Positions 1-36,722 of a stretch of 36,722 nt of DNA are shown here, one piece after another. A program made the translations under genes and the position numbers. Location: IMG/VR virus record IMGVR_UViG_3300020045_017575, positions 1 through 36,722 of that record; one strand, 5' to 3'. Below the pieces are notes generated by a model, which saw only the letters and a list, made by a program, of their open reading frames with translations, searched no databases and had not been told where the DNA came from. Each line of letters begins with the position of its first letter. Position 1 is the stretch's first letter. This DNA is from a virus. Its lineage: Duplodnaviria; Caudoviricetes.

Positions 1-121
1 CCCTACCTAAAAATTGTGAGTTGTGTGGAAAAGTTTACGAATGCCGTGCAGATAAAATATCTTCTTCAAGGTTTTGTTCTGTTAGATGTAGGAGTATAAA
101 CGGCGGTAAAGCTTCATGGAT
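1..121 (+). repeat. Exact direct copy of 29232-29352 (5' part of the HNH gene); likely chimeric contig end
   Basis: Base-by-base identity with 29232-29352. The sequence switches to terminal sequence at the shared CATGGAT microhomology. Confidence 0.92.
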
Positions 122-177
122 CAATTGCCCTTTGAAAAAAGATGGCGCAGAGAACGTAGAAAAAGGGAAAAACTTGA
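116..177 (+). repeat. Imperfect terminal overlap with 36661-36722 (circular/permuted genome)
   Basis: 62-nt ungapped alignment with 5 mismatches. Confidence 0.9.
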
Positions 178-227
178 AGAGCTAAAAGAGAAGCTTGGCA
201 TAGTTGACGAAGAGAAATAGGATCACG

Positions 228-431
228 ATGAAAAAAATATTTATTATTGCGGCAATGTTTTTTGTAACACAAATTTCATGCCTTAACGACACTGAAAGAG
301 CTCACTTTAAAAAGGTGATAACTCCCTCTGAATGCATACATGTGTTACAGGCTGTTATAAAGAATGGTGGCATCCCATACTCAGCGGAATGTATAGATTT
401 TTGCCTTGAATATGAAGCTGAAGCTCAATAG
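228..431 (+). CDS. Small secreted protein, distant paralog of the N-terminal region of 9004..9504
   Basis: MKKIFIIAAMFF signal-like N-terminus. VLQAVIKNGGIPYSAECIDFC resembles VLQQVIKTDGSGVPFSPEIINYC. Confidence 0.65.
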   Translation: MKKIFIIAAMFFVTQISCLNDTERAHFKKVITPSECIHVLQAVIKNGGIPYSAECIDFCLEYEAEAQ

Positions 432-476
432 ATTATTAAAATAACTTGCTAAAACCAAAGTTTATGAGGAAAAGCA

Positions 477-941
477 ATATTAGTAGATATTTTTAAAACC
501 GATAAAGATTTAATAAAATTAATTGAGTTCATAGAAGGAAGTGACCGATGGATAGAAGCTGACCATTCACTTCCTTCCATTGGTAAGGAAGTCATATTAC
601 AAATATGTGTTGATTTACCTGATGATATCAAATGCCATTCTGATGTAGAAGAATGTGGACCTATGATTATTGATTTTTGTATTAAGGCAAAACTTACCTA
701 TGAGAAAAATAAAAATCTAAAGATAGATCTTTATAACGGTAATTTTTATTTAAAAAATATATGGGAGGACGAGTGTTCTTTATTACTTTCACAATCAAAT
801 CCAACAGAATATATTCTTAGGAGATATAAAAAATGTGAACAGTATATCCAAGAATTGTCTTTTGATTTAGAAGATATAATGTCTTGGTCATATATTTTTA
901 AAACTGATGAAAAAGGAAAATTTACTAATATTATTCAATAG
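477..941 (+). CDS. Hypothetical protein, DUF551-like WIxxxxxLP motif; possible ATA start (first ATG at 663)
   Basis: Frame is open from 468. GAGGA lies upstream of ATA at 477. The extension encodes RWIEADHSLPSIGKEVIL. Confidence 0.5.
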   Translation: MLVDIFKTDKDLIKLIEFIEGSDRWIEADHSLPSIGKEVILQICVDLPDDIKCHSDVEECGPMIIDFCIKAKLTYEKNKNLKIDLYNGNFYLKNIWEDECSLLLSQSNPTEYILRRYKKCEQYIQELSFDLEDIMSWSYIFKTDEKGKFTNIIQ

Positions 942-999
942 ACTTGCTGAAATTAAAATAGAAGTACATACTTCAAATGTGAATTGAAATAAAAAAAAT

Positions 1000-1032
1000 A
1001 GCGTTAGCCAGTAGCTAACGCTGAATTTTTTT
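1000..1032 (+). terminator. Intrinsic terminator-like hairpin (possibly bidirectional)
   Basis: AGCGTTAGC-cagta-GCTAACGCT flanked by an A-tract and a T-tract. Confidence 0.6.
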
Positions 1033-1106
1033 GAGTAACAGTTAACAGCTGTTATTCATATTGTACCTTAGTAGTCCACCAAGACTCATCGAAACAATAG
1101 AAGAAT

Positions 1107-1973
1107 ATGATAGCACAAGAAAACATTACAAAGCAAGAAAAAGTTCAAAAAAAATGCGAAAACGATCGTATTTTTTTAAACTCTCTAAAATTACAGTTCA
1201 ACCTTACGAAGTTATACAAGAAAAAGAAGACTCTTTACTTCTTCCTAATAAGATCCTCCTATCTCCCCTCTATGTTTTTCTCTCATGCAGATATTGCTAA
1301 TAAAACGGGAACATCAAATAGTACGGTAAAGCGTGCTATAGATTTATTATGCGGTATGGGTTTGATGACTAAGGCTAGACGTGATCTGCCTTCTAAGATT
1401 GTTGATGGACTGACCTACCAAACAACAAATTTATATAAAATGACCATCACCGTTGCCGAACGATATAAATTGTACGAAATGTTCAAGATTTTTTTCTGTT
1501 CTATTTCTTTAGCTATGTCCGCTTCTACTCGCAACTATGAAAAAAATGAGCTACCTATTATAGTTAAAGGAAATAAGAGTTATATATATAGTCAATCTCT
1601 TACTGATAGTAATACCGTTTTTGGGCATAACTATCAGCTTTTGCAAAAAGAATGGAAGAAAATGGAAGATGATCGGTATGAAGATCAACCATGGTTTGAT
1701 AAGGAACTGAAAAACCAGAAGGAAATTCGTAAGAAGAATTACTTTGAACAAAACAAACTTACCTCTTTTCATAGAATTAGTACGGAAGAACCTCAAAAAA
1801 CGGAATCTCGTAAGTTGTTCATACCACCATCGCTCCCTGAACCAGAGGAAGTTGCAGAAAATAAACGCGGTGCAATAGACTTATTTGCTAAGCCGGGTCA
1901 ATTGATTGCTGGCGCAAGTATATTTGCTTCTATTCTGGCCCATGGTAAAGGATTTAATGAAAGCTTTGACTGA
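1107..1973 (+). CDS. Putative replication initiator with winged HTH
   Basis: FFSHADIANKTGTSNSTVKRAIDLLCGMGLMTKARR is typical of phage Rep HTH domains; lies upstream of rusA. Confidence 0.65.
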   Translation: MIAQENITKQEKVQKKCENDRIFLNSLKLQFNLTKLYKKKKTLYFFLIRSSYLPSMFFSHADIANKTGTSNSTVKRAIDLLCGMGLMTKARRDLPSKIVDGLTYQTTNLYKMTITVAERYKLYEMFKIFFCSISLAMSASTRNYEKNELPIIVKGNKSYIYSQSLTDSNTVFGHNYQLLQKEWKKMEDDRYEDQPWFDKELKNQKEIRKKNYFEQNKLTSFHRISTEEPQKTESRKLFIPPSLPEPEEVAENKRGAIDLFAKPGQLIAGASIFASILAHGKGFNESFD

Positions 1974-1974
1974 T

Positions 1975-2003
1975 TTGCTTTATCTTAACGCTCTTACTAG
2001 AAT
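1975..2003 (+). promoter_or_regulatory. sigma70-like promoter for the rusA/terminase genes
   Basis: TTGCTT-N17-TAGAAT in the intergenic gap. Confidence 0.55.
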
Positions 2004-2048
2004 GCGAATTATCCACCCAACTCAGCCCTAGTAAGCAGGAGTAATAAG

Positions 2049-2444
2049 ATGGCTTTATTTAAAGAGTATACGATCAACCTTTCGCCTATTTCCTGGAAAC
2101 GTCCGGGACTACATAAGAAAAAGTTTTACGACCAACAAAAGCATGAAAAACTTGCTTTTGGTCTTTATCTTTTACAGCAACACGGTAATTCACCAAAATT
2201 CACCAAACCAGTGCACGTTGAAGCAAACTTCTTCATCCAGATTCCCTTTTCTTTGCGTAAAAGAGAGTCAACCAAGTGGTGTTCCAAGTTTGCTGATATA
2301 GATAATCTACAAAAGTTTGTTTTTGATGCCATTAACGATACCGGCATAATTTGGAAAGATGATAAAATAATTGCATCAGTTAGTGCGAAAAAGATCTATG
2401 ACGCCAATCCACGGACCTATATTACCATTACGGAATTAGTGTGA
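2049..2444 (+). CDS. rusA: RusA-family Holliday junction resolvase
   Basis: DIDNLQKFVFDAIN...WKDDKII catalytic motif; C-terminal PRTYITI. Confidence 0.9.
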   Translation: MALFKEYTINLSPISWKRPGLHKKKFYDQQKHEKLAFGLYLLQQHGNSPKFTKPVHVEANFFIQIPFSLRKRESTKWCSKFADIDNLQKFVFDAINDTGIIWKDDKIIASVSAKKIYDANPRTYITITELV

Positions 2445-2914
2445 AGAAAATAGTTAAAACTAACACGGATAAAAAAAAACCAGCAACAGTGCGTCAATAT
2501 AAGCCTGATCCAGACTGCTTTTTCAGTTATAAGAAGATGCCAATATCACGTTCTCTTATCGAGCATATGATAGATGAGCTTCCCGATTGGCCTATCAATA
2601 ATCCAATGGAGAAATCTCTTACCGAGTTTTATCTTAAATATCATATTGGCTGGTCAACTCGGCAAGGACTTCTTAAACGACATCCCGATCTTAAAGAGGC
2701 GGAGGATGTTGCCAATAGCAGAATTTCTGAAAGATTATGGGCGGCTCATGCTGAAGAAAATTGGTCAGCATTAAAGCATAGGCTTCATTCTTATGGTCCT
2801 GAGTGGGTTGCGAACGACAACTATCAAGTGGATCTTAAAGTGAGAAGTGATAAGAACTCAGACGCTGGTGGCAATATTTATATTGGTAGTGACTCTATGA
2901 AGATCAATAAATGA
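2441..2914 (+). CDS. Putative terminase small subunit
   Basis: Position before terL, size, and a helical segment (WSTRQGLLKRHPDLKEAEDVA) like phage TerS; overlaps the rusA stop. Confidence 0.5.
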   Translation: MKKIVKTNTDKKKPATVRQYKPDPDCFFSYKKMPISRSLIEHMIDELPDWPINNPMEKSLTEFYLKYHIGWSTRQGLLKRHPDLKEAEDVANSRISERLWAAHAEENWSALKHRLHSYGPEWVANDNYQVDLKVRSDKNSDAGGNIYIGSDSMKINK

Positions 2915-2930
2915 ATTATGGGATAAAAGT

Positions 2931-3380
2931 ATGAAGTGCTGTTGTATTTTGAGAGATAGAAAGAGTTGTGTAAATGAAATTACTATTTCTCCTGGGAGTC
3001 TTGCCTCATGGGAAGATTTATCAAAGAAAGATTTATTTCATTATAAAGATGAATTCTTTGATCTTTATAAGAATGCAGAAACAAAAAGAAATTATAGAAT
3101 TGGTATCAATCGATTAGATCGAGATAGAAGCCATTATGATTATCTTCCAAGAACTATAGGAGGAGTTAAGGATAATGAACATTATATAATATATTCACTT
3201 CTTAATTCTACGCTTGCAGATGGATTAGCGGTAAGTTCTTTACACTCTAGGATGTCTTATTATAATGCATTCTTTAAATTTTTAAGCGTAAAGAGTGGTG
3301 GGATCATTAAAAGAGTAAAAATTCCCCCTAGTGAATATATAAAGATCGAATCGCTTTCATATGAAATTGAAGATCAATAA
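2931..3380 (+). CDS. Hypothetical protein between the terminase subunits
   Basis: 149-aa ORF abutting the terL start. Confidence 0.6.
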   Translation: MKCCCILRDRKSCVNEITISPGSLASWEDLSKKDLFHYKDEFFDLYKNAETKRNYRIGINRLDRDRSHYDYLPRTIGGVKDNEHYIIYSLLNSTLADGLAVSSLHSRMSYYNAFFKFLSVKSGGIIKRVKIPPSEYIKIESLSYEIEDQ

Positions 3381-4745
3381 ATGAACCCAGAAGACGTAAT
3401 ACATCTGACCAAGTTCAATCCACGACCATACCAGCAAGATATTGTAGATGCTCTCAACAAAGGCTTTAAGAAGCTTGTGGTAATTCTTCCCCGCCGTGCA
3501 GGAAAGGACATCACTGGTTGGAATATTGCATTCCGCCAATGCATAAATAAAGTTTGCTTGGTGCAATATGTATTGCCTACCTTCGGGCAAGCGCGGCGTT
3601 GTATTTTTGAAGCGATAGCAATTGATGGTACAAAGTTTATCGATTACATACCCAAGAGACTCATTGCCAAAGTGAATGTATCGGAACAGAAGATAGTATT
3701 TATCAATGGGTCTGTTTTACAGTGTCTTGGCGGTGAGACTCATGATACGGCTATACGAGGCACAAACCCTTACATGGTTATACTTTCGGAATACGCTTAC
3801 ATGAGCCCCGCTATTTATGATACCGTTCGTCCCATACTTGCAGCCAACGATGGCATAGTTATCTTTCTTTCAACGCCTTATGGCAAGAACCATTTCTATT
3901 CCATGATTGAAGCAGTAAAGAATTATCAGGATTGGTTTATTCTGCACAAAAAGACTTCTGATATTAATCACATCTCAGCAGAAGCTCTTGAGCAGGAACG
4001 CCAACAAATGTCGCCTGAGTTATTTGCTCAGGAATACGAATGTAGTTTTGATCGTGGTGTTGATGGTTCGTATTACGGTAAGTATTTACAGCGAGCCAAA
4101 GAAGAGGGTCGCATAACACATGTCGCCCATGATCCTGGTCTGCTTACTCATGTTGCCATTGATATTGGAGTGAATGATGCGACCACTATGATTTGGTTTC
4201 AGACTGCTGGTGATAACACCGTCATTCGTATTATCGACTGTTATCGTAATACGGGCCTTGGGCTTGATCACTATGTGCATGTGTTGAATGAGAAAGGTTA
4301 TAACTATGGGAAATATTTCGCCCCGCATGACTTGATGGTTCGCGAATGGGGTGGTGGCGCCATCACTCGCCATGAGAAAGCACGCAATCTGGGTATTAAC
4401 TTTACGGTTCTTGAGCAAATTACCGTTGCTGATGGTATTGAAAACGTCTGGACTCACTTTCCCAAGATGTGGATTGATGCAGTCAAATGTAAATCACTCA
4501 TCAATGCATTAGAAAACTATCGACGCGAGTTCGATGTTGATAAGAACGTGTATAAAAACAAGCCCGTACATGACTCACATTCTGACTATGCGGATAGTAT
4601 GCGCTACTTGTGCCAGTCATTGCACAAGACGAAAAAAGGTTTAACAGCGGAGGAATTTGATAGGAAAAGAGCGGAGGCCCGTTACGGCCCGAATAATTTT
4701 AAGCAAGCAATATTCAACCACGATCCACGGTATGATCGTTATTAA
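3381..4745 (+). CDS. terL: Terminase large subunit
   Basis: PRPYQ, Walker A LPRRAGK, Walker B ILSEYA, STPYGKNHFY, nuclease IDIGVND and HSDYADSMRY. Confidence 0.95.
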   Translation: MNPEDVIHLTKFNPRPYQQDIVDALNKGFKKLVVILPRRAGKDITGWNIAFRQCINKVCLVQYVLPTFGQARRCIFEAIAIDGTKFIDYIPKRLIAKVNVSEQKIVFINGSVLQCLGGETHDTAIRGTNPYMVILSEYAYMSPAIYDTVRPILAANDGIVIFLSTPYGKNHFYSMIEAVKNYQDWFILHKKTSDINHISAEALEQERQQMSPELFAQEYECSFDRGVDGSYYGKYLQRAKEEGRITHVAHDPGLLTHVAIDIGVNDATTMIWFQTAGDNTVIRIIDCYRNTGLGLDHYVHVLNEKGYNYGKYFAPHDLMVREWGGGAITRHEKARNLGINFTVLEQITVADGIENVWTHFPKMWIDAVKCKSLINALENYRREFDVDKNVYKNKPVHDSHSDYADSMRYLCQSLHKTKKGLTAEEFDRKRAEARYGPNNFKQAIFNHDPRYDRY

Positions 4746-4755
4746 AGGTATAATA

Positions 4756-4857
4756 ATGGAATTTTTTGATGTAATGGATGCACTAGTTAACTTACTCTTG
4801 GTATTACTTTTTGTGATAATAGCTTCTGCTATTTTTTATAGTGTGATGCATAAATAA
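4756..4857 (+). CDS. 33-aa single-TM peptide
   Basis: AAAGG upstream; MEFFDVMDALVNLLLVLLFVIIASAIFYSVMHK. Confidence 0.5.
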   Translation: MEFFDVMDALVNLLLVLLFVIIASAIFYSVMHK

Positions 4858-4878
4858 ATGACGACTAATCTTTCTCTC

Positions 4879-4908
4879 TTGTTTTCTTTTAATATTCTCG
4901 CTTAGACT
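4879..4908 (+). promoter_or_regulatory. Putative promoter for the portal operon
   Basis: TTGTTT-N18-TAGACT; same architecture at 12050 and 14925. Confidence 0.45.
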
Positions 4909-4943
4909 TCTTATTATTGAGACATTTTAAGAGGATATTATTT

Positions 4944-7016
4944 ATGTTGATGAGAGCTCCAGAATCGTTGCCATCGCAGAACTTTGGCGCTATTAAAAAT
5001 AAGATGGATAACGATTACACACGTAATTTGTCTTTATGGTCTATTGGATGGTCTCAGGGAAACATTGATGTTCGCCTTGAAGCTGGTGATCAGAGCCTTA
5101 TGGCACAACTTAATACCAATACGCTTACGCAATCAACCAACTCTTACTACTTCAATCGCGTTCGTCCCATATGCAATATGATCTCAGGTTACCAACGCCG
5201 TAATCGTAAGAGTACGATTGTAGTTCCTCTTGAAAATGGCGATCAAAAAACTGCTGATCAATTTACTAAAATACTTATGCATATATACAAGCGAGAAAAT
5301 GTTTATGAAATGATCTCAGAAGCATTTCATCAGGGCGCTTGTATCACGGGAATGAACCTGCTCCAGGTATACCTAGACTTCACGCAAGATCCTCTTAATG
5401 GCGATATTAAAGTTGATAACCTCGCTTACAATGAATTCATGATTGATCCTTATTTTCGCAAACCAGATCTTTCAGATGCATCGTTCGTCTGGCGCCGTTC
5501 TTACATGACTCACTCAGCTGCCGCTGCAATCATGCCTGAAGATCAATATGAACGAATAATGGCTCTTCAGGGGAACCCCCAGGGAATGGCGCGAGACGGA
5601 AAATTCCAGTATATGCCAGAAGCCTTTGGTTATGCGCAAGGAAATCGCGTTTCCTATGACGAGTATTGGTACAGAGATTATCGTCGCGCTAAGTTCTTGT
5701 ATGATATAAATACGGGTGAAATGATTGATATCACGCGTAATGAAAAGATCGACATCGATCGATTTATGAAAGACAACCCACAAGTTAAGTTAACAGAACG
5801 AGATGTGCCAACCATAAGGTTGGCCATTATGATACAAGATGAAGTGTTTTACGATGGCGAAAATCCGCTCGGTATCGATGACTACCCATTTATTCCTGTC
5901 ATTGGTTTTTATAATAAGTCTATGCCTTATATGTATCAGCGTATATCAGGTGTATGTAGATCCCTCCGTGATCCTCAGATCCTCTTTAATAGACGAGTTA
6001 TATTATCAGCCGATTTACTAGAATCACAAGTTAACTCTGGCTGGATCTTTAAGGAAAATGCTCCCGTTGACGTTAAGCACTTATTCCAGACCGGCCAGGG
6101 ACGCATTATCCCTATCAAAGATGAAGCTCAGATGACTGACATTCAGCCTATTATTCCACCACAAGTGCCGTCTTCATTTTTCCAATTACAGGAAGTGTTT
6201 GATAAGGAGCTGTATAACTGCGCCGGCCTATCTGAAGAGAACATGGGTAAGATCGTGGAAGATAATGCCTCAGGTTACCTTTCCGCTCTACGTCAAGGAG
6301 CAGGACTTACTGCTCAGCAACCAATATTTGATCGTCTTGATCTGTCGCAAAATATGCTGGGTGAACGAATTATGAATATAATCCAGGCTAACTATACCCC
6401 AGGGAAGGTGCAAAGAATCTTAGAAGGTGAACAACCAGCTGACCTTTTTTATAACAAAGCTTTTGGTAAATACCATTGTGCAGTAGAGCTTGGTTTTAAC
6501 ACTGAGACACAAAAGCAAATGGAATTTGCACAACTACTACACTTGAGGGAAGTTGGGGTTAAGATTTCAGATGCAGCCATGATTAGTAAAGCGACTATTC
6601 AAGGTAAAGATGACCTGGTTCAGGAGATGATGAATGCCGAAAAACAACAACAACAAATGCAGCAACAACAGATGCAGATTCAGATGCAGGAAATGCAGGC
6701 ACGGGCTGAACTATCACATGCGCGAAGTGAAGCTGACCGAGGACTTGCCTATGAAAGAATCTCACGAGTTGAAGAGAACCATGCATTGGCTCAAAAGCAA
6801 GTTGCTGAAGCTAATAAAGAAGATGAGTTGGCTCTTTTAAACAAGGTTAAAATACTTAAAGAATTAGAAACTATTGATCTTTCACATCTGCAAACATTGA
6901 TCACTCTTTCTAACTCTATGAAATTAGCAGAGCAACAAACGGTGAAACCTACAGAACCCTTACGGCCGCAGGAAGCAGCTGTCGCGCAAGGGGCAACTGA
7001 AAATAATCAAGGATAG
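4944..7016 (+). CDS. Portal protein (P22-like)
   Basis: Follows terL. Motifs FNRVRPICNMISGYQR, IDPYFRKPDLSDA, YPFIPV, SLRDPQ..FNRR and a Q-rich barrel tail. GAGGA before ATG 4944. Confidence 0.9.
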   Translation: MLMRAPESLPSQNFGAIKNKMDNDYTRNLSLWSIGWSQGNIDVRLEAGDQSLMAQLNTNTLTQSTNSYYFNRVRPICNMISGYQRRNRKSTIVVPLENGDQKTADQFTKILMHIYKRENVYEMISEAFHQGACITGMNLLQVYLDFTQDPLNGDIKVDNLAYNEFMIDPYFRKPDLSDASFVWRRSYMTHSAAAAIMPEDQYERIMALQGNPQGMARDGKFQYMPEAFGYAQGNRVSYDEYWYRDYRRAKFLYDINTGEMIDITRNEKIDIDRFMKDNPQVKLTERDVPTIRLAIMIQDEVFYDGENPLGIDDYPFIPVIGFYNKSMPYMYQRISGVCRSLRDPQILFNRRVILSADLLESQVNSGWIFKENAPVDVKHLFQTGQGRIIPIKDEAQMTDIQPIIPPQVPSSFFQLQEVFDKELYNCAGLSEENMGKIVEDNASGYLSALRQGAGLTAQQPIFDRLDLSQNMLGERIMNIIQANYTPGKVQRILEGEQPADLFYNKAFGKYHCAVELGFNTETQKQMEFAQLLHLREVGVKISDAAMISKATIQGKDDLVQEMMNAEKQQQQMQQQQMQIQMQEMQARAELSHARSEADRGLAYERISRVEENHALAQKQVAEANKEDELALLNKVKILKELETIDLSHLQTLITLSNSMKLAEQQTVKPTEPLRPQEAAVAQGATENNQG

Positions 7017-7018
7017 TA

Positions 7019-7360
7019 ATGGCAAGGAAGGAAGCAAAGGCGAAGCAGACGGTTCATGGTTTTACTAAGCATCCTCTTTACCGACGGTGGGATGCTATGA
7101 AGACATCTTGCTATAACAAAAATAATGAGGGATGGAAATCGGTAGGTTTTAAAGGGATAAGGGTATGCGAGGAATGGTCTAAGGAGTTCCTTGTATTTTA
7201 CCAGTGGGCTTTGGAAAATGGTTGGAAAGACAATATGTCATTGCGTCGTCACGACAAAGAAAAAGACTTTACTCCTGATAATTGTTTTTTTGCTCCGGGC
7301 CCGAAAAGAACAACATCGACGCGAGAAATTTTGCGAAAAAGTAGATACGAATATTGGTAG
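7019..7360 (+). CDS. HNH-endonuclease-related protein, nuclease motif apparently degenerate
   Basis: HG.TKHPLYRRW.AMK.SCYN...G.KGIRVCEEW...F..FY.WA..NG is present; the usual IDRIDNxGxYxPxNCRW appears as LRRHDKEKDFTPDNCFF. Confidence 0.75.
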   Translation: MARKEAKAKQTVHGFTKHPLYRRWDAMKTSCYNKNNEGWKSVGFKGIRVCEEWSKEFLVFYQWALENGWKDNMSLRRHDKEKDFTPDNCFFAPGPKRTTSTREILRKSRYEYW

Positions 7361-7431
7361 AAAATCCTCAGTTAGAGGCGTTTATTAACCCTTGTAGTTT
7401 AAAGACTACAGTTTCAGAAAGGAGGCCACCT

Positions 7432-7689
7432 ATGGCAAAGAGAAAGTATGAAGGCGAATACAAGACTCGCCGAATGATGCCGAACAATGGCATGAAGAGT
7501 GATCTTATTCACGAAGATATGTCCAAGCCTTGCGGTCTTCCTATGGGAGCTTTGCAAAGAGACCTTGGTAATGGTGAATATTTTTCCATGAACGCACATC
7601 GCGTTGGTGATCTTTATGAGCAAGTTGATAAGACAATGCGTGAAGATGCAGCGGCTATATCAACGATAACCAAGCCAACTAACTGGTAG
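7432..7689 (+). CDS. Hypothetical protein
   Basis: GGAGG SD before ATG 7432. Confidence 0.7.
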   Translation: MAKRKYEGEYKTRRMMPNNGMKSDLIHEDMSKPCGLPMGALQRDLGNGEYFSMNAHRVGDLYEQVDKTMREDAAAISTITKPTNW

Positions 7690-7695
7690 GTATTC

Positions 7696-7851
7696 ATGGC
7701 AGTACAAATAAGACCAGATGAAAAGCTTAAGAAGATTGCCTATAAGATTCTCAAAACACCAGAATCTTTGCAGCAAAAAAACGATCGCGTTCCTTCTCAA
7801 AAAAGACTGAATGCTTGGCTTGTTAATTCTTCTTATGTAGCATTAAGATGA
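7696..7851 (+). CDS. 51-aa hypothetical protein (below ORF-track cutoff)
   Basis: MAVQIRPDEKLKKIAYKILKTPESLQQKNDRVPSQKRLNAWLVNSSYVALR; AGGT upstream; fills the gene gap. Confidence 0.6.
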   Translation: MAVQIRPDEKLKKIAYKILKTPESLQQKNDRVPSQKRLNAWLVNSSYVALR

Positions 7852-7875
7852 CTTGCTTAAGTCACTATTACTAAT

Positions 7876-7913
7876 CGTTTGCTCAGTTATAACGCCTTTT
7901 AGCTGAGCAAACG
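7876..7913. other. Intergenic stem-loop
   Basis: CGTTTGCTCAG...CTGAGCAAACG inverted repeat. Confidence 0.55.
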
Positions 7914-7944
7914 GTTTAATACACAATAAATCTAAGGATTGATA

Positions 7945-7989
7945 ATGGCTCAATGCTCATGTAAGGGTAGATGTCGTTGTAAAAAGTGA
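7945..7989 (+). CDS. 14-aa Cys/basic micropeptide MAQCSCKGRCRCKK
   Basis: AAGGA SD upstream; stop overlaps the GAGGT SD of the next gene. Confidence 0.45.
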   Translation: MAQCSCKGRCRCKK

Positions 7990-7996
7990 GGTAATA

Positions 7997-8137
7997 ATGA
8001 AAACAAGAATGAAAAAAAAGCCTTTGAAGAGAAAAATAGTAGAGCATATTAAAGGTGATATTGAAACATTCAAGCATGAATCTCATGAAGACAAAGAATT
8101 ATTAAAGACTCTTGTTAAGAAAAAGAAGAAGAAATAA
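7997..8137 (+). CDS. 46-aa Lys-rich protein
   Basis: MKTRMKKKPLKRKIVEHIKGDIETFKHESHEDKELLKTLVKKKKKK; TAATG coupling to the next ORF. Confidence 0.65.
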   Translation: MKTRMKKKPLKRKIVEHIKGDIETFKHESHEDKELLKTLVKKKKKK

Positions 8138-8340
8138 TGCCTACACTAAAACCTTCTGCACCTAAAAAAGCAAAGCGTAAACGCGTTAAGCTCGAGATGG
8201 AAAAGTATAAATCAGGAGAATTGCATTCTGGTTCAAAGTCTGGTCCAATCGTAACCAATCCTAAGCAAGCTATCGCGATAAGTTTGAGTGAAGCTGGATT
8301 GTCCAATAAGAAAAAAATGAAAAAGAAAAAAAAGAAGTAA
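8137..8340 (+). CDS. DUF6496-like small basic protein
   Basis: MEKYKSGELHSGSKSGPIVTNPKQAIAISLSEAG motif plus poly-Lys tail. Confidence 0.75.
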   Translation: MPTLKPSAPKKAKRKRVKLEMEKYKSGELHSGSKSGPIVTNPKQAIAISLSEAGLSNKKKMKKKKKK

Positions 8341-8368
8341 ATTAAGCTTATTTTTTTATATGATTTTC

Positions 8369-8395
8369 AACCCCCAAATAAATGGGGGTTTTTTT
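8369..8395 (+). terminator. Rho-independent terminator
   Basis: AACCCCC-aaataaat-GGGGGTT followed by a T-run. Confidence 0.8.
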
Positions 8396-8490
8396 ACCAA
8401 CGCCCATGTACACTCTTGTGCGCCCAAAATGGTTTTGGTATGGTGAGGGCAGTAAGTAGTTGTTTCATCACCATACCAGTAAGGGATTAT

Positions 8491-8994
8491 ATGGGTATAT
8501 ATAGAGCGCTTTCGTGCGTTAGTTTAACATTATTATTTAGTGGACATTTGTTATGTTCATCAGATGATTTACCGAAGATTGGTGGATTAGATACATCAAT
8601 GCCAGAAGATTATTCTCGGCCTGAATCGCCACGCGAAAAGCAAGAGAATAGTAAGATGTGGTTAATACCAGCAGGTATTGCAACTGTTAGCGCAGCAGCC
8701 GCTTGTTACTATTGTGTAAAGTCTTATTGCTACACAAAAATTGAGGCACCTAAGCAATCTATTCAAAATGATTTGAATGCGTTAAGAAAAGTACCAAGTG
8801 CTATTGTTGAAGTTGCTCCTTACGTAGAATTGGAAGCTTCTGATAAAACAACTACTAAGAGCAGTTCTATTGTTGAAAAGAGAATTATTTCTGAAGAATT
8901 TATTACCTATACAGAGCATCGTCGCATTGTTAATTATGCTGACTTTACCTATTTCCCTGAAGAATTTGAAAAAAAACAAAATAAAGAATTGTAA
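8491..8994 (+). CDS. Accessory signal-peptide plus TM protein
   Basis: AAGGGA SD, hydrophobic N-terminus, TM WLIPAGIATVSAAAACYYCV, PESPR motif. Confidence 0.7.
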   Translation: MGIYRALSCVSLTLLFSGHLLCSSDDLPKIGGLDTSMPEDYSRPESPREKQENSKMWLIPAGIATVSAAAACYYCVKSYCYTKIEAPKQSIQNDLNALRKVPSAIVEVAPYVELEASDKTTTKSSSIVEKRIISEEFITYTEHRRIVNYADFTYFPEEFEKKQNKEL

Positions 8995-9003
8995 GGAATT
9001 TAA

Positions 9004-9504
9004 ATGAAAAAACTATTAATTTTAGCGATTTTACTTTTAACTAATAATAATTTTTGTAGCTTCTTTGGCCCTAATGATAATAAATCAGAAAAAGCTATTG
9101 AAGTTTTACAGCAGGTAATTAAGACTGATGGATCGGGTGTGCCATTTTCTCCAGAGATAATAAATTACTGTAAAAATACAGCACCAAGTTCTTTCACTCC
9201 TGAAATGGGCGCTATTGGATTAGCTTTTGTTGGTATTGGTGCTACTTACGCATTTGTGAGTAATATGATGGCGTGGAAACCTGTTGTTAATACAGTAGTT
9301 TCTACTACAAAACAGGTAGTAGATGTTATAGATAAAAATACAAAAGATCCTGCTAGTCCTCGCACAAAACGAGCTAAAGAAGAAGTTGATACTTTATCAA
9401 TACAGCAATTGCAATTGCTAGCGGTAACAGAAGAGCAATCTGCGCCAGGAAAGACGTATTGGAAAAATAGATATGAACAAGCTTTAAAAAATCAATTAAA
9501 ATAA
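9004..9504 (+). CDS. Secreted/membrane protein, paralog family member 1
   Basis: Signal peptide, TM, conserved C-terminal IDKN..P.SPRTKRAK.EV..LS.QQLQLLA.TEEQS. Confidence 0.85.
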   Translation: MKKLLILAILLLTNNNFCSFFGPNDNKSEKAIEVLQQVIKTDGSGVPFSPEIINYCKNTAPSSFTPEMGAIGLAFVGIGATYAFVSNMMAWKPVVNTVVSTTKQVVDVIDKNTKDPASPRTKRAKEEVDTLSIQQLQLLAVTEEQSAPGKTYWKNRYEQALKNQLK

Positions 9505-9524
9505 CTTTTCATTCAGGAACATAG

Positions 9525-10046
9525 ATGAAAAAACTATTACTCTTAAGCACTCTATTTGTATCGTCTTCTTATAGTATGAAACCAGTCATAGATACCGCAC
9601 ATCTTATAGTAACTAGTGACATGTTTAAAAAATTTGCAAGTGATCCAGAAGCTTGGGATGCCTTTAATAAAAGTACTACCGCAACTCTTCATGCGATAGA
9701 ATCTGCCAAGAAGGTTGGTGCTATTGAAGCACTTGAAAGTCATTCTTATACATGGATGGGTATTATAGGAGGCGCGGCAGCTTCTCTTTTTGGTTGGTAT
9801 ACCGTAGCTGAGACAGCAACTAACACTGCTAAAACAGCTGTTGATACTGCTAATGTAACAGCTAAGATTATCGATAAGAATACCCAACCTCCTACTAGTC
9901 CGCGAACAAAAAGAGCTAAGGAAGAGGTTGATACATTATCTCTTCAGCAGCTTCAGTTATTAGCAGCAACAGAAGAGCAATCTGCGCCAGGAAAGACTTA
10001 TTGGAAAAACAAATACGAGAAAGCTTTAAAAAATCAGCCAAAATAA
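9525..10046 (+). CDS. Secreted/membrane protein, paralog family member 2
   Basis: Same architecture and near-identical C-terminal domain. Confidence 0.85.
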   Translation: MKKLLLLSTLFVSSSYSMKPVIDTAHLIVTSDMFKKFASDPEAWDAFNKSTTATLHAIESAKKVGAIEALESHSYTWMGIIGGAAASLFGWYTVAETATNTAKTAVDTANVTAKIIDKNTQPPTSPRTKRAKEEVDTLSLQQLQLLAATEEQSAPGKTYWKNKYEKALKNQPK

Positions 10047-10082
10047 ACTTTCGTTAAAGCATAAAATTAAAGGAGAGATAGT

Positions 10083-10586
10083 ATGAGTAATCACCTGAAG
10101 CAAATTTTTTTTATAATTATTTTATCATCGAGTACATTGATTAATGGTATGTTTGATACTGAGTTAATGAAGTATAGTGTGGATGCAATGAAACATATTG
10201 TTAGAAATCCAGACATTGCACTTCAAACCACCGATCCTTTTTCTCCTGCTTTTGTAAATTCTATGCTCCAAGAGAGATCTAGTTGGAGTTATACATTTCA
10301 AGCTGTTGGAGTATCTATTGCGGCGGCCACAGCTTTTGTTGTTAGTTTATGGCCATGGAAATCGGTGGTTGAAACAACGGTATCAACTGCTAAGAAGTTA
10401 GTTGATACTATAGATAAAAACATACAACCACCAACTAGCCCAAGAACTAAGAGGGCTAAGCAAGAAGTTAATAATTTATCTATACAGCAGTTACAACTAT
10501 TGGCACTTACTGAAGAACAATCTAATCCAAGCAGCACCTATTTTAGAAATAAATACCAGGAAAAGATTGATAATAAGGTAAAATAA
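10083..10586 (+). CDS. Secreted/membrane protein, paralog family member 3
   Basis: Same architecture and C-terminal domain; AAGGAG SD. Confidence 0.85.
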   Translation: MSNHLKQIFFIIILSSSTLINGMFDTELMKYSVDAMKHIVRNPDIALQTTDPFSPAFVNSMLQERSSWSYTFQAVGVSIAAATAFVVSLWPWKSVVETTVSTAKKLVDTIDKNIQPPTSPRTKRAKQEVNNLSIQQLQLLALTEEQSNPSSTYFRNKYQEKIDNKVK

Positions 10587-10618
10587 ATTTCTATTTACTT
10601 TTCTCTTGCCATTGCTTT

Positions 10619-10655
10619 AAAAATAGCCCTAGTACGTACTAGGGCTATTTTTTTT
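10619..10655 (+). terminator. Perfect 34-bp palindrome / bidirectional terminator
   Basis: AAAAATAGCCCTAGTAC|GTACTAGGGCTATTTTT plus further Ts. Confidence 0.8.
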
Positions 10656-10734
10656 ATAAACTTTATTTAATAAATAGTATTGGTAGTATTAATTTATTAT
10701 AGGGAGAATTTTTTTTAAAAAGGAGATTATTTAA

Positions 10735-11166
10735 ATGAAGTATTTGATTAGAGTGCTTGTATTATGTTTGTTCATTATTTTTCCAGTGAATAGCTTTACC
10801 GAATGTTTTCTTATTGATTTAAGAAGTAGAATTTCTGCATTTTTTAATCAGAATGAAGTGACCTTGCCGAAGAAAAAGGTTAGTAACTTTAAAGAAATGC
10901 ACGAAAAAATTATGAACTATCCTATGTCCCATGTATTAGCTCGCTATAAAAAAGACTTTAAAGTCTCTGATGAATTTGCTCGCATCCACGAAAGAGAATT
11001 GAAGCGCTATTTTATTATGTGCGGTAGTTATCCTAATGAGTCATTAGATATGTGGAGCCCTGAGGTTGATAACTTATGGCACACCTTTATTTTATACACC
11101 AAAGATTATAAGAAGTTTTGTGAAGAAACATTCGGTTACTTTTTACATCATTGTCCAACGGAGTAG
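10735..11166 (+). CDS. Exported GRDP-like (DUF1399/PF07173-like) domain protein, C-terminally short
   Basis: ELKRYF...SPEVDNLWHTFILYTKDYKKFCEETFGYFLHHCP signature; N-terminal hydrophobic signal; AAGGAG SD. Confidence 0.8.
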   Translation: MKYLIRVLVLCLFIIFPVNSFTECFLIDLRSRISAFFNQNEVTLPKKKVSNFKEMHEKIMNYPMSHVLARYKKDFKVSDEFARIHERELKRYFIMCGSYPNESLDMWSPEVDNLWHTFILYTKDYKKFCEETFGYFLHHCPTE

Positions 11167-11173
11167 AGATATT

Positions 11174-11395
11174 ATGAAAAAGAATTTATTTATTTTTTGT
11201 ACCGTCATTTCATCTTTAAGTGCTTTTGCAAGCGAAGAACCAAAAAGTAAAAAAGAACTATTTTTAGAAAAATATAAAGTTTTATTTAAGGAGTCAGCGC
11301 CAACTGATATTTGGACTAACGAAGAAGAAAAATGTTGGACTTGCACAAGTAATTGTAAGGGTGTTCTTAATTGCAGTAGAATAGGCGGATGCTAA
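11174..11395 (+). CDS. Secreted Cys-rich peptide 1 (putative precursor)
   Basis: Signal peptide ending AFA, motif FLEKYKVLFKESAPTDIWT, tail with 5 Cys. Confidence 0.8.
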   Translation: MKKNLFIFCTVISSLSAFASEEPKSKKELFLEKYKVLFKESAPTDIWTNEEEKCWTCTSNCKGVLNCSRIGGC

Positions 11396-11405
11396 GGTAA
11401 TATAT

Positions 11406-11678
11406 ATGAAAACAATCGCGATTGTTCTTTTTCTTATTTTTTTAGGATTGCAAAATTTAAATGCTCAAAAGGATAAAGATTCATTTATTGAGAAGTATGA
11501 ATCTTTATTTAACGATGCAATTCCTAAAGATATTTGGACTTTGTTGCAGGATGATATCGCTTGTGTTTCAGTATCGTGTAGCCCTAAATGTAAAGCGGTT
11601 CCCTTTAATCCTAAAAGATATAATGATTCCTTATGTCATTCCCGTTGTAAAAATCCATGCCAAATGGTACCTGAATAG
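11406..11678 (+). CDS. Secreted Cys-rich peptide 2 (putative precursor)
   Basis: Signal peptide ending LNA, motif FIEKYESLFNDAIPKDIWT, tail with 6 Cys. Confidence 0.8.
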   Translation: MKTIAIVLFLIFLGLQNLNAQKDKDSFIEKYESLFNDAIPKDIWTLLQDDIACVSVSCSPKCKAVPFNPKRYNDSLCHSRCKNPCQMVPE

Positions 11679-11700
11679 GTGTTAAATTAAAGGATTTTCT

Positions 11701-12018
11701 ATGAAAAAGTTTATGTCGGTAGCAATGGTATCACTATCCATGTTTACCTTTTCCGTTATTAATTCTTCTGGTGAGTCATTTATGAAAAAGTACGAGGAAT
11801 TATTTAATGAACCGATTCCTTTAAGTATATGGACCTTGGTTTCACAGGGGATAACTTGCAGTAGTCATCCAGACCCAGGTATTCCTACATGTGCAACACC
11901 TCATTATAAAGGGTTAACTTGTCGACAATGTAATAAGCCGTCATGGAATAATCAATGTTCTTCATCGCCAGCCACTTGCCTATCTACCTCATGTCATACA
12001 GATCATGAAAGAAGTTAG
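11701..12018 (+). CDS. Secreted Cys-rich peptide 3 (putative precursor)
   Basis: Signal peptide, motif FMKKYEELFNEPIPLSIWT, tail with 7 Cys. Confidence 0.8.
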   Translation: MKKFMSVAMVSLSMFTFSVINSSGESFMKKYEELFNEPIPLSIWTLVSQGITCSSHPDPGIPTCATPHYKGLTCRQCNKPSWNNQCSSSPATCLSTSCHTDHERS

Positions 12019-12117
12019 CGTGTTGCAATGATATGTATAATTTAGTGACTTGTTTTTTTACTAAAACACTTGTTACCCTATTGATGGTAAGGGAATGATT
12101 TTATTTTGGAGTACGGT

Positions 12118-12420
12118 ATGAGGCTTATTGTTTTATTTTTTTTATTATCAACATCTTTTTGTGCACCTATATTTTCATCAATAGAGAAAGATACCTATTG
12201 TGTACAGTTGACAACGATATCCCAAAAATTTTCCTCGTTAGAGGGCGTTACTATTTATGAAGGTTGTTCAAATAATATATATGTATTATTTAAGTATCTA
12301 GATGAAAAATATCTTTTTTATAGTTTTCACACTAACGAATGCGCTGTCATAAGATTATATCTTATCAAAGATAATGGAGAATGGATTGAGCACTGTTGGC
12401 TATCAGATACAGAAGCATAA
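12118..12420 (+). CDS. Accessory secreted protein
   Basis: MRLIVLFFLLSTSFCA signal-like start; GGAG upstream. Confidence 0.6.
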   Translation: MRLIVLFFLLSTSFCAPIFSSIEKDTYCVQLTTISQKFSSLEGVTIYEGCSNNIYVLFKYLDEKYLFYSFHTNECAVIRLYLIKDNGEWIEHCWLSDTEA

Positions 12421-12892
12421 TGATAAGAAGATAGAGTTAGAAGATGATGTGCGCGCTTACACTGAAGTAATGTCACCTCATATTTATAAAGCAATTCAAG
12501 ATACCGCTGAACAAACTTCTAAGCATCCAAAGTATGAAAATAAGAATTTTTATATTGTGCTTGTTAAAAACGTCGATCGTATTTTAGGGCAACCGAAGTA
12601 TCAAATATGGGCCCGCTATTCATGTCCTACGCCTGTATATAAGCAGGACGTGTTTAAATACCATTATGTTTCAGGTGAATTAGAGTTTTTATGGTGTATA
12701 CCGTCAGCTCAGCGTTACTATCATATTCTTAATAATAGGAAGCATTACTTTGATAATAAAGAAACGCGCAGATTAGCTCAGTTTGTATGTTTAATGGAGT
12801 CAGGCGAATTGCTTAGGTGGGTTATTAAGGAAAATGGAGAAAAGCCAGATGCGGTTATAACAATCAATAAGGATAATTCGGTAATAACATGA
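12374..12892 (+). CDS. Hypothetical phage protein (head module)
   Basis: 172-aa ORF with globular-looking FYIVLVK...ARYSCPTPVYKQDVFKY...FLWCIP. Confidence 0.7.
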   Translation: MENGLSTVGYQIQKHNDKKIELEDDVRAYTEVMSPHIYKAIQDTAEQTSKHPKYENKNFYIVLVKNVDRILGQPKYQIWARYSCPTPVYKQDVFKYHYVSGELEFLWCIPSAQRYYHILNNRKHYFDNKETRRLAQFVCLMESGELLRWVIKENGEKPDAVITINKDNSVIT

Positions 12893-12948
12893 AAGGAAAG
12901 TAAGCGGTATTGTGTAAATGTTAATCGTCTATCATAAGGAAATGGATT

Positions 12949-13266
12949 ATGAAAAAGATTATATTTTCAGCATTATTAGTTTTATCTTTTGTATCATATG
13001 ATTACACTATGCCAGCAATTCCCGAAACTGAAACCGTTAATCAAGCAGAAAGTATTTTTTGTTCCGAAAATGCACTATATTTTTCAGCAACTATGGTAAT
13101 AATGACCTCGATATTTTATGTATATAAATATTACACTACCCCAGTAGTGATAGAAATTAATGAAGATAGGAAAGTAGATGGAAGAACAATTAAGCAATCA
13201 ATCACAAGACGTTCAAAGTCCCGAAGAAAGAAATCAAGTAGTTCAAGAGGTGTCAGTAACTCATAA
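12949..13266 (+). CDS. Accessory signal-peptide plus TM protein; tail overlaps the next gene
   Basis: MKKIIFSALLVLSFVS; TM ALYFSATMVIMTSIFYVY. Confidence 0.6.
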   Translation: MKKIIFSALLVLSFVSYDYTMPAIPETETVNQAESIFCSENALYFSATMVIMTSIFYVYKYYTTPVVIEINEDRKVDGRTIKQSITRRSKSRRKKSSSSRGVSNS

Positions 13267-13927
13267 TAAGTCTGACAATCTTTTAAACTCGATGAGAAGA
13301 AAGGCTGATGAAGCAGAACGAAGAGCTTTAGAAGCTGAAAGATTAGTAAAACAATATGCTGAGCAGCAAGCTGCTGCTCAGTCAGTCCATCAGCCTATGA
13401 CTATTGAAGAATCTGATGATATTGGTGTAGATAATGAAGACTATGTGCAAGCTAAGCATATAAAGACTTCCAATAAAAAGATTTCTACTAAAGTATCTGC
13501 TGCTGAAAAGAGGCTTCTTGAGCTTGAGCAAAAGCTTGCTTATTTTGAGGCAAAAGTTGATACCGATTCTATCAAGGATTTTAACGAAGTAGTGTCAGAT
13601 GAAAACCTAAAGACATTTGCTAAACTTTATCCCGACGACTATCAAACAATGATGTCGAATCCTAACCTTAAGTCTAAGTCTAAGACTGCCTATAATATGA
13701 TTAAGAATTATGGGATTATGGATGCTAATAGATCTGTTTCCCATGCCCTTGATGTAGAGCAAAAACTTAGTCAAAACAAACAAAAACCACAGGCATCTTC
13801 TAACGCTTCTCCTCAACAACCACAAACACCGTTGACTCGCCTTGGTGATTATGAGCGACGTACCTTAACAGAAGCTGATAGAGATAGAATTATGGCGGAG
13901 GTTGAACGTAAAAAGGCTAGTTGGTAG
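13178..13927 (+). CDS. Putative capsid scaffolding protein
   Basis: Acidic, coiled-coil-rich, short C-terminal helix (LTEADRDRIMAEVERKK); lies upstream of the capsid gene. Confidence 0.6.
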   Translation: MEEQLSNQSQDVQSPEERNQVVQEVSVTHNKSDNLLNSMRRKADEAERRALEAERLVKQYAEQQAAAQSVHQPMTIEESDDIGVDNEDYVQAKHIKTSNKKISTKVSAAEKRLLELEQKLAYFEAKVDTDSIKDFNEVVSDENLKTFAKLYPDDYQTMMSNPNLKSKSKTAYNMIKNYGIMDANRSVSHALDVEQKLSQNKQKPQASSNASPQQPQTPLTRLGDYERRTLTEADRDRIMAEVERKKASW

Positions 13928-13991
13928 CATTCTCAGTATTGATATATTAAAATAAAAGAGCTTCACTACTTCCCTTACTTTCCTTTTTAGC

Positions 13992-14026
13992 ATGCCCAGA
14001 TACACATTACGCATCAGTCTGGGCAT
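13992..14026. terminator. Hairpin between the convergent scaffold and recombinase genes
   Basis: ATGCCCAGA...TCTGGGCAT. Confidence 0.5.
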
Positions 14027-14038
14027 TTGCGTATAAGA

Positions 14039-14719
14039 TTATTTTCTTGAAAACATCTTAGGAAAGTTATTGTTTATTATTCTTTGTAGGCTTGGTCTAT
14101 TCCACGGTTTATTTCTATAAAACAAACCTAATCGGTTTAACTTTTCAGCCACTTTAAATTCAGACATCTTTGCGCGATATTTCTTTATTCTTTCTAATAT
14201 ATTTTGTTCATGCTTATCTATTTCTAAATGGATGCCATCTTCGTGTAGTCTTTTTCCAAAAGGAACCTTGCCGAGAAATTCATTCCGCTCTCTTTTGATC
14301 TTCATCGCAGCCTTTATACGCATTGATATTACAATTCTTTCATGTTCGCTAAAGATATCGATCATTCGTCTGAGTAAAAAAGAATTAGCCTGATCCTCAA
14401 CATCTGTTCCTTCTCCAGAGGTAGATATGATAATTGCTCCCTTTTTATGCATATGCTTTTCAAAGCAAATAACTAAATGTATATCACGAGCAATGCGATC
14501 TCTTTTTTGTACAACAACAAAGTCGCCCTTTTTTACTTCATTAAATAAGTCGCTTAATGCTTCTCTCTTTTCAGTCTTACCACTTACTCCTTCATCAATG
14601 AAAAATTTATACACTTCCATACCATTTTTCTTTGCATAGTCTTCAATTGCTGACTTTTGCACCTCAATACCATTGCTTTGCTGGTCGGTGCTAACTCTTA
14701 TATACGCTAATAGACGCAC
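14039..14719 (-). CDS. Serine recombinase (resolvase catalytic domain plus short recombinase-type C-terminal domain)
   Basis: YIRVSTDQQ catalytic Ser, DEGVSGK, DRIARD, EHERIVISMRIK, GKVPFG, VAEKLNRLG...W. Confidence 0.92.
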   Translation of the reverse strand: MRLLAYIRVSTDQQSNGIEVQKSAIEDYAKKNGMEVYKFFIDEGVSGKTEKREALSDLFNEVKKGDFVVVQKRDRIARDIHLVICFEKHMHKKGAIIISTSGEGTDVEDQANSFLLRRMIDIFSEHERIVISMRIKAAMKIKRERNEFLGKVPFGKRLHEDGIHLEIDKHEQNILERIKKYRAKMSEFKVAEKLNRLGLFYRNKPWNRPSLQRIINNNFPKMFSRK

Positions 14720-14924
14720 TTTTGATCCTTATTTTAAAAAACTATGTGTAGCAAGCCACCTCGCACGCATCAAATTATAGTTAAATTTTACATCATTCTC
14801 CAGGTAAATTTGGAAAATTTATACATTAACTGGTGTAAATTCGAATCAAGAAGATATTTCTATTATCGAAAAGTGTTGAAATCGATAATAAGTTTAATTC
14901 TTATCACCATGGATGATCATAGTC

Positions 14925-14954
14925 TTGTTTTTTTAATAACTATCGTTATAGAAT
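14925..14954 (+). promoter_or_regulatory. Putative promoter for the capsid operon
   Basis: TTGTTT-N18-TAGAAT; predicted start near 14961 coincides with the first RNA-motif unit. Confidence 0.55.
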
Positions 14955-14960
14955 TCAATT

Positions 14961-15122
14961 GAGTGAGATAGCGGTGGACCTCGACTGCAGGGTGACTCGC
15001 AATAAACCCCGATTGCAGGAGTAGTGATCCTTAAATTCATAGGGTGTAAAGTAACAAACCCCGGTTACAGACTTAAGAAGTCTTTAAATTCCTAGAGAGT
15101 TGCTGTAGTGAACCTCGACTAC
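14961..15122 (+). ncRNA. Structured leader RNA: four tandem covarying hairpin/pseudoknot units
   Basis: Units GRG(T/A)G-N4-5-stem5-RRACCYCG-stem5 at 14961, 14990, 15042 and 15095, with compensatory changes. Confidence 0.7.
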
Positions 15123-15160
15123 GTACCAAAAAATATTTGTACATTTATATAGGAGAAGTT

Positions 15161-15469
15161 ATGGCTATCAATAGTCCTAATAACCTACCGCCAGAAGTAC
15201 AACAAACAGCTGATGACGTTTTATTAGCGGTTCGTACGCCAAGACTTATTCATAAGTTGGCAGCGGTAACAAAAAGATTACCAGCTAAAGGTGGTAATAC
15301 ATTAAGAATGTCTCGTTATGAAAGACTCCCAACAGCGCCTGTTCCATTGAGTCCTGACGGTGCACCAATTCCAAGCACAAGTCTAGAGAGGGTCGACATA
15401 GATGCAACCGTCTCAATATATGGTCTCTATAGTGCCATTAATCAAAGAGTGTTTCTACAGAATCAGGAT
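15161..15469 (+). CDS. Major capsid protein exon 1 (N4-gp56-like family)
   Basis: AGGAG SD; LPPEVQQ, LPAKGGNTLRMSRYERL, VDIDATVSIYG, ends QNQD. Confidence 0.88.
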
Positions 15470-15706
15470 AAACAACATGTCCTGTATAAATCAGTCCTAA
15501 TCGACTTGGAAGCCGAAGTGGCATAGAGCTAACTGGTGACAAGGGCCAAGTATATTATTTATCATAATATACGGGCTGAACGACTTAAGCGGACAGATAT
15601 GCTAGAAATAGCATAATGCGAAAGTCTGAACACTGCGGATAACGTAGTGAGGGAAATTCGAAGCAGTTTCCCCGCCTAGAAATAGGTCACAAAAGTAACA
15701 GAATTG
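15470..15706 (+). mobile_element. Group I self-splicing intron, 237 nt, no ORF
   Basis: P1 CAGGAU/GUCCUG with U.G at the splice site, P7 GACUU/AAGUC, P8 UAUGCUA-GAAA-UAGCAUA, P9 hairpins, terminal G; removal joins the exons in frame. Confidence 0.88.
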
Positions 15707-16351
15707 ATGGTTTTGACAGAAGTTGCTGAATTAATGGGACTATCTATGAGAATGACTGAAGATCAGTTGTCTCGTGATGCTCTCGCTGCTTCTGCTACCC
15801 AATACACATGTTCTGGCGGATCAAACGGTGATTCTCCTACAAATCTTACCTTGTCTGATATTGATGAAGTAACGACTGGTCTTTTAAGCAACGATGCTTG
15901 GATGATCTTGGATCGTCAGATTGGTGAAGATAGATTTGGTACGGCACCTGTTCGTGAAGCTTTTGTAGCAATGGGTCATACAAATTTATCTAAAGATTTG
16001 AATGCTATTAATAACTTCACACCCAAGTGGAATTACCCAAATCAATCAGGCGCTAAAGTTGGTGCTGAATGGGGTGCGGTAAATAACGTACGATTCTTCC
16101 TTTCGAGCCAAGGTTTAATTCGTCCGACAGCTTCAGATTTAGGAAATAGTGTTTATTCAGTATTCGTTCAAGGACTTGAAGCAGTTGGTTGTGTCTACCA
16201 AGATAACTTCTCTGCGCGCATCTTGTATCGTGGACCAGAATTTTCTGATGCTCTTTATCAGAATGTTACTATTGGTTATACGATGTCTGAAGTAACCCGA
16301 GTTCTGAATGATTTATGGATTTCCCAAATGCTTTGCACATTAAATTCTTAA
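15707..16351 (+). CDS. Major capsid protein exon 2 (spliced product 317 aa)
   Basis: MVLTE...TEDQLSRDAL, GEDRFGTAPVREAF, EWGAVNNVRFFLSS, RVLNDLWI. Confidence 0.88.
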   Translation: MVLTEVAELMGLSMRMTEDQLSRDALAASATQYTCSGGSNGDSPTNLTLSDIDEVTTGLLSNDAWMILDRQIGEDRFGTAPVREAFVAMGHTNLSKDLNAINNFTPKWNYPNQSGAKVGAEWGAVNNVRFFLSSQGLIRPTASDLGNSVYSVFVQGLEAVGCVYQDNFSARILYRGPEFSDALYQNVTIGYTMSEVTRVLNDLWISQMLCTLNS

Positions 16352-16361
16352 AGGAGAGACC

Positions 16362-17369
16362 ATGAGTTCAGTTTTTTCAGGTACAAACCAAGGAACATTT
16401 ATTTCCAATGGCCAAGCAAAAATCTTATCAGTGAGATCTGATATTGATTGGATGTGGGTCTTTAACACAACTGTTGCAGCCGCTAATCAGACAACAGCTG
16501 TTGGTGTTAAGTACTACTGGCAACGCGGATTCCCTGCGGGCGCTATGTGGGAATTTAAGAAATCAAACGCTGCAGCAGCAGCTAATTTAGATGTATATGC
16601 TACAACTGGTGGCTTTACACTTATCAATACAAGCATAGATACTCTTGGTGCAGCAGTTGCTTTATCTGCTATATCAAATGCTAACCCACCACTTGTTTCA
16701 ACTGCTGACACATCTGGTTTGAGCAATGGTGACGTCATCAGATTATTTGATGTTACTGGAGCAACACAGCTTGGTGGTGAAGATTTTACCATTGGTAACA
16801 TCATAACCAATACGAGTTTTGAATTAGTAAATATGCAACCAATTGTTGCGGGAACAACTGGGACATTCCGTAGAGTTCCATATGATCCGTACTTCTATCC
16901 ACCAACGAGAGAAATCGCGAAGATATCTAAAGCCACACAGGCAATAGTTACCTTTACGGTTACTCATAACTACACCGTTGGACAGATCCTTAGGTTTAAG
17001 ATACCTACGGTTACCTCCACCACGTTTGGCATGACTGAGCTTAACGACGTTCAAGCAACCATTGTTGCTGTTGGCGCAGCTGATGCTGATGGCGTAACAA
17101 ATACCGTTACCATCAACGTTGACACAACATCCTTTGGTACATTTGCATGGCCATTAACGGCTGACCCTGCTCACACAACTGCACAAACAGTTCCTGTGGG
17201 TCAGAATACCGCACAATCTATTGCTTCTGGCGTAGATGTTCTTGGTGGTTCAGAACGTAACGTAGCGATTATTGGTATGACTCTAGCTGCTGGTGCTAAT
17301 AGCCCTGCAGGTGTAACCAATGATGTAATTTACTGGGTAGCTGGTAAATCATTTAGTGGTGGCGCGTAA
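16362..17369 (+). CDS. Virion structural protein with FCCH-like beta repeats (capsid decoration candidate)
   Basis: Directly follows the capsid gene; two repeats ISNANPPLVST...GLSNGDVI and ISKATQAIVT...HNYTVGQI. Confidence 0.65.
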   Translation: MSSVFSGTNQGTFISNGQAKILSVRSDIDWMWVFNTTVAAANQTTAVGVKYYWQRGFPAGAMWEFKKSNAAAAANLDVYATTGGFTLINTSIDTLGAAVALSAISNANPPLVSTADTSGLSNGDVIRLFDVTGATQLGGEDFTIGNIITNTSFELVNMQPIVAGTTGTFRRVPYDPYFYPPTREIAKISKATQAIVTFTVTHNYTVGQILRFKIPTVTSTTFGMTELNDVQATIVAVGAADADGVTNTVTINVDTTSFGTFAWPLTADPAHTTAQTVPVGQNTAQSIASGVDVLGGSERNVAIIGMTLAAGANSPAGVTNDVIYWVAGKSFSGGA

Positions 17370-17386
17370 ATTAGTTAAATACTATG

Positions 17387-17418
17387 GATGGCAGGTAATT
17401 ATTACCTGCCATCTTCTT
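17387..17418 (+). terminator. Stem-loop after the capsid genes
   Basis: GATGGCAGGTAAT-T-ATTACCTGCCATC followed by TTCTT. Confidence 0.65.
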
Positions 17419-17431
17419 AGGAAAAAACAAA

Positions 17432-17890
17432 ATGATTATAAAAAGTGATAAGAAACCGACAATAGCGGATCTTGCCAAAGACAGACAAGCGCGTAGAGAG
17501 CGCGACAATGAGATGGTAACAGGAATATTTCGTTACATCGAGCATAAAGGCGGAACATTAAACTTTAGATTTAAAAAATACGCAGGCGATGACTATAAGG
17601 AATATAGCCTCGTCGATGGTGAGAGGTATAAGTTACCCAGAATGGTAGCAAGGCACTTGAATAAAGACGTCCATTATACCAAATACAAAACTTTAGATAG
17701 CAATTTTTCTGGTGTTCAGGGGGGAGCTTCTAGTCAGAGGAGTCAGTTTGAAGACGGGACACGTAAAAGAAGCCAAAGTATGGCCCTGGAAGAGAAGGTT
17801 CATAGGTGCGAATTTATGTCACTAGAATTTATGGATGACGACCTTGATTTGATACCAGCAAATATATCCATCGTAAGATCGGTTGTATAA
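17432..17890 (+). CDS. Hypothetical morphogenesis protein
   Basis: 152-aa ORF in the structural operon. Confidence 0.7.
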   Translation: MIIKSDKKPTIADLAKDRQARRERDNEMVTGIFRYIEHKGGTLNFRFKKYAGDDYKEYSLVDGERYKLPRMVARHLNKDVHYTKYKTLDSNFSGVQGGASSQRSQFEDGTRKRSQSMALEEKVHRCEFMSLEFMDDDLDLIPANISIVRSVV

Positions 17891-17898
17891 ATAAATAA

Positions 17899-18300
17899 AT
17901 GGAGTTAGACATGCCATATTACGGTGCTATTCAAAATCCTATTTATGAGCCGGCTGTTAGAGATATATTATCTATAACGCAATCTTACCCTGCAGTTATT
18001 ACCACTACCTTTGATGGAACAACACCCGGTAGTAATGACTATCAAACAGGGCTTATTGTGAGGTTATTTATACCTAATAATTATGGCATGTCTATCTTGA
18101 ATCAGGTCATAGCTACCATAACGGTAATTGATGCTTCATCATTTTCTATACCCCTAGATACCAGATCATTCGACCCGTTTGTTATTCCAGTTGAGGAAGT
18201 TAATCAGCCCAAATTTAATCCGGCTCAAGTGGTTCCGGTTGGGGAAGATACGAGTTCTGTTAGGCAATCGTTTGTAAATATTTTAGCCCCACAATTTTAG
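17899..18300 (+). CDS. Structural protein with one FCCH-like repeat
   Basis: ITQSYPAVITT...YQTGLIVRLFIP..YGM..LN resembles the second repeat of 16362..17369. Confidence 0.6.
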   Translation: MELDMPYYGAIQNPIYEPAVRDILSITQSYPAVITTTFDGTTPGSNDYQTGLIVRLFIPNNYGMSILNQVIATITVIDASSFSIPLDTRSFDPFVIPVEEVNQPKFNPAQVVPVGEDTSSVRQSFVNILAPQF

Positions 18301-18310
18301 GAGAGTAGGA

Positions 18311-19378
18311 ATGGCAGATAGTACCTTGGGCGCGATAAGATTAAAGGTTCGAAGGCTTACCAGGTCTCCTTCGACTGCTCAATTATCGAATGCTGATTTA
18401 GATCAATATATTAATACATTTATTTTGTATGATTTTCCCGAACATTTACGACTGTTTTCTTTAAGGACTCTTTTAACCTTTTACACACAGCCAGGTGTTG
18501 ATGTTTATTCAACTAATTATACTGACCCTCTTGACCCACTATATAATTTCAATAATAAATACATAGCGGTTCATCCACCGGTATTTATATCCGGCGTTCA
18601 GTCTTTTTTCACCCAATATAGAGATGTTTTTTATGGACAGTGGCCACAGACTAATGCAGTTGTTAACACATTAATTAATGGTAATGGGGGCACTTCGTTT
18701 AGTGGTATAATTAACACATTCCCTCCTGCAGGAACACCAGTCGGTGTTAACTCTGGACGAATCTTACAAAACAGTGTGGTATTTACAGCGCTTACGACTG
18801 GAAATGTCGCCATGGTATTAGTAGATTATCCACTGTCTTATGCTACGCCAGCATCTAATATTATTGGTGCTCTTGGACTACCAAATCAGCCACAAGTATT
18901 ACCTTCGCCTTATGGGCAAATAAATTATGTCACCGGTGCGTTTACGATAAACTTTCCCTTTGCCACCTTATCGGGCATAACAAATCCTATATACGCAGAA
19001 TATATCCCTTACGTTCCTGGAAAGCCTTTGAGTGTTCTTTATTATGATAATGAATTTACCATTAGGCCGGTACCAGATAAGTCTTATCCAGTTCAGATTG
19101 AGGTTGATATAAGACCTACTGAAATGCTTGATGCGGGAGCTCCACCACAAATAGAGCAGTGGTGGCAATATATAGCTTATGGCTGCGCAAAAAAAATATT
19201 CGAAGATCGTATGGATATGGATTCTGTACAGATGATAATGCCGGAATTTAATAAGCAGATGAATTTAGTAAATAGAACTTCAATCGTTCAGCAAGCAAAT
19301 GAAAGAACGGTCACCATCTACACGCAAGGCAGAAGTTTTTATGGCTTTGGTGGTTGGGGTCCTAACTTTCCATTTTAA
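18311..19378 (+). CDS. Putative head-tail adaptor / tail tubular protein A-like
   Basis: TLGAIRLKVRRLT...YIN, TIRPVPDKSY, WWQYIAYGCA; position. Confidence 0.65.
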   Translation: MADSTLGAIRLKVRRLTRSPSTAQLSNADLDQYINTFILYDFPEHLRLFSLRTLLTFYTQPGVDVYSTNYTDPLDPLYNFNNKYIAVHPPVFISGVQSFFTQYRDVFYGQWPQTNAVVNTLINGNGGTSFSGIINTFPPAGTPVGVNSGRILQNSVVFTALTTGNVAMVLVDYPLSYATPASNIIGALGLPNQPQVLPSPYGQINYVTGAFTINFPFATLSGITNPIYAEYIPYVPGKPLSVLYYDNEFTIRPVPDKSYPVQIEVDIRPTEMLDAGAPPQIEQWWQYIAYGCAKKIFEDRMDMDSVQMIMPEFNKQMNLVNRTSIVQQANERTVTIYTQGRSFYGFGGWGPNFPF

Positions 19379-19391
19379 TTAAGGATATAAA

Positions 19392-19997
19392 ATGCCATTA
19401 ACAGATGTACCTTTGTCGTCACAAACATTAGCTGAAACTCAGCCAACTATTAGATCTAATTTTGCTACCATTAATACGGCTTTTTCAGTCGACCATGTTC
19501 CTTATGTAGATGGGGGACAAGGTAAACATAAGAAGGTTACCTTTCCTGATAACACTGATGTTATCCCTAACGTTGCGGGCGAATTAACCTTATTTAATAA
19601 AACAACAACTCTTACTGGTATTCCAGATGTTTGGATGCAAAGGGGAAGTGTTGCGTTGGGTACAAAGAATCCTATTCCTATTACTGGTTCATTGCAGGCA
19701 ACTAATGGATGGTCATATTTACCATCAGGATTGCTTATAAAATGGGGAATTGATACTAAAGCAAGAAATACTTTGAGCACTATTACATTTCCAACTGGTG
19801 CTAATATACCGGATTTTTCTTCTATATTTATGGTGCAGGTAAGTCAGACATTTGGAGCTGGCCCAAGTACGAGTGATTTAAATACAGCGGTGAGCGCAGG
19901 AAATATTACCATTGCCAACTTTCAAGTATTTCCTAGGGCAATAGGACTTCCAAATGGAAGTACTGTTAACATATTTTATTACGCTATAGGAAACTAA
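19392..19997 (+). CDS. Tail protein with gp53-like C-terminal domain
   Basis: NGWSYLPSGLLIKWG...ITFP...YYAIGN. Confidence 0.7.
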   Translation: MPLTDVPLSSQTLAETQPTIRSNFATINTAFSVDHVPYVDGGQGKHKKVTFPDNTDVIPNVAGELTLFNKTTTLTGIPDVWMQRGSVALGTKNPIPITGSLQATNGWSYLPSGLLIKWGIDTKARNTLSTITFPTGANIPDFSSIFMVQVSQTFGAGPSTSDLNTAVSAGNITIANFQVFPRAIGLPNGSTVNIFYYAIGN

Positions 19998-19998
19998 C

Positions 19999-22221
19999 AT
20001 GCCAATGGATCGTTTTTTTATAACACCCTTTGATAGTAATTCAGGTATTCAACGTGATAAAAAGCCTTTCTTTATCACTGATGAAGCATTTCAAGAGCTC
20101 AACAATGCTTACTGTTGGCGTGGGAGAATAAAAAAACGATTTGGATCGCGTTGGTTTGGAGATACGCAATTAGTATCCCGACTTCGTGTTCAAGTTGGTA
20201 CTATTGGCGTTCCTATTTCTCCCGTTCCGGGATCGCAATTTAATGTTGGTCAAATGTTTTCTGCTGGCACTCAAATATTTACCGTAACAACGGTAGGTGC
20301 TGTTCAACCAATGCTTGCCACCGGCCCAGGAACCGGCACTTTCTCTACCACTAACGGCGCATTTGCTCTTGCGGCCACAGGTCTTGCGGCAGGAACCCCT
20401 ATTTATTGGTATCCATCTTTACCAGTAATGGGAATGGCATCATTTGAGAATGCGGCGGTAAATAATGAACCTTTAATAGCATTTGATACGCAGTTTGCTT
20501 ATGAATATAACAATGGCTGGGAAAGACTCGCTACCGAAACAAATGCGGGCGATTCAGTATGGACAGGAAGCAACGCACAATTCTTTTGGTTTACTACTTA
20601 TACCGGTGCAAATGCCTACGATTATGCCTTGTTTGTAACTAATTTTAATGAATTAGAGCCAAATTTTATGAGATATCTAGTGGCCACAACATGGACCACC
20701 TTTAATCCAGCCATTAGTGCCGCATTATTTCTTAACTGCGCCCGAATACTGATCCCATTTAAGAATAGAATGCTTGCGTTTAATACTTGGGAAGGGGCGG
20801 ATATTCCAACTCAGCAACAATATGCATTTCGCATGAGATATTCTGCTATTGGATCACCTTTGGATGTAGATGCATGGAGGCAAGACTTACCTGGAAAAGG
20901 TGGTGGTCGCGATTGCCCCACCCTTGAAGCAGTTGTTACTGTTCAGTTTGTTAAAGATCGCTTAATTGTCTTCTGTGAAGAATCTACGTGGGAAATAGTA
21001 TTTACTGGCAACCAGCAATCGCCATTTGTGTGGCAGCAGATTAACTCTGAGCTTGGGGTAGAATCAACCTTCTCTGTGGTGCCCTTTGATAAGGTTGCAG
21101 TAGGTGTAGGTAATGTTGGTATTATTGCTTGTACTGGTACAAATGTTGATCGTGTTGATGATAAAATACCTGACGAAGTGTTTGCTATACACAATCTCAA
21201 TGATGGTCCTGAAAGAGTATTTGGTATAAGAGACTATAAAACTGAGTTGCTTTATTGGGCTTTCCCTAGCGTTACCGCAAGCGCAGATTTTCCTTACCCT
21301 AATAGGGTTTTGGTATATAACTATAAGAATGGTACCTGGGCATTTAATGATGATAGTATTACAGCCTTTGGTTACTTCCAACCTCAACAGGGAGTTCTTT
21401 GGTCATCAACTACTATCACTTGGGCTGATGATATTTTATGGAGTTCAGGCTCTATTCAGGGATTATTTAGACAGGTTGTCGCGGGCAATCAACAGGGGTA
21501 TACATTCATCGTTGATCCTGGGGTAACTACGAACGCCTCGGTTTTGCAGATAACCGATATTACTATTGCGACCGCAGGTAGCAACGTGGTCACTATTACC
21601 TCGATTGATCATAATCTTAGGTATGGTGATTATGTATATTTTCAAGACATTCAAGACGATGGTAACTTAGGCCTCCTTAATGGCAAGATTTTTCCGGTAA
21701 AACAGGAAGATCCTGAAGATCCAAATAGTTTCTTTATCGTATATGAAGATGATATTGATTCTATTCTTGCAGGAGTATATGAGGGAGCGGGAACTATGTC
21801 TCGCGTAAGCCAGATACAATTGAAGACTAAGCAATATAACTTTTACCTGGATAAGGGTAGAAATGCCTATGTATCTAAGGTCGACTTTCTCGTTGATAAA
21901 ACTCAGTATGGTGAAATAGGGGTAGATTTTTATATCTCAACTTCTGAAATCGGTATGGTTGGTGCGAGTAATTCATTTTCAGGTACAGGGTCATTGATAG
22001 GCTCATCTAACCTGGAAACTTTCCCTTATCTCACCGTTCCTCTTGAGGCAAGTTCTACCCAGGTATGGCACCCCATATATTTCCAGGCGGATGGTGAATT
22101 TATTCAACTTGATATCAAGTTAACCGATGAGCAGATGATTAATCCATTAGTCAGAATCTCTGATTTTCAGCTCCATGCGATGACGTTTTTCGCTCAGCCT
22201 TCATCTTATAGGAATCAATAA
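19999..22221 (+). CDS. Tail hub/nozzle (P22 gp10 or tubular protein B-like)
   Basis: 740 aa, beta-rich; GRIKKRFG, RMRYS, LYWAFP...NRVLVYNY..GTWA. Confidence 0.7.
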   Translation: MPMDRFFITPFDSNSGIQRDKKPFFITDEAFQELNNAYCWRGRIKKRFGSRWFGDTQLVSRLRVQVGTIGVPISPVPGSQFNVGQMFSAGTQIFTVTTVGAVQPMLATGPGTGTFSTTNGAFALAATGLAAGTPIYWYPSLPVMGMASFENAAVNNEPLIAFDTQFAYEYNNGWERLATETNAGDSVWTGSNAQFFWFTTYTGANAYDYALFVTNFNELEPNFMRYLVATTWTTFNPAISAALFLNCARILIPFKNRMLAFNTWEGADIPTQQQYAFRMRYSAIGSPLDVDAWRQDLPGKGGGRDCPTLEAVVTVQFVKDRLIVFCEESTWEIVFTGNQQSPFVWQQINSELGVESTFSVVPFDKVAVGVGNVGIIACTGTNVDRVDDKIPDEVFAIHNLNDGPERVFGIRDYKTELLYWAFPSVTASADFPYPNRVLVYNYKNGTWAFNDDSITAFGYFQPQQGVLWSSTTITWADDILWSSGSIQGLFRQVVAGNQQGYTFIVDPGVTTNASVLQITDITIATAGSNVVTITSIDHNLRYGDYVYFQDIQDDGNLGLLNGKIFPVKQEDPEDPNSFFIVYEDDIDSILAGVYEGAGTMSRVSQIQLKTKQYNFYLDKGRNAYVSKVDFLVDKTQYGEIGVDFYISTSEIGMVGASNSFSGTGSLIGSSNLETFPYLTVPLEASSTQVWHPIYFQADGEFIQLDIKLTDEQMINPLVRISDFQLHAMTFFAQPSSYRNQ

Positions 22222-22754
22222 TGGCCGGCTTTTTACCAGATCAATTAGAGAACACAGGCATATATATTGCCACTACTGATGTCTATGAAATCAATCAGAT
22301 TCTTGATGCTAATTTAAGCCTGGAAGATATAAAGCTTTTGATGGTTCGTTTGTACCAGAACTTGAACGCCATGGCTCTCGCTTTGAATTTAAAAGACTCT
22401 GCCATGTATGTTGAGAATCAGTTTGTTAATAACCAGATGTTCTTTTCAACCGATGCGGATAACCCAGACAATCTGCGCAATGTGTTTAGATTGGTTGTTG
22501 ATGTGGGAGCGGTTGGCGCCGGTGCTACTACGGTAGCCCATAATCTTACTATTTTATCGACTTGGCAGTTCACTAGGATATATGGGGTTGTTAATAATAC
22601 TACTACAGGTAACTATTACCCTATTCCGTGGGCATCTGCGGCGGGAGCTACAAATATTGAATTAAGAGTTGATAATACGAATGTTGTTATTACCAATAAT
22701 AGTGGGTTAGTCTTTACTACATGTTATGTGATTTTAGAATGGTTAAAAAACTAA
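22221..22754 (+). CDS. Tail-associated structural protein
   Basis: Coupled to the previous gene; N-terminal helix plus beta C-terminus. Confidence 0.6.
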   Translation: MAGFLPDQLENTGIYIATTDVYEINQILDANLSLEDIKLLMVRLYQNLNAMALALNLKDSAMYVENQFVNNQMFFSTDADNPDNLRNVFRLVVDVGAVGAGATTVAHNLTILSTWQFTRIYGVVNNTTTGNYYPIPWASAAGATNIELRVDNTNVVITNNSGLVFTTCYVILEWLKN

Positions 22755-22763
22755 GGAAGTTAT

Positions 22764-23438
22764 ATGGCTTTTGAGCAAAATCCCCAGTTGATGCAGCTGC
22801 TAAATTCTAGTTATGCAGCGCCCGAGCAACAGCAACAACAATATAGAAATCCTTTACAAAGACAGGCTCCTCAACAACGATATGGTCAGCAGCAAGGATA
22901 TGCTAATCAAAATCCTATGATGTACATGCAAGAACAACCTAATCAGAAAAATTGGTGGCAAAGTGCTTGGGAGTACCTTCTTGGCTCTAACCCACAGTAT
23001 GGCTACTCATCAGACTACACGCCTTATCAACGTCAAGGATTCCAGGACATATTCAATCAAGGTATGAGTAACCTACAGAATCCTTATGAAGGGTTTAATG
23101 AGATAGAGAATTCTACGCGGGACTATTATAAAAATCAGTTAGCTCCTAGTGTGGCTAATCAATTTACTAGTATGGGTGGTGGTGCATTAAGCTCGCCTGA
23201 TTTTGCTAAACAATTAGGCGAAGCGGGCACCGGCCTAGCATCTCAACTTGCTCAACATAAAATTGGTTACGGCCAACAGAATAGACAGTTTGGTTTGCAG
23301 CAAGCTCAGTTAGGATTGACGCCACAGTACCAAAGCTTTTATCAGCCAGCTACAGGTGGTTTAATTGGTGGCGCTCTTAATGCGATTCCACAGCTAGCTA
23401 AAACAGGCGTTAAATATGGTTTAATGGGGAGACAATAA
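22764..23438 (+). CDS. Putative DNA ejection (pilot) protein
   Basis: Q/G-rich, low complexity; position after the tail genes. Confidence 0.6.
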   Translation: MAFEQNPQLMQLLNSSYAAPEQQQQQYRNPLQRQAPQQRYGQQQGYANQNPMMYMQEQPNQKNWWQSAWEYLLGSNPQYGYSSDYTPYQRQGFQDIFNQGMSNLQNPYEGFNEIENSTRDYYKNQLAPSVANQFTSMGGGALSSPDFAKQLGEAGTGLASQLAQHKIGYGQQNRQFGLQQAQLGLTPQYQSFYQPATGGLIGGALNAIPQLAKTGVKYGLMGRQ

Positions 23439-25804
23439 TGCGTATTATTCCAAATATGTCTTGGAATGCGTTACTTGGTGAAAACCTAGGTAAGGCGGTT
23501 GGTGGTGGTTTAGCTGGTGGTCTTGAGGCTTTGACTGAACATAAGATGGGACAAATGGCTCAACAGAAAAAGTCTCAAGGATTATCGGCTTTAGGATATT
23601 CTCCTGATCAAGTAAAAGGATTGGTTAATTTACCAGACCCGCTTTTGCAGCAGTATTTAAAAAATGACCATGCCCAGAAGATGCAACAGCAAAAATTTGC
23701 CTATCAAAATCAATTGATGGATCAAACTCGTGGCTTATTTGATGAAAATAATAATATTCAAAATGGCCAACCTAACAATAATTTGCAGCAAAATAATCAA
23801 CAACAAGATAATGGTTATGAGCTTGGCCAAAAAATATTTGGTAATAATGAACCACTTGGACCAGTAGGACCAATGGGTGAACAATTATTACCACAAAAAA
23901 AACAACAACCTTCTAATTACGCTAATCAACAGCTAAAAAAAGAAGTCCGTGCTCCTATGGCAATGAAAACTCCTATTGGCTTGCCGGCAAAATTACATAT
24001 GCAATTCGAGCAAGAAAAATTAAAAAAACAGGCAAGGGCAGATGCTACTAATCAGGGATTTAAAGATCCATTTCTTTCTGAAGTAAAACTTTCCAATGAA
24101 CTTATTGATCTTTTAGACACTCAACAAAGATTAAGAGAAACAAATAAAGTATCTACCGGATTTGCTGGCGCATATAAACCCTTATGGGCGCAAAATCATG
24201 AAACTAAAACATACAACGCCAATTCAAATCGTATAGCTGTTTTGCTTGCAGGACTTTCCAAAGGTGTTCCAACAAACTTTAAAATAAAAATGGAACAATT
24301 AGCAAAGGCTAATATAGAACAAGATTATGAAACGCAGAAACTTCTTGAAGATCAAGTAAGAAAAAAAGTTGAAGAAACATTAGATAAAAAGAAAATATAT
24401 GATGATATTCTTTTGGAAAATGATAACTATTTACCACCAAATGTATCTTCAATAATAGATCGTCGATATGACGATCTAAAAAAAAATAATATAACATCTC
24501 AACAAAGTGGTTTGGGTGTTAAGCCTAATGAGCAAAAGGCGATTCAACAACCAGAATCTGGCAAGAGTACGTTCTCCCCATCAAATATAGCGCGAGTTGG
24601 TTCAGGTCTAGCTGCTCGATTTGCAGAACCAGTTGGTGAGCAATTACAAGACTTAGCTTCATTGGGACTTGGCGCGGCTAATTATTTAACTGAAGGTAAA
24701 GTTCCCACTTATGGTCAGATGCGTGAAAAGTATCCCTTTTTGCCACCGCAAGAATTAAGTGAAATAACAGATAAAATAACGCAAGGTTATACAGCTCCGC
24801 AGGGAGACGTTGAACAGTTCTTTCAAAATGCAGCGCGTGCAGCGGGAACGTTAGCTTCTGTATTAGTGGGTGGTGCAAGTAAGGCAATAACAAAAGGGTT
24901 ATCACTGATTGTTAATCCTAAGATAGCAGCAACTATTCCAAAACTTGTGATGCCTTTTAGTGGTATATCATGGCAGAGGGCGTTAGGATTAGGTATTGCG
25001 TCTGAATCTACTGGTAAGGTGCTAGAGGGTCTTGGCGCAAGCCCGACTCAACAAGGATTAGGTAAAATGGCTATTTTACTTGCTGGATCTGGTGGTTATG
25101 GCAAAGGAGCAATGCTTAAGTCAGCAGAAGAAAGCTATCAAGCTGCAGAAAAAAGTGGCGCTGGGAAGTTAGTTAATATTAAAAATGCTGAGTTAAAATT
25201 AAATGATTTGGCTAATAAGACAGCTAAGGGATTTGATCCTAATAAAAAGATTGTTGAAGGTGTTATTGATGAAGCTAGAAATGCTTTAAATTCAAATAAA
25301 ACTGCCACAAGTCAGGTTCCTATTAACTCTTTAGTTGAGCTTAAAAAACAAGCTAATAAATGGTATTCAATGGCAGAATCTCCCCGTGTTCCTGGAGAGA
25401 AGCATTTGCCTAAAGAATCAAAGAAAATAATTGGTGAGATAACTAGAATTATTAATGAACCAATTAAGGAATTTGGTTTATCACACCCATCTTTTGGCAA
25501 ACCGTTTGCATTAGGTGAGGATATGTGGAGAGCAGTTCACGATGTTGATAAGGTAAATAAGTTTATTGATAATAACTTATCACTTACTTGGGGATTGAAG
25601 ACGGTGCCTGGTAAAGCATTAGCTCTTGGTTCAACTGCTTTTGGTATTGGAAAAATAGCTGAAAAGATACATTTGTTCAAGAATCATCCAGTGGCATTAA
25701 AGCATTTAGGTAAGGCTATCAATGCAGCGGTATTACAAGATGCTACCGCATTTGGTAGAGAAATGGCTATTATAGATAGACAGATTAAGAAGTCTAATCA
25801 ATAA
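23438..25804 (+). CDS. Putative large DNA ejection protein
   Basis: 788 aa, helical A/G/Q-rich, LGKAVGGGLAGGL N-terminus; last gene of the operon. Confidence 0.6.
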   Translation: MRIIPNMSWNALLGENLGKAVGGGLAGGLEALTEHKMGQMAQQKKSQGLSALGYSPDQVKGLVNLPDPLLQQYLKNDHAQKMQQQKFAYQNQLMDQTRGLFDENNNIQNGQPNNNLQQNNQQQDNGYELGQKIFGNNEPLGPVGPMGEQLLPQKKQQPSNYANQQLKKEVRAPMAMKTPIGLPAKLHMQFEQEKLKKQARADATNQGFKDPFLSEVKLSNELIDLLDTQQRLRETNKVSTGFAGAYKPLWAQNHETKTYNANSNRIAVLLAGLSKGVPTNFKIKMEQLAKANIEQDYETQKLLEDQVRKKVEETLDKKKIYDDILLENDNYLPPNVSSIIDRRYDDLKKNNITSQQSGLGVKPNEQKAIQQPESGKSTFSPSNIARVGSGLAARFAEPVGEQLQDLASLGLGAANYLTEGKVPTYGQMREKYPFLPPQELSEITDKITQGYTAPQGDVEQFFQNAARAAGTLASVLVGGASKAITKGLSLIVNPKIAATIPKLVMPFSGISWQRALGLGIASESTGKVLEGLGASPTQQGLGKMAILLAGSGGYGKGAMLKSAEESYQAAEKSGAGKLVNIKNAELKLNDLANKTAKGFDPNKKIVEGVIDEARNALNSNKTATSQVPINSLVELKKQANKWYSMAESPRVPGEKHLPKESKKIIGEITRIINEPIKEFGLSHPSFGKPFALGEDMWRAVHDVDKVNKFIDNNLSLTWGLKTVPGKALALGSTAFGIGKIAEKIHLFKNHPVALKHLGKAINAAVLQDATAFGREMAIIDRQIKKSNQ

Positions 25805-25868
25805 AAAGAACTATTGCTATGACAAAAAAAAGATACCAAAGTGCAGCTTTACAGATCAAATCAAACAT
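25794..25868 (-). CDS. 24-aa hydrophobic peptide MFDLICKAALWYLFFVIAIVLFID
   Basis: AAGGA SD upstream on the minus strand; single TM. Confidence 0.45.
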   Translation of the reverse strand: MFDLICKAALWYLFFVIAIVLFID

Positions 25869-25890
25869 GTTGTTTATCCTTGTTGTTTAT

Positions 25891-25926
25891 TCATGAAGAG
25901 GACGATGGACATCGTCCTCTTCATGA
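25891..25926. repeat. Perfect 17-bp inverted repeat
   Basis: TCATGAAGAGGACGATG-ga-CATCGTCCTCTTCATGA. Confidence 0.85.
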
Positions 25927-25951
25927 TGATTATCTAACTGTTTTGTGTTTT

Positions 25952-26194
25952 TTACTTTTTTATACTTCCATCGCAAAAATGTTTTTTTAAAAAATCTAAT
26001 ATGTTTTTCTTGGTGTAAAAAATTTTTCCCTTTTGACCTTTAATTCCCTTGCGTTGTATAAAGTCTGGGGAAAGACCTCTTACCCTTGCTAAGTAAGCAG
26101 CATCAGTACTGGTATACAATCCCAATTTTACTAAATCGCTAGGGGTTAAGAGTTCTGGGTATTCGCTAAGATCAATAATAAAACACTCATCCAT
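25952..26194 (-). CDS. Excisionase/MerR-like HTH protein
   Basis: YPELLTPSDLVKLG...AYLARVRGLSPDFI...KIFYTKKNILDFL. Confidence 0.65.
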   Translation of the reverse strand: MDECFIIDLSEYPELLTPSDLVKLGLYTSTDAAYLARVRGLSPDFIQRKGIKGQKGKIFYTKKNILDFLKKHFCDGSIKK

Positions 26195-26213
26195 TCCAAT
26201 CTCTCCATTTTTA

Positions 26214-26771
26214 TTATCTTTTCCAACTTCTTTTCAAAACACATTCTCTAAATCCACACCATAACTTCCCATGCATATTGCATGTTGGGTACGAATCGGG
26301 CATTAACGTTAAAACTATCGCATCGACAACCAGTATGATGAGCGTTAATACAGATATGATTGCCCATATTTTGAATTCTATAGGGCCCTTTTGGAACATT
26401 AATAGGGGCATCCATAAAGTTATAGCAATCAAGGTAAACTTAAACTTATATAAGCTCTGGTTAAAAAAAGATCTTCTTGTAACTTCTTCAATAACCATTT
26501 GTCCATTTTTTAAAGCTTGTCTCGCCTTAGACTCTTCTTTTATTGCTGGATCTTTTGACTTTATACCACGAGAGTTTATCCAGCATTCCTTAGAGCATGT
26601 TTTTCGTGCTTCTTTTATTCTTCTTTCGAATTCTTTAGAGCAATATATGCACGTTGCCAGCTCATTTTTGGATGCGTAATGGCACTTCTTTGAGCAGAAT
26701 TTCCCTGATCTATCTTGATCGTTATACATGAATTCTATTGAGCAATTGATGCACCTTCCTTGTTGCAGCAT
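26214..26771 (-). CDS. Zn-finger repeat protein with two TM helices
   Basis: Two CxxC..EF...CSKxC repeats, two hydrophobic segments, C-terminal CNMHGKLWCGFREC. Confidence 0.65.
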   Translation of the reverse strand: MLQQGRCINCSIEFMYNDQDRSGKFCSKKCHYASKNELATCIYCSKEFERRIKEARKTCSKECWINSRGIKSKDPAIKEESKARQALKNGQMVIEEVTRRSFFNQSLYKFKFTLIAITLWMPLLMFQKGPIEFKIWAIISVLTLIILVVDAIVLTLMPDSYPTCNMHGKLWCGFRECVLKRSWKR

Positions 26772-26775
26772 TTTA

Positions 26776-26937
26776 TCACTTTCCTTTATTATCGTGAGCT
26801 ATTAGCATCTTTGCTGCTATCTCAAACCATTGCTTGAGCGTTACCCCTCGCATAATTGCTGAATACTTCACTTCTTTTATGAGTTCGGGGTCCATATCAA
26901 CTACTATTCTGGGACGTTTAATATCTTTATATTCCAT
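26776..26937 (-). CDS. 53-aa ribbon-helix-helix-like regulator (below ORF-track cutoff)
   Basis: MEYKDIKRPRIVVDMDPELIKEVKYSAIMRGVTLKQWFEIAAKMLIAHDNKGK; AAGGA SD. Confidence 0.65.
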   Translation of the reverse strand: MEYKDIKRPRIVVDMDPELIKEVKYSAIMRGVTLKQWFEIAAKMLIAHDNKGK

Positions 26938-26946
26938 AAATTTCCT

Positions 26947-27354
26947 TTAACCCAGAAAGTTTTTAATTGCTGATGATATAATATCTCCAACGCCTATGTA
27001 GCATTTTCCACAATTACTACCAACTCTTTCAAATCTTCTTTTCATAAACAATAAACAGTGTAATGTGAGTTGATCTACTTCGGTATCTATCGGCATCGGC
27101 AGATCTTTTTCCCTCTTGCATGATTGTTGCCAATTATATTGTATTTTAGGGCTATGATACTCAGCCCACATTTTTGCTATAGAATTTTTTAAATCATTTT
27201 GTATTGATTTTTCAAATGAAAAATCTGTTATGTCATAATATTTATCATGTAAAAGATTTTCATAATGTGATTTTAATAAATCATGCGCACGTTTGCTTAC
27301 TGAAAATTCTACCGAATGAATTTTTTTACTAAGCACTATTTCTGCAATTTTCAT
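26947..27354 (-). CDS. Hypothetical protein
   Basis: First gene of the leftward operon. Confidence 0.6.
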   Translation of the reverse strand: MKIAEIVLSKKIHSVEFSVSKRAHDLLKSHYENLLHDKYYDITDFSFEKSIQNDLKNSIAKMWAEYHSPKIQYNWQQSCKREKDLPMPIDTEVDQLTLHCLLFMKRRFERVGSNCGKCYIGVGDIISSAIKNFLG

Positions 27355-27396
27355 ATTTATTATCTTTCTAGATTATTGAGGTTACTTTCACCTCTA

Positions 27397-27425
27397 ACTA
27401 TACCACCTTGACATAAAGGTGTCAA
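27397..27425 (-). promoter_or_regulatory. Near-consensus sigma70 promoter overlapping a palindrome
   Basis: Minus strand TTGACA-N17-TATAGT; TTGACA-N6-TGTCAA dyad at 27408-27425. Confidence 0.7.
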
Positions 27426-27499
27426 CTCTTGTTTTTTATTAAGATCGTATGGTTTGCTTGTAGTAGTGTAAAATTTATAGCCCTTACCGGAGATTTTTA

Positions 27500-29155
27500 A
27501 TGGCAAGTAACAACATTTACAGTCCACGTGGCGCTGGTCAATTTACGACATCGCTTGAAGTGAACCCGCTGAATATTATCGCAAAGCGAGGACCGACGGT
27601 TCACGATAAGGCTGTTATTGGCCAAATATGGATCAACACCTTAACTGATACGGTTTTTCAACTTACTTCTTTTGATTCTGGTGATGCAATATGGACCTCT
27701 AGTGTGGCTTCTGCTGGCGGAACATTTACCTCGGTAACAATTACCGGTGGCGCTGGTACCGTTCTTCAGGTAGATGAGGGTGACATAGTATCTACCCTTG
27801 GTGATTTCACCTTAACCAATGGTAATGCCACTATTGGTGGTAACTTAGATGTGACGGGCGATGTTACTGTTACAGGTGACTTTGACCTGACTTCCGCTGA
27901 CGCAATAGCATTTACTACCACCTCAAACACTGTTGGTGCTATTACTCTTGCCACTAATGGTGGAACTTCTGAAACAATATTTATTCATTCTGATCAAGGT
28001 ACGTCGGCAACCTCTATAAACTTACTGTCAGATGTTGGGGGCATTACTTTAAATGCAGCTGCAAATGCCACAACTGATGCTATAAACCTATCTGCTGGAG
28101 CGGGCGGTATTGATGTAGATGCGGCATTGGAAATAAATATTAATTCTTCTGAAGAATCTAACAATGCAATAGTATTACAGGCATCTGGTGCTGCTGGTGG
28201 TGTTGCGGTAATAACGGGATCTGGCGGATTTGGATTGAGTACTGCTGATGGAGTAGTTGTTATAGAGTCTGGCACAGGCGATATAGAAATTGGTGCTGAT
28301 GCTACTGCCAAGTCTATAACAATTGGTTCAACAACTGCGGGAACAACGGTTGAAATTGATACCGCAACTTCATTTGTTCTTGATGGGGGTACTGCAACAA
28401 CCTATGACATTGGTGCATCTACCACAACAGGAACGATCACTATCGGTGGCACAGCTCAAACAGGAAATATAAGTCTGGGTACATCTTCCGGATCTAATGG
28501 CGTTATCATTGCTGGTGGAACTGGTGCGTCTACCGTTGCTATAGCAAATTCACAAACAGCTGGCGCTGTTATTGTTGGCCTTAGTATGACTACTGGCCTC
28601 ATAACAATCGGTGGAACAGCTCAAACAGGTAACTTAACCCTCGGGTCTTCTTCTGGTGCGCAAACTATTCGCATTGCCAATGGCGCTGGTGCTAGTGTTG
28701 TCAATATTGCAAACAATCAAGTTGACGGATCAGTATCTATTGGTGCTGGCATGACTACCGGGACAGTGTCCATTGGTGGTACTGGATTACAAACGGGAAC
28801 GGTCAGCTTGGCTCCGGGAACTGGCGCGCAAACGGTTAACATAGGTACTGGCGGCACTGGTATCAAAACGGTCAATATAGGTACTGGTGCTGTTGCAAAT
28901 ATTGTTACTATTGGCGCAACAACTGGCGCTGCTGACACAACAATTAGAGCTGGAACTACTGGTATAACCCTCGACGCTCCATTTGTAGCGCTCCCTGGAC
29001 CTGTTTACATGTACACAGGTGCTGGCGCTCCAGGAAATGGCCTCGCTCTTCATATTGGGGACATGTTCGTAAGAACTGATGCTGGCGGAGCGACGGAAAG
29101 ACTCTATATTGCAACCGGTGTGGGCTCGTGGACAAACGTCACCTGCGCAGCGTAA
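27500..29155 (+). CDS. Tail fibre/spike with G/T/I-rich beta repeats
   Basis: Repeated TTGxITIGGTAQTGNxxLGxSSG units; N-terminal domain shared with 32527. Confidence 0.7.
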   Translation: MASNNIYSPRGAGQFTTSLEVNPLNIIAKRGPTVHDKAVIGQIWINTLTDTVFQLTSFDSGDAIWTSSVASAGGTFTSVTITGGAGTVLQVDEGDIVSTLGDFTLTNGNATIGGNLDVTGDVTVTGDFDLTSADAIAFTTTSNTVGAITLATNGGTSETIFIHSDQGTSATSINLLSDVGGITLNAAANATTDAINLSAGAGGIDVDAALEININSSEESNNAIVLQASGAAGGVAVITGSGGFGLSTADGVVVIESGTGDIEIGADATAKSITIGSTTAGTTVEIDTATSFVLDGGTATTYDIGASTTTGTITIGGTAQTGNISLGTSSGSNGVIIAGGTGASTVAIANSQTAGAVIVGLSMTTGLITIGGTAQTGNLTLGSSSGAQTIRIANGAGASVVNIANNQVDGSVSIGAGMTTGTVSIGGTGLQTGTVSLAPGTGAQTVNIGTGGTGIKTVNIGTGAVANIVTIGATTGAADTTIRAGTTGITLDAPFVALPGPVYMYTGAGAPGNGLALHIGDMFVRTDAGGATERLYIATGVGSWTNVTCAA

Positions 29156-29227
29156 ACTTGTAGAAAAATAGGGTCATTATATAATCATCTTGGACGTATT
29201 TTTTTTATATTACCTAAGGATTATATA

Positions 29228-29836
29228 ATGACCCTACCTAAAAATTGTGAGTTGTGTGGAAAAGTTTACGAATGCCGTGCAGATAAAATATCTTCTTCAA
29301 GGTTTTGTTCTGTTAGATGTAGGAGTATAAACGGCGGTAAAGCTTCATGGATTAAGTGTCAAGAAAATTGGAAGAAAGATTCGAAAGAGGAGTTTATGTT
29401 AAAGATGAAAAATTCTTTCGAATCTTTCTTCGAAAAAGGCTCAGAGATTAAATGTTGGTTATGGAAACAAAAAATGGGGAAGGCCTCTAGTGATTATGGT
29501 AGTTTTACATTTAGAGGAATTGGTTATAAATCAAATCGTGTCGCATGGATGATATTTAGAGGAGAAATCCCTAAAGATACTTATGTTTTACACACCTGCG
29601 ATGTTCGCAATTGCGTTAATCCTAATCATTTATTTTTAGGTACTCATGCTGACAATATGCATGATATGGCACAAAAAAAAAGGGCAAAACCTCGATGCAA
29701 GTTGAGCGAAGAACAAGTTTCTGAAGTGAGAAGACTATTAGCTTTGGGGGTAACTACTGTAAGAATAGCAAAAGATTATGGCGTTACTTCAACCTGCATT
29801 TGGTATATAAAACATAATAAAAGTTGGAATAAATAA
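29228..29836 (+). CDS. Free-standing HNH homing endonuclease (Zn finger, HNH, HTH)
   Basis: CWLW...YG...RVAW...GEIP...VLHTCDVRNCVNPNHLFLGTHADNMHDM; C-terminal KLSEEQV...IAKDYGV. Confidence 0.9.
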   Translation: MTLPKNCELCGKVYECRADKISSSRFCSVRCRSINGGKASWIKCQENWKKDSKEEFMLKMKNSFESFFEKGSEIKCWLWKQKMGKASSDYGSFTFRGIGYKSNRVAWMIFRGEIPKDTYVLHTCDVRNCVNPNHLFLGTHADNMHDMAQKKRAKPRCKLSEEQVSEVRRLLALGVTTVRIAKDYGVTSTCIWYIKHNKSWNK

Positions 29837-29855
29837 TTATTTTCTAAGGATCTTT

Positions 29856-30071
29856 ATGAATCAATACGCACTACTTCACTTTGCTATAACAAAAAATGAC
29901 CGATTATTCCAAATTCTGATCCAACCAGGAACTCCTTGGGAAGACTTGGATGAGGTTCTTAGAGAATTTCATGTTGAGTTTGGCAAGATCAAACAAGAAC
30001 AGATTGATTTGGCGGCTTCTAAAGAAGTTGCTGATAAACAATCAGGCAGTGCTGAAATAGTTAATCTTTAA
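29856..30071 (+). CDS. Hypothetical protein
   Basis: AAGGA SD; in the tail cluster. Confidence 0.65.
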   Translation: MNQYALLHFAITKNDRLFQILIQPGTPWEDLDEVLREFHVEFGKIKQEQIDLAASKEVADKQSGSAEIVNL

Positions 30072-30080
30072 GGAGTTTTT

Positions 30081-30428
30081 ATGGCCGCCAATGCTCAGCG
30101 CGTTAAATTTGAAACTATAAGATCTATTGCTTATACCGCTATTACTACTTCACTTGTTGCTATTGGGGAACCATTTGATAACCCAATTCGCCTTATATGT
30201 ATAGACAACTTTACTAACGCAAGTATTTTTATTTCTTTTGATGGGATAAATGATCACACGGTGGTGGCTGCTATTAGTGGTAGAGTATTTGATTACGCTA
30301 CCAATCGGGTTGGGCCTGAAGATAGACTCGAACAGCCAGTTAATGTGCAAGTATTTGTAAGAAGGCAAGCAGGAGCGCCAACAAGTGGATCTGTTTATGT
30401 GACAACTATGTATGCTGCATCTAATTAA
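30081..30428 (+). CDS. Small beta-rich structural protein
   Basis: AAGGAG SD; in the tail cluster. Confidence 0.65.
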   Translation: MAANAQRVKFETIRSIAYTAITTSLVAIGEPFDNPIRLICIDNFTNASIFISFDGINDHTVVAAISGRVFDYATNRVGPEDRLEQPVNVQVFVRRQAGAPTSGSVYVTTMYAASN

Positions 30429-30437
30429 GGGGATAAC

Positions 30438-31364
30438 GTGTCACAGATTACAACTTATCTACAGCCCAGTGGTCCTGGTAGCGGTACCGTTACTTCTGTT
30501 TCTGGTGGCGTTGGTATTAATATAACGGGCGTAGCTACTATAAATCCTACCGTCAACTTAGATATTCCCGTTATTGTTGAAAATGGAGGTACTGGCGCTA
30601 TTACCTTCACTGCAAACGGTGTAATGATTGGAAATGGTACCTCAGCATTATCGGTAACTGCAGAAGGTGCAACGGGACAAGTTCTTACTGGTGTTACCGG
30701 TAGCCCTCCTGTATGGGCATCTCCCGCAGCTAGTGATATATCTATTACTGGTGATAGTGGTGGCGCTCTTACTGGTGCGTCATTTACCTTTACTGGTGGC
30801 ACAACAGGTCTTACTTTTGCTGGCGCTAGTTCAACCGAAACATTGGGTGGAACCCTGGTCGTTGCTAATGGAGGTACTGGCGTAGCAACATTCACTGCTT
30901 ATAGTGTTATTTGTGCAGGAACTACGGCAACAGGAGCTTTTCAAAATGTCTCTGGTCTGGGAAGTGCTACTCAGGTATTAACCTCAAATGGTGCCGGTGC
31001 TTTACCAACCTGGCAAGCTGCTAGTGGAGGGTCGGGCTTTACCTGGTCAGTAATTACGGCAGATCAGAATGCTGCCGTTAATAATGGTTACATATGTAAT
31101 AAAGCGGGTTTATTGATTTTAACACTACCAACAACTGCCGCGGTAGGAACACTTATAGAAGTAGCTGGCATGAATACCAATCTTGGCTGGCGAATAGCAC
31201 AAAATGCTTCCCAACAGATACATTTTGGTGCGTTCAATACAACTTCAGGAGTAGGTGGCAGTCTTGCTTCTACCTTACAATATGATGCGGTAAGACTTGT
31301 ATGTAGTGTTGCTGATTTAGAGTGGATTGTAATTTCCAGTTTAGGAAACGTTACCGTTGTTTAA
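30438..31364 (+). CDS. Tail fibre protein
   Basis: GTVTSV, repeated VxNGGTG and GQVLTSNG..ALPTWQ motifs; C-terminal LTLPTTAAVG domain. Confidence 0.8.
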   Translation: MSQITTYLQPSGPGSGTVTSVSGGVGINITGVATINPTVNLDIPVIVENGGTGAITFTANGVMIGNGTSALSVTAEGATGQVLTGVTGSPPVWASPAASDISITGDSGGALTGASFTFTGGTTGLTFAGASSTETLGGTLVVANGGTGVATFTAYSVICAGTTATGAFQNVSGLGSATQVLTSNGAGALPTWQAASGGSGFTWSVITADQNAAVNNGYICNKAGLLILTLPTTAAVGTLIEVAGMNTNLGWRIAQNASQQIHFGAFNTTSGVGGSLASTLQYDAVRLVCSVADLEWIVISSLGNVTVV

Positions 31365-31373
31365 GGAGTTTTG

Positions 31374-32309
31374 ATGGCAACAAATAATGCTATAAATGGG
31401 GTAACTGGTTCAAAAATAACCAAGTATACCGCCAGTGATACATGGACCAAAGACGTTAATACTCAATATGTATATGTCTACGTATGGAATGGTGGTGGCG
31501 GTGGCGCATCCGGTAGACAAGCTACTTCAACTACTAGTGGCGGCGGAGGCGGCGGTGCGTCTGGTGGAGTTTGTACCTGGAGCGGCTATGCCGGTCTATT
31601 GGGATCAACTGAAACAGTAACGGTGGCTGCTGGCGGTTCGGGTGGCGCAACTCAAGCATCTGCGACGTCTAATGGAAACCCTGGTGGCTTGTCGCCAGTA
31701 TCTTCTTTTGGCCGCATAAAAATTACTTCATCGGCAACGCAATCGGTTGGCGGTACGGTAACTACGGCAGCAGCGGGGGCTAATAATGTATTTTTTATTT
31801 ATAACATGGGTACAAACACCAGCGTTCAGCTTGCTGCAGCAGGAAATGGTGGAAATGTAGCGGGATCAAATGCATCTCCATCGGGAGCAACTGGGTCAAT
31901 TGCTCTAACTATGATATCGCAGCAGGTAGGTACTGGTGGTGGTGGCGGATCGGGTGCTGATGCGGTGGTTGCTCGTCAAGCTGGCAATGGTGGTGACGTT
32001 GTGTTTTTCGGAGCAAATCTAATAGCAACTCCAGAGGTTGCCTTGTCGGGTGGCGCTGGTGGTATATCAACAGGAACTATTGATGGAGGCGCTGGGACTG
32101 ATGCGGTTAATGCTTCTGGCGGAATAGTATTTGGCGGAACTGGTGGTGGCGGCGGCGGCGGAATGGTTGCCGGTGTTGCGGGAAATGGTGGAAATGGCGG
32201 TATCCCTTCTGGCGGCGGTGGCGGTGGCGGTGGATCCATTAACGGCACAACGTCTGGTGCTGGTGGTGACGGCGGTCGCGGTGAAGTATGGGTTATTGAA
32301 ATTTATTAA
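31374..32309 (+). CDS. Glycine-rich tail adhesin-like protein
   Basis: WTKD...VWNGGGGG start, multiple poly-Gly tracts, GGRGEVWVIEIY end. Confidence 0.75.
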   Translation: MATNNAINGVTGSKITKYTASDTWTKDVNTQYVYVYVWNGGGGGASGRQATSTTSGGGGGGASGGVCTWSGYAGLLGSTETVTVAAGGSGGATQASATSNGNPGGLSPVSSFGRIKITSSATQSVGGTVTTAAAGANNVFFIYNMGTNTSVQLAAAGNGGNVAGSNASPSGATGSIALTMISQQVGTGGGGGSGADAVVARQAGNGGDVVFFGANLIATPEVALSGGAGGISTGTIDGGAGTDAVNASGGIVFGGTGGGGGGGMVAGVAGNGGNGGIPSGGGGGGGGSINGTTSGAGGDGGRGEVWVIEIY

Positions 32310-32318
32310 GGAGAAATA

Positions 32319-32498
32319 ATGTCACGTTTTGCAATTGTTAATGCTGAAAACAAAGTAGTTAATGTAATTATTTGGGAGGGGGGAGAGTTTCTCCCTCCTC
32401 GTGATCATATGGTAGTTAAATGCCCAACTGGTCATACCAATATTGGGGACACTTATGATGTAAGTAATAACTCGTTTATTAAGCCTGTTGTTCAATAG
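32319..32498 (+). CDS. 59-aa putative tail-fibre chaperone (below ORF-track cutoff)
   Basis: AAGGAG SD; MSRFAIVNAENKVVNVIIW...IGDTYD...F.KP pattern typical of genes following Gly-rich fibres. Confidence 0.7.
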   Translation: MSRFAIVNAENKVVNVIIWEGGEFLPPRDHMVVKCPTGHTNIGDTYDVSNNSFIKPVVQ

Positions 32499-32526
32499 AA
32501 TCACTTATTAACCAAAGGGGTGATCT

Positions 32527-34035
32527 ATGAGTAATTTAAATAGTTCTGGTGGTGGATTACAGTATCGTGGAACCAAGGCGATACAACCACCAAACTGTAG
32601 CTTTCACACAAGAGACCCAAATGAATTCGATAGGTTTGGGTATTCTCTTTTAGATCTTTGGCTCAACACTACCACTGATAGAATATTTTGCTTGGTATCC
32701 CTTGAAGGCAATGCATCTTCAGCTGGAATTAGGGCGATATGGTCCCCGTTAGAGTCTGGGAGTTCTACTGGCGGTATTTTAAATACGACTGGCAATGATG
32801 CGGTAGAAGTGTTTCCAGATGTCGTGGGTAATTTGAATATTATGGGGACTGACCCACTATTCGTAACAGGAAATCCTGGCACAAATACTGAAACGATTAC
32901 CATTGCTACCGCAACAACCGCACAGATTGGAGCAACTACCCTTGCTACAAGTGCACAAACTCGCACTGGCACTAACTCTACTAATGTAGTTACTCCTGTT
33001 GGTCTTGCGTCTAAGCTTGGTACTCAGACTACGAATGCGGTTCCTTTTAGTCAGGGATCTACCAGCGCATTTGGTTGGACATCGGCTGGCACTGATGGGC
33101 AGGTTATTATAGCCTCGACAGGAAGTAGTCCCAATTTTGCTACCATAACTTCCGGTGATGGATCAATAACTTTTATTCCCGGATCGAACAGTCTCGATAT
33201 AAGAGCTTCTATATCGGGAGGTTCAAATATAAAGACAACCGTATTTGATACGCCAGGCACCTATGATTTCACCAAAGACCCCCTTGCGAAAGTTGTAGAA
33301 GTTTGGGGATGGGGAGGTGGTGGAGGAGGAATTGGTGCTACCAGCGGCGTTTTTGGTGGAGTTGGCGGTGGATCTGGTAGCTCTATGCATTATAAAATTC
33401 CAGAATCAGCAATAGATAACGGGCTGCTTGTCAATTTTATTGTTGTTGGTGCTGGGGGCCTAGGGTTAAGCGCTACCAGTTCATTAACTAATGGAACTTA
33501 TACAGGATTTGGTAATTGGCAAACAGAGAGTGTGAATAATGGCCCTGGTCAAGGTGGTGCTTTTGGGAGTGCGCTTGGTGGAAAACTCGTCTCTTTAACT
33601 AATTTAACTGCTAATCAGGGCGGTTCATCTGAGTCAAATGGTGGTGTAGGGCTTGGTGGATTCTCTAATGTTTTTGGCGCTATGATGCCAACTGGTGGAG
33701 GTGGCGGTGGCGGAAGCTTTACCGTCCCATCAGCGGGAGGTCAAGGAGGTAGGGTAACTGCTAGAGGAACCAGCGCTACAATACTAGCTGGTGGAGTAGG
33801 CGGCGCTGTTGGTATAGATGGAGGTTCTGGAGTTGATGGTTATCCAACCCCGAGTGGCCTTAATTTTCTGTGCGGCGGTACTGGAGGAGGTGGTGGTGGC
33901 ACCGGAGCTGATGGTGGAAATGGAGGATTTCCTGGCGGTGGTGGCGGTGGTGGCGGAAGTTTTGCCGGATCAGCTACCTTTGGCGGCAATGGTGGCGATG
34001 GACTTCTTATAGTTATTGAATATCTATCAGATTAG
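32527..34035 (+). CDS. Tail fibre with C-terminal glycine-rich domain
   Basis: N-terminal anchor like 27500; ATT...G...LAT..Q...GT...VTP repeat; Gly-rich C-terminus paralogous to 31374. Confidence 0.8.
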   Translation: MSNLNSSGGGLQYRGTKAIQPPNCSFHTRDPNEFDRFGYSLLDLWLNTTTDRIFCLVSLEGNASSAGIRAIWSPLESGSSTGGILNTTGNDAVEVFPDVVGNLNIMGTDPLFVTGNPGTNTETITIATATTAQIGATTLATSAQTRTGTNSTNVVTPVGLASKLGTQTTNAVPFSQGSTSAFGWTSAGTDGQVIIASTGSSPNFATITSGDGSITFIPGSNSLDIRASISGGSNIKTTVFDTPGTYDFTKDPLAKVVEVWGWGGGGGGIGATSGVFGGVGGGSGSSMHYKIPESAIDNGLLVNFIVVGAGGLGLSATSSLTNGTYTGFGNWQTESVNNGPGQGGAFGSALGGKLVSLTNLTANQGGSSESNGGVGLGGFSNVFGAMMPTGGGGGGGSFTVPSAGGQGGRVTARGTSATILAGGVGGAVGIDGGSGVDGYPTPSGLNFLCGGTGGGGGGTGADGGNGGFPGGGGGGGGSFAGSATFGGNGGDGLLIVIEYLSD

Positions 34036-34043
34036 ATTTATAT

Positions 34044-34084
34044 CACAGCCCGGGTAAGCAACACCGGAGTGAGTCCGGGCTGTG
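34044..34084. terminator. GC-rich hairpin between convergent genes
   Basis: CACAGCCCGG...CCGGGCTGTG. Confidence 0.6.
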
Positions 34085-34098
34085 TTTCTCTAGAGAAC

Positions 34099-34341
34099 TT
34101 AACAAGCGTATTTCGCATTTAATTCTGATAGATCTTCATAAAAGTCACATATAATTTCTTCATAATCTTCTTCGCGTAGACAATCAAGGCTCAGAATGTT
34201 GTATTTCTTGCAGAGATGATTTACTAATTCTGAGTCACTCATGCTATAAAGGTAATAGCCAATTCTATTTATTTCTGACATCAGTTTTCTTAAATTTTTC
34301 TCAGTGATCCTGTATTTTTCAACTGAATACTTTATTCTCAT
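34099..34341 (-). CDS. Hypothetical protein
   Basis: 80-aa ORF with its own promoter and AGGA SD. Confidence 0.6.
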   Translation of the reverse strand: MRIKYSVEKYRITEKNLRKLMSEINRIGYYLYSMSDSELVNHLCKKYNILSLDCLREEDYEEIICDFYEDLSELNAKYAC

Positions 34342-34410
34342 TTGATCATCCTGCAGTTAATAATTTACAAAATTCTGTTTAATTGTTACTATGTACATCA
34401 GCATTCACTG

Positions 34411-34448
34411 ATATACATAAGCATACATAAATATACCTAAGTAGTCAA
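34411..34448 (-). promoter_or_regulatory. sigma70-like promoter with three 10-bp direct repeats (operator candidate)
   Basis: Minus strand TTGACT-N17-TATGCT; ATATACATAA/GCATACATAA/ATATACCTAA at 34411-34440. Confidence 0.6.
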
Positions 34449-34467
34449 CAAGATAAAGAGAGAAGTT

Positions 34468-34689
34468 ATGGAAAATAAAGAATCTTTAAAAGAAATAATC
34501 GACAATCAACAACATATTCGTTTGCAGTTGACTGATATTCTTATTAAAAAGAAAATCAGTCGGTCAGCTTTAGCAAAAGATATTGGTATAAATAGAGAAA
34601 CCCTGCACAGGTTTTTGCGATTAGGGAAAGATATTGAATTATTCTTAACGCTCATGAAGGTTAAAGAGTATATTGTTAAAAACAGCTAA
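34468..34689 (+). CDS. XRE/Cro-like HTH regulator
   Basis: ISRSALAKDIGINRETLHRFLRLGKD. Confidence 0.8.
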   Translation: MENKESLKEIIDNQQHIRLQLTDILIKKKISRSALAKDIGINRETLHRFLRLGKDIELFLTLMKVKEYIVKNS

Positions 34690-34740
34690 ATATATAAATT
34701 AGAGATATTCATGGTTTTGTGGGTATCCCACAGATATACG

Positions 34741-34776
34741 GGATCGAGAAGCTGAAACTTCTCGATCCTCTTTTTA
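34741..34776 (+). terminator. Rho-independent terminator
   Basis: GGATCGAGAAG-ctgaaa-CTTCTCGATCC followed by TCTTTTT. Confidence 0.75.
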
Positions 34777-34777
34777 T

Positions 34778-35173
34778 TTAATCCCTATTTTCGTGAACCT
34801 TCTTCAGGGTTCTGATCTTATTTTTTACATACTGAAGATCTACTCTACTCAACTCACCTAATGAATCTATCTTAAAATGGTCTTGTATTGATTGAATTAA
34901 GTCAGGGTAGTGTTCTAGCTCATACATCAAGTCGTCGTACTCTATCGTTGAAATTTGGCCCAACTTTGATGATGATTTCTTGCTATCGGTAACGGTCTTC
35001 ATTCTTTCGGCAACTATCTTCTCAATATTGTTATTTTGGATCTCTATTTCAAGGGACATAATTGAGGTGCTTACTTCGTAGATTTGGTTGTGAAGAAGAG
35101 TACGATACTTTTCGAGATAGGATTTCTTTTGTTCGGAAGTTTTATTTTTTAGTATTTCATCGGTTAATTTCAT
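34778..35173 (-). CDS. Hypothetical coiled-coil protein
   Basis: 131 aa; 4-nt overlap with the upstream gene. Confidence 0.65.
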   Translation of the reverse strand: MKLTDEILKNKTSEQKKSYLEKYRTLLHNQIYEVSTSIMSLEIEIQNNNIEKIVAERMKTVTDSKKSSSKLGQISTIEYDDLMYELEHYPDLIQSIQDHFKIDSLGELSRVDLQYVKNKIRTLKKVHENRD

Positions 35174-35475
35174 GCCTTTGCCTCGCGTGTAGGTTCTTCG
35201 GTTGCGCCTGCTTTTTTAATGTCATCTATAAACTGATGGTAATCAGCCACTGCTTTATTGCAAAATGCTTGTCTTTCGGCAATAAAAACAAAGATTGGAT
35301 ACATCTCTATGAACGATTCTTGAATCTGTCTAACTAGGCGATTTATATCGTTAGTATTATTTTCAGTGATTGGTTTACCCCTGAAAAGATCAAGCTCATT
35401 GCTTAATTTTATATACTCAGCCCACTGCATAATAAAATCTTGTTCAAGATCAATAAACTTTTCCTTTAACGTCAC
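35170..35475 (-). CDS. Hypothetical protein
   Basis: 101 aa; AAGGA SD. Confidence 0.65.
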   Translation of the reverse strand: MTLKEKFIDLEQDFIMQWAEYIKLSNELDLFRGKPITENNTNDINRLVRQIQESFIEMYPIFVFIAERQAFCNKAVADYHQFIDDIKKAGATEEPTREAKA

Positions 35476-35545
35476 TTTCTTCCTTTTTAACTTGATAAAC
35501 TACTAGTTATATATATACTATTTATTAACAGGTTTAATCATTTTA

Positions 35546-35800
35546 ATGAGTAAAATATACATGGAATCAAAGATTAGGAAGAGGGTTAGGAAAAGTGATG
35601 GCATTAGCCAACCAAAGCGTACGACATTTCTTGTTGGTGCATCTACCTTGCAGATGATTAAAGCGTATGCTTATTGGAAAAGAATGCCTATACAGGAGGT
35701 GGTAGACCAGGCTCTTAATGAGTTTTTAGCAAAATCTGATGTGTTAATGACGTTGCATGAATATATGGAAAACAACAAGAAGGAACTAAATGGACAATAA
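35546..35800 (+). CDS. Ribbon-helix-helix-like DNA-binding protein
   Basis: RTTFLV...LQMIKAYAYWKRMPIQEVVDQALNEFL. Confidence 0.65.
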   Translation: MSKIYMESKIRKRVRKSDGISQPKRTTFLVGASTLQMIKAYAYWKRMPIQEVVDQALNEFLAKSDVLMTLHEYMENNKKELNGQ

Positions 35801-36383
35801 TAATCTCGCATCAGCGCTTGCTAAGGCCCAATCTGAGATGCTCATAGCTGAAGAGACTGGCTATAATCCTCACTTTAAGAGTTCCTTTTCTACCCTTAAG
35901 GATTTAATTAAAGCATCGCGCCCTGCATTAACTAAGTATGGGTTGTCGGTTACCCAGTATCCCGACTCACAAGATGGTTATAATTACCTTGTTACCAAGA
36001 TAAAGCATGCTTCTGGCCAAGAGGATGGTGGTCGTGCTCTGATTTTATTAAAGGATCCTACAGATGTTCAGAAGTATGGGTCAGCAATCTCTTACATTAA
36101 GCGCTATGCATACGCCTCAATTTGTGGCCTAGCAACAAGCGAGGGAGATGATGATGGCAATACCATAAATGATATTAGGCCTACGCAAATAAGTGCCCCA
36201 GAATCGAAATCTGATTATATTTCGAGTAAGCAAGCTTATTGGTTGAAGCAAGTAATGGCCAAAACTGAAGGGCTTGAGGAAAAAGTGCTGAAGGCGTATG
36301 GGATTCCTTCAATGGAACAGTTTCCTTGGAGAAAGGTAAAAGAGCTAAAAGAGAAGTTGGGTATTGTTGATGATAAAGAATAG
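35790..36383 (+). CDS. erf: ERF-family single-strand annealing protein
   Basis: LASALAKAQSEM, NPHFKSSF, HASGQ, QKYGSAISYIKRYAYASICGLA..DDDG. Confidence 0.9.
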   Translation: MDNNNLASALAKAQSEMLIAEETGYNPHFKSSFSTLKDLIKASRPALTKYGLSVTQYPDSQDGYNYLVTKIKHASGQEDGGRALILLKDPTDVQKYGSAISYIKRYAYASICGLATSEGDDDGNTINDIRPTQISAPESKSDYISSKQAYWLKQVMAKTEGLEEKVLKAYGIPSMEQFPWRKVKELKEKLGIVDDKE

Positions 36384-36714
36384 TTATTGGATTTCTGTTA
36401 AAAAAGAATTGCCAGATATGCATGATCCAGAAGTTATTTGGATTAACGAAGAAGAGATAATCACTCATGGATGGTATGATACTTTAAATGGACCACCATT
36501 CTTCGAATCTTATGGAAAATGTTGGCATTGCTCATCTAACAAGGAAGATAAAGATTTTGATAAATTTAACAAGATTTCACACTCCAATTGTCAGGATTTA
36601 GATAAAAAAGATAAACCTACGCATTGGATGCTGTTTTCTGATTTTTTTAAACTCACCGGCATGGATCAATTTCCCGTTGAGAAAAGATGGCGCAGAGAAC
36701 GTAGAAGAAGGTAA
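36370..36714 (+). CDS. DUF551-like protein; may continue across the circular junction to TAG at 218-220
   Basis: WISVKKELP...PTHWM. The duplicate copy at 116-177 has GAA in place of the TAA stop. Confidence 0.65.
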   Translation: MIKNSYWISVKKELPDMHDPEVIWINEEEIITHGWYDTLNGPPFFESYGKCWHCSSNKEDKDFDKFNKISHSNCQDLDKKDKPTHWMLFSDFFKLTGMDQFPVEKRWRRERRRR

Positions 36715-36722
36715 AAACTTGA

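Follow-up and report, generated by a model that had tools for sequence, protein, structure and literature searches.

Why would a phage encode a conserved domain that stops short of its last segment and follow it directly with three genes for Cys-rich peptides? The question is raised by a cassette in a 36,722-base virus record, analyzed whole (the window; CheckV, 100% complete). A preliminary description, drawn from the sequence alone, saw in it a four-gene cassette behind a palindromic hairpin and a domain split between its genes. The features are as follows.

10619..10652, plus strand: palindromic hairpin with a U tail (15 pairs, -20.5 kcal/mol, z -5.5)
10735..11166, plus strand: gene 1, 143 amino acids (aa), hydrophobic N-terminus and tail-less PF27765 core (residues about 52-141)
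11174..11395, plus strand: gene 2, 73 aa, signal-like N-terminus, motif, and 26-residue peptide core with 5 Cys
11261..11317, plus strand: predicted docking motif of gene 2, residues 30-48 (pattern match)
11406..11678, plus strand: gene 3, 90 aa, signal-like N-terminus, motif, and 46-residue peptide core with 6 Cys
11484..11540, plus strand: predicted docking motif of gene 3, residues 27-45 (pattern match)
11701..12018, plus strand: gene 4, 105 aa, signal-like N-terminus, motif, and 61-residue peptide core with 7 Cys
11779..11835, plus strand: predicted docking motif of gene 4, residues 27-45 (pattern match)

The anatomy first described is borne out. All four open reading frames (ORFs) lie on the plus strand, each with a purine-rich, ribosome-binding-like stretch 5' of it, and 0 of 200 shuffles reach the folding score of the hairpin. 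This element is absent from the list produced by a consensus terminator scan; it is likely an intrinsic terminator dividing the cassette from an upstream cluster of three paralogs, and no hairpin above chance was found immediately downstream of gene 4. The upstream paralogs (9004-10586) are tandem genes without a family match; their N-termini are signal-like, and they have a C-terminal segment in common. One has a counterpart in phage L018 at 79% identity, and there too it lies directly upstream of the core gene. Within the cassette, every N-terminus is basic and then hydrophobic (best Kyte-Doolittle 10-mers of 3.7, 2.3, 3.7, and 1.8 for genes 1 to 4), and signal-like N-termini recur in 15 of 15 aligned motif peptides; judged from such sequence features, all four products are likely exported, presumably by the Sec route. 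The signature reported for gene 1 is present, with the stop two residues past HHCP, the 19-residue peptide pattern matches exactly in all three peptides, and their cores hold the 5, 6, and 7 Cys originally counted. These cores differ from one another within the cassette; that of gene 3 is not unique, having a homolog in a related phage (L019:648-917). As a sole query, gene 3 matched itself only. Scans of Pfam, PHROGs, and NCBIfam gave no family name for any of the four genes, and no RNA holder was listed.

The split is not a read error, because a contig from an independent run (X2, 11094-11275, with 1 other letter in 182) spans the stop of gene 1 and the start of gene 2. A second independent contig covers 11161-11312, beginning just before that stop.

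Gene 1 belongs to PF27765 (UCP032817-like, GRDP-fold), an assignment taken from precomputed annotation, which also places PF27765 on 6 of 6 close homologs; the PF27765 model was not in the Pfam copy that was scanned. Among Atlas feature hits for gene 1, 26 of 30 fall in the PF27765-only set (structure TM 0.89), and an Atlas search that skipped PF27765 returned no usable match. PF07173, the family first proposed as a check, did not match gene 1 (no family at E up to 10) or any of 105 homologs at E up to 0.1 (25 of 26 families listed), so that the earlier family name has to be replaced. The predicted folds of the two families are nevertheless related: Atlas clusters mix both, and a model of the fused form has matches among giant-virus GRDP-like proteins (E 1.2e-5, TM 0.58, with predicted models on both sides). 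The model of gene 1 itself is a confident helical domain (pLDDT 90-98 over residues 51-130). No PDB match to the domain was found by sequence, using the family profile, or by Foldseek; VIA-align of gene 1 gave common helical matches only, and the completed, full-length fold was compared by Foldseek only. A missing structural match does not prove a new fold.

The family profile covers 6,502 clusters at 50% identity, of which the best 150 were examined, and the sample of homologs is therefore skewed to close relatives. In most of these homologs, HHxP is followed by a linker, a helix of the form FxxxYxxxF, a proline, a tryptophan, and a tail. This helix-P-W segment is present in cis in 177 of 230 tree rows, whereas gene 1 ends at residue 143 without it. 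Invariant residues in gene 1 are E88, D112, W115, H116, T122, Y125, C129, H138, H139, and P141; D112 and all those listed after it are nearly invariant in short and fused forms alike, with D112, H116, H138, and H139 retained in 29 to 30 of 30 short cores and in 170 to 175 of 177 fused cores. A first scan of viral sequences with a close alignment gave no matches, and a second found 2 divergent loci; alignments of the peptides and of full-length proteins were too variable for pattern scans.

The segment that gene 1 lacks is found in the three peptides. A profile built from the tails of 115 full-length homologs scores them at 27.3, 17.3, and 16.8 bits, scores that 0 of 1000 shuffles per peptide reach (best, 5.2), and a profile of the region after HHxP recovers all three, with E values from 4e-6 to 0.004, in a set of 12,848 open frames. 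At the level of sequence, this tail-only comparison shows the peptide motif to be the C-terminal segment of full-length PF27765 homologs, as the split-domain claim had anticipated. The closest fused relative, a "Candidatus Babeliales" protein (L011:4923-5477), has both this helix and a Cys tail on a single chain, and its model gives the helix (residues 121-140) a pLDDT of 95-97 and the Cys tail (residues 151-169) a pLDDT of 53-58.

Whether the separated pieces could rejoin was addressed with a complex model of core residues 48-143, peptide 2 (residues 20-64), and Zn. The complex scored 0.80, versus 0.02 for the best of three controls; a mark of 0.80 is reached by 116 of 157 solved complexes and by 2 of 215 mismatched pairs, a calibration that is rough here (own alignments, Zn included). 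Contact agreement between runs was at least 72%, and the partner pLDDT was at least 71. The predicted interface places F30, Y34, L37, F38, I46, and W47 of peptide 2 on H85, E88, R91, I94, M95, and residues 104-112 of the core, with R91, I94, and M95 contacting Y34, L37, and F38, and with E88, S108, and V111 contacting I46 and W47; it also includes peptide residues 52-54, which hold the first Cys, and D112, H139, and P141 of the core. On this model, which agrees with the complex foreseen for gene 1 and its peptides, the motif peptide very probably docks onto the gene 1 core. No solved homolog was found whose structure the prediction could simply have reproduced, but the model may rebuild the fused fold from coevolution, since both alignments derive from one family. 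Docking explains the conservation of E88 and R91. Most other invariant residues have no docking role in the model, and H116 and H138 are not among its confidently touching residues.

The arrangement recurs. Each of the 12 further short-core genes of the clade whose flanks could be read adjoins a motif ORF (L018/L019, L020, L021, L022 twice, L023, L024, L027, L028, L029 twice, and L100), as a neighborhood search had been expected to reveal. L018 and L019 are one phage, identical over a 498-base overlap and counted once; L020 equals L099 (genome G092), and L100 is in genome G238. The count excludes an incomplete second copy where L027 ends, as well as L066 and L079, whose sequences break off within the gene. 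The motif ORF lies upstream of the core at three cassettes (both in L022 and that in L100). Two peptides were read by eye: the second one in L022, in which the Trp is missing, and the one in L023, whose record contains a frameshift. One core is accompanied by two or three peptides in the window, L019, L020, and the second L029 cassette, which fits reuse of one core. Across 147 loci scanned by pattern, with 9,623 open frames in all, free ORFs with the motif and at least 3 Cys occur only at short-core loci, apart from a remote copy (L134 in G238) and two false rows, a shadow frame (L085) and a divergent fused protein (L178). The remote copy (L134:1291-1722) is an orphan: it combines the motif with a Cys-rich peptide, has a long extension at its N-terminus, and stands about 95 kb away from the sole core gene found in G238. 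As an exception to the pairing, a divergent short core outside the clade (L097:4147-4686, also L098) lies antisense between the terminase and portal genes of a related phage; it has a small Cys tail in cis, with no docking motif or motif peptide nearby.

In the phylum of "Ca. Babeliales" genome G001, which we take to be Babelota (GTDB), the domain occurs in 22 of 261 genomes, and the 28 matches comprise 2 short, 25 fused, and 1 other long type. Within Patescibacteria, no free motif peptide was present in 30 loci from 30 of 401 genomes (7 further matches fell outside the sample). A FastTree phylogeny, built from 90 columns of 230 cores with 8 fragments removed, leaves 103 of its 227 forks open; it joins 29 of 30 short cores and 2 fused ones in one 31-row group (SH support, 95). 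The short-core clade occurs in Babelota genomes and their phages. The tree is consistent with a single origin of the split, which, as far as sequences tell, is old and recurrent. Compared with phage L019, the gene 1 core is 81% identical (pN 0.10, pS 0.81) and the peptide pairs are 32-36% identical; these sequence comparisons show a core under purifying selection and widely diverging peptides. Fused proteins in Babelota vary in other ways. In one subfamily (L103-L116) the chain ends a few residues past the motif with one Cys or none, and in most members a His stands directly before the motif P-I-W. Tandem arrays of fused paralogs with different tails occur in G178 (four paralogs; L102, L120, L124, and L125) and G105 (two; L117 and L121), and would represent another route to core diversity.

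The Cys residues of tails and peptide cores are not randomly spaced. Among 174 fused tails parsed from 177 rows, the first 60 residues hold at least 3 Cys in 92, one in 25, and none in 38. The fused tails contain 111 CxxC, versus 39 expected, and 83 CxxxC, versus 33 expected, and the split cores contain 18 CxxxC, versus 5.8 expected. Tails and cores both avoid CC, and the parity of Cys is random (odd counts in 42 of 88 fused tails and 7 of 14 split cores). With spacing of this kind and random parity, disulfide pairing is a poorer fit than metal ligation or chemistry directed at Cys. The layout of a RiPP-type precursor, a conserved leader followed by a variable core, is seen in genes 2 to 4.

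We tentatively propose, at somewhat short of an even chance, that the predicted metal site of the split PF27765 core matures docked peptide cores into metal-binding peptides. The invariant Asp/His set, the spacing and parity of Cys, and the RiPP enzymes that neighbor some fused homologs favor this reading. Gene 1 would supply the tail-less core, and genes 2 to 4 would each supply the missing last helix together with a different Cys-rich peptide. Following the model with peptide 2, the helix of each peptide would dock in a groove of the core and complete the fold. This would bring the Cys-rich part next to the predicted Asp/His metal site (D112/H116/H138/H139), where a metal-dependent change at Cys would turn the peptide core into a metal-binding peptide. 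One reusable core would serve several peptides, as accessory phage cargo that may help a Babelota host cope with metal stress inside its protist. The metal site is inferred from conservation and from DxxxH spacing within one helix, D112 and H116 being one turn apart on helix 109-120 of the gene 1 model. Against the proposal, the His set is retained though 38 of the 174 fused tails have no Cys in the first 60 residues and 25 have one, and split peptides show no fixed spacing between motif Trp and first Cys (2 to 13). A broader version, in which PF27765/GRDP is a self-processing metalloenzyme fold and the basis of a new ribosomal peptide class, is doubtful: the fused form would modify its own tail, and the split form would be switched on by the helix of its substrate leader, one enzyme maturing swappable exported peptides.

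Much of this evidence could also be accommodated without catalysis. The core could bind metallothionein-like tails without modifying them, as a scaffold or metallochaperone, and the heterodimer could buffer Cu or Zn outside the cytoplasm. The docking model serves this arrangement equally, selected CxxC and CxxxC spacing with random Cys parity is what metal ligands would show, and no other tailoring enzyme was found in the window or seen beside split loci. We nevertheless regard it as possible rather than likely, in that several peptides per core and the remote G238 orphan suit a reusable core over a 1:1 scaffold, and some fused homologs adjoin RiPP enzymes.

Those enzymes bear on a further alternative, in which the completed domain is a structured leader or adaptor that only presents the tail to a GT4 glycosyltransferase, B12 radical SAM enzyme, YcaO, methyltransferase, or GNAT, the phage borrowing the enzymes of its host. 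For fused homologs outside Babelota, 11 of 85 loci have a member of one GT4 family (profile built from 4 of the 11) as a neighbor of the domain; in P0142 the two are fused. The RiPP radical SAM family TIGR03975 scores above cutoff beside such homologs at L016 and L050, as does a SagD-type YcaO at L043, and a LanC-like protein is present at one locus; many other fused homologs adjoin housekeeping genes (132 neighbors of 39 loci scanned). Fusions containing the domain involve GT4, methyltransferase, cupin, FAD-oxidase, and GNAT partners and so fit an adaptor as well as a catalyst. In P0018, a GNAT acetyltransferase precedes a short core of the split clade on one chain. Fused PF27765 with GT4, sometimes with TIGR03975 or cupin, forms a recurring, apparently undescribed RiPP-like cluster that includes direct fusions (L012, L014-L016, L031, L036, L050, L067, L071, L077, and L079; P0142, P0054, and P0108).

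The RiPP-like reading of the preliminary description therefore holds in part: RiPP enzymes do occur beside some fused homologs, but no tailoring enzyme was found among 45 window proteins scanned or beside split cassettes. Five domain-carrying Babelota genomes (two of them split, and possibly incomplete) gave 0 of 5 for MNIO (PF05114), a search whose control matched in Caulobacter; 0 of 5 for the GT4 family, in a single-protein query without a positive control; and 0 of 5 for TIGR03975 above cutoff. TIGR04222, which may be linked to the PF27765 domain, matched neither in five genomes nor in controls, so that this search is uninformative. Because no tailoring partner was found in the window, and no MNIO, GT4 of that family, or TIGR03975 in those possibly incomplete genomes, gene 1 is the likeliest maturing agent, if the peptides are matured. 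A pure adaptor is unlikely on these grounds, and it would also leave four invariant Asp/His unexplained and place four exported-looking products away from cytoplasmic enzymes.

The setting of the cassette speaks to what its products may be for. The window encodes a terminase, a P22-like portal, and major head and tail proteins, and portal homologs occur in 4 of 261 genomes of the G001 phylum (three at 49-50% identity), from which we infer that the host is likely a Babelota bacterium. The available text of PMC12172432 describes Babelota as strictly intracellular in protists. The cassette has the portal region on one side and a conserved gene at 12374 on the other, and what lies between these varies: in six related phage loci with enough flank, the slot holds other genes or nothing extra. 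The domain appears in 1 of 9 related phage records, all of them fragments, and there it lies elsewhere than the slot. In another related phage (L004:4754-5641), this slot contains a gene for a 295-residue protein with 17 Cys.

Two features lie further along the window. The major head gene has a 237-base insertion (15470-15706), absent in L002, L003, and L005 and apparently present in L004. The insertion is preceded by T and has G as its last base, and none of 100 shuffles folds as well; it is likely a small, ORF-less group I intron, although Rfam returned no group I intron match. A serine resolvase/invertase gene (14039-14719, minus strand) lies antisense between a putative scaffold gene and the head gene.

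This setting, with fast-changing peptide cores in a variable phage slot and signal-like N-termini on 15 of 15 aligned peptides, would also suit secreted disulfide-rich effectors or antimicrobial peptides, in which case the core would serve specifically to help them fold or to anchor them for display. As far as the available text of each source goes, the likely hosts live inside protist cells (PMC12172432) and have genes for components of type II secretion (PMC4776705). Half of the split cores have an odd Cys count, however, and only 36 of 113 fused homologs have a hydrophobic N-terminus; because similar tails occur on the majority that lack one, disulfide formation was probably not what the tails originally served, and we consider effectors quite improbable. 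Still further from probability, and already largely refuted, is decay or artefact, in which the pieces would be non-functional duplicates left when a fused gene was interrupted by a nonsense mutation or a read error, as the frameshifted L023 peptide and remnants in L029 might suggest, but independent contigs cover the stop and the sequence beyond it, the peptides have their own signal-like starts, their order is reversed at three cassettes, and the split persists across the clade at 37-81% identity under purifying selection.

If true, the self-processing reading would also be the first to assign a biochemical function to the eukaryotic GRDP/DUF1399 domain. The family numbers 6,502 clusters, with a related fold in giant viruses and GRDP-like proteins, yet no assigned activity or solved structure was found for it. 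The split form parts the presumed catalyst from its presumed substrate, and three natural substrates within 1.3 kb permit a direct functional test. A leader that completes the fold of its own processing domain would be an unusual mode of recognition and would provide a short, portable docking tag. The window itself is a phage-borne cassette with three different peptide cores per domain, in which the peptide set has changed in a close relative; a phage that likely infects protist-parasitic Babelota thus carries a variable cassette of peptides predicted to be exported.

The closest known relatives are the fused PF27765 proteins, which share with the cassette the core domain, its invariant residues, the helix-P-W segment, and a Cys-rich tail. 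Here, the last helix and tail are instead separate genes, three per core, with signal-like N-termini. No characterized PF27765 member was found, and full-text searches, which covered literature outside subscription journals and bioRxiv supplements, returned no description of the bacterial family or its split. The available text of PMC12452194 does not name PF27765, although its "adjamnio-I" family may overlap it. The PF07173 GRDP-like/DUF1399 proteins (plant AtGRDP1/2) have a related predicted fold without a PF07173 sequence match here; the available text of PMC4299439 describes plant GRDP proteins as large, with a domain of unknown function.

In organization, the cassette most recalls other pathways that exist both fused and split. 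Burpitide pathways (BURP-domain cyclases, e.g., ArbB2/ArbA2) use a His-rich metal domain that is fused to its substrate or split from it and acts via a recognition sequence, according to the available text of PMC12186524 and PMC10107690, and the likeness, by analogy, lies in this fused-or-split logic. The cassette differs in being bacterial or phage-borne rather than from plants, in having Cys-rich rather than aromatic cores, and in using a recognition segment that is a piece of the domain's own fold; gene 1 has no Pfam match to BURP, the family profile has no PDB sequence match, and the Foldseek and VIA-align comparisons turned up no BURP fold. Split borosins, in which an enzyme-fused precursor also exists split (10.1101/2021.12.24.474128, in its available text), involve an unrelated domain, and the cassette has no methyltransferase. 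Bufferins, in the available text of PMC11626156, are Cys-containing peptides with Sec signals that chelate copper once modified, and TIGR04222 proteins have Cys/Gly/Ser-rich tails in that of PMC12452194. The likeness to bufferins and other MNIO precursors would be that of a Sec-signal, Cys-rich peptide, which the hydrophobicity pattern of the cassette fits; none of the four genes matches the bufferin or TIGR04222 family, and MNIO and DUF2063 are absent from the window. The cassette is predicted to work like the BURP pathways and may end in bufferin-like products while being a member of neither. It is a new, split version of a catalogued but uncharacterized family, and proven chemistry would make it a new class.
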